This document shows positions 1-37,143 of a stretch of 37,143 nucleotides of DNA, one piece after another. Made by a program: the position numbers and the translations under genes. Below the pieces are notes generated by a model, which made no database searches, was not told where the DNA came from, and worked only from the letters and a program-made list of their open reading frames with translations. This DNA is from an uncultured Chloroflexota bacterium (GTDB taxonomy: Bacteria > Chloroflexota > Limnocylindria > P2-11E), in contig CAZMLV010000004.1 of assembly GCA_964567235.1 (NCBI GenBank), positions 1 to 37,143 of the forward strand, written 5' to 3'. How positions within the stretch are numbered: the stretch's first letter is position 1; each line of letters starts with the position of its first letter.

Positions 1-116
1 TCGTGGACGCGCAGGGCATCGTCCGGTACATCGACGTCCACACGCTGCGCGAGGTGCCTGACGAGGAAGAGATCGCCGAGGAGCTGAAGAAGCTCCCGAT
101 CAGCGCGTCGGGATGA
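1..116 (+). CDS. 3' end of a thioredoxin-fold redoxin/peroxiredoxin-like gene (5' part outside window)
   Basis: Frame open from the window edge (codons phased from nt 3): VDAQGIVRYIDVHTLREVPDEEEIAEELKKLPISASG, TGA at 114-116. Third positions are GC-rich. The tail resembles AhpC/TSA-type redoxin C-termini but is too short for a firm family call. Confidence 0.4.
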   Translation, partial: VDAQGIVRYIDVHTLREVPDEEEIAEELKKLPISASG

Positions 117-543
117 GGTAGGCGCGACCCTCGTCGGCGATCGTGAACCGTACGACATCGCCGACCTTCGCCGGCAGGGTGTCGCCTTTCACCAGGAGCG
201 CGAGCCCGCAGTCCACGACCGTCAGCTCGCCCGTCTCGGACACCGTGCCTTCGACGACCGCGCCCGGAGCGACGAGGTCGCCGCTCACTCCGGCGCCCGC
301 GCCGGCCGTCGGGTCCTTCGCCGTGTACTCGATCGCCATCGTCACGCGGTCGCCGATCGAGAGGCGCGCCTTCCGCACGGCGCCGGTCGCGTCCTTGCCC
401 CGCAGGTCGAGCCGCTCGCCGAGCTCGCCCGCGCGGATCGTGACGACGATGTCGCCGCGCGTACCGTCGAGTGCGATCACGACGCCGCGCGACGCGCGTT
501 GGCGCCACTTCTCGATGAACGCGAGCTGATCGAAATCGAGCAC
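100..543 (-). CDS. hypothetical protein (no family recognised)
   Basis: Track ORF 100..657 with strong G/C third-position bias. I prefer GTG at 543 (LDFDQLAFIEKWRQRASRG...) because 544-657 is antisense to the motif-I region of the HAD gene. The start is uncertain. Confidence 0.45.
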   Translation of the reverse strand: MLDFDQLAFIEKWRQRASRGVVIALDGTRGDIVVTIRAGELGERLDLRGKDATGAVRKARLSIGDRVTMAIEYTAKDPTAGAGAGVSGDLVAPGAVVEGTVSETGELTVVDCGLALLVKGDTLPAKVGDVVRFTIADEGRAYLIPTR

Positions 544-561
544 CGTCGATACGATATTCGC

Positions 562-1244
562 GTGGGAGGGCGGGCCGCGTTCGTCGACGTGGGCGACACG
601 CTGGTCGAGGATTGGGCGCCGCTCGAGGCGCGTCCCGCTCATCACGCAGCAGCTCACCCGCGCGTTCGGGCACCGGGACTGGTTCGCTGCGCTCGCGCAG
701 ACGGACCTCGAGCCGGACGCGTCCAGCAGGAGACGGATCGTTGGTACGCGGCGTGGTTCACCACACAGGGGATCGAATGCGACGTCGATGTCGACCGGTT
801 GCGCTCCGGGTGTGCGGTTCCGCTCGATCTCGTCTTGACCCCGGTGCCGGAGCCGCGGATGCGGTGCGCTGGTGCAAGCGTCAGGGACTGCGGATCGTGC
901 TGGTGACGAATACCCTGGCCCGCGGCACCACGGAAGTCATGCGCCACTGGGGCGTGCCGGCCGTGCCGACGCGATCGATGGGTCGCCACCTCGCACGGCG
1001 TGCGCTGGCGGAAGCCGCATCGCGCGATGTTCGACCGCGCCCTCGAGCTCGCGGCCGTAGGCCCGAACGAGGCGTTGATGGTCGGGGACGACCCGATCGC
1101 CGACGTGCGCGGTGTGCAGGCCCTGGGCATCCGGGCCGTTCTCCGACGCACCCGAGCCGCTGCGGCTGCCGGCGGACGTCCCGCCCGGATGCGATCGTCG
1201 ACCGGCTCTCCGAGCTGCCCGCCGTCGTTGCCCCTTGGCTGTAG
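562..1244 (+). pseudogene. HAD-superfamily hydrolase (subfamily IA, REG-2/HDHD3-like), multiply frameshifted
   Basis: HAD motifs lie in different + frames: FVDVGDTLV (I), RIVLVTNT (II), RKPHRAMF (III), MVGDDPIADVRG (IV), then C-terminus DAIVDRLSELPAVVAPWL-stop at 1244. At least six frame changes are needed to join them. Confidence 0.6.
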
Positions 1245-1340
1245 GCCGGTCCCGTGCTACAACCGGATTGTTGACTGGCCAGGTCGGAAATCCCGGCAAC
1301 TCGATCGCGCGAGGCCCGGACTGCTTCGGGCTCACGTGCT

Positions 1341-1388
1341 GGTGTCTCTAGGCCGCTGAATCCCAGCGGCCTGCCCTTCCGCGACACC
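1341..1388 (+). other. nested stem-loop in the 192-nt spacer upstream of the rhodanese gene (terminator of the upstream locus or 5' leader structure)
   Basis: GGCCGCTG (1351-1358) pairs perfectly with CAGCGGCC (1364-1371) across a 5-nt loop. This is enclosed by GGTGTC (1341-1346) / GACACC (1383-1388). Confidence 0.3.
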
Positions 1389-1436
1389 AGAGAAACGACC
1401 CGTCCACCGTAGGCGGGTGATTGAAGGAGATCCCTT

Positions 1437-2285
1437 ATGTCGGGCTATGCCCATCCCGAAGCGCTCGTCGAGACCGACTGGCTCGCCGAGCACGCGACCG
1501 ATCCGAGCGTGCGGGTGTTCGAGGTCGACGTCGACACGACCGCGTACGAGCAAGGCCACGTCGCGGGCGCGATCGGACTGAACTGGAAGACCGATCTCCA
1601 GCAGCAGCCCGTGCGCGACCTGCTGTCGAAGCCACAGCTCGAGACGCTGCTCTCGAAGTACGGCGTCGCGTCGAACACGACCATCGCGATCTACGGCGAC
1701 AACAACAATTGGTTCGCCGCGTGGTTCTTCTGGCTCCTCAAGTACTACGGCCACGCCGATGTGCGGCTCGTGAATGGCGGACGCAGCAAGTGGCTCGCTG
1801 AGCAGCGGCCGACGACGACCGAAGTCCCGGCGTTCTCGGCGACGCGCTACAGCGCCAACGCGCCGGACGCATCCGTGCGCGCACTTCGGCAGTACGTCCT
1901 CGACACGGTCGAGAAGAACGGCAAGAAGCTCGTCGACGTGCGTTCGCCCAAGGAGTTCTCGGGCGAGCTCCTCGCTCCCGAGAACCTCCCGCAAGAAGGC
2001 GCGCAACGCGCCGGACACATCAAGGGCGCGGTGAACGTGCCGTGGGCCTCGGCCGTCGCCGAGGACGGACGCTTCAAGTCGGTGGACGAGCTCACCCGGA
2101 TCTACGGCGACAAGGGTCTGAACGGCTCGACCGAGACGATCGCGTACTGCCGGATCGGCGAGCGCAGCTCCCACACCTGGTTCGTGTTGAAGTACCTGCT
2201 CGGCCACGAGAACGTCCGCAATTACGACGGAAGCTGGACCGAATACGGCAGCCTCATCGGCGCACCGATCGAGAGCGGTAGCTAG
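1437..2285 (+). CDS. thiosulfate/3-mercaptopyruvate sulfurtransferase (tandem rhodanese domains)
   Basis: 282 aa. SD GAAGGAG at 1423-1429, 7 nt before the ATG. Active-site loop YCRIGERSSHTWFVL and C-terminus NYDGSWTEYGSLIGAPIE are typical of two-domain rhodaneses (mycobacterial CysA2/SseC type). Confidence 0.93.
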   Translation: MSGYAHPEALVETDWLAEHATDPSVRVFEVDVDTTAYEQGHVAGAIGLNWKTDLQQQPVRDLLSKPQLETLLSKYGVASNTTIAIYGDNNNWFAAWFFWLLKYYGHADVRLVNGGRSKWLAEQRPTTTEVPAFSATRYSANAPDASVRALRQYVLDTVEKNGKKLVDVRSPKEFSGELLAPENLPQEGAQRAGHIKGAVNVPWASAVAEDGRFKSVDELTRIYGDKGLNGSTETIAYCRIGERSSHTWFVLKYLLGHENVRNYDGSWTEYGSLIGAPIESGS

Positions 2286-2297
2286 CATCCGGCGCGC

Positions 2298-3863
2298 GTG
2301 AGCGCGCAGCTGTTCCACGGCGGACGGATCCACGTCGGCGACGGCACCAGCGCGGAAGCGCTCGTCGCCATCGACGGCGTGGTCCGGGCCGTCGGGAGGG
2401 CCGCCGACCTCGCCAAGGCCCACCCAGCGGCGGAGCGTATCGACCTTCGCGGCGGGGTGATGACCCCGGGCTGGCACGACTCCCACGTGCATTTCACGTG
2501 GTGGGCGATCCAGATGGATCAGATCGATCTACGCGAAGAGCCGACGGTCGCATCGGCGCTGTCGCGCATCGCGGAGCGGGCGCGGGCGCTGCCGCGGGGG
2601 GCCTGGGTCCAGGGTGGCCGGTTCGACAAGAACCGGTGGGGCCGCTGGCCGACGGCCGTGGAGCTCGACGGCGCGACCGATGGCCGCCCGGCGGCCCTGC
2701 GCAGCCGCGATGGCCACTCGCGCTGGCTCAACACCGCGGCCCTGCGCGCGGCCGGGATCGACGCCGGCACGGCGGATCCGGCCGGCGGCGCCATCGAGCG
2801 CGACGCGTCGGGCGCTGCGACCGGCATCCTGAAGGAGAACGCGAACCGGCTCGCCGACGCGGTCGTTCCGCCGCCGACCAGCGACGACTGCTTTGCCGCG
2901 ATCGAACGCGGGCAGCGCGAGGCACACCGCCGCGGCATCACCGCGATCGAGGATCTCGAGCAGGCCGCCGCGTTCAGCGCGTTCCAGCGCCGCCGCGACC
3001 GGGGCGATCTGCGGCTCCGCGTCGCGATGGGCATCCCGCATGCGAGCCTCGATTCCGCGATCGCGCTGGGGCTACGGAGCGGTCTCGGCGACGAGTGGCT
3101 GCGCATCGGACACCTGAAGATCTTCACCGACGGCGCGCTCGGCTCGCAGACCGCCGCGCTCGAAGAGCCATACGCCGGCACCACCGATCGCGGGCTGCTC
3201 ACGATCGACCCCCAGACGCTCGGACCGGACGTGATCCGCGCCGCGGACGCGGGCATCGCGGTCGCGATCCACGCGATCGGCGACCGCGCGGTGCGAGTCG
3301 CCTTGGACGCGATCGCACCGACCCGGACGGCGCATCCCGCGCTCCGGCAGCGCGTCGAGCATCTGCAGCTGCTGCGGCACCAGGACATCGCGCGGCTCGG
3401 CGCGCTCGGGGTGATCGCGTCGATGCAGCCGATCCATGCGACGAGCGACCGTGACCTCGTCGATCGGTACTGGGGTCCCGATCGAGCCACCCGGGCGTAC
3501 CCGTGGCGACAGCTGTTGTCGGCAGGCGCGCCTCTCGCGTTCGGCTCCGACGCGCCGGTCGAGCCGATCGATCCGCTGCTCGGGATGCACGCGGCGGTCG
3601 CGCGCAAGCGCCCGGCCGATGCCGATCGCTGGCACCCGGAGGAGGCGCTCACACCCGCCGAGGCGATCGCCGGCTACACGTCCGGCGCGGCGTACGCGAT
3701 GAACGCGGAGCGCGAGCGCGGCACCCTCGCGGTCGGAATGCGGTGCGACGCGACCGTGGTCGAGCGCGACCTCGTGTCGACGCCGGTCGAGGAGTGGCCC
3801 GCGCTCAAGATCAGCGCGACGATCGTGGGCGGCGAGATCGTGCACGCGCTGGGGATCCGCTAG
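2298..3863 (+). CDS. metal-dependent amidohydrolase (amidohydrolase_3 / YtcJ-like)
   Basis: 521 aa. Shows GWHDSHVHF metal-binding motif, IHAIGDRAV, RVEHLQL and FGSDAPVEP, the typical layout of YtcJ-like amidohydrolases. Confidence 0.88.
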   Translation: MSAQLFHGGRIHVGDGTSAEALVAIDGVVRAVGRAADLAKAHPAAERIDLRGGVMTPGWHDSHVHFTWWAIQMDQIDLREEPTVASALSRIAERARALPRGAWVQGGRFDKNRWGRWPTAVELDGATDGRPAALRSRDGHSRWLNTAALRAAGIDAGTADPAGGAIERDASGAATGILKENANRLADAVVPPPTSDDCFAAIERGQREAHRRGITAIEDLEQAAAFSAFQRRRDRGDLRLRVAMGIPHASLDSAIALGLRSGLGDEWLRIGHLKIFTDGALGSQTAALEEPYAGTTDRGLLTIDPQTLGPDVIRAADAGIAVAIHAIGDRAVRVALDAIAPTRTAHPALRQRVEHLQLLRHQDIARLGALGVIASMQPIHATSDRDLVDRYWGPDRATRAYPWRQLLSAGAPLAFGSDAPVEPIDPLLGMHAAVARKRPADADRWHPEEALTPAEAIAGYTSGAAYAMNAERERGTLAVGMRCDATVVERDLVSTPVEEWPALKISATIVGGEIVHALGIR

Positions 3864-4525
3864 TTCAGCGGCGGCGCCTCGCCACGCGCGCGGAGTCGCA
3901 GGAGCAGCTCCTTCAGCAACGTGTTCTCACGCTCGAGCAGCCCGATGACCGACTCGAGCCGCGGACCGGCGCGTTCGGTCTCGAGGAGCCGCTGGCGCTC
4001 GGACGCGTCGATGCCGAGACCGCCGGCGATCCGGTACGAGACCTCGGCCGGGCTCCCTTCGCGCAGCTCTCCGAGCGGCACCTCGGTCCGGGCGTCGTTC
4101 GAGGTCGACATGATGCCGGTGAGGTATTGCCCGAATGCGTCCGCGGCCCGATCGGCCAGCGCGGCCGCGTCGTCCCCGGCGTCCTCGTCGAGATAACGGA
4201 TCTCGGCAACGAGATACGGTTCGCGTTCGGCATCGATCGACTCGATCGCGAAGCGGCGCTCGCCGCGGACGATGATGAACGACCGGCCGCCGGGAAGAGG
4301 CGTGGTGCCCACCACGCGCGCCGTCGTGCCGATCCGGTGCGGCTCGGCCGCGCCGCCGACCTCTGGGCCGGAGCTGATGAGCACGATCCCGAATGGCTGA
4401 TCGTTCTGCAGGGCGCGCTGCAGCAGGAGGCGGTAGCGGGGCTCGAAGATATGGAGCGGCAGCAGCATCCCCGGGAACAGCACGCTTCCCAAGGGGAACA
4501 GCGGGATGGTCGCCGTCTCCGCCAC
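3860..4525 (-). CDS. LON peptidase N-terminal (substrate-binding) domain protein
   Basis: IPLFPLGSVLFPGMLLPLHIFEPRYRLLLQRAL is the hallmark LON N-domain start. I place the start at GTG 4525 (VAETATIPLFPL). The upstream part of track ORF 3860..4891 is Ser/Arg/Pro-rich and antisense to the CoA-transferase gene. Confidence 0.85.
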   Translation of the reverse strand: MAETATIPLFPLGSVLFPGMLLPLHIFEPRYRLLLQRALQNDQPFGIVLISSGPEVGGAAEPHRIGTTARVVGTTPLPGGRSFIIVRGERRFAIESIDAEREPYLVAEIRYLDEDAGDDAAALADRAADAFGQYLTGIMSTSNDARTEVPLGELREGSPAEVSYRIAGGLGIDASERQRLLETERAGPRLESVIGLLERENTLLKELLLRLRARGEAPPLN

Positions 4526-4589
4526 GACCAGACGGTACTCTGCGAATCCATGGCCACTCGCCCGGCGACGTCCTGACCTCCGGCGCGCC

Positions 4590-6005
4590 GTGATCACCCT
4601 CGTTCTCCACGGCGAGCTCCGGCAGTTCAGCCCCGGCGGGGTCAAGCAGCTGCGCGTCGACGGTGCGGGACGCTCCGCGCTCGAGGTGGTGCAGGGCCTC
4701 GGGATCCCCGCGGCCGAGACCGCTGCGTTCATCGTGAACGGTGAACAACGGGATCCGGACGCCATCCTCCGCGACGAGGACACGCTTGAGGCGCTCCCGG
4801 CGATCAGCGGCGGTGCCGCCGAGGGCGCGCTCGCCGGGATCCGGGTCGTGGATCTCACCCGCGCGCTTGCGGGGCCGTACTGCACGCTCATGCTCGCCGA
4901 TCACGGCGCGGAGGTGATCAAGGTCGAGCAGCCTGGCACGGGCGACGAGACAAGGGGCTGGGCGCCGCCGCACCTGAACGGCGTGTCCGCCTATTACCTT
5001 TCGATCAATCGCAACAAGCGCAGCATCACGCTCGATCTCAAGCATCCGGACGGTGCGAAGGTGCTCGAGCGGCTGATCGAGCGGGCCGATGTCGTCGTGG
5101 AGAACTTCAGTCCCGGCACACTCGCACGCCTCGGCTTCCCCAAGGCACGCATCCGCACGCTGAACCCGAGCGCGATCTTCTGCCAGATCTCCGGCTTCGG
5201 CCAGGACGGCCCGGGCCGCGCCTGGGCGGCGTACGACCTCATCGTCCAAGGGATGGGCGGGATCATGAGCCTCACCGGTCAGCCCGGCGGCGAGCCGGTG
5301 ATGGTGGGGGTACCGCAGGCCGACATGGTGGCCGGCATGTTCGCGGCGTTCGCGATCCTGGCGGCACTGCACGCGCGCGAGCGCACCGGCCTGGGTCAGG
5401 CGATCGACGCGACGATGATCGGCGGGCAGGTCGCGCTCCTCTCGCGGCAGGCCGCGCGGTACTTCGCGGATGGCACGGTGCCCAGGCCGGAGGGGAACGT
5501 GCACGCCTCGATCGTCCCGTACCAGACCTTCCGCGCGGCCGATGGCTTCGTGAACGTGTGTGCGGGCAACAACGCGCTGTTCGAGCGGCTCTGCGCGGCC
5601 CTGGACCTCGACGACGTCGCCGAGGACGCGCGCTTCGCGGACAACGGCGCGCGCATCCAGAACCGGGCGATCCTCATCCCGCTGCTCGAGAAGCGGATCG
5701 CCGCACTTCGGAAAGACGACGTCGTGGCGCGGCTGCGAAAGGTGAATGTGCCGGTCGGTCCGATCAACGGCCTCGACGACGTGTTCGCCGACCCGACGGT
5801 CCGTCACCTCGGCCTGATCGCCGAGGTCGATCATCCGACCGCGGGCCGCGTGCGCGCGCCGGGGATCCCGGTGCGGATGGACGGGACACCGCCCTCGGTG
5901 CGGACGCATCCGCCGCTGCTCGGCGAGCACACCGACGAGGTGCTCACGGAGCTCGGCTACGCGGCGCCGGAGATCGCGAAGCTCCGCAAGGACGGCGCCG
6001 TCTAG
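4590..6005 (+). CDS. family III (CaiB/BaiF) CoA-transferase with N-terminal ThiS/MoaD/Ub-Mut7C-like beta-grasp domain
   Basis: The N-terminal 75 aa (ITLVLHGELRQF...IVNGEQRDPDAILRDEDTLEALPAISGG) resemble a ubiquitin-like beta-grasp ending in GG. The remainder (IRVVDLTRALAGPYCTLMLADHGAEVIKVE, NRNKRSITLDLK, VPQADMVAG) is a family III CoA-transferase. Start GTG 4590 is preferred; ATG 4506 is possible but its 28 codons have poor GC3. Confidence 0.85.
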   Translation: MITLVLHGELRQFSPGGVKQLRVDGAGRSALEVVQGLGIPAAETAAFIVNGEQRDPDAILRDEDTLEALPAISGGAAEGALAGIRVVDLTRALAGPYCTLMLADHGAEVIKVEQPGTGDETRGWAPPHLNGVSAYYLSINRNKRSITLDLKHPDGAKVLERLIERADVVVENFSPGTLARLGFPKARIRTLNPSAIFCQISGFGQDGPGRAWAAYDLIVQGMGGIMSLTGQPGGEPVMVGVPQADMVAGMFAAFAILAALHARERTGLGQAIDATMIGGQVALLSRQAARYFADGTVPRPEGNVHASIVPYQTFRAADGFVNVCAGNNALFERLCAALDLDDVAEDARFADNGARIQNRAILIPLLEKRIAALRKDDVVARLRKVNVPVGPINGLDDVFADPTVRHLGLIAEVDHPTAGRVRAPGIPVRMDGTPPSVRTHPPLLGEHTDEVLTELGYAAPEIAKLRKDGAV

Positions 6006-6796
6006 CGGCGTTCGGTCCAGTACACCTTCGTCACGTAGGGCAGCGTCACCGTGCTTCGGCCGCGGATGTCGGGATGTGTCGCGGCAAGCTCGCGGAACCG
6101 GTCGAGGACGCGCTCGCGCTCGCCATCGGGCAGCGCGGCGATGCTCGAGACCGTCGCCGCGCGATCGCTGATCTCGCTCGGGGACAGGGTCTGCGTGTGC
6201 TCGACGTCCCGCTCCACCAGTCGCGCGAACAGCGCCGTCCGATCGAACGCGGCGCGCCACTTCCCCGTCTGGTGATCCGGACGCTCCGGATCGACGCCGT
6301 CCAGGAGCGCATCGAACGCCGCGACCCAGGCGGCCCGCCGATCGCGCACGTTCCAGATGAGCCCGAGCCGTCCGCCTGGCACGAGGACCCGGTGGAATTC
6401 GGCGAGCGCCCGATCGCCGTCGAACCAGTGGAACGCCTGGGCGACGGTGATCGCGTGCGCTGAGCCGTCGCGCAGGGCCATGCGCTCCGCGCTCCCGTCG
6501 AACGGGACCGCCAAGGGCACGTTCTCAGCGAGCCGCTCGCGCATCTCCGCCAGCGGCTCGACCGCGATGACCGTCGCACCGGTGCGCACGAGCGCGCGGG
6601 TGAGCTTCCCGGTGCCTGCGCCGACGTCGACGACGATCCGGCCCGGTGCGATGGCGAGCTCGCGGACAAGGATGTCGACCGCCGCGTCCGGATACGCGGG
6701 CCTGATCTTCTCGTAGAGCTCGGTCGTGGGCGCGAAGCCGCGCGAGACGTAGTCGTGAAGCGGCTGTCGCGCCATTGGGTCCATCGTATCCAGCAT
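6002..6796 (-). CDS. class I SAM-dependent methyltransferase
   Basis: 264 aa. Motif I VVDVGAGTGKLTRAL, followed by the methyltransferase_11-like segment AHAITVAQAFHWF. The start may instead be at internal Met 6775 (MARQPLHDY). Confidence 0.88.
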   Translation of the reverse strand: MLDTMDPMARQPLHDYVSRGFAPTTELYEKIRPAYPDAAVDILVRELAIAPGRIVVDVGAGTGKLTRALVRTGATVIAVEPLAEMRERLAENVPLAVPFDGSAERMALRDGSAHAITVAQAFHWFDGDRALAEFHRVLVPGGRLGLIWNVRDRRAAWVAAFDALLDGVDPERPDHQTGKWRAAFDRTALFARLVERDVEHTQTLSPSEISDRAATVSSIAALPDGERERVLDRFRELAATHPDIRGRSTVTLPYVTKVYWTERR

Positions 6797-7718
6797 GCCG
6801 GTCGTGATCGTCGGTCCGCTCGCGTTCGACGACGTCCACGCGCCCGCCGGCCGGCGCTCGGGCCTGCTCGGTGGATCCGGCGCGTACGCGGGGATCGCCG
6901 CGGCGAAGCATGGTCCGGCCGCGCTGGTATCGATCGCAGGGAGCGATCTGGACGATGAGCTGCTCGAGCCCGTTCGAGGTGCCGGCGTGGATCTCGCCGG
7001 GCTGCAGCGCGTCAGCGGCCGGACGCTGAGGTGGACCGGCAGCTACAGCGAGGGCCTGACCGAGAGCGCGGTCCGTAATGCCGACCTCGGGGTGGTCGAT
7101 CGATGGGATCCGGTCGTGCCCGAGGCCGTGCGGGATGCGCGGCAGGTGCTGCTCGCGAATACGGACCCGGCGGTCCAGGCGCGGGCGCTCGACCAGCTCC
7201 GGCCGGATCTCGTCGTGCTGGACACGATGGATCAGTGGATCCGCGAGCGTCGGCGCGCCTTCGAAGCGATGATCACGCGGGCGACGATCGTGTCGCTCAA
7301 CGAGGGCGAACTCGTGCAGCTCACCGGCGAACGCGACCTGGTCGCCGCCGCCCGGCTGCTCATCGGGCGAGGTCCGCGCGCGGTCGTGGCGAAACGCGGG
7401 GCGAACGGCGCGACGCTCATCACGAGCGGTGCCGCCTACGCGCTGCCGGCGTACCCGATCATGCCGATCGACCCCACCGGGGCGGGGGATGCGCTGGCCG
7501 GTGCGTTCGTCGGCCGCCTCGCCCGCACCGGACGAGCCGATGAGCCCGGACTGCGCGAGGCCCTCGCCGCGGGGATGGCCGCGGCGTCGTTCGCGGTCGC
7601 CTCGTTCGGCGTGGACGCACTGGCCGCCGCGACCATCGGCGAGCTCGAGGCGCGAGCGGCCTGGCTGGCCGAACGCGGGGGAACCGCGGAGGCCGGCAGG
7701 CTGTACGAGGGGCGGTAA
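6795..7718 (+). CDS. PfkB-family carbohydrate/nucleoside kinase
   Basis: 307 aa. Shows the N-terminal VIVGPLAFDDV strand and the PfkB signature-2 region IDPTGAGDALAGAFVG. Confidence 0.88.
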   Translation: MPVVIVGPLAFDDVHAPAGRRSGLLGGSGAYAGIAAAKHGPAALVSIAGSDLDDELLEPVRGAGVDLAGLQRVSGRTLRWTGSYSEGLTESAVRNADLGVVDRWDPVVPEAVRDARQVLLANTDPAVQARALDQLRPDLVVLDTMDQWIRERRRAFEAMITRATIVSLNEGELVQLTGERDLVAAARLLIGRGPRAVVAKRGANGATLITSGAAYALPAYPIMPIDPTGAGDALAGAFVGRLARTGRADEPGLREALAAGMAAASFAVASFGVDALAAATIGELEARAAWLAERGGTAEAGRLYEGR

Positions 7719-7726
7719 CGAACTCC

Positions 7727-8290
7727 GTGGAGGGCCGACCACTGGAGCGACCGAGCGAATCCGTATTGGTGGAGCGTGCAAGACGTGGTGACCAAGACGC
7801 GTATGGCGAGCTGGTCACGCGCTACCAGGCGCTCGCCGCGCGGGTCGCGTACGTGATCACGGCGAGCTCCGCCGAAGCAGAGGACGTGACCCAGGACGCC
7901 TTCGTGAAGGCGTACTACGCGCTCGAGCGCTTCCGCGCGGGCGCGCCGTTCAGGCCGTGGCTCCTCCGCATCGTCGCCAACGAGGCGAAGAATCGCAAGG
8001 CCGCGGCGGGTCGCCGCCCGACGGTCGAGCTCGGTGCCGCGGCGGATCGCGCCTCGGGTGAGACGGCCCTCTCACCCGAGGACGCGGCCGTCGCGGGCGA
8101 TCTCCGCGCCGGCCTGCTCGCGGCACTGGGCCGGCTTCGCGAGGACGACCGGCTCGTGCTCTCGTACCGGTACTTCCTCGATCTCTCCGAGAGCGAGATG
8201 GCAGCGACCCTCGGCGTCGCCCGCGGCACGGTGAAATCGCGGCTGTCGCGCGCGATGACGCGCCTGCGCGAGGTCTACGCCGATGCGTGA
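7727..8290 (+). CDS. ECF-type RNA polymerase sigma-70 family factor
   Basis: 187 aa. Region 2 (LVERARRGDQDAYGELVTRY, DVTQDAFVKAY, FRPWLLRIVANEA) and region 4 (LVLSYRYFLDLSESEMAATLGVARGTVKSRLSRA). Confidence 0.9.
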   Translation: MEGRPLERPSESVLVERARRGDQDAYGELVTRYQALAARVAYVITASSAEAEDVTQDAFVKAYYALERFRAGAPFRPWLLRIVANEAKNRKAAAGRRPTVELGAAADRASGETALSPEDAAVAGDLRAGLLAALGRLREDDRLVLSYRYFLDLSESEMAATLGVARGTVKSRLSRAMTRLREVYADA

Positions 8291-9125
8291 GCTGCGGATG
8301 ACCGACGACCAGCTCGCTCTGGCCCTGACCGATGTCGGAGCGCGGATCGCGTGGCCCGCGGTCCCGGACCTGCGCGCGCGCGTGCTCGCGCGCATCAGCG
8401 CGCCGCGCAGGCCAGCGTGGTGGCGTGCGTTCTGGTCGCCGCGGTACGCGTTCGCGCCCGCGCTTGTGACGATCGCGCTCGCGCTCATCGCCGTGCTCGT
8501 GTTCTCGCCGCAGGCGCGCGCGACCGCGACCGACATCCTGCGCCTGCGCGGCGTCGAGCTCTTCCGCGGTCCGGTACCCAGCGTGACGCCGAGCCCGTCG
8601 CGCTCGCCCGGAGCGATCCAGACGCCGACCCCGCTGCCATCCGGTCTCGGCGTGCTCGTGTCGCTCGATGAGGCGAAGGCCCGCGCCGGGTACGCCGTCG
8701 TGCTGCCGACGGATCCGCTTCTCGGCACGCCCGATCAGGTGTACCTGCGCGCGACACCGACCTCCACAGCGGTCTCGTTCGTCTACACCGAGCGCGCGGG
8801 GATCCCGACGTCACCGCAGGCGGGCGTCGCCGCGATCGTCACCGAGTTCTCGGGCGGGACCGTCGACCAGCAGTTCTTCGGCAAGGTGATCGACCCGGGC
8901 ACCACGGTCGAGCAGGTCACGGTGAACGGCCAGCCCGGGTTCTGGATCCAGGGCACCCCGCACTTCTTCTTCTACCGCCCGAGCGCCAACCCCGGCGCGG
9001 TCGAGCAGGAGACCCTGCGCCTGGCCGGCAACACGCTCATCTGGACCCAGGGCAACCTGCTCATGCGCCTGGAGGCCCAGGTGGACAAGGCCACCGCCCT
9101 CCGGATCGCGGCCAGCGTTCGGTAG
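8283..9125 (+). CDS. putative membrane anti-sigma factor (single TM, DUF4367-like extracytoplasmic domain)
   Basis: Overlaps the sigma-factor stop by 8 nt. Has one TM helix (FAPALVTIALALIAVLVF). The C-terminal VNGQPGFWIQG...LIWTQGNLLMRLEA...ALRIAASV pattern resembles DUF4367. Confidence 0.65.
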   Translation: MRELRMTDDQLALALTDVGARIAWPAVPDLRARVLARISAPRRPAWWRAFWSPRYAFAPALVTIALALIAVLVFSPQARATATDILRLRGVELFRGPVPSVTPSPSRSPGAIQTPTPLPSGLGVLVSLDEAKARAGYAVVLPTDPLLGTPDQVYLRATPTSTAVSFVYTERAGIPTSPQAGVAAIVTEFSGGTVDQQFFGKVIDPGTTVEQVTVNGQPGFWIQGTPHFFFYRPSANPGAVEQETLRLAGNTLIWTQGNLLMRLEAQVDKATALRIAASVR

Positions 9126-9163
9126 GTAGGGAACCACGCCGGACCGCACGTTGTAGGGAGGGC

Positions 9164-10375
9164 ATGCGCCGGGTTTGCGTGCTTCTGGCGGTCGTGCTGC
9201 TCTCGGCGTGCGGCACGCTCAAGGAGGACACCTCCCAGGTCGCCTCGCAGCCCGCGCACGAGCTCCTCTATGTCGCCACGGCGACCGGCTTGTCGGTCGT
9301 CGACGCGACGACGGATTCGCTGGTCGCGGCGCTGCCGTTCGGGACGCTCCTGCCGGACCGCTCCCGGTACTGGACCGTCGATCCGGGCGATCGCACGACC
9401 GTCCGCGGCATCGATCCGGCGACCGGCGCCGACCAGACGTCATTCGTGCTCGACGGACGGTGGTCGGTGCCCGCGTCGTATGGCCCCGCGCCGAGCGGGA
9501 TCTCGGCCAATGGCAGGTGGATGGTCCTGGTCGCGCCGCCGCACGCGACCGGTACCGTGATGGTCAACCGGTTCGCGGTGGTAGATCTCGCCAACCAGCG
9601 GCTCGATCGCGTCGTGACGGCGAACGGCGACGTCGCCTTCGACGCGGTGAGCGACGACGGCCGCAATCTCTACCTCGTCGAGCACCTCGTGCCCGCGCCG
9701 CACTACGCCGTGCGCGTGGCGAGCTTCAACGGCGCGGGCCTCCAAGACGGTGTGCTCGGCCAGATCAAGACCGCCGAGCCAGAGGTCATGAACGGCCTCT
9801 ATCACGCGTCCGTCGCCGTGGGCGCCGACTGGTTCCTGAGCCTGTACTCGAACCCCGGACGCGGTCCGTTCATCCACGCGTTGAACACGACGCAGCTCTA
9901 CGCGCAGTGCATCCTCAACATGCCCGATGTGCCGGTCGCGTTGCGCCCGGCTTGGTCGATGCTCCTCGACCCGAAGCACTCGCGGCTCTATGCCGTGAAC
10001 GGCCCGGGCGGCGTCGTGAGCGAGATCGACACCTCGGCGCTGACCGTGCGGCGCTCGAATATCGAGCTCGCCGCGACCGCCGCGACCTTGACGACCGCGC
10101 CGCTCCATCCCGCGGCGCTGTCGCCGGACGGCACGCGGATCTACGCGGCGGCCGAGCATGGCGTGATCGTCATCTACACCGGTGACCTCTCGGTTCGGAC
10201 GCGGTACCTCACCGACCGGCTCGTCGACTCGGTCGCGCTCAGCGATGACGGTCAGCGGCTGTACGTGGCCTCGGGCGGCACGATCACGAAGGTCGAAGCC
10301 GCGACCGGCAGACCGCTTGGGACGCTCCGCTCCGCGCCCGTGGCGCTCGGCCTGTTGGCCGTCGGGAGCCGCTGA
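9164..10375 (+). CDS. lipoprotein with YVTN/beta-propeller-type repeats
   Basis: Signal peptide plus lipobox MRRVCVLLAVVLLSAC. Recurrent RLYAVNGPGG / RIYAAAEHG / RLYVASGG strand motifs. SD GGGAGGG lies upstream of the ATG. Confidence 0.7.
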   Translation: MRRVCVLLAVVLLSACGTLKEDTSQVASQPAHELLYVATATGLSVVDATTDSLVAALPFGTLLPDRSRYWTVDPGDRTTVRGIDPATGADQTSFVLDGRWSVPASYGPAPSGISANGRWMVLVAPPHATGTVMVNRFAVVDLANQRLDRVVTANGDVAFDAVSDDGRNLYLVEHLVPAPHYAVRVASFNGAGLQDGVLGQIKTAEPEVMNGLYHASVAVGADWFLSLYSNPGRGPFIHALNTTQLYAQCILNMPDVPVALRPAWSMLLDPKHSRLYAVNGPGGVVSEIDTSALTVRRSNIELAATAATLTTAPLHPAALSPDGTRIYAAAEHGVIVIYTGDLSVRTRYLTDRLVDSVALSDDGQRLYVASGGTITKVEAATGRPLGTLRSAPVALGLLAVGSR

Positions 10376-10381
10376 GCCACC

Positions 10382-10405
10382 CCGGAAGGACGGCGCCCCT
10401 TCCGG
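10382..10405 (+). terminator. GC hairpin after the lipoprotein gene
   Basis: CCGGAAGG (10382-10389) pairs perfectly with CCTTCCGG (10398-10405) across an 8-nt loop, 7 nt after the TGA at 10373-10375. There is no U-tract. Confidence 0.45.
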
Positions 10406-10908
10406 TGTTCGTGGTGGGGATGGATACGGTCGCGTTCGCCACCGCGCACGAGGTGTTCGAGGCGTACGTCGCCGAGGCCGAGGAATGCGAGTGCCCGGGG
10501 TGGTCGGTCCGCCTGGTTGCGGCCCACGTGATCGGGACCGACCGCCTGCTCACCGAGACGGCGGCGCGGATCCTGTTCGGGACCAAGCTCATGGACGGCA
10601 AGCCCGCGACCTACGACGCCGAGTTCCTCGGCAGCGACGCGTACCTGCGTGCCATCGCCGACAGCATCGGTGACCGGTGCGCGCTCGTGGACGAGCTTCG
10701 CCGCAGCCGGTCGGCACTCGTTGCGATCGTGTCCCAGCTCAGCGTGAGTGACGGGGCGACCGCGGTGCCGGCGCGCATCGTCGACGGCCGGCGCGTCCTG
10801 GTGGACGGGCCGGTCCCCTTCGTTGCGCTGCTGCAAACACACGCGGGCGTCCACATCCCGGCGCACGCCCTGGAAGTGGCCGAGCGAGCGTTCACCCGAT
10901 CGGCCTAG
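10405..10908 (+). CDS. hypothetical protein, DinB/MDMPI_N-like (mycothiol-dependent isomerase N-domain-like)
   Basis: Good GC3 bias. GWSVRLVAAHVIGTD resembles the DinB/MDMPI N-terminal helix motif. The start may be ATG 10420 rather than GTG 10405. Confidence 0.55.
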   Translation: MFVVGMDTVAFATAHEVFEAYVAEAEECECPGWSVRLVAAHVIGTDRLLTETAARILFGTKLMDGKPATYDAEFLGSDAYLRAIADSIGDRCALVDELRRSRSALVAIVSQLSVSDGATAVPARIVDGRRVLVDGPVPFVALLQTHAGVHIPAHALEVAERAFTRSA

Positions 10909-10947
10909 TTCATCTGACGAATTGACCGGCCACAGACACTGAGTGGG

Positions 10948-11802
10948 ATGTCTCCGCTGGATGGTGTGGTCGCGACCCCAAATGAGGACGAGCGGCGCGC
11001 GGATCTCGAGCGGCTGAAGGAGGGCGCCGCCCTTCTCTCGCAGCACGGGAACCGCGTCGCCGCGCTCGCCGTCCTCTGGACAGCCGTGGCCATGGATCCG
11101 GTCGATCAGAGCGTCCATCGCCGTCTCGCGGCTGCGCTCGCGAGTGGCGGCGACCTCGACGGTGCGGCCCAGGAGTATGTCCGCTACGTCGAGTTCCTCC
11201 TGCCTCGCGGCGAGCTCGAGCTCGCGACCGCCGAGCTCCATTACGCCGCTCAGACCCTCGGTCGCGTCCAGAAGCTCACGGATGCGGTGGTCCGGGTCAA
11301 GGCGCAGCTCGCCGAGCTTCTCGAGCAATCGCGCGAGCGGGTCGAGCCCATCGCGGAACCGACGGCCGAGCGGCACGATGACGTGCAGCCCTGGACCGGG
11401 CCGGCCGACCCGAAGGTCGTACAGCTGCCGGTCGCGCACCAGACCCGCGTCGTCTTCCACACGTGCCTGCACGACGACGGCGAGGCTGCGTGGCTGCAGC
11501 TCGAAGGCGGCACCGAGGAGGTCGTTCCGGACAAGGTGCGGCTGATGTTCCGCGATGAGATCCTGGAGACCCGCCGGTGCATCCTGATGCCCGCCGGCCG
11601 CAAGAGCCACGCCCGCCCGGATGGCGACAGCAAGGTGTGGGTCGTTCTGCGCGCGCCGGAAGAGATGCTTCGCGCGATTGACCGCGACGAAGGTGACGGC
11701 TACCGCGTCGAGGCGCTCGTGAAGGGCGAATGGCTCGCCGTCGATCTCGAGGACACCGGCTGCCGCTTCGGCATGAAGCGTCGGGAGACCCGCTCCGCCT
11801 AG
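10948..11802 (+). CDS. hypothetical protein (TPR-like helical N-terminus, unknown C-terminal domain)
   Basis: 284 aa with consistent GC3 bias. The N-terminal helical repeats look TPR-like (AALAVLWTAVAMDP...GDLDGAAQEYVRYVEFLL). The antisense 452-aa ORF is rejected. Confidence 0.6.
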   Translation: MSPLDGVVATPNEDERRADLERLKEGAALLSQHGNRVAALAVLWTAVAMDPVDQSVHRRLAAALASGGDLDGAAQEYVRYVEFLLPRGELELATAELHYAAQTLGRVQKLTDAVVRVKAQLAELLEQSRERVEPIAEPTAERHDDVQPWTGPADPKVVQLPVAHQTRVVFHTCLHDDGEAAWLQLEGGTEEVVPDKVRLMFRDEILETRRCILMPAGRKSHARPDGDSKVWVVLRAPEEMLRAIDRDEGDGYRVEALVKGEWLAVDLEDTGCRFGMKRRETRSA

Positions 11803-11817
11803 CGGCGATCAGTCGAG

Positions 11818-11891
11818 TCGGGGTGGAGAGACTTGAACTCTCGACCTCTGAGTCCCGAACCCAGCGCGCTACCAAACTGCGCTACACCCCG
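11818..11891 (-). tRNA. tRNA-Pro (anticodon CGG)
   Basis: The reverse complement folds as a cloverleaf: CGGGGTG-TA-GCGC-AGTTTGGTA-GCGC-G-CTGGG-TTCGGGA-CTCAG-AGGTC-GAGAG-TTCAAGT-CTCTC-CACCCCG-A. It is 74 nt and CCA is not encoded. Confidence 0.92.
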
Positions 11892-11948
11892 TGCGGAGCG
11901 CTCAGTCTAGCCGACACGACCTGATGCGGTGCGCGACACTCCAGCGCG

Positions 11949-12449
11949 ATGAGCGTCGACCAGATCGTCTTCACCGCGGCCGGCGCGGTCTGCATCGCCG
12001 GAGCCGTCACCGCGGTCGCCCATCGCGATGCGCGCACGGCAGGCGTCGCGCTCGCCGGCACGCTCCTCGCGCTCGCGGTCCTCTACGCCGGGCTCGCCGC
12101 GCCGGCGGTCGCTGGGGCGGTGATCGTCGTCGCGTTGTTCTCGACGCTGCCGTTCGTCGTGCACCTGACGGTGCCGGCATCGCGCAGCAACGCGACCGAT
12201 GGCCCGCGCGTGACCGGAGCCGCGCTCGTGCTTGGTGCGGCGGTGCTCGCGCTCCTGGCCGTCGCCATCGTCTTCGGCGAGGTCCCGGTGAACGTCTCGG
12301 TGCGGTCGGCTGACGCCTACGACCTCGCCGCGCTCGGGGATCTGCTCGCCGGCCGCGCCGCGGTCGCGGCCGGCGGATCACTCGTCGTCCTTCTCGCCGC
12401 GCTGGTCGCAGCGCGGGCCGCCCGCCGCGGCCGGTCGTTGTGGCGGTGA
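11949..12449 (+). CDS. nuoJ: NADH-quinone oxidoreductase subunit J-like
   Basis: 166 aa hydrophobic protein at the head of a K-L-M-N run. The N-terminal FTAAGAVCIAGAVTAV helix pattern is typical of NuoJ. Confidence 0.8.
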   Translation: MSVDQIVFTAAGAVCIAGAVTAVAHRDARTAGVALAGTLLALAVLYAGLAAPAVAGAVIVVALFSTLPFVVHLTVPASRSNATDGPRVTGAALVLGAAVLALLAVAIVFGEVPVNVSVRSADAYDLAALGDLLAGRAAVAAGGSLVVLLAALVAARAARRGRSLWR

Positions 12450-12706
12450 CCACGGCCGCATACCTGGCACTCGGTGCGGTGCTGTTCGCGGTCGGCGCGG
12501 TGGGCGCGGTGGTCCGAGCATCGGCGGTCGGACGCCTCGTCGGCGTCGAGCTCATGGTCGCCGCCGCGACGCTCACGTTCGCGGCCGCGGGCGTGGGATT
12601 CCGAGAGCTCGACGGTCAGATCGCCGCGATCCTCGCGATCGTCGTCACCGCGGCGCAGGCGATCGTCGGATACGCGCTCGTCTCCGGCATCCGGCGGCCC
12701 GAGTGA
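12440..12706 (+). CDS. nuoK: NADH-quinone oxidoreductase subunit K-like
   Basis: 88 aa with three TM helices and the conserved GVELMVAAA glutamate. Overlaps nuoJ by 10 nt. Confidence 0.85.
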   Translation: MAVTTAAYLALGAVLFAVGAVGAVVRASAVGRLVGVELMVAAATLTFAAAGVGFRELDGQIAAILAIVVTAAQAIVGYALVSGIRRPE

Positions 12707-14505
12707 CCCTCGCGATGGTGGTCGCGATCCCGCTCGCGAATGCGGTCGCGATCGCGGTGGTCGGCGGCCGGCTGGGCCGGCGAACGCTGGGCATCGTCAC
12801 GACGGTCGCGCTGGTCCTGTCGTTCGGCGCCGGCGCGTCGATGATCGCGACGCTGCGTGATCGCCCGACGGTCGACGCGTTCATCGCGACCTGGCTGCCG
12901 CTGCCCGGCGCCGACCTGGCACTCACCGTCGACAGCGCGATGCTCGCGGTCGCGCTCGCGCTCTCCGGCGTCTCGGCGCTCATCGCGCTCTACTCGATCG
13001 GCTATCTCGCGCGCGATCGCGGGCTGCAGCGGTACTTCTCCGCGCTCTCGCTCCTCGTCGCCGGGATGCTGCTGGTGACGCTCGGCGCGAACCTCCTGCT
13101 CGTCGTCGCGGGGTGGGAGCTCGCCGGTGCCGCGGCGTACCTGCTGGTGGGGCATCACCGTGAGCACACCGCCGCGGCGGCGGCCGCGTCGCAGCTGTTC
13201 GTGATCGACCGGATCGGGGACGCGGCGCTCGTCGCGGGCACGCTGCTACTGGTCACCGAGTTCCACACCGTGGACCTCGCTCAGCTCAGCGGAGTCGCGC
13301 TCGAACACGGGAGCACCATCGGCGGCGCGCCGGTCATCGCGAGCGTTCTCCTGCTGATCGGCGCGCTCGCAAAGTCCGCTCAGGCGCCGCTCCACGGGTG
13401 GCTTCCGGATGCGACCGAAGCGACCACGCCGGTGTCCGCGCTCCTGCAGACGGTGGCGGTGACTGGCGGGGTCGTGCTGCTCATGCGGCTGCGCTCCGTC
13501 CTCGTGCCTGACGTGCTGCAAGCCGCGGCGATCATCGGTGGGCTCACCGCGTTCGGGGCAGCGCTCGTCGCGGTCGGGGAGCGCGACGTGCGCCGGGTGC
13601 TGGCGTGGTCGACGATCTCGCAGGTCGGGCTCATGTTCGTTGCCGCGGGCCTGGGCGCGCTGTTCGCGGCGCGGTTCCAGCTCATCGCGCACGCCGTGGT
13701 CAAGGCCGTGCTCGTGCTCGGTGCCGGCTCGGTGCGCCGCGCGACCGGCGATGAATCGGACCTCGCGCGACGCGGTGGGATCGGCTGGCGGATGCGTTGG
13801 ACCGCCGGCGCCTTCGGCATCGGCACCCTGGCACTCATCGGGATCCCGCCCGCCGCGGGCTTCTTCGGCATCGCCGCGATCGTGAGCGCCGCGTTCTCGG
13901 AGGGCGACGCGCTCCTCACCGCGCTCGTGCTGCTGGCCGTCGCGGCGTCTGCGTTCGCGGGTGTGCGCCTCTTCGCGCTCATGTTCGCGGCGCCGCCGGC
14001 GGCGGTGCGGGCGACCGATGCGCCCCGCCGGCTGCAGGACGTGTCGCTGGTCCTGCTCGCGTTCGGTGCGCTCGCGTTCGGCGCCGCGGTGAGCGCCGGG
14101 CTCCTGCCGATCGGCAGCGGGCCCGCGGACGAGGCCCCGGTGTGGCTGCTCGGCGCGACGTTCGCCGTCGTGCTCGCGCCGTCGATCGCCGCGTGGCTCG
14201 GGTACCGCCATGGGCTTCCGGCCGCGGCGCGCATCGAGCGCGCCATGCGCTGGGCCCGCGGCGGCCTTGGCCTCGACGCGCTCTATGCCCGCGCCGTCGC
14301 GGATCCGTTCCGCGCCGTCGCCCGCGAGCTCGACGAGGGCGCCGAGCGCGCGAACGACCGGGCTGTCGGCGGCCTCGGCACCCTCGCACATCGCGCGTCG
14401 AACGTGATGGGCGGCGTGAGCCGCGCGAGCGCGCGGGCCGAACAGGCCTTCCTGCTCGCGGGGGCCGTCGTGCTGCTCGCGTTCTGGACGTGGAGCGCTC
14501 GGTGA
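12703..14505 (+). CDS. nuoL: NADH-quinone oxidoreductase subunit L-like (antiporter-like)
   Basis: 600 aa. Shows AGWELAGAAAYLLVGH, AKSAQAPLHGWLPDA, HAVVKAVLVLGAGS, and a C-terminal amphipathic segment plus a final TM helix. GTGA overlap with nuoK. Confidence 0.9.
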   Translation: MTLAMVVAIPLANAVAIAVVGGRLGRRTLGIVTTVALVLSFGAGASMIATLRDRPTVDAFIATWLPLPGADLALTVDSAMLAVALALSGVSALIALYSIGYLARDRGLQRYFSALSLLVAGMLLVTLGANLLLVVAGWELAGAAAYLLVGHHREHTAAAAAASQLFVIDRIGDAALVAGTLLLVTEFHTVDLAQLSGVALEHGSTIGGAPVIASVLLLIGALAKSAQAPLHGWLPDATEATTPVSALLQTVAVTGGVVLLMRLRSVLVPDVLQAAAIIGGLTAFGAALVAVGERDVRRVLAWSTISQVGLMFVAAGLGALFAARFQLIAHAVVKAVLVLGAGSVRRATGDESDLARRGGIGWRMRWTAGAFGIGTLALIGIPPAAGFFGIAAIVSAAFSEGDALLTALVLLAVAASAFAGVRLFALMFAAPPAAVRATDAPRRLQDVSLVLLAFGALAFGAAVSAGLLPIGSGPADEAPVWLLGATFAVVLAPSIAAWLGYRHGLPAAARIERAMRWARGGLGLDALYARAVADPFRAVARELDEGAERANDRAVGGLGTLAHRASNVMGGVSRASARAEQAFLLAGAVVLLAFWTWSAR

Positions 14506-15911
14506 TGGTCCAGGTCGTCGTGCTCATCCCGCTCGTCGTTGCGGTCGCGTGCGCGCTGCCCATCGGGAGCCTCGCGCGCGTCCTCGCGGTGCTGTCCGGC
14601 CTGCTGACCGCAGGTTGCGTGGCCGCCGCGGTGTGGCTGGGCGTCGGGGGCGGGCCGGTCGACCTCTACTACTGGGCGAGGCCGCTCGGCGCGCAGCTCG
14701 CAGTCGGTTGGGACGGCTGGTCCGCGGCGATGCTCCTGTTGAGCGGCGTCCTGTTCGCCGCAGGTGCGGCCGCGTCCGGCGGCATCGTCCGCCCGCGGGC
14801 GTACTTCGCCCTCTGGTCGCTCCTGCAAACGGCCGTCGCCGGCGTGTTCGTGTCGCGCGACCTCCTGCTCTTCTTCGCGGCGCACGAAGCGCTGCTCGTG
14901 CCGCTCGCGCTCCTCCTGTGGGGCTGGGGCGGCGCGGACCGCCGCGCCGCCACCCGGCGGCTCGCGGTCATGTGGCTGGCTGGCAGCGCCCTTCTGTTGA
15001 CCGGGATCCTGGCGCTCGGGGTGGGGGCGCACACGTTCTCGTTCGCGACGCTCGCCGGATACCGCCTCGCCGAGGCGAGTCAGGTCCTCCTCGCGCTGCT
15101 GTTCCTCTCGGCGTTCGCGATGCGTTTGCCGCTCTTCCCATTCCACGCGTGGGTCGCGCGAACCTACGTTGCTGCACCTGCTCCGGTCGCGATCGTGCTC
15201 GGGGGCGTGCTCTCGAAGACCGCCGTGTACGCGATCGCGCGTATCTGCCTGCCGCTCTTCCCGCGCGGGATGGCCGATCTGGAGCCGTACCTCCTCGCGC
15301 TGGCGACGGTCGGAGCGCTGTACGGCGCGATCCTCGCGACCCGGCAGCGGGACACCCGACGGGTCATCGTCTACGCGGGCCTCGCCGAGATCGATCTCAT
15401 CGCGGTCGGCGTGTTCCTCGCGACTCCCGGCGGTCTCGAGGGCGCATTGATCGCGAGCATCTCGCATGGTCTCGTCGTCGCGATCCTCGTTCTGCTCGGC
15501 GCCGCGCTCGCGCGGCGGATCGGCTCGTTCGGCTTCGGCCCAGGTGGCTTGGGGGCACGCGCTCCGGTCCTCATGGCGCTGTTCGTTCTCGCGATCCTCG
15601 GTCTGATCGGTGTTCCCGGCACGAGCGGCGCACCGGGCCAGCTGTCGATCCTCGCCGCCGCATTCGCGGTCTCACCGGGCATCGGGCTGATCGCGTCGCT
15701 GGTGCCGGTCGTCATCGCGGTGAGTGGCGCCGGCGTGCTGCGCGCGGTGTTCTTCGGACCTCCGGCGGTGGGCGGTCTCGATCTCGGCTGGCGCGAGCGC
15801 GGGCTCGTCGTCGCGCTGATCGCGCTCGCCGTCGTGATCGGCGTCGTGCCGCGCTCCGTCGGCGATCTTGCGGGCCGAACGGGACCAGCGCTCTCCGAGC
15901 TGCGGCAGTGA
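14502..15911 (+). CDS. nuoM: NADH-quinone oxidoreductase subunit M-like (antiporter-like)
   Basis: This is the C-terminal 469 codons of track ORF 13797..15911. GTG 14502 forms a GTGA overlap with the nuoL stop. Shows FFAAHEALLVPL and PLFPFHAWV. The upstream part of the ORF is an Arg-rich out-of-frame artefact over nuoL. Confidence 0.85.
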   Translation: MMVQVVVLIPLVVAVACALPIGSLARVLAVLSGLLTAGCVAAAVWLGVGGGPVDLYYWARPLGAQLAVGWDGWSAAMLLLSGVLFAAGAAASGGIVRPRAYFALWSLLQTAVAGVFVSRDLLLFFAAHEALLVPLALLLWGWGGADRRAATRRLAVMWLAGSALLLTGILALGVGAHTFSFATLAGYRLAEASQVLLALLFLSAFAMRLPLFPFHAWVARTYVAAPAPVAIVLGGVLSKTAVYAIARICLPLFPRGMADLEPYLLALATVGALYGAILATRQRDTRRVIVYAGLAEIDLIAVGVFLATPGGLEGALIASISHGLVVAILVLLGAALARRIGSFGFGPGGLGARAPVLMALFVLAILGLIGVPGTSGAPGQLSILAAAFAVSPGIGLIASLVPVVIAVSGAGVLRAVFFGPPAVGGLDLGWRERGLVVALIALAVVIGVVPRSVGDLAGRTGPALSELRQ

Positions 15912-17236
15912 GCGCGGCCGAGCTCGGCGCGCTCGTTCCGGCGCTCGCCCTCGCCGGGAGCGCGGCGCTCGCCACGCTCCTCGCGATCCCGCGGCGGACC
16001 GGCCCGCGGGCGCTCGCCTGGCTCGGCGCGCTCGCAGCTGCGGCGGTGGCCGGCGTGGCGCTCGCGAACGGCACCGGAGCCGCATCGCCGACCGTCGCCC
16101 GCGATGGCGCGAGTGCGTTCTTCGTCGTCCTCGTCGCGATCGTCACAGCGGTGTCGTGCGTGCTCGCTGCGGCGGATCCGCGACGGATCGTCCGCTCGAA
16201 GGACGAGACCGCGCTCGCGCTGATCGCGGCGTGCGGCGCGGTCGTCGTCGTGTCGGCCGTCGACCTGCTGGTCTTGTTCGTCGGGCTCGCGCTGCTGACG
16301 ATCCCGCTCTACGTGCTCACGGGCCGCACCGCGTTGGCGGGGGATGAGGGCGCGGTGCGGCATTTCCTCCTCGGGGCGACGAGCTCGGCCGTCGCGCTTT
16401 ACGGGATGGCGCTGCTGTACGCGGCGACGGGCGAGACCGGGTACGCCGGTCTCGGCCGCGCGACCCACAACCCTCTCTACCTCGCCGGGCTGGCGCTCAC
16501 GCTCGCGGGCCTCGTGTCGCATGTCGCGACCGCATCGGCCCGGCGATGGTCGATCGTGATCAACGTTGCGGTCAGTGGCGCGCTGGTGCGGCTCGTCGCG
16601 GCCACCGCGAGCGGCGAGATCGGGCTCGACTGGCAGGTCTCATTCGCGACGCTCGCGGGGGTCGCGCTCGTCGTGCCGGGCGTCGCCGCCGTCGCGGAGC
16701 GCCGCGTGCGCCGCATCGTCGGGTACGCGACGATCACACAGCTCGGCTTCGTCGCCGTGGCCGTCGCAAGCGCCGCCCTGCCCGCGGCCGCGTTCGCGCT
16801 CGTTGCGTACTGCGCGACGGCACTCGGCCTCTTCGCCGTGATCGCGATCCTGCCGCAACGCGAACCGGTGCTCGAGGATCTTGCCGGGCTCGCGCGGCGG
16901 CGGCCGGTCGTCGTGCTCGCACTGGCCCTCCTCGCGTTCGGGATCGCCGGCGTTCCACCGACCGTCGGTTTCCTCGCGAAGGTCGACGTCCTCGAGGCGG
17001 CGGTCCGCGCGCAGCTCCTCTGGCTCGTGGTTCTCGGCGCGCTCGCGAGCGTGGGGACCGCCGTGGCGTGCGCCAGGCTGGTCCTCGCATGCTTTGCCGC
17101 GCCACCGCTCGACGCGGTCGCGCCGTCGCGCATGCGCGCGGGCACCGTCGTCGCGCTGGTCCTCGCGATCGCCGTCCTGGCCGCCGGCCTCGCGCCCGGG
17201 CCGCTCCTCGACGCGGTGCAGGCGGTCCACTTCTAG
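15908..17236 (+). CDS. nuoN: NADH-quinone oxidoreductase subunit N-like (antiporter-like, divergent)
   Basis: This is the C-terminal 442 codons of track ORF 14549..17236. GTG 15908 forms a GTGA overlap with the nuoM stop. Shows LLVLFVGLALLTIPLY, GYATITQLGF and GVPPTVGFLAKV. Confidence 0.8.
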   Translation: MSAAELGALVPALALAGSAALATLLAIPRRTGPRALAWLGALAAAAVAGVALANGTGAASPTVARDGASAFFVVLVAIVTAVSCVLAAADPRRIVRSKDETALALIAACGAVVVVSAVDLLVLFVGLALLTIPLYVLTGRTALAGDEGAVRHFLLGATSSAVALYGMALLYAATGETGYAGLGRATHNPLYLAGLALTLAGLVSHVATASARRWSIVINVAVSGALVRLVAATASGEIGLDWQVSFATLAGVALVVPGVAAVAERRVRRIVGYATITQLGFVAVAVASAALPAAAFALVAYCATALGLFAVIAILPQREPVLEDLAGLARRRPVVVLALALLAFGIAGVPPTVGFLAKVDVLEAAVRAQLLWLVVLGALASVGTAVACARLVLACFAAPPLDAVAPSRMRAGTVVALVLAIAVLAAGLAPGPLLDAVQAVHF

Positions 17237-17309
17237 CGCCGGAACCGAATGCCGCCGCCTGCTGTACGGCTGACGTGACAGGCCATCGCGGCGACCGTTA
17301 TCCCCGGCG

Positions 17310-17606
17310 ATGACCTCCGGCTCGCTCACCGATCTCGACCCCGCGCCGTCCCCCGAGCGGCGGTGGCCCTTCTATCTCGCCTGGACGGTGGGCAGCTTCG
17401 CGGTCGGCGCGGTGCTGTTCACGCACCTGCCGGCTTCGGTGTTCCCGCCGTCGGCGCCGGTCGCGGCCCCGGAGGCACCCGCACCGATCGTCACGACGGC
17501 ACCCGCACCCTTCGCCACTGCGGCACCCGCACCGGTCCGCGTCCTCATCCCGGTCGCGCCGGCGCCGCTGCGAGCCCCCGCGGTCCCAGCTCGTACCCGC
17601 CGCTGA
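17310..17606 (+). CDS. small membrane protein with Pro/Ala-rich repeat tail
   Basis: 98 aa with one TM helix (FYLAWTVGSFAVGAVLFTHL) followed by APAPIVTT/APAPFATA/APAPVRVL octapeptide repeats. No family recognised. Confidence 0.45.
   Translation: MTSGSLTDLDPAPSPERRWPFYLAWTVGSFAVGAVLFTHLPASVFPPSAPVAAPEAPAPIVTTAPAPFATAAPAPVRVLIPVAPAPLRAPAVPARTRR
17474..17545 (+). repeat. 3 x 24-bp imperfect tandem repeat inside the 17310..17606 ORF
   Basis: The 12-mer GGCACCCGCACC recurs at 17474, 17498 and 17522, exactly 24 nt apart. Confidence 0.8.
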
Positions 17607-17619
17607 GCGCACCGCTCGG

Positions 17620-18531
17620 TCAGGCCGCGGCGGGCGCCGGCCGCACCGGCGCGGCCGGGCGTCGCGCGGCGATGCGCACGCCGAGCACGATCACCGCGCC
17701 GCCCGCCAGCTGCAGCGGAAGTGGACGCTCCGCGAGGATGACAGACGCGAGGATGAGGCTCGAGACCGGGGTCAGGTAGGCGACCATCGCCGCGAGGCTC
17801 GCGCCGAATCGGTGCACCGCCCAGAAGAACAGGACGAACGCGAGCGCCGTGGAGGCCACCCCCAGGGATGCCGCGGCGATCCACGTTTCCGCAGGCCACG
17901 ACGGCAGGTCGCGATACCCCTGCGCGAGCAGCCCGAGCGGTGCGATGAGGGCGGTGCCCAGCACGACCATCAGGGTGACGTATCCGAGCACGCTCTCGGT
18001 GCGGAGGACGACCGCGCCGATCGTGAGGCTCGCCGCCCAACCTGCCGCCGCGCCGAGCTCCATGAGGTCACCGCGCAGCCGAAGCGACGATGCGTCGGCG
18101 CCGGCCTGCTGCCCGCCGACGATCACGAGCGCGGCCCCGATGCTGGCGATCGCGAACCCCAACAGCTTGATCCGCGTGATCCGCTCGTGGATCAGCGTGG
18201 CGAACAGCGCGGTCGCCAGTGGGATGACGGTCGGGATGATCAGCGCGCTGTCGGACGCGGGCGTGTAGCTCAGGCCGACGAACGCGAGGGTATTGAAGCC
18301 GAGGACGCCACACGCGGCCGCCGCCAGGATCGGGCGCCAGCTGCGCAGCGGGATCGACGTCCGGGTGATCGCGCATGCCGCGAGCAGCACGACGCTCGCG
18401 ATCGCGAAACGCATGGTCGAGAGCTCGAGTGCCGGGACGGCGGTGACGCCGAGCTTCGCGGCGATCCACTGTCCGCCGAGTGCGAGCGACAGCGTCGCGT
18501 AGATCGCGACGACGGTCCACGTGCGGCTCAT
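17620..18531 (-). CDS. DMT-superfamily (EamA-type) transporter
   Basis: 303 aa with about 10 TM helices and a two-EamA-repeat layout (LSLALGGQWIAAKLGV..., ...LAERPLPLQLAGGAVIVLGV). Confidence 0.88.
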   Translation of the reverse strand: MSRTWTVVAIYATLSLALGGQWIAAKLGVTAVPALELSTMRFAIASVVLLAACAITRTSIPLRSWRPILAAAACGVLGFNTLAFVGLSYTPASDSALIIPTVIPLATALFATLIHERITRIKLLGFAIASIGAALVIVGGQQAGADASSLRLRGDLMELGAAAGWAASLTIGAVVLRTESVLGYVTLMVVLGTALIAPLGLLAQGYRDLPSWPAETWIAAASLGVASTALAFVLFFWAVHRFGASLAAMVAYLTPVSSLILASVILAERPLPLQLAGGAVIVLGVRIAARRPAAPVRPAPAAA

Positions 18532-18555
18532 GCGCGGGATGCTACTGAGCGGCGT

Positions 18556-18801
18556 CTACGCCGCGGCGAAGTAGGTCGTCGTGCAGCAGACCCCGCACCA
18601 GCCGGCGACGAGCTCGCCGATGGCCGAGCGCCTCCCGAGCGTGGTGAATCGGCGGACGAACGCGTGGCACGCGGCGCACTCGGCATGGCCGGCGAAGAGG
18701 GTGGTGCGCGCGACGGTGACGTTCCCAGCGGGAACGACCGGCCACAGCGTGTGGCGGGAACCAAGCGGAACGGTCGTGGTGGTCGGATCGACGGTGATCA
18801 C
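18556..18801 (-). CDS. small cysteine-rich protein (CxxCH ... CxxCC), function unknown
   Basis: 81 aa: VITVDPTTTTVPLGSRHTLWPVVPAGNVTVARTTLFAGHAECAACHAFVRRFTTLGRRSAIGELVAGWCGVCCTTTYFAAA. Perfect SD GGAGGA (18808-18813) lies 6 nt before GTG 18801. Third positions are almost uniformly G/C. Confidence 0.7.
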   Translation of the reverse strand: MITVDPTTTTVPLGSRHTLWPVVPAGNVTVARTTLFAGHAECAACHAFVRRFTTLGRRSAIGELVAGWCGVCCTTTYFAAA

Positions 18802-18853
18802 CAATGGTCCTCCCCGGGCACGGCGCGACTGATCGGAATTGCCGTACGACCGA

Positions 18854-20176
18854 CTAACGCGCCGGTCGGCCGCTTGAGGGTCTCGTTACCAGACCGTTAG
18901 GAAGTCCGGCCGCCGGTGGTCGGACAACCCCAGGGGTGTCAGCGGGTCCCTTGAGCCAGATCGACGCATACATGGGCTGCACCGTTGCTCCGACCGCGCG
19001 GATGAGCTCGGCCCGCAATGCATCGAGGTCGACCTCGTCCCGTAACCGAACAGCGAACGTGTCGAGCGTCCGCACCGTGTCGTACCGCTGCCGGTAGAAC
19101 CGGCGATCGACGGACGACTGGATCCGTCGGCGCAACGGCTGGAAGAGCACGACGACGGCCAGCGTCGAGATCGCCACAGCGAGGCCGTTGCCGGCCGTCA
19201 CCGGAGAGACGACGAGCTGGACGAGGGCGACCACGGTCACGTACGACACAAACAGCGCGACCGAAAGCACCGCGTAGGTGACGGTGCGGCGGACCAGGAC
19301 GTCGATGTCGTACAACCGATAGCGCAGGATCGCGATCGCGACCGCGATGGGCACGGCCACGGCACCGAAGGCGGCCAACGTTTCGAATGCCTCCCAGCCC
19401 GTCAGCGTCCCGAGCGCGAAGAAGGCCGGGTACAGGACCGCGGCAGAGAAGAAGACCTTGAGCTGCTGCCTCTCGATCGGCGTTCCGCGCCGCATCCGCA
19501 CCAGGAGCGAGGCGGCGGCCAGGACGGTCGCGATGAGGAACAGGGCCAATCCGGGGACCAGCAACGTCCCGGCCCAGGGCGCGTCGACGGCCAGCGGATT
19601 CGTCCCGAGCGGGTCGCCGTCCTCAGCAGGCGAGAACGTGATCGCGACGGCGATCGCGACGGCGCCCACGAGTCCGAGCAACGGCATCGGCCACCAGCGG
19701 GCCGACGGAAGCCGCCCGTCAGGAAAGAACATCGGGACGAACGCCACGACCGGGACGATGACGGGAACCCAGCCCCACGCGTTGAGCGCGCGGACCACCG
19801 CCAGGCCGCCGAACGGCTCGGCTTCGCCGAGGACCTCGCGACGAAGGTACTCGTTCGAGACGGCGCCGATCCCTTCGAATGCGGCGCTGAACAGAAAGAG
19901 CCAGCCGATCGGATTCGTCGGCCGGCGCGCGGCGATGAGGGCTCCGGAGGCCGCGAACGTGACGACCGTGGTCGCCGTGAACGGGTCGACGCCGAACCGG
20001 CCGGCGGGCCCACCGATCTCGACCTGCAGCACCAGGACGGACAGCGTCGTCAGTGTGCAGACTGCTCCGACGGCGTAGGCGAGCGCGGCCCAGCTCGTGG
20101 TTCGCGGCGCCCGGGATCGTACCGCGCGCCAGGCCGTCGTCACGAGCAAAGTGTGCCGGAGGGACCGTCCGCGCAT
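18854..20176 (-). CDS. polytopic membrane protein resembling the sensor module of actinobacterial histidine kinases, without a kinase domain
   Basis: Multiple TM helices followed by ILRYRLYDIDVLVRRT...LFQPLRRRIQSSVDRRFYRQRYD...LRDEVDLDALRAEL. No HisKA/HATPase motifs follow. Start chosen at ATG 20176 (MRGRSLRH); the track ORF extends to 20326. Confidence 0.7.
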   Translation of the reverse strand: MRGRSLRHTLLVTTAWRAVRSRAPRTTSWAALAYAVGAVCTLTTLSVLVLQVEIGGPAGRFGVDPFTATTVVTFAASGALIAARRPTNPIGWLFLFSAAFEGIGAVSNEYLRREVLGEAEPFGGLAVVRALNAWGWVPVIVPVVAFVPMFFPDGRLPSARWWPMPLLGLVGAVAIAVAITFSPAEDGDPLGTNPLAVDAPWAGTLLVPGLALFLIATVLAAASLLVRMRRGTPIERQQLKVFFSAAVLYPAFFALGTLTGWEAFETLAAFGAVAVPIAVAIAILRYRLYDIDVLVRRTVTYAVLSVALFVSYVTVVALVQLVVSPVTAGNGLAVAISTLAVVVLFQPLRRRIQSSVDRRFYRQRYDTVRTLDTFAVRLRDEVDLDALRAELIRAVGATVQPMYASIWLKGPADTPGVVRPPAAGLPNGLVTRPSSGRPAR

Positions 20177-20400
20177 CGTTACCGTGCCACGTCTGCCCGC
20201 GCACCCTCCGGGACCTCGGCCGCTCCGATCTCCAGCCATCCGCGTGAGCACGACTGGCCGCGGCCGGCGGTCTGCGCGCGAGGGACTCGGCGAGTCGATG
20301 GCCGAACCGACCCGCGCGATCAGCAAGTCGGTGTCTTCCGTTGGTCCGGGCCGCCGATCGGGGGATGCGGTGACAGGGTGCAGGCGCGAAGCTCGCCGCC

Positions 20401-20553
20401 ATGAATATCGACCGCTGGCCCGTCAGCGCGCTCCTCGTCGCGGCGCCCGCAATCGCGTTCTTCGGCATGTGGTGGTGGCGCGATCGGCGTCAGAACCGAT
20501 GGGTCCGTGAGGCCGTCGCCCGCCGCCGGCGTCACTCGCAGCGCTGGTCCTGA
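20401..20553 (+). CDS. possible 50-aa single-TM protein (below the ORF-track length cutoff)
   Basis: MNIDRWPVSALLVAAPAIAFFGMWWWRDRRQNRWVREAVARRRRHSQRWS, running ATG 20401 to TGA 20551-20553. Third positions are G/C-rich, but no clear SD is present. Confidence 0.3.
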   Translation: MNIDRWPVSALLVAAPAIAFFGMWWWRDRRQNRWVREAVARRRRHSQRWS

Positions 20554-20760
20554 GCGAGACCGGCATCTGGCGGTCGCGGAAGACCGACCGGGCTCTAGCG
20601 CACCCGACGTGGCGTCTTCGCCGCCCGACGCCGCCAAGCGCGTCCAACACCGTGGCGATGGCCAGAACACCCGCGACGGCTCAGTGCCCTGAGGCGTGGG
20701 CGTCGTTCCATTCGTGCTGCGGGAAGGGCTGCTCGAGCGCGGGGCGTCGAGCTTGTAACG

Positions 20761-21795
20761 TCAGTGCGGCGCGAGCATCGCCTCGAGCGCCGTCCTCAAC
20801 TCGTCCGTTGCGGTGGGGCCTTCAAAGGCGTAGCGGATCACCCCCGTCGCGTCGATGAGGAAGACCCACGGTTCGGTCTGCAGATGCCACTCGAGGACCG
20901 TCGGCGTGAGGCTCATCTTGCTTGGATCTGGCTTGAAGTCGCGGTAGATCTCGACGTGGATGAAGGCAATCCGAGCGTGGTAGGCAGGCTCGAGCTGCTC
21001 GACCGCGTTGACCTCGGGTCCGCACATCGCACTCGTGCAGAATGCGGGCGTGGCGAACACGATGAGAGCGGCGTCGTGCTGCGCGATCACGTCGGCAATC
21101 GACAGCTCGTGCATGTCGTCCGGCGGCAAACCGCTGTCGATGAAGCTGACATCGGATACATCCCGCCGGGTCAGGTTGCGGCTCGGTGGCGCGGGCTGGC
21201 CCGGACCTGGAACCGAACCGGTCGTTCCGACCGTTAGGGGCACGCGGGTGATGCTCTCCGGCCCACCCTTGGGGCGCGCGGCGATCTCGGCGAGCCACGG
21301 TCCCGGTGCCTCGAACGTCAGGTACGCGACGTACACCCCTCGACCCTCGAGACCCTCGCCTTTGAACTCGGCCGGAGCCTCGGTGGCGAGCGGGTCCGTG
21401 GGTGAGCCGCGATAGGCGCGAACGCGCACCTGCGCGTCGTTGACCGGGGTGTTCCTGTCCAGCACGCCGAGGACGACCCGCTGGCGACCGACGAGCAGCT
21501 GTGACGACACGACCACCGACTGCAGCCCCGCGGGACTCTGTCGCGCATTGCCGGCCGGCGGTGCGCCGCCGGATGCGGATGCGCAGGCGCAGACGACGAG
21601 CGCGACCAGCCCCACCGCGGCGATACCCGCCCGCGGACTTGTTCGCGGAGCGCTCCCGGCTCGCACCTGGGTGGTGTATCCGCAGGTCGATCGGCGCGTC
21701 AACGCGCCGTGCGGCGTCGCGAAAGGATCGAGCATCGCGAGGAACACACCCCAGGCGCACCGAAAAACGGTCGCGACCCACGGTTCACGGCTCAT
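20761..21795 (-). CDS. thioredoxin-fold (TlpA/redoxin-like) lipoprotein
   Basis: Signal/lipobox region RAGIAAVGLVALVVCACASASGG. C-terminal thioredoxin-like domain with LIVFATPAFCTSAMCGPEV. The true start may be GTG 21666 or ATG 21735. Confidence 0.7.
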   Translation of the reverse strand: MSREPWVATVFRCAWGVFLAMLDPFATPHGALTRRSTCGYTTQVRAGSAPRTSPRAGIAAVGLVALVVCACASASGGAPPAGNARQSPAGLQSVVVSSQLLVGRQRVVLGVLDRNTPVNDAQVRVRAYRGSPTDPLATEAPAEFKGEGLEGRGVYVAYLTFEAPGPWLAEIAARPKGGPESITRVPLTVGTTGSVPGPGQPAPPSRNLTRRDVSDVSFIDSGLPPDDMHELSIADVIAQHDAALIVFATPAFCTSAMCGPEVNAVEQLEPAYHARIAFIHVEIYRDFKPDPSKMSLTPTVLEWHLQTEPWVFLIDATGVIRYAFEGPTATDELRTALEAMLAPH

Positions 21796-21875
21796 GAACC
21801 CCCCGGCGGGCCTATATCGGCGTCCTTCGGCGAACGGTCGTAGGATGCCGGCGCTAGGAATTGGGGGAGGGGCAC

Positions 21876-22838
21876 ATGCGAACCGTCCTCATCGTCGCGG
21901 TATCGGCAGCGCTCGCACTCACGACGATCCTCACGACGCCGGCCCTCGCCGCAACTCAGACCTGGCACATCCAGGTCGGTTCCGTCCTTGACTTTCCTGC
22001 TGGGCACTTCGGCAACGCGTTCTACCCCTCGCAGATCGCCGCGCACGCCGGCGACACGGTTGCCTTCGACGTGACGAGTCCACACACCGTCACCTTCAAT
22101 CGGCCGGACAACCTGCCGCTGTTCGCGTTCTTCGTCCCCCCCGGGGGAACGACGACGAGCGCGACGTTGAACACGAAGGGTCAGTTCGTGAACACGGGCT
22201 TCGACCCCGTGTCCTTCGCTCCGTACACCTTCACCCTGACGCTCGGGAGCGCGCTCCCGCAAGGACGCTACGAGTTCATCTGCGCCCTGCATCTCGGCAT
22301 GCGCGGCGCGATCGATGTGCTCCCAGCAGCCGCGCCGCTCCGAAAGACCGACGCCGACTACGCCGCCGAGCGGTCAAAGGAGATCGCGCGCGACCTGCTC
22401 ACCGCGAACCACGTCGGCGACAAGGTCGGCGACAAGGCGGCGCAAGCACCGTTGACCGTGTTCGCGGGAGCGGGGACGAAGCGGGTCACCGACCTCCGCT
22501 TCTTCCCGTCGGTGATCACCATCCACGCCGGGCAGTCGATCACGTTCCTCAAGACGCACGACCCGACCGAGCCGCATACGGTCACCTTCGGCACTGAGCC
22601 AGCGAACCCCTTCGCCCCGCTGGGCGGACCACCCTTCTCGTTCACTGGCTCGAATTCGATCAGTACCGGAGCTCTGCTCACCAAGAAGCAGTACGACTTC
22701 TACATCGGCGGCGCCATCGGCGTGCCGGTCGCAGTCGATAAGGCCACGATCACTTTCACGACCCCGGGCACGTACACGTACATCTGCGCGATCCACGACG
22801 ATGTCGGGATGCGCGCGACGGTGACAGTTCTGCCCTAA
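21876..22838 (+). CDS. secreted tandem cupredoxin (two type-1 blue-copper domains)
   Basis: Signal peptide MRTVLIVAVSAALALTTILTTPALA. Two ligand sets are present: SPHTVTF...FICALHLGMRG and EPHTVTF...YICAIHDDVGMRA. A G-rich SD lies at 21863-21871 before ATG 21876. Confidence 0.88.
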   Translation: MRTVLIVAVSAALALTTILTTPALAATQTWHIQVGSVLDFPAGHFGNAFYPSQIAAHAGDTVAFDVTSPHTVTFNRPDNLPLFAFFVPPGGTTTSATLNTKGQFVNTGFDPVSFAPYTFTLTLGSALPQGRYEFICALHLGMRGAIDVLPAAAPLRKTDADYAAERSKEIARDLLTANHVGDKVGDKAAQAPLTVFAGAGTKRVTDLRFFPSVITIHAGQSITFLKTHDPTEPHTVTFGTEPANPFAPLGGPPFSFTGSNSISTGALLTKKQYDFYIGGAIGVPVAVDKATITFTTPGTYTYICAIHDDVGMRATVTVLP

Positions 22839-22863
22839 GACGAGCTTGAGGCGTTGACGTTGA

Positions 22864-22894
22864 GGGGGGCCCGGCCGCCCTGGCCGGGCCCCCC
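22864..22894 (+). terminator. perfect 13-bp GC hairpin after the cupredoxin gene
   Basis: GGGGGGCCCGGCC (22864-22876), loop GCCCT, then GGCCGGGCCCCCC (22882-22894). It starts 26 nt after the TAA at 22836-22838. There is no U-tract. Confidence 0.65.
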
Positions 22895-23173
22895 ATGGCA
22901 TCTTCGGTGCAGGTCGGTGTCGCCTGCATATCCCGTTCGGTTCCCGGCGCACCGATCAGCGCGGAGGGCTCACCGACGCGACTCCGCGCCGGGCGCAGCG
23001 GCCCACGCCGAGCGTCGCTGTGAGAGCGCAGGCGGATTGCAGGCCCCCCGGAGTTCTTGTGCTCAATTCCGCCACCGTCGTTGATACGGATAAGCCGGTA
23101 ACGACCCTGGGGGGCCCGCCTCACTACAGTCCCGGTCTTCGGCGGATGCCGTAGGAAAGAAGAGGGGTGAGGC

Positions 23174-23497
23174 ATGAAGCGAGCACTTGTGGCCATCATC
23201 ACTGCGATCGCTCTTATGGGTGCCGGTACGACCGCGGCTCTAGCCGGTGAAGTGAAGGGACCTCCGGGCATCCCATGCGGCGGTACGACAGGCGTGACGT
23301 GCGTACACCTTACAGATGAGACAGGCGCGCCGACTCACGCCAACTCCGCGTGCGCCTTTAGTGGGCTGAACGACATGGACCCGGCGAGAGGGCAGACCAC
23401 GTCGATCGTGCAGACGGCGGCAGACGCTTTCAAGTTCTACCATCTCGCGCCGGGCGTGCAGGGCACGCTCGGGCTCTGCAGGGGCGGCACGAACTAG
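23174..23497 (+). CDS. small secreted cysteine-containing protein, unknown family
   Basis: 107 aa. Signal peptide MKRALVAIITAIALMGAGTTAALA, with four Cys in the mature part. A purine-rich SD region (GAAAGAAGAGGGGTGAGG) precedes the ATG. The GC content is visibly lower than the surroundings. Confidence 0.65.
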   Translation: MKRALVAIITAIALMGAGTTAALAGEVKGPPGIPCGGTTGVTCVHLTDETGAPTHANSACAFSGLNDMDPARGQTTSIVQTAADAFKFYHLAPGVQGTLGLCRGGTN

Positions 23498-23502
23498 AGA
23501 CT

Positions 23503-23564
23503 GGGGGGCGGGTGACGGCCGGCGTCATCCGCCTTCTCACCGGGGCGGCCGTCGTGCGCCCCCC
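23503..23564 (+). terminator. structured GC-rich element directly after the secreted-protein gene
   Basis: GGGGGGCG (23503-23510) pairs with CGCCCCCC (23557-23564), enclosing shorter internal pairings (TGACG/CGTCA). It starts 6 nt after the TAG at 23495-23497. Confidence 0.4.
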
Positions 23565-23903
23565 GGAGTTGGTCTGCCGCCCGTGCTAATGGTGATCTTC
23601 GGCGCGGCTGCGTCGGCTGATTCAATCCTGAACTTTGCCGCCGAGCCCAACAGGCCAGGGCGATCGCCACTGTCGCGCGACCTGTTCGACCAAAGGTTCG
23701 ACCCATCATCAACGAGCATCCTGAGTGCGGCACGCTAATCGACGCTGGTCGACGACTGGTCCGAGATGTCAGCCGTGCAGAAACGGCGGGTGCTCGACCG
23801 ATCTTCTCGGCCGTCGAGCTCGACCGGGGGAGCCTCGTCTCGGCCACGCCGAAGCCGGGGTGACTCGAGTACATCGAGACCGCGCTCAGTGGTTTACCAC
23901 GGG

Positions 23904-23976
23904 AGGGGCTGGTGGGAATCGAACCCACGACGCCCGCCTTAGGACGGCGGCGCTCTGTCCGCTGAGCTACAGCCCC
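23904..23976 (-). tRNA. tRNA-Arg (anticodon CCT)
   Basis: The reverse complement folds as GGGGCTG-TA-GCTC-AGCGGACA-GAGC-G-CCGCC-GTCCTAA-GGCGG-GCGTC-GTGGG-TTCGATT-CCCAC-CAGCCCC-T. It is 73 nt and CCA is not encoded. The discriminator reads U, which is unusual for tRNA-Arg. Confidence 0.85.
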
Positions 23977-24004
23977 AGAATTGGCAGAGCCCAATTCTGG
24001 GGCT
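23971..24004. repeat. 14-bp perfect inverted repeat overlapping the 5' end of tRNA-Arg
   Basis: AGCCCCAGAATTGG (23971-23984), loop CAGAGC, then CCAATTCTGGGGCT (23991-24004). The left arm includes tRNA nucleotides 1-6. Confidence 0.8.
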
Positions 24005-24032
24005 GCTGACGACGGAGGACCAGGACCACCGG

Positions 24033-24701
24033 ATGCGACTTCTCGCGAGCGGCCGCGACGCCGACGTCTTCGATCTCGGCGATGGGCGCGTCCTGCGCCG
24101 GCACAAGGATGGCCGGCCCGCGACGAAGCAGGCGGACCTGCTCCGCTACGCCGCGGCGCACGGCTATCCGGTGCCCGCGCTGCACGACGCGAGCGGAGCC
24201 GATCTGGTGCTCGAGAAGCTGGACGGACCGGAGATGCAGAGCCTGCTGCGTCCGTGGAACGTCGGGCGCTTCGCGCGGATCCTGGCGGACCTGCACCGCC
24301 GCCTGCACGCGCTGCCGCCGATGCCCGGGCTGCCCACGCGATTCGGCGATCCGCGGTCGCTCCTGCACCTCGACCTGCATCCGCGCAACGTGCTGATGAC
24401 CTCGCGCGGCCCGGTGGTGATCGATTGGGCGAACGCCGCGAACGGACCCGGCGAGGCGGACATTGCGCTCATGTACGTGATCGGGAAGACCTCGACCATC
24501 GAGGGCCCCGGCCTGGAGGCCGTGATCATCCGGTCGCTGCGGGACCGGTTCCTCGACACCTTCGTGGCCGCCGCGGCGGAGCCGGGATTCGCGGCCGTGC
24601 TCCCGGCGGTGACCGAGTGGCGGAAACGCGACGAGAATGTCACGCCGACCGAGCAGGCGGAGCTCGACCGGCTGCTCGCGCGTGTGACACTTGAGCGGTG
24701 A
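24033..24701 (+). CDS. APH-family phosphotransferase (aminoglycoside/choline-kinase-like fold)
   Basis: 222 aa. Brenner/catalytic loop LLHLDLHPRNVLM followed by VVIDWANA. Confidence 0.85.
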   Translation: MRLLASGRDADVFDLGDGRVLRRHKDGRPATKQADLLRYAAAHGYPVPALHDASGADLVLEKLDGPEMQSLLRPWNVGRFARILADLHRRLHALPPMPGLPTRFGDPRSLLHLDLHPRNVLMTSRGPVVIDWANAANGPGEADIALMYVIGKTSTIEGPGLEAVIIRSLRDRFLDTFVAAAAEPGFAAVLPAVTEWRKRDENVTPTEQAELDRLLARVTLER

Positions 24702-25447
24702 CGACCCTGGCGGCGACCCCGGATCGCCGGCGCGAGCGGCTCCAGCACGCGTTCGCGCTGCTCATTCCGGCGGTGCTGTTCGGCTTCCTGGTCAGTGCGC
24801 AGTGGCAGGGACAGCAGGAACGGAGCGAGATCGCGGTGCGTTACAACGCGCCGCTCACCGATGCGGCCCTCGCGCTGCAGAAGGAGCAGGACGATCTCAA
24901 GGCCCAGCTCCAGGATCTGCGCGCGCAGCTCGACACGATCCAAACGAACGCCTCCTCGCAAAGTGGCGCCGCGAGCGAGCTCGAGAAGCGGATCGCCACT
25001 CTGAAGGCCCAGGCCGGGCTCAGCCCGCTCACCGGCGATGGCGTCATGGTCCAGCTCGATGACTCGCACACCGTCGCGGCCGGCGCGGCGAACCTCGATC
25101 AGGCGATCTGCCATTCGACGGACCTGACGGACATCCTCAACACGGCCTGGCGGGGCGGAGCGGAGGCGATCTCGGTGAACGCGCAGCGCGTCGTGTCCAG
25201 CACGAGCGTGTACTGCGTGGGCTCGACGATCATGGTGAACGGCACCCTCCTCTCGCCGCCGTTCAACATCGCGGTCATCGGGCCGCAGAACAGCGTGCTC
25301 GGCGCCTTCGACGACCCGAATCAGCTCCGCGACATCAAGGCTCGCCGCGACGTGCAGGGCCTCGGCTTCCGGGTGACCCGCGCGAACGCCATCAACGTGC
25401 CGGCGTATGACGGCGCACTGACCGTGCGGGTCGCGACCCCCCAGTGA
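24698..25447 (+). CDS. DUF881 domain membrane protein
   Basis: 249 aa with an N-terminal TM helix, a coiled coil (LQKEQDDLKAQLQDLRAQLD), then GDGVMVQLDD...LNTAWRGGAEAISVNAQRV...GTLLSPPFNIAVIG. GTGA overlap with the APH gene. Confidence 0.85.
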   Translation: MTTLAATPDRRRERLQHAFALLIPAVLFGFLVSAQWQGQQERSEIAVRYNAPLTDAALALQKEQDDLKAQLQDLRAQLDTIQTNASSQSGAASELEKRIATLKAQAGLSPLTGDGVMVQLDDSHTVAAGAANLDQAICHSTDLTDILNTAWRGGAEAISVNAQRVVSSTSVYCVGSTIMVNGTLLSPPFNIAVIGPQNSVLGAFDDPNQLRDIKARRDVQGLGFRVTRANAINVPAYDGALTVRVATPQ

Positions 25448-26097
25448 GATCGAACGCCGGCGGCATCGCGGCCACGGTCGTCGCGCTGTTCCTCGGCATC
25501 CTCGTCGTGACGCAGTTCCGCTCCCAGGACGTCTACTCCCGGAGCCTGCAGCTCGAAACGCCGTCGTCCCTCACGACCCTCATCGCGAACCTCGCCGATC
25601 GGAACAACTCGCTGCGCGACGAGATCTTCGAGCTCCGGCTGCGCGTCGCCGCGGCGCGCGACTCGGTCGCCAGCGGCCAGGGCTCGCTCACCGAGAGCCA
25701 GCGTGAGATCGATCAGCTGAAGATCTTCGCCGCGCTCAGCGCGGCGCGCGGGCAGGGGATCATCGTGAAGATCGACGGCACGTTCGACGACCGGGCGATG
25801 AGCGACCTCACGAACGAGCTGCGCAACGCGGGCGCGGAGGCGATCTCCGTGAACGACGTGCGCGTCGGCGCGCGCTCGTGGTACGGGCCCGGACCGGACC
25901 GCACGATCCTCCTGGACGGCCGGCAGCTGAACGGACCGTGGACGGTGAAGGCGATCGGCGCGAGCGACGTCGTGTACGTCGCGATCACCCGCACCGGTGG
26001 CATCGCGGGCCAGTTCGAGCTGATCTACCCGAAGACCCACTTCACGGTCACCAAGGAAACGACGATCGACGTGCCGGCGGTCGCGGTCCAGCACTGA
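25444..26097 (+). CDS. DUF881 domain membrane protein (second paralogue)
   Basis: 217 aa with the same architecture: GQGIIVKIDG...ELRNAGAEAISVNDVRV...GPWTVKAIG. GTGA overlap with the preceding gene. Confidence 0.85.
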   Translation: MRSNAGGIAATVVALFLGILVVTQFRSQDVYSRSLQLETPSSLTTLIANLADRNNSLRDEIFELRLRVAAARDSVASGQGSLTESQREIDQLKIFAALSAARGQGIIVKIDGTFDDRAMSDLTNELRNAGAEAISVNDVRVGARSWYGPGPDRTILLDGRQLNGPWTVKAIGASDVVYVAITRTGGIAGQFELIYPKTHFTVTKETTIDVPAVAVQH

Positions 26098-26123
26098 GCG
26101 GCGCTCCTAGACTGCGCGTCCTG

Positions 26124-26339
26124 ATGCCGAAGCCGCCGCTGCTCCTGTACCTGGACGACGTCCTCGTGCTGCGGAAGACGCATCCGTGCGGGGGCGATAC
26201 GTGGCGCGTGGTGCGGCTCGGCGCGGACATCGGGGTGCGCTGCACGACCTGCGCCCGCCGGGTCCTCATCGCCCGCAGCGAGCTGGAACGCGACATCAAG
26301 CGGTTCGTGGAGCGCGGCCCTCTGGCGCCGGTCGAATAG
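26124..26339 (+). CDS. DUF951 family small protein
   Basis: 71 aa from ATG 26124. VLRKTHPCGGDTWRVVRLGADIGVRCTTCARRVLIARSELERDIKRF matches the DUF951 pattern HPCG...W...R.GADI...C..C. The upstream part of track ORF 25878..26339 is out-of-frame overlap. Confidence 0.8.
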   Translation: MPKPPLLLYLDDVLVLRKTHPCGGDTWRVVRLGADIGVRCTTCARRVLIARSELERDIKRFVERGPLAPVE

Positions 26340-26347
26340 GCGGGCCG

Positions 26348-27664
26348 ATGGGCCAGCCGGGTGAAAATGCCGCCGAGCGCGGCATCTTCCGCAACCGGGC
26401 GTTCCTGGCCCTGTGGGCGGCGCAGATCCTGTCGCAGGTGGCGGCGAACGCCACGACCTTCGCGCTCATCGTGCTGGTCGGCGAGATCACGAAGTCCAAC
26501 ACGTCGTCGTCGATCCTGATCCTGCTCGCGATCCTGCCGGCGGTCGTGTTCGGCGTGTTCGCCGGCGTGGTCGTGGATCGCAGCGACCGCAAGCGTGTCC
26601 TCGTGATCACGAACGCCCTCCGGGCAGGCGCGGTGCTGCCGCTGTTCGTCCTCGGCGAGAGCGTGACGACCGCGTACATCGTCAACTTCCTGGTCGCCGC
26701 GATCACCGTCTTCTTCGTGCCTGCGGAATCGGCGACGATCCCGGCGATCGTGCGCAAGCGCGATCTGCTCGTCGCGAACTCGCTGTTCACCTTCACGTTC
26801 AACGGGGCGTTCCTCGTCGGCTTCATCATCCTCGCGCCGATCGTCATCGCGCTCTCCGGCTACCAGGCGCTCTTCGTCGTGGTCGGCGCGATGTTCGCCG
26901 GGGCGGCGCTGCTCTGCCTCACCGTGCCGACCGTCTCGCCGGCGACCCACGAGGGTCGGATCATCGGCGTCGAGGTCGCCGGGAAGGCCATGGCCGAGAC
27001 CCTCGGCGGTGTGGGCGAGGCCTTCGGGTACCTGCGGAAGCACCCGCCGGTGGTGTGGTCGCTCGTCTACATCGCGCTCACGTACATGCTCGTGGCCGTC
27101 GCGGGCGCGCTCGCCCCCGGATTCGTGCGCGAGGTCCTCGGCCTCGGAGAGAAGAACGTGGTCGTCCTCGTGGCGCCCGCCGGCCTGGGCGTGGTCGTCG
27201 GACTCGGGGCGCTGAACGTCATCGGCGGCCGGCTCGCGCCGAACCGCGCGATCGGCACGGGACTCCTGGTCACCGCGATCGCGCTGCTCATCCTCGCGGC
27301 CGAGCGGCCGCTCGGCGTGATCTTCCGCAACGCGACCGGCCCGACCGCGGGCTTCCCGTTCTTCGTCGGCCTGGTGAGCCTCACCGCGTTCGTCTTCGGC
27401 CTGTCGTACGCGTTCATCACGGTGCCGTCGATGACCCGGCTGCAGTCGGATCTGCACGACGAGATCCGCGGCCGCATCTTCGGCGTCCTGAACATGCTCG
27501 TGTCGGTGTTCAGCTTCGCGCCGCTCCTCTTGGTCGGGCCGGTGGCGGACGCCTACGGCGTCGCGCCGGTGTTCGTCGCCGGCGCGATCGCCTGCCTGAT
27601 CGCGTGGGTCGGCGGGCGCGCATCGCGCGGTCGCGTGCGAGCGGAGGCCGCGCCCGGAATGTGA
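26348..27664 (+). CDS. MFS transporter (EntS/MFS_3-like)
   Basis: 438 aa from ATG 26348 (MGQPGENAAERGIFRNRAFLALWAAQILSQ). About 12 TM helices, with the VVDRSDRKRVL loop motif. Confidence 0.88.
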   Translation: MGQPGENAAERGIFRNRAFLALWAAQILSQVAANATTFALIVLVGEITKSNTSSSILILLAILPAVVFGVFAGVVVDRSDRKRVLVITNALRAGAVLPLFVLGESVTTAYIVNFLVAAITVFFVPAESATIPAIVRKRDLLVANSLFTFTFNGAFLVGFIILAPIVIALSGYQALFVVVGAMFAGAALLCLTVPTVSPATHEGRIIGVEVAGKAMAETLGGVGEAFGYLRKHPPVVWSLVYIALTYMLVAVAGALAPGFVREVLGLGEKNVVVLVAPAGLGVVVGLGALNVIGGRLAPNRAIGTGLLVTAIALLILAAERPLGVIFRNATGPTAGFPFFVGLVSLTAFVFGLSYAFITVPSMTRLQSDLHDEIRGRIFGVLNMLVSVFSFAPLLLVGPVADAYGVAPVFVAGAIACLIAWVGGRASRGRVRAEAAPGM

Positions 27665-27701
27665 CCGCCGATGCGGACAGGCCGGGTAGACTTGACCTGG
27701 A

Positions 27702-29543
27702 GTGACCTCCGCCCGGGCCACCTATTTCCACTACGTCGGCAGGCACCGCACCCAGCTCGCCATCGGCATCCTGGCCGTCGCCGCTGGGTCCGTCGCGGCC
27801 GTCGTCCCGCCGCGCTTCATCGGTCAGATCGTCGACGGGCTCAACCGCGGAACCACCCTCGACGCGATCGTGCGGCTTGCCCTGCTCGCGCTCCTCTTCT
27901 CCAGCATCGTCGCGATCTGCCTGGCCACCGGGCGCTACTTCGTCATGAACACGTCCCGGTACGTCGAGTACGACATGCGCAACGACCTGTTCGCGCACCT
28001 CCAGCGGATGCACCTTGGGTACTTCCAGCATCAGCGCATCGGCGACCTCATGGCGCGTATGACCAATGACCTCTCCGCCGTGCGCCAGATGCAGGGACCC
28101 GGGGTCATGAACGTCGCGTCCACAACGATGACCTTCGCGTTCACGATCATTTCGATGCTCGGCGTGTCGGTCAAGCTCACCCTCATCTCCGTCGTGCTCA
28201 TGCCGCTCGTCTCGCTGACCTTTTGGATCATCGGTCGGCGCGTGCATGTGAAGTTCGAGCGGCTGCAGGCGCAGTTCTCCGAGATGTCGACGACCGCGCA
28301 GGAGAACTTCTCCGGGATCCGGGTGGTGAAGGCGTTCTCTCAGGAGAACGCCGAGATCGCGCGCTTCGCCGCGGTGAACGAGGAGTACGTCCGCCGGGCC
28401 ATCAACCTCCGGCGGATGGACGGCCTCATCTGGCCGACGATGTCGTTCATCCTCGGGCTCGCGGTGCTCGCGACGCTGTACATCGGCGGTCAGGACGCGA
28501 TCGAGGGGCGGATGACGCTGGGCCAGCTCGTGCAGTTCGTGGCCTACCTGAACCTGCTGGCCTGGCCGATGATCGCCCTCGGGTGGGTGTCGAACCTCTT
28601 CCAGCAGGGCTGGGCGTCGCTGCAGCGGCTGCAGGAGATCTGGGACGCGAGGCCGGACATCTTCGACCCGGCCGACCCCGCCACGCACGCGATCCGGGGC
28701 GAGGTGGAGTTCCGCAACGTGACGTTCGCCTATGGCCCGACCGAGGTCCTCCACGACGTGAGCTTCAGGGTCCCGGCCGGCGGCTCGCTCGCGATCGTCG
28801 GCCACACCGGCGCGGGCAAGTCCAGCCTCGTGAACCTCATCCCGCGCCTCTTCGACGCGACATCGGGTGACGTGCTCATCGACGGGATCGACGTGAAGCG
28901 CTACCCGCTGGCTGCACTTCGCCGCGCGGTCGGCTACGTCCCGCAGGAGACATTCCTGTTCAGCGTCCCGCTCCGCGAGAACGTGAGCTTCGGCCTGGAG
29001 GCCGCGCTCGACGATCCGAAGCTCGACTGGGCCGGGGACGTGTCGCAGCTGAACAAGGACGTCGAAGACTTCCCGGCGCGGTACGACACGATGATCGGCG
29101 AGCGCGGCGTGACCCTCTCCGGCGGCCAGAAGCAGCGGACCGCGATCGCGCGGGCCGTCGCGAAGGAGCCGCGCGTCGTCATCCTCGATGACGCGATGAG
29201 CGCCGTGGACACCTACACCGAGTCCGAGATCCTGCGCCGCCTGCGCGGCGTCCTGCAGGAGCGGACGAGCATCATCGTCGCCCACCGGATCTCGACCGTG
29301 AAGGACGCCGACGAGATCCTGGTCCTGGACGAGGGACGCGTCGCCGAGCGTGGCTCCCACCGCGAGCTTCTCGAGCGCAACGGCATCTACGCCCAGATGT
29401 ACCGGCGCCAGCTGCTCGAGGAGGAACTCGACGTCGACACCGAGCGCGACGAGCACGAGCGGCGGGTGCGGGCCGCGCAGGAGGCAGGCCCGACCGAGTT
29501 CCGCACGCGGATGGGCAGCGGCGGGATGGGGGAGAGCGGTTAG
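27702..29543 (+). CDS. ABC exporter half-transporter (TMD-NBD), degenerate-site partner
   Basis: 613 aa. Walker A GHTGAGKSS, signature LSGGQKQR, Walker B VILDDA (Asp in place of the catalytic Glu), H-loop VAHR. Confidence 0.92.
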   Translation: MTSARATYFHYVGRHRTQLAIGILAVAAGSVAAVVPPRFIGQIVDGLNRGTTLDAIVRLALLALLFSSIVAICLATGRYFVMNTSRYVEYDMRNDLFAHLQRMHLGYFQHQRIGDLMARMTNDLSAVRQMQGPGVMNVASTTMTFAFTIISMLGVSVKLTLISVVLMPLVSLTFWIIGRRVHVKFERLQAQFSEMSTTAQENFSGIRVVKAFSQENAEIARFAAVNEEYVRRAINLRRMDGLIWPTMSFILGLAVLATLYIGGQDAIEGRMTLGQLVQFVAYLNLLAWPMIALGWVSNLFQQGWASLQRLQEIWDARPDIFDPADPATHAIRGEVEFRNVTFAYGPTEVLHDVSFRVPAGGSLAIVGHTGAGKSSLVNLIPRLFDATSGDVLIDGIDVKRYPLAALRRAVGYVPQETFLFSVPLRENVSFGLEAALDDPKLDWAGDVSQLNKDVEDFPARYDTMIGERGVTLSGGQKQRTAIARAVAKEPRVVILDDAMSAVDTYTESEILRRLRGVLQERTSIIVAHRISTVKDADEILVLDEGRVAERGSHRELLERNGIYAQMYRRQLLEEELDVDTERDEHERRVRAAQEAGPTEFRTRMGSGGMGESG

Positions 29544-31361
29544 ATGGCGGGCTTCTTCCAGGAGGACGAGATCCTCGGCAAGGCCTACGACGGCCGGCTG
29601 ATGCGGCGGCTGCTCTCGTACCTGCGGCCGTACAAAGGCCTTGTCGCGATCGCCTTCGTCCTGCTCGTCTTTCTCTCCTTCGCGGACATCGCGCCGCCGA
29701 TCATCACGAAGTTCCTCATCGACTCGGCCATCGCGCCGGCGGTGAACGGCGACATTCCCGCGGCCGAGGGCCTCCGGCTTCTGGTGCCGCTCGGCGCGGC
29801 GTACCTCGGCGTGCTGCTCGCGTCAGCCGCGCTTCGGTACGGGCAGAACATCCTCACCACGTACGTGGGCCAGCGCGCGATGTACGACCTCCGCGTCCAG
29901 CTGTTCGGCCACCTCCAGTCGCTGTCGCTCTCGTTCTTCGATCGCAATCCGGTGGGCCGGCTCATGACGCGGATCACGAACGACATTGACGCCCTCACGG
30001 ACATGGTGACCCAGGGCGTCGTGTCGATCTTCGGTGACTTCCTCATGCTCATCGGCATCGCCGTCGTCCTGCTCTTCCTCGACTGGCGGCTCGCGCTCCT
30101 CACGTACGCGACACTGCCGATCATCGTCGCGCTCACGTTCTACTTCCGGAAGACGATGCGCGAGTCGTTCCGGAGCATCCGGATCCGGCTCGCCCGCATC
30201 AACGCGTACCTGAACGAGAACATCAGCGGAATGTCGATCGTCCAGCTGTTCACGCGGGAGCCGCGGGCCTACCGGCAGTTCGACGAGCTGAACACCGACC
30301 TACTGAACGCGAACCAGGGCGCGATCAAGGCGATGAGCCTGTTCTTCCCGGCCGTGACGTTCACCCGCGCGGGCGCGGCGTCGGCGATCTTCATCGCCGG
30401 CGGTTACTGGGCCCTCGGCGGTCAGCTGACCATCGGGACGCTGCTCGCGTTCTGGCAGCTCCTCGACCAGTTCTTCCGCCCGATCCAGGACCTGTCCGAG
30501 AAATACAACATCCTGCAGTCGGCGATGGCGTCGTCGGAGCGGGTCTTCCGGCTCCTGGACACGGAGGCGACGATCGTGGACGCGCCGCACCCGGTCGCGC
30601 TCCCGAGCGTGCGGGGCGAGATCACGATGGACAACGTCTCGTTCGCGTACAACGAGGGCGATTGGGTCCTGCGCGACGTCGACTTCAAGATCTCCGCGGG
30701 CGAGAGCGTCGCCATCGTGGGCGCCACCGGGGCGGGGAAGACGTCGATCATCAGTCTCATCTCGCGCTTCTACGACGTGCAGAAGGGCCGCATCCTCCTT
30801 GACGGCGTGGACCTGCGCGACCTCGCCCAGCGGGACGTGCGCCGCCACGTCGGCGTCGTGCTCCAGGACCCGTTCATCTTCGCGGGCACCATCGCGTCCA
30901 ACATCCGGCTGAACGAGTCGGGGATCACCGACGAGCAGGTGCGATCGGCCGCGCGCTTCGTGAACGCGGACAAGTTCATCGAGCGGCTGCCCGACGCGTA
31001 CGAGACCGTCGTCACCGAGCGCGGCTCGACGCTCTCGGTCGGGCAGAAACAGCTGCTCGCGTTCGCGCGGGCGATCGCGTTCAACCCGGAGATCATGCTC
31101 GTGCTCGACGAGGCGACCTCGTCGGTCGACACCGAGACCGAGCACCTCATCCAGGACGCGCTGAAGAAGCTCATGGTCGGGCGGACCTCGATCATCATCG
31201 CCCACCGCCTCTCGACGATCCAGAACGTCGACCGGATCATCGTGCTGCACAAGGGCCGCGTCGCGGAGATGGGCTCGCACAAGGAGCTCCTCGGCCAGCA
31301 GGGCGTCTACCATCGGCTCTACGAGCTCCAATACCGCGCTCACGAGGGTGCTTCGACGTAG
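29544..31361 (+). CDS. ABC exporter half-transporter (TMD-NBD), consensus-site partner
   Basis: 605 aa. Walker A GATGAGKTS, altered signature LSVGQKQL, Walker B LVLDEA, H-loop IAHR. The ATG directly follows the upstream TAG. Confidence 0.92.
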   Translation: MAGFFQEDEILGKAYDGRLMRRLLSYLRPYKGLVAIAFVLLVFLSFADIAPPIITKFLIDSAIAPAVNGDIPAAEGLRLLVPLGAAYLGVLLASAALRYGQNILTTYVGQRAMYDLRVQLFGHLQSLSLSFFDRNPVGRLMTRITNDIDALTDMVTQGVVSIFGDFLMLIGIAVVLLFLDWRLALLTYATLPIIVALTFYFRKTMRESFRSIRIRLARINAYLNENISGMSIVQLFTREPRAYRQFDELNTDLLNANQGAIKAMSLFFPAVTFTRAGAASAIFIAGGYWALGGQLTIGTLLAFWQLLDQFFRPIQDLSEKYNILQSAMASSERVFRLLDTEATIVDAPHPVALPSVRGEITMDNVSFAYNEGDWVLRDVDFKISAGESVAIVGATGAGKTSIISLISRFYDVQKGRILLDGVDLRDLAQRDVRRHVGVVLQDPFIFAGTIASNIRLNESGITDEQVRSAARFVNADKFIERLPDAYETVVTERGSTLSVGQKQLLAFARAIAFNPEIMLVLDEATSSVDTETEHLIQDALKKLMVGRTSIIIAHRLSTIQNVDRIIVLHKGRVAEMGSHKELLGQQGVYHRLYELQYRAHEGAST

Positions 31362-32928
31362 CGCGGTCCCACACCAGCTGGACCGCCGCGCGTTCCTCGC
31401 CGCGTCCGCCCGGATCGCCGCTCTGGCTGCGCTCGCGCCGCTGGCGGCGTGCGCGCAGACCTCGGCGCCGCTCAAGCTCGAGAAGGATCCATTCACCCTC
31501 GGCGTCGCGTCCGGCGATCCGCTGCCCGGCGCGGTGATCCTCTGGACCCGCCTCGCGATGGACCCGCTCCACGGCGGCGGGATGCCGAGCGCGCCGATCG
31601 ACGTCGCGTGGACGATCGCCCGCGACGAAGCGATGAAGGACGTCGCGGCCTCCGGCTCGATGAGCGCGATCCCCGAGCTCGGACACTCGGTGCACGTCGA
31701 CGCGAACGGCCTCGAGCCGGATCGCGCGTACTGGTACCGCTTCCGCGCGGGAGGGTTCGACAGCCCGATCGGCCGTACGCGGACGGCGCCTGCGGCGAGC
31801 GCCAGCCCGGAAGTGCTGAAGTTCGCCTTCGCGTCGTGCCAGAACTACACCCAGGGCTACTACACCGCGCACGCCGCGCTCGCGCAGGAGGATCTCCACG
31901 CCGTCGTGTTCCTCGGCGACTACATCTACGAGGGCGACGCCCGCGGCGACCGGGTCCGCGATTACGCCAAGCGCGGGTGGGCGTTCACCCTGGCCGACTA
32001 CCGGGACCGCTACGCGCAGTACAAGACGGACCTGAACCTGCAGGCGTCGCACGCGGCGTTCCCGTGGATCGCGACGTGGGACGACCATGAGGTCGAGAAC
32101 AACTACGCCGGCGGGATCGACGTGGCTGACCCGAAGAACAAGCAGGCCGTCTTCGAGCGGACGAACGCGTACCAGGCGTACTACGAGCACCTGCCGATCC
32201 GGGTCGCGCGGCCCTCCGGGCCGGCGCTCAAGCTCTATCGGGCGCTGTCGTTCGGGGACCTCGCGACGTTCCACGTCCTGGACACCCGTCAGTACCGCTC
32301 GCCCGAGGTGGCGCTCTGCGCGGACAGCGCGGAGACGCCGTCGGGCTACTGCGCGCCGAACCTCGACCCGAAGCGCACGATGCTGGGCAAGGAGCAGCGC
32401 GACTGGCTGATCAGCGGTCTCGGTGCGTCGCACGCGGACTGGAACTTCGTCGCGCAGTCGGTGCGGTTCGCGGAGCAGGACTCGAGCCCCGACCCGGCGA
32501 CGCACCACTTCGACGGCGTCGACAACTGGATGGGCTACGTGGCAGACCGCCAGACGCTCATCGAGCAGTTCGCCCGGACGAAGAACGCGGTCGTGCTGTC
32601 CGGCGACAGCCACGTCAACTTCGTCTACGACATCAAGGCGAACTTCACCGATCCGGCGTCCCCGAGGGTCGCGACCGAGCTGCTCGGCACGTCGATCAGC
32701 TCGGACGGTGATCCGTTCATCCCAGCGACACAGTTCGACGGCTCGGCGAAGAATCCGCAGCTGCACTTCTTCGATAACCATCGCGGGTACGTGCGCTGCA
32801 CGGTCGAGCGCGGCCGGCTGACCGCCGACTTCCGGGCCGTGTCGACGGTGACCGGGCCGACGGCCACGGTGAGCACGGTCGCGACCTTTGTCGTCGATGA
32901 CGGCAAGCCCGGCGCCCATCGTGCCTGA
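31348..32928 (+). CDS. phoD: alkaline phosphatase D family phosphodiesterase/phosphatase, Tat-exported lipoprotein
   Basis: 526 aa. Twin-arginine signal LDRRAFLAASARIAALAALAPLAAC with lipobox LAAC. PhoD hallmarks FTLGVASGDP, FASCQNY, FLGDYIYE, WDDHEVENNY. Confidence 0.92.
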   Translation: MLRRSAVPHQLDRRAFLAASARIAALAALAPLAACAQTSAPLKLEKDPFTLGVASGDPLPGAVILWTRLAMDPLHGGGMPSAPIDVAWTIARDEAMKDVAASGSMSAIPELGHSVHVDANGLEPDRAYWYRFRAGGFDSPIGRTRTAPAASASPEVLKFAFASCQNYTQGYYTAHAALAQEDLHAVVFLGDYIYEGDARGDRVRDYAKRGWAFTLADYRDRYAQYKTDLNLQASHAAFPWIATWDDHEVENNYAGGIDVADPKNKQAVFERTNAYQAYYEHLPIRVARPSGPALKLYRALSFGDLATFHVLDTRQYRSPEVALCADSAETPSGYCAPNLDPKRTMLGKEQRDWLISGLGASHADWNFVAQSVRFAEQDSSPDPATHHFDGVDNWMGYVADRQTLIEQFARTKNAVVLSGDSHVNFVYDIKANFTDPASPRVATELLGTSISSDGDPFIPATQFDGSAKNPQLHFFDNHRGYVRCTVERGRLTADFRAVSTVTGPTATVSTVATFVVDDGKPGAHRA

Positions 32929-33715
32929 GCTCGCGGCGTTCACCGCGACCGACGCGCTCGAGATCGCGGTCGGCGCTGCCCGCGCGGCCGCGGAGATCCT
33001 CGTCGATCGGTTCCGCGGTCCAGCCGTCGGCGTGCGGAGCAAGTCCACGGCGACGGATCTGGTCTCCGAGGCGGACGAGCGCGCCGAGCAGGCGGTGGTC
33101 GCCTACCTCCGCGCGCGCCGACCGCACGACGGGTTGGTGGCCGAGGAGGGCTCGTCGAGCGAGAGCCTGACCGGCTTCCGCTGGCTGGTCGATCCGCTCG
33201 ACGGCACGATCAACTACCTCTACGGCGTCCCGCACTGGTGCGTGAGCGTCGCGTGCGCGGACGCCGGCGGCGCGATCGCCGGCGCGGTGTTCGATCCGAC
33301 ACGCGGCGAGCTCTTCACCGCGGCCCGCGCGGCGGGCGCGCAGCTTGGCGGGCGCCCGGTCGCCACCAGCTCGGTCGCCGATCCGGCGGCTGCCCTGGTC
33401 GCGACCGGATTCAGCTACGACGCCGTCGAACGCGCGGCGCAGGCGGCGATCGTCGCGAGGATGGCCGGGTCGGTCCGCGACATCCGCCGCGCGGGATCGG
33501 CCGCGCTCGATCTCGCGTGGGTCGCCGCGGGCCGCCTCGATGCGTACTTCGAGGTCTCGCGATCCGCGTGGGACACCGCCGCCGGCGCCCTGCTGGTCCG
33601 CGAAGCAGGCGGCGCTGTGACCTGGACCGAGCACACCGAGATCGTCGCGTCGGGCCGGCCGTTGCACGCGCGGCTCGTCGCGCTCGTGCGCGCAAGTCAC
33701 CACACCGACCGCTAG
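32921..33715 (+). CDS. inositol monophosphatase family protein
   Basis: Shows [23 protein letters not shown] and [18 protein letters not shown] 32921 overlaps the phoD stop by 8 nt. The track ORF start at 32888 is the alternative. Confidence 0.9.
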
Positions 33716-33728
33716 ACTGAGGTCAAAG

Positions 33729-34313
33729 ATGGCGATCGACCAGAAGACCCCGACCGGCGTCCAGCCCATCGATTTCGAAGAGGACGTCATCCAGCGCCGG
33801 CCGCTGACCACCCAGACGGGGATGGGCGGCCACGAGCCGCGGATGATCTCCGGCGTCACCGCCAGCGACGACAACATCGTGTTCACGACCGTGAACATGC
33901 TCGTGAACTGGGCGCGTTCGCGGAGCCCCTGGCCGCTCGGCTACGGCCTCGCGTGTTGCGCGATCGAGATGATGGCCAGCGCCGCGTCGCACCACGACCT
34001 CGCGCGCTTCGGCGCCGAGGTGTTCCGGTCGAGCCCCCGCCAGGCCGACGTGATGATCGTCGCGGGCACGGTCACCCACAAGATGGCCCCGCGCCTGCGG
34101 CGGCTGTACGAGCAGATGCCCGAGCCGAAGTGGGTCATCGCGATGGGCAACTGCGCGAGCTCCGGCGGCGAGTTCTGGGACAGCTACGCGACGCTTCAGG
34201 GCGTCGACACCGTGGTCCCGGTCGACGTGTACGTGCCGGGCTGCCCACCGCGCCCCGAGGCGCTGACCGAGGGCGTGCTCCGGCTGCGCGAGAAGATCTT
34301 CAAAGGTGGCTGA
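33729..34313 (+). CDS. nuoB: NADH-quinone oxidoreductase subunit B-like (N2 cluster subunit)
   Basis: 194 aa. All four N2 ligand positions are present: [29 protein letters not shown]. It has an N-terminal extension of about 30 aa relative to typical NuoB. Confidence 0.93.
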
Positions 34314-34316
34314 GCG

Positions 34317-35504
34317 CTGACCACCATCGATCGCGAACGTCAGGCCATCGAGGAAGCCGCGCACGTCCGCCTTCCCGTCATCGAGAGTGACGAGGGCCTC
34401 GAGACCGAGGAGCTCATCCTCAACCTCGGGCCGCAGCACCCGTCGACCCACGGCGTGCTCCGGCTCGTGCTGAAGCTCCAGGGCGAGAAGGTCGTCGAGT
34501 GCATCCCGGTCATGGGCTACCTGCATCGGGGCATCGAGAAGATCTTCGAGTGGCGGACCTTCCACCAGGGCATCCGCTACGCGGATCAGGCCGACTACGT
34601 CTCCAACATGCTCCAGGAGCACTGCTACGCCGGGGCGATGGAGGCCATCGGCGGGATCGACGTCCCACGGCGGGCCGAGTACATCCGCGTCATCGTCGAT
34701 GAGCTGTCGCGCTGCGCGTCGCACCTCGTATGGCTCGGCACGTACGGCCTCGACGTGGGCGCGACGACGCCGATGCTGTACTGCTTCCGCGATCGTGAGG
34801 AGATCCTCGACCTGTTCGAGGAGCTCTGCGGGTCACGCATGAACTTCAACTACTTCCGGCCGGGTGGCGTGCTCTACGACTTCCCGCCCGGCATGCTGGC
34901 GAAGCTCGAGCGGTTCCTCGACCGGTTCGCCGGGCACATCGAGCGGGACTACGTCGAGCTCTTCGAGACGAACGAGATCTTCCTCGAGCGGACCATCGGC
35001 GTCGGCGGCATCCCCGGCGTCGTGGCGACGCAGTACGGGCTCACCGGCCCGATCCTTCGCGCGTCCGGGGTCGATTGGGATCTCCGGAAGGACCGCCCGT
35101 ATTCCATCTATCCGGAGCTCACCAGCTTCAAGTCGGTGACCTCGGTGGAGGGCGACGCGTACGCGCGGTACAAGGTCCGGCTCGGCGAGATGCGCCGCTC
35201 GATCGAGATCGTCCGCGAGTGCATCGCGAACATCCCCGGTGGCGCCGTGCGCGCGCGGCTCGGGCACGTGTGGAAGTGTCCGAAGGGCGAGGCCTATTAC
35301 ACCGTCGAGGGTGCGAAGGGCGAGGTCGGCATCTACATGATCAGCTCGGGCGGTTCGGCGACGAACCCCTTCCGGGCGAAGATGCGCGGCCCGTCGTTCA
35401 ACAACCTGCAGATCCTCCCGTGGCTCCTTCAGGGCCGGCTCGTGGCGGACGTCGTGGCGATCCTCGGCTCGATCGACATCGTGCTCGGCGACGTGGACCG
35501 GTAA
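34317..35504 (+). CDS. nuoD: NADH-quinone oxidoreductase subunit D-like
   Basis: Shows NLGPQHPSTHGVLRL, YLHRGIEKI and the C-terminal GSIDIVLGDVDR (NuoD type, no NiFe Cys motifs). Track ORF start 34455 (GTG) would delete the conserved GPQHP motif. No ATG/GTG/TTG lies between the nuoB TGA (34311-34313) and that motif. CTG 34317, 7 nt after SD AAGGTGG (34303-34309), is my best guess. Confidence 0.85.
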   Translation: MTTIDRERQAIEEAAHVRLPVIESDEGLETEELILNLGPQHPSTHGVLRLVLKLQGEKVVECIPVMGYLHRGIEKIFEWRTFHQGIRYADQADYVSNMLQEHCYAGAMEAIGGIDVPRRAEYIRVIVDELSRCASHLVWLGTYGLDVGATTPMLYCFRDREEILDLFEELCGSRMNFNYFRPGGVLYDFPPGMLAKLERFLDRFAGHIERDYVELFETNEIFLERTIGVGGIPGVVATQYGLTGPILRASGVDWDLRKDRPYSIYPELTSFKSVTSVEGDAYARYKVRLGEMRRSIEIVRECIANIPGGAVRARLGHVWKCPKGEAYYTVEGAKGEVGIYMISSGGSATNPFRAKMRGPSFNNLQILPWLLQGRLVADVVAILGSIDIVLGDVDR

Positions 35505-36223
35505 TGCTCGGGATCCTCAACGGCATGAAGCGAACGCTCAGCCACGTGTTCATGCGCCAGAGCGTCACGCGCAAGTACCCGTACGAGAAGCGCGAGCTGC
35601 CGGAGCGCAGCCGGGGGCTCATCGCGCTGCTGCTCGAGCCCGAGACGAGCATCTTCAAGTGCGAGTCGTGCCTCATGTGCGAGAAGGCCTGCCCGCCGCG
35701 AGCCATCTCGATCTCGTACACGTTCCGCAACGCCTTCCGCAAGCGGCCGCCCATCGCGCCCCGCGCGTCGTACTACCGCATCCGCATGGTCCAGACCGCG
35801 CCGTACGGCGACCGCCGTCCGCTGTCGAATGCGGTGCTCACGGTGCCGGCCGAGGCGGAGCGCGGGCTCGACCTCGCCATCGTCGACCGCATCCTTCGCG
35901 AGGCGCCCGCGGGCGCCGACCGGATGACCCGGGTGCTCTACGCGACGGACGCGGCGTACGGCTACCTGCCCTGGAGCGCGGCCGAGCGGATCGCCGCGTC
36001 GTTCGGCGTGCAGATGACCCACCTCTACACGGCCGCCTCGCTGCTCTCGAACTTCCGCGGCGCGCCCGACGGCCAGGGCACCGCGATCCCGCGCGGTGGC
36101 CGCCGTTACACCGGCAACGTCGCGATCGCCGGCCTCTGGCCGGACCAGAGCCCCGCGCCAGCGCACGATCACCTGCATGAGCACGAGGTGACGCACCCGA
36201 TGGAGCCCGCGTTTGCCGACTAG
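35504..36223 (+). CDS. nuoI: chimeric NuoI-like (single 4Fe-4S motif) / NuoE-N-domain-like protein with His-rich tail
   Basis: 239 aa. The ATG overlaps the nuoD TAA (TAATG). The N-terminus (KRTLSHVFMRQSVTRKYPYEKRELPERSRG, KCESCLMCEKACPPRAISI) is NuoI-like, but only 4 Cys are present in total. The middle region (VDRILREAP...AAYGYLPWSAAERIAASFGVQMTHLYTAASLLSNF) resembles the NuoE N-terminal helical domain without 2Fe-2S cysteines. The tail is PAHDHLHEHEVTHP. Confidence 0.75.
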   Translation: MLGILNGMKRTLSHVFMRQSVTRKYPYEKRELPERSRGLIALLLEPETSIFKCESCLMCEKACPPRAISISYTFRNAFRKRPPIAPRASYYRIRMVQTAPYGDRRPLSNAVLTVPAEAERGLDLAIVDRILREAPAGADRMTRVLYATDAAYGYLPWSAAERIAASFGVQMTHLYTAASLLSNFRGAPDGQGTAIPRGGRRYTGNVAIAGLWPDQSPAPAHDHLHEHEVTHPMEPAFAD

Positions 36224-37143
36224 CGCCGCGTACCGGATCCTCGACACCGACGTCAACGCCGCCCACGAGCGCGAGCGCGCCCGTTCAATGGGGCCCGAGC
36301 AGCTCATCGCGCTCATCGAGGCGAGCGGCCTGCGCGGTCGCGGCGGGGCCGGGTTCCCGCTCGCGCGCAAGCTCGCGACTGCGCGCGCAGCGGCAGCCGG
36401 TGGTAGTGCGTACGTCGTCGCGAACGCCTACGACGCGGATCCGGGCAGCCCGCTCGCGCGCACGATCCTCCTCACGAAGCCCGAGCTCGTGATCCAAGGC
36501 CTCGCCATCGCCGCCGCTGCCGTCGGCGCCACGAGCGGCTACCTCTACCTGCGTCCGGATGCCGAGAGCGCGAAGCGCGCGGCGGAACGCGCGCTCGAGG
36601 CCGCTCGGCCCGCCCTCGGCGATCTCGAGATCGAGGTCGCCCTTGGTCCCGGCACCTTCATGGGCGGCGAGGAGTCCGCGCTGCTCGCGGTGCTCGAATC
36701 GCGCCGGGCGATGGCCCGGCAGCGGCCGCCGTATCCGGCGCGCCAGGGACTGCTCCTCCGTCCCACGGTCGTCTCGAGCGCGGAGACGCTCGCGGCGCTG
36801 CCGCTCATCGTGCGCGACGGCGCCGAGGCGTTCCGGCGCGTCGGGACCGAGTCATCGCCCGGAACGAAGCTCGTGTCGGTGACCGGCGCGGTCGCATCGC
36901 CCGGCGTCTACGAGGTCGCGTTCGGCGAGACCCTGGGCGAGATCCTCGAGCGCGCCGGCGGCGCGGCGGGGAAGACGTTCAAGGGGCTCCATGTGGGCGG
37001 CCCGACCGGCGGCATCCTCAACTCGACGCGGACCGGCGTGGCCCTCGACTACGCCGCGCTGAAGGCCGCGGGCACGCACCTCGGCTCCGCGCAGATCCGG
37101 GTCATCGGCCCCGGCGTCTGCGTCGTGAACGAGGCCGCCAAGC
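36213..37143 (+). CDS. nuoF: NuoF-like NADH/FMN-binding flavoprotein subunit (3' end outside window)
   Basis: Frame open to the window end. Shows SGLRGRGGAGFP, ANAYDADPGS, GPGTFMGGEESALL, PPYPARQGLLLRPTVVSSAETLA and SPGTKLVSVTG. Probable TTG start at 36213 (11-nt overlap with the upstream gene); ATG 36288 is the alternative. Confidence 0.85.
   Translation, partial: MPTSAAYRILDTDVNAAHERERARSMGPEQLIALIEASGLRGRGGAGFPLARKLATARAAAAGGSAYVVANAYDADPGSPLARTILLTKPELVIQGLAIAAAAVGATSGYLYLRPDAESAKRAAERALEAARPALGDLEIEVALGPGTFMGGEESALLAVLESRRAMARQRPPYPARQGLLLRPTVVSSAETLAALPLIVRDGAEAFRRVGTESSPGTKLVSVTGAVASPGVYEVAFGETLGEILERAGGAAGKTFKGLHVGGPTGGILNSTRTGVALDYAALKAAGTHLGSAQIRVIGPGVCVVNEAAK

Follow-up and report, generated by a model that had tools for sequence, protein, structure and literature searches.

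Introduction

The origin of the NADH-oxidising module of complex I is an old question, and the classical enzyme is NADH-specific. An 11-subunit complex I/NDH-1 without the N-module, NUO11, has been described (Degli Esposti 2015, PMC4758237), and Mbx-like operons are known in which a GltD-related flavoprotein replaces NuoI (PMC4758237). StnABC and NfnABC are electron-bifurcating transhydrogenases (PMC10482914, PMC12018979); bifurcation by Stn needs the NuoE-like [2Fe-2S] cluster, and StnABC has NADPH:NAD+ oxidoreductase activity (PMC10482914). Here we analysed a stretch of 37,143 nucleotides from an uncultured Chloroflexota bacterium of the class Limnocylindria (contig CAZMLV010000004.1; "the window"). 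We classify the system encoded at its end as a variant of complex I. No description of this complex was found in the searchable literature, in which sense the first-pass annotation, made from the window alone, was right not to recognise the architecture.

Results

Gene content and spacing of the cassette

Positions 33729 to 37143 hold nuoB, nuoD, a fusion of half of NuoI with half of NuoE (the I/E chimera) and a nuoF-like gene, back to back on the plus strand. Family profiles upheld this four-gene arrangement, and also the inositol monophosphatase gene noted ahead of it:

32888..33715, plus strand: inositol-monophosphatase-family gene (Pfam Inositol_P, E 1e-58)
33729..34313, plus strand: nuoB, 194 aa, carries cluster N2 (NCBIfam NuoB, 243 bits)
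34317..35504, plus strand: nuoD, 395 aa, quinone-site subunit (NuoD NF004739, 431 bits against a cut-off of 360)
35504..36223, plus strand: I/E chimera, 239 aa (NuoI profile and a weak 2Fe-2S_thioredx/HoxE match)
35504..35743, plus strand: NuoI N-terminal half, with the N-terminal helix and first CxxCxxCxxxCP, chimera residues 1-80 (TIGR01971)
35744..35839, plus strand: conserved connecting segment ...RPPIAPRASYYRIRMVQTAPYGDRRPL..., chimera residues 81-112 (dN/dS)
35840..36079, plus strand: NuoE-like N-terminal helical bundle, chimera residues ~113-192 (Pfam 2Fe-2S_thioredx, AF2, Foldseek)
36080..36223, plus strand: class-specific chimera tail, residues 193-239, ...RGGRRYTGN...WP..SP.P.HDxLHExEVxH..EPA (alignment A1)
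36213..37143, plus strand: nuoF-like flavoprotein gene, with the window ending at codon 310 of 415 (Complex1_51K and SLBB)

Of the spacing first reported, the overlaps of 1 nt (nuoD and chimera) and 11 nt (chimera and nuoF-like gene) stand, and the 3-nt gap separating nuoB from nuoD depends on CTG 34317 being the start of nuoD. This codon is apparently the translation start: the first in-frame ATG, GTG or TTG lies at 34455, and starting there would cut off the conserved N terminus. The homologous start codon in nuoD orthologues is CTG, ATA, ATG, GTG or TTG, and in at least 27 orthologous loci CTG or ATA occupies the same codon downstream of an SD-like AAGGnGG.

The operon probably begins with the inositol-monophosphatase gene, which ends 13 nt ahead of nuoB. 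This gene's top NCBIfam match is inositol-1-monophosphatase, with a weak match to NADP phosphatase/NAD kinase. It precedes nuoB in most Limnocylindria loci reaching that far, and in a few loci 2-2.5 kb is inserted between the two genes. None of nuoA, nuoC, nuoE, nuoG and nuoH lies within 33729-37143, as the first-pass annotation had stated. Their omission did not hold beyond the stretch: a NuoG-like gene starts just past the window end, leaving the window one gene short, and the class carries A, C and H in a separate locus.

NuoB and NuoD are of the complex I type

NuoB has a 45-residue N-terminal extension and is 75-97% identical across Limnocylindria loci. Its four N2 cysteines, all reported as kept from the first, align with C63, C64, C129 and C158 of E. 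coli. NuoD keeps the quinone-site His (GPQHPSTHG, beta1-beta2 loop) and Tyr (QADYVS) and ends in SIDIVLGDVDR. The RxCGxC and DPCxxC ligands of group 4 [NiFe] hydrogenase/Mbx are absent from its sequence, which has no NiFe cysteines; with the NF004739 score, this confirmed its assignment to the Nuo rather than the hydrogenase type.

The third gene joins half of NuoI to a NuoE-like bundle

Profile searches, AF2 modelling and Foldseek agreed with the view that the third gene encodes a chimera of a NuoI part with one Cys motif and a cluster-less NuoE-like domain. Residues 1-80 match positions 2-71 of the NuoI model TIGR01971 (E about 1e-11 to 9e-11), and a local HMM of canonical NuoI matched the chimera over positions 12-87 (85 bits). 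The single CxxCxxCxxxCP motif (C53, C56, C59, C63) holds the protein's only four cysteines, which are invariant in alignment A1. dN/dS was 0.07-0.19 for the chimera overall and 0.01-0.20 for its NuoI half, which AF2 modelled with low confidence. The connecting segment (residues 81-112), where AF2 confidence is likewise low, is the most constrained part of the protein (dN/dS 0-0.08).

The NuoE-like bundle was modelled with a pLDDT of about 90. Residues 124-193 match 2Fe-2S_thioredx/HoxE weakly (positions 2-65 of the 145 in the Pfam 2Fe-2S_thioredx profile), and in a Foldseek search with the confident part of the model the top matches were all NuoE-type subunits (FdsG, NfnC, StnA, HydC, NDUFV2 and NuoE; rmsd 1.6-2.0 over 62-67 columns). 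The bundle comes without the [2Fe-2S] thioredoxin-like domain. The chimera has no cysteine beyond the NuoI motif, and cluster N1a of NuoE is missing in Limnocylindria; distant chimera relatives keep a full NuoE domain with a CxxxxC...CxxxC cluster motif. The tail (residues 193-239) replaces that cluster domain. It has no family match, is conserved among the Limnocylindria sequences in A1 and shows a dN/dS of 0.04-0.31.

The NuoF-like protein resembles Bfu-type diaphorases

A second contig, L001, is 99.69% identical to the last 2267 nt of the window and provided the full-length NuoF-like protein (F', 415 aa), which adds an NADH_4Fe-4S domain with the N3 cysteines. The best solved relatives of F' are HydB (298 bits), NfnB (282) and StnB (278), with NuoF at 236 or below, and against TIGR01959 it scores 229 bits (cut-off 559), a value obtained on the window's 310-residue fragment only. 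By sequence comparison, F' is closest to the Bfu-type diaphorases (HydB/NfnB/StnB) rather than to NuoF. It keeps the GRGGAGF loop, GEE and the N3 cysteines, and carries the substitutions D92 to Y, E95 to D, Y178 to F and NN to SS. The motif ANAYDADPGS had been read correctly, and all aligned family members have NA[Y/F]xAD where NuoF has NADExE (D92 to Y/F and E95 to D in E. coli numbering), together with Y178F. Because these are FMN/NADH-contact positions, NADH oxidation at F' is uncertain. F' spans only residues 178-567 of HydB, and its only Pfam domains are Complex1_51K, SLBB and NADH_4Fe-4S; neither Pfam nor the HydB alignment revealed the extra N- and C-terminal Fe-S domains of the Bfu B subunit, the ferredoxin site.

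The next gene supplies a NuoG-like protein and the rest of NuoI

Extending the locus downstream through L001, as the first-pass annotation had suggested, placed a fifth gene after nuoF'. It encodes an 804-aa NuoG-like Fe-S protein (G*) with an embedded GltD-type FAD/NADPH domain. Residues 30-733 align with StnC/NfnA (9bov_A, E 1.5e-166; 8oh5_C, E 5e-161; 9n5u_A, E 2e-144), and the protein contains a [2Fe-2S] domain, the GltD clusters, FAD and NADPH motifs and ferredoxin motifs (Pfam Fer2_4, Fer4_20, Pyr_redox_2 and Fer4_Nqo3). The NuoG model TIGR01973 matches its N-terminal Fe-S domains only (115 bits against a cut-off of 470), and a molybdopterin-domain family is absent among the matches listed. 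This StnC-like protein is 75-98% identical across the class.

The C-terminal ~95 residues of the 804-aa protein are the C-terminal half of NuoI (CIYCGDCVEVCP...PNFE). The last 96 residues match NuoI model positions 69-112 (E 5e-13), chimera residues 1-88 match positions 2-71, and the two pieces joined in silico gave one match over positions 2-112 (88.7 bits, E 2e-25). The joined NuoI is colinear with that of E. coli, and all 8 cysteines are invariant against 61 canonical NuoI sequences. The second bridging-cluster motif, earlier taken to be missing, is therefore present at the end of the next protein, and nuoI is split in the order I_N::E' - F' - G*/GltD::I_C. NuoI is not a single polypeptide with two CxxCxxCxxxCP motifs (N6a/N6b) here: the eight cysteines occur only across both pieces. 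The local NuoI HMM also aligns motifs b and c of the 804-aa protein as a single ferredoxin domain (residues 693-777, 66.6 bits), so the exact pairing of the four motifs is tentative. In current annotation the key proteins are labelled "ferredoxin," "hypothetical protein" and "glutamate synthase small subunit"; with such labels, pathway-based annotation may score this complex I as incomplete.

The architecture is conserved across Limnocylindria and related lineages

The architecture is non-canonical and conserved. A survey of related genomes, proposed in the first-pass annotation, recovered the five-gene cassette in constant order in about 80 Limnocylindria loci, with the gene for the NuoG-like protein and second NuoI motif next in every locus long enough to show it. 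A cassette protein is identical on 9 independent contigs, the sequences form 475 clusters at 90% identity, and a relative is encoded on 132 of the stretches that matched in species genomes. The complex is common in Limnocylindria of soil and fresh water. Related lineages have the order A-B-C-D-H-[I_N::E]-F-[G*::I_C](-J-K), with no separate nuoI.

A complementary locus probably encodes the membrane arm

Limnocylindria-labelled NuoH proteins are abundant, and every context examined was nuoA-C-H-J-K-L-M-N without B, D and I. Absence of nuoA, nuoC and nuoH is accordingly no trait of the lineage, as the window had made it seem, even though no Limnocylindria cassette has any of the three within 10 kb. 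In this second locus, J-N keep every canonical proton-pathway residue checked. The locus lacks B, D and I and so needs exactly the cassette's genes; the two loci were matched at the level of the class, on Limnocylindria-labelled contigs. The cassette is the only NuoB/NuoD set found for Limnocylindria. The window's own J'-N' block, 16 kb upstream of the cassette and once proposed as its partner, probably does not fill that role: it is only about 24-38% identical to the A-C-H-J-N locus and has lost many pumping residues. It is a divergent extra paralog, and probably not the main membrane arm.

Discussion

Proposed origin, assembly and function

The best explanation as a whole, which we consider probable, is a variant complex I with a split NuoI and an Stn/Nfn-like input module. 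The region studied would then make up the first four-fifths of an operon that is conserved and reads (IMPase)-nuoB-nuoD-[I N-half::nuoE']-nuoF'-[G-like/gltD-like::I C-half]. We propose that a stnABC/nfnCBA-like module of three genes (NuoE-like, NuoF-like and NuoG+GltD fusion) entered an 11-subunit-type operon within the inter-motif loop of its nuoI, so that one NuoI half would have ended up in frame with the first inserted gene and the other half with the last; the E-F-G order agrees with a stnABC operon inserted inside nuoI. The two halves would rebuild the usual two-[4Fe-4S] NuoI fold beside NuoB and NuoD, and the input module would thereby be tied to the quinone module on both sides. The cassette would make up the hydrophilic arm of the complex except for NuoC, encoded in the second locus. 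NADPH would deliver electrons to the FAD in the GltD-like domain, NADH possibly also to the FMN in NuoF', and the electrons would pass through the NuoG/HydA-like clusters to N6a/N6b and N2; quinone would be reduced at the NuoD/NuoH interface, and protons pumped by the membrane arm from the nuoA-C-H-J-K-L-M-N locus. Judged from the genes, the function is most likely that of a proton-pumping NAD(P)H:quinone oxidoreductase.

A more specific version is possible, and we offer it tentatively: that Limnocylindria and their Chloroflexota relatives, possibly also Thermoleophilia, have a natural proton-pumping NADPH:quinone oxidoreductase whose input module was gained, independently of the classical NuoEFG, when an Nfn/Stn-type operon inserted into nuoI. 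NADPH at the GltD-type FAD would be the main donor, and the altered NuoF' site would either admit electrons from NADH as a second entry or work as a port for NADH/NADPH exchange.

The same complex might instead run mainly in reverse, with proton-motive force and quinol driving NADPH formation, or carry out a three-way exchange of NADH (FMN) and NADPH (FAD) with coupling to the quinone pool. The presence of two flavin sites that bind nucleotides along one Fe-S chain, and the NADPH:NAD+ activity of StnABC (PMC10482914), speak for this. Nothing stands directly against it, direction not being readable from sequence, and the NuoF' substitutions bear on whether that site functions; we regard it as unlikely. 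Quite unlikely, in our judgement, is a soluble enzyme with no membrane arm and no quinone, in which a cytoplasmic Stn/Nfn-like NADH/NADPH transhydrogenase, or another soluble oxidoreductase, would use NuoB and NuoD as a redox module. The distance of nuoH, nuoA and nuoC from every Limnocylindria cassette and the kinship of F' and G* with soluble Bfu enzymes would suit such an enzyme. However, conservation extends to the His and Tyr of the quinone site and to the N-terminal helix of NuoI, relatives carry the same genes between nuoH and nuoJ, the Limnocylindria membrane-arm locus needs them, and the domains of Bfu bifurcation (the cluster domains at the N and C termini of HydB, and the [2Fe-2S] of NuoE) are absent.

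The first-pass annotation had pictured a pared-down module, with the flavoprotein docked through the NuoE-like domain on a one-cluster NuoI, NuoB and NuoD, no NuoG wire and the window's J-N block as membrane arm. The window by itself, with one Cys motif, no NuoG and J-N genes 16 kb upstream, invites this picture, but the sequence downstream refutes the NuoG-less module: the next gene gives a NuoG/HydA-like Fe-S chain with a GltD-type NADPH/FAD domain and the second NuoI motif. With J'-N' so divergent and depleted of pumping residues, it is very improbable. A decaying relic or assembly artefact, as the truncated NuoE domain, odd NuoF motif, noncanonical nuoD start and scattered genes might hint, is scarcely credible given the identical protein on independent contigs, the many clusters, the low dN/dS of the chimera, the class-wide identity of the StnC-like protein and the conservation of the CTG/ATA start position itself.

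Taking the variant complex I as the working model, the split nuoI, fused in frame at both junctions, still marks the insertion site. The inserted genes are more like soluble Bfu-type enzymes than like NuoEFG, which points to a second, independent acquisition of an input module, one that could be dated and dissected. If the model is true, a native complex I with a canonical NADPH/FAD domain wired to its Fe-S chain would feed respiration directly from the NADPH pool, and would offer a natural system in which to test nucleotide specificity in complex I. How much of the peripheral arm is truly indispensable can be probed through the NuoI made of two polypeptides, the missing N1a and the NuoG that lacks its large C-terminal domain. 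Nor is the enzyme rare, Limnocylindria being abundant in soils and lakes.

Comparison with known systems

Like the canonical 14-subunit complex I (NuoA-N) of E. coli and Thermus thermophilus, the system has a NuoB with N2, a NuoD that keeps the His and Tyr of the quinone site, all eight cysteines of NuoI in their NuoI order, a NuoF core that has the glycine loop and N3 cysteines, a NuoG-like [2Fe-2S]/[4Fe-4S] domain and, in the same class, a canonical A, C, H, J-N set. It differs in that NuoI comes as two parts, one joined to NuoE' and the other to the NuoG-like protein; nuoI itself, rather than the interval from nuoD to nuoH, houses the input genes; a GltD FAD/NADPH domain is embedded in the NuoG-like protein, which among the matches listed shows no molybdopterin-like domain; NuoE of Limnocylindria lacks N1a; NuoF has NAYDAD for NADExE; and the genes occupy two loci.

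With StnABC/NfnABC (Nfn-Bfu; PDB 8OH5, 9BOV, 9N5U; PMC10482914, PMC12018979) it shares the order NuoE-like, NuoF-like, NuoG+GltD; ~700 residues of the 804-aa protein align with StnC/NfnA, and F' scores best against HydB/NfnB/StnB. StnC, however, ends in a molybdopterin-like domain where half of NuoI is found here; F', unlike HydB/StnB, has no N- and C-terminal cluster domains, the site of ferredoxin reduction; and the E-like part lacks the [2Fe-2S] cluster required for bifurcation. Whereas Stn and Nfn are soluble, the module here would, as the genes suggest, be fused into a quinone-reducing complex I. As in NUO11, the gene order in relatives, minus the insertion, is A-B-C-D-H-I-J-K-L-M-N; unlike in NUO11, a flavin input module is present, covalently joined to both NuoI halves. 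As in the Mbx-like operons, a GltD-type NAD(P)H flavoprotein has been recruited to a complex-I-like membrane enzyme. Mbx is hydrogenase-derived and its GltD replaces NuoI, whereas here NuoI is kept but split, NuoD is of the quinone type, and the GltD domain is embedded in a NuoG-like protein beside a NuoF-like subunit.

Organization of the genes at the window end

Five tightly packed genes on the same strand occupy positions 32888 to 37143 of the window, which has a G+C content of 70%:

32888-33715, inositol-monophosphatase-family (IMPase) gene (Pfam E = 1e-58)
nuoB, directly before nuoD (NCBIfam, 243 bits)
nuoD (NF004739, 431 bits; cut-off, 360)
35504-36223, chimera of 239 aa, NuoI N-terminal half plus NuoE-like helical bundle
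nuoF-like gene (nuoF'), incomplete, crossing the window end

The first-pass annotation had singled out nuoB, nuoD, a NuoI/NuoE chimera with a single Cys motif, and a nuoF-like gene as an anomaly, and Pfam/NCBIfam profiles together with AF2 and Foldseek bear this out. Its description of NuoB as retaining the N2 cysteines and of NuoD as quinone type also holds: all four cysteines are kept in NuoB, the quinone-site His and Tyr are kept in NuoD, and no NiFe ligands were found in the window NuoD sequence. A hydrogenase reading was rejected on the last ground; a Hox-type reading of the region was likewise rejected.

The nuoD frame contains no ATG, GTG, or TTG before position 34455, and a start there would remove the conserved NuoD N terminus. 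At 34317, immediately 3' of the nuoB stop codon and preceded by AAAGGTGG, lies a CTG (window 34300-34330). In orthologues, this position is occupied by CTG (19 loci), ATA (at least 8), or ATG, GTG, or TTG, and AAGGnGG always precedes it within the 3' end of nuoB. This pattern suggests a conserved, non-canonical initiation of nuoD. Gene callers shorten this NuoD.

The IMPase gene ends 13 nt 5' of nuoB, a linkage kept in most loci reaching that far, and gives a weak NCBIfam match to bifunctional NADP phosphatase/NAD kinase. NADP phosphatases belong to the IMPase family; a product with that activity would make an unexpected companion to an NADPH-binding complex. A PhoD phosphatase gene (31348-32928) lies directly upstream of the IMPase gene.

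Chimera residues 1 to 80 match positions 2 to 71 of the 121-position NuoI model (the NuoI N-terminal half), and the chimera's only four cysteines together form one CxxCxxCxxxCP motif. Residues ~113 to 192 correspond to the NuoE N-terminal helical bundle (positions 2 to 65 of 145 in the Pfam 2Fe-2S_thioredx profile) without the cluster-binding thioredoxin-like domain. The AF2 model is confident over this bundle only (pLDDT about 90), and the top Foldseek matches of the bundle are all of NuoE type (FdsG, NfnC, StnA, HydC, NDUFV2, and NuoE; rmsd 1.6 to 2.0 over 62 to 67 columns). The dN/dS of the chimera is 0.07 to 0.19, one of the grounds on which a relic reading was rejected; the most constrained segment is the linker, residues 81 to 112 (window 35744-35839; dN/dS 0 to 0.08). 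Within the linker, YYRIRM resembles the strand preceding NuoI motif II, and the C-terminal tail (window 36080-36223) is class specific, His rich, and conserved (HDxLHExEVxH...). No family match was found for the linker or the tail.

The second half of NuoI lies in the gene following nuoF'

The identical chimera protein occurs on 9 public contigs. One homologous locus, L001 (GCA_035479035.1), is 99.69% identical to the last 2267 nt of the window and extends downstream, giving a full nuoF' of 415 aa followed by an 804-aa protein and then unrelated genes. This 804-aa protein contains a NuoG-type [2Fe-2S] domain, a CxxCxCx5C site, three ferredoxin-type CxxCxxCxxxC motifs (a, b, and c), two GltD-type [4Fe-4S] sites, and FAD and NADPH Rossmann motifs. 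Its residues 30 to 733 align with the large subunit of transhydrogenases of the electron-bifurcating Bfu family (9bov_A, E = 1.5e-166; Sporomusa ovata StnC, 8oh5_C, E = 5e-161; NfnA, 9n5u_A, E = 2e-144). StnC has been described as an NADPH-oxidizing fusion of NuoG and GltD (PMC10482914). The earlier proposal of a complex lacking the NuoG wire is thus contradicted, since a NuoG/GltD-type protein follows nuoF'; the window ends one gene too early, which led the first-pass annotation to misread the architecture.

The claim of a one-motif NuoI falls with it, because the second NuoI half forms the C terminus of this StnC-like protein. Motif c (C727-IYCGDCVEVC-P) is followed by HGALGETPNFELSTY, a combination characteristic of the NuoI C-terminal half. 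Residues 709 to 804 alone match NuoI model positions 69 to 112 (E = 4.8e-13, 48.8 bits), and chimera residues 1 to 88 match positions 2 to 71 (44.4 bits). Joined in silico, the two pieces match positions 2 to 112 in one stretch (88.7 bits, E = 2e-25) and are colinear with Escherichia coli NuoI; when they are aligned with 61 canonical NuoI proteins, the only columns without variation are P26, P64, and the eight cysteines. With NuoI halves at both ends, the gene order becomes nuoI(N)::nuoE' - nuoF' - nuoG/gltD::nuoI(C), and the inserted E-F-G order is that of stnABC. From these comparisons we infer the insertion of an stn/nfn-like operon into the inter-motif loop of nuoI. A local NuoI HMM also aligns motifs b and c of the StnC-like protein as one domain; the a-b spacing of 32 residues is the same in the aligned StnC/NfnA, which leaves motif c and the chimera motif as unpaired halves. 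Because one motif lies on the chimera and three lie on the StnC-like protein, an intermolecular ferredoxin domain would be needed under either pairing.

The highest scores of NuoF' are with B subunits of Bfu type (HydB, 298 bits; NfnB, 282; StnB, 278), and those with genuine NuoF are lower (mycobacterial, 236 bits; Aquifex, 215; Thermus, 190). NuoF' comprises the NuoF core only; HydB and StnB have additional cluster domains that it lacks. GEE, the glycine loop, and N3 remain intact, while every aligned family member is substituted at three positions (in E. coli numbering, D92 to Y/F, E95 to D, Y178 to F), indicating a pocket that is conserved but different from that of NuoF.

Conservation of the cassette

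Clustering at 90% identity divides the chimera family into 475 clusters; the 120 best-matching ones are 75 to 95% identical and carry Chloroflexota or Candidatus Limnocylindria labels. When one genome per species was scanned, 204 stretches matched, and 132 of these encode a relative. In this survey of related genomes, of the kind proposed earlier, the 80 retrieved loci keep the order IMPase-B-D-chimera-F'-StnC-like wherever the contig is long enough. Across Limnocylindria loci, identity to the window lineage is 75 to 98% for the StnC-like protein, 75 to 97% for NuoB, 67 to 98% for NuoD, 67 to 95% for the chimera, and 52 to 96% for NuoF'. The NuoI C-terminal half ends all four StnC-like proteins examined (window lineage and loci L087, L092, and L096) and is also the C terminus in 43/43 loci yielding both genes.

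An exhaustive profile search retrieved more distant members that join the NuoI half to an intact NuoE domain, [2Fe-2S] cysteines included; one is a triple fusion of the NuoI N-half, NuoE, and NuoF. These lie in full operons, and no separate nuoI was found in those examined. The orders are nuoA-B-C-D-H-chimera-F-... (L088), ...C-D-H-chimera-F-StnC-like-J-K (L087), and A-B-C-D-H-chimera-F-StnC-like (L092 and L096); minus the insertion, relatives' operons show the 11-subunit order A-B-C-D-H-I-J-K-L-M-N. P0166 (607 aa), with a cluster member labelled Thermoleophilia, is such a triple fusion, joining the NuoI N-half and a NuoE-like part to a canonical-looking NuoF (NADEGDPGSF), which suggests that Actinomycetota also have this architecture, there with a flavin site closer to the standard one.

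Several loci carry insertions without a break in gene order. A ~190- to 220-aa protein with a hydrophobic stretch lies between nuoF' and the StnC-like gene in L052, L067-L069, L071, and L083, and L086 has an inserted ~245-aa protein. Between IMPase and nuoB, L032 and others encode a ~235-aa hydrophobic protein and then a ~595-aa coiled-coil protein, which look like an NfeD/flotillin pair. In protein P0183 (228 aa), the chimera N-part is joined to an apparent NuoH C terminus (...RVRIDQLMGFAWKWLLP...); misassembly or a frameshift error, in a lineage with nuoH before the chimera, is the probable source. Typical Limnocylindria cassettes (67 to 95% identity) also occur in MAGs labelled Saccharimonadales, Acidiferrales, Udaeobacter, Bathyarchaeia, and Dormiibacterota (L007, L035, L036, L039, and L086), likely through mis-binning.

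A complementary locus in Limnocylindria encodes NuoA, NuoC, NuoH, and NuoJ-N

No nuoA, nuoC, or nuoH was found within 10 kb of any Limnocylindria cassette, and tblastn with human ND1/ND3 gave no match in 1 Mb of cassette loci. The latter first suggested nuoH loss. With NuoH of the groundwater relative L092 as the seed, none of the top 120 matches was named Limnocylindria, which proved misleading. Seeding with the homologous protein P0317 retrieved hundreds of NuoH proteins of 375 to 390 aa, with 343 members in one cluster, and overturned the loss; several of these proteins bear Candidatus Limnocylindria or Limnocylindrales labels. All NuoH contexts examined read nuoA-nuoC-nuoH-nuoJ-K-L-M-N adjoining obg-nadD-rsfS, and none contained nuoB, nuoD, or nuoI. 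Its nuo gene content exactly complements that of the cassette, and co-occurrence of the two is shown at the level of the class Limnocylindria.

Every canonical residue checked is kept in the J-N subunits of this locus. The window's own nuoJ'-K'-L'-M'-N' block (11949-17236, + strand) is about 24 to 38% identical to it, with many proton-pathway residues replaced, and NuoJ' scores under the Pfam cut-off.

Residues kept in the A-C-H-J-N locus, and substitutions in the J'-N' block
NuoJ: Y59 kept
NuoK: E36, E72 kept; block, E72Q
NuoL: E144, K229, H254, H334, H338, K399, D400 kept; block, H254Q, H334Q, K399I, D400A
NuoM: E144, K234, K265, E407 kept; block, K234R, E407Q
NuoN: E133, K217, K247, K395 kept; block, E133A, K217H, K247N

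NuoJ of the ancestral-type operon L087 is 39% identical to the canonical locus versus 26% to the J'-N' block. A metagenome scan with NuoL' found 14 close loci, all sharing the stand-alone J'-N' synteny and none (0/14) with A, C, or H upstream; in close relatives, the block is thus conserved as a paralogous set standing on its own. A tRNA-Pro(CGG) gene (11817-11891, - strand) lies directly upstream of nuoJ', with a tRNA-Arg(CCT) gene (23902-23976, - strand) further along.

Predicted function and comparison with known systems

Cofactor-binding motifs for a continuous electron chain are all encoded: the FAD/NADPH site and two GltD clusters (StnC-like protein); [2Fe-2S], the CxxCxCx5C cluster, and two ferredoxin clusters (its NuoG-like part); N3 and the flavin loop (NuoF'); eight cysteines (both NuoI halves); N2; and the quinone-site residues. 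The sole absentee from the canonical complex I set is the off-pathway N1a of NuoE. The NuoI halves are predicted to reassemble next to NuoB/NuoD, quinone would be reduced by electrons derived from NADPH, and perhaps from NADH, and the canonical membrane arm would pump protons. Of the cassette subunits, the StnC-like protein shows the highest conservation, which would fit NADPH as an important donor. Electron bifurcation seems unlikely, because HydB-type ferredoxin-site domains are absent, as is the NuoE [2Fe-2S] in Limnocylindria; in Stn, the NuoE-like [2Fe-2S] is needed for bifurcation (PMC10482914).

Taken together, the sequence comparisons argue that the cassette enzyme is a genuine new form of complex I, both conserved and widespread, and predict that it works as complex I does. 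The public annotations of its proteins are "ferredoxin," "hypothetical protein," and "subunit E." Neither a split NuoI nor a complex I with an Stn/Nfn-type module is described in the literature searched, which leaves out many subscription papers. Complex-I-like Mbx operons include a GltD-type flavoprotein, which there replaces NuoI (PMC4758237). Unlike canonical complex I, the cassette enzyme has NuoI in two chains and no N1a, and its NuoG-like protein lacks the NuoG C-terminal domain. Compared with Stn/NfnABC, the input module is homologous, but the parts that define bifurcation are missing.
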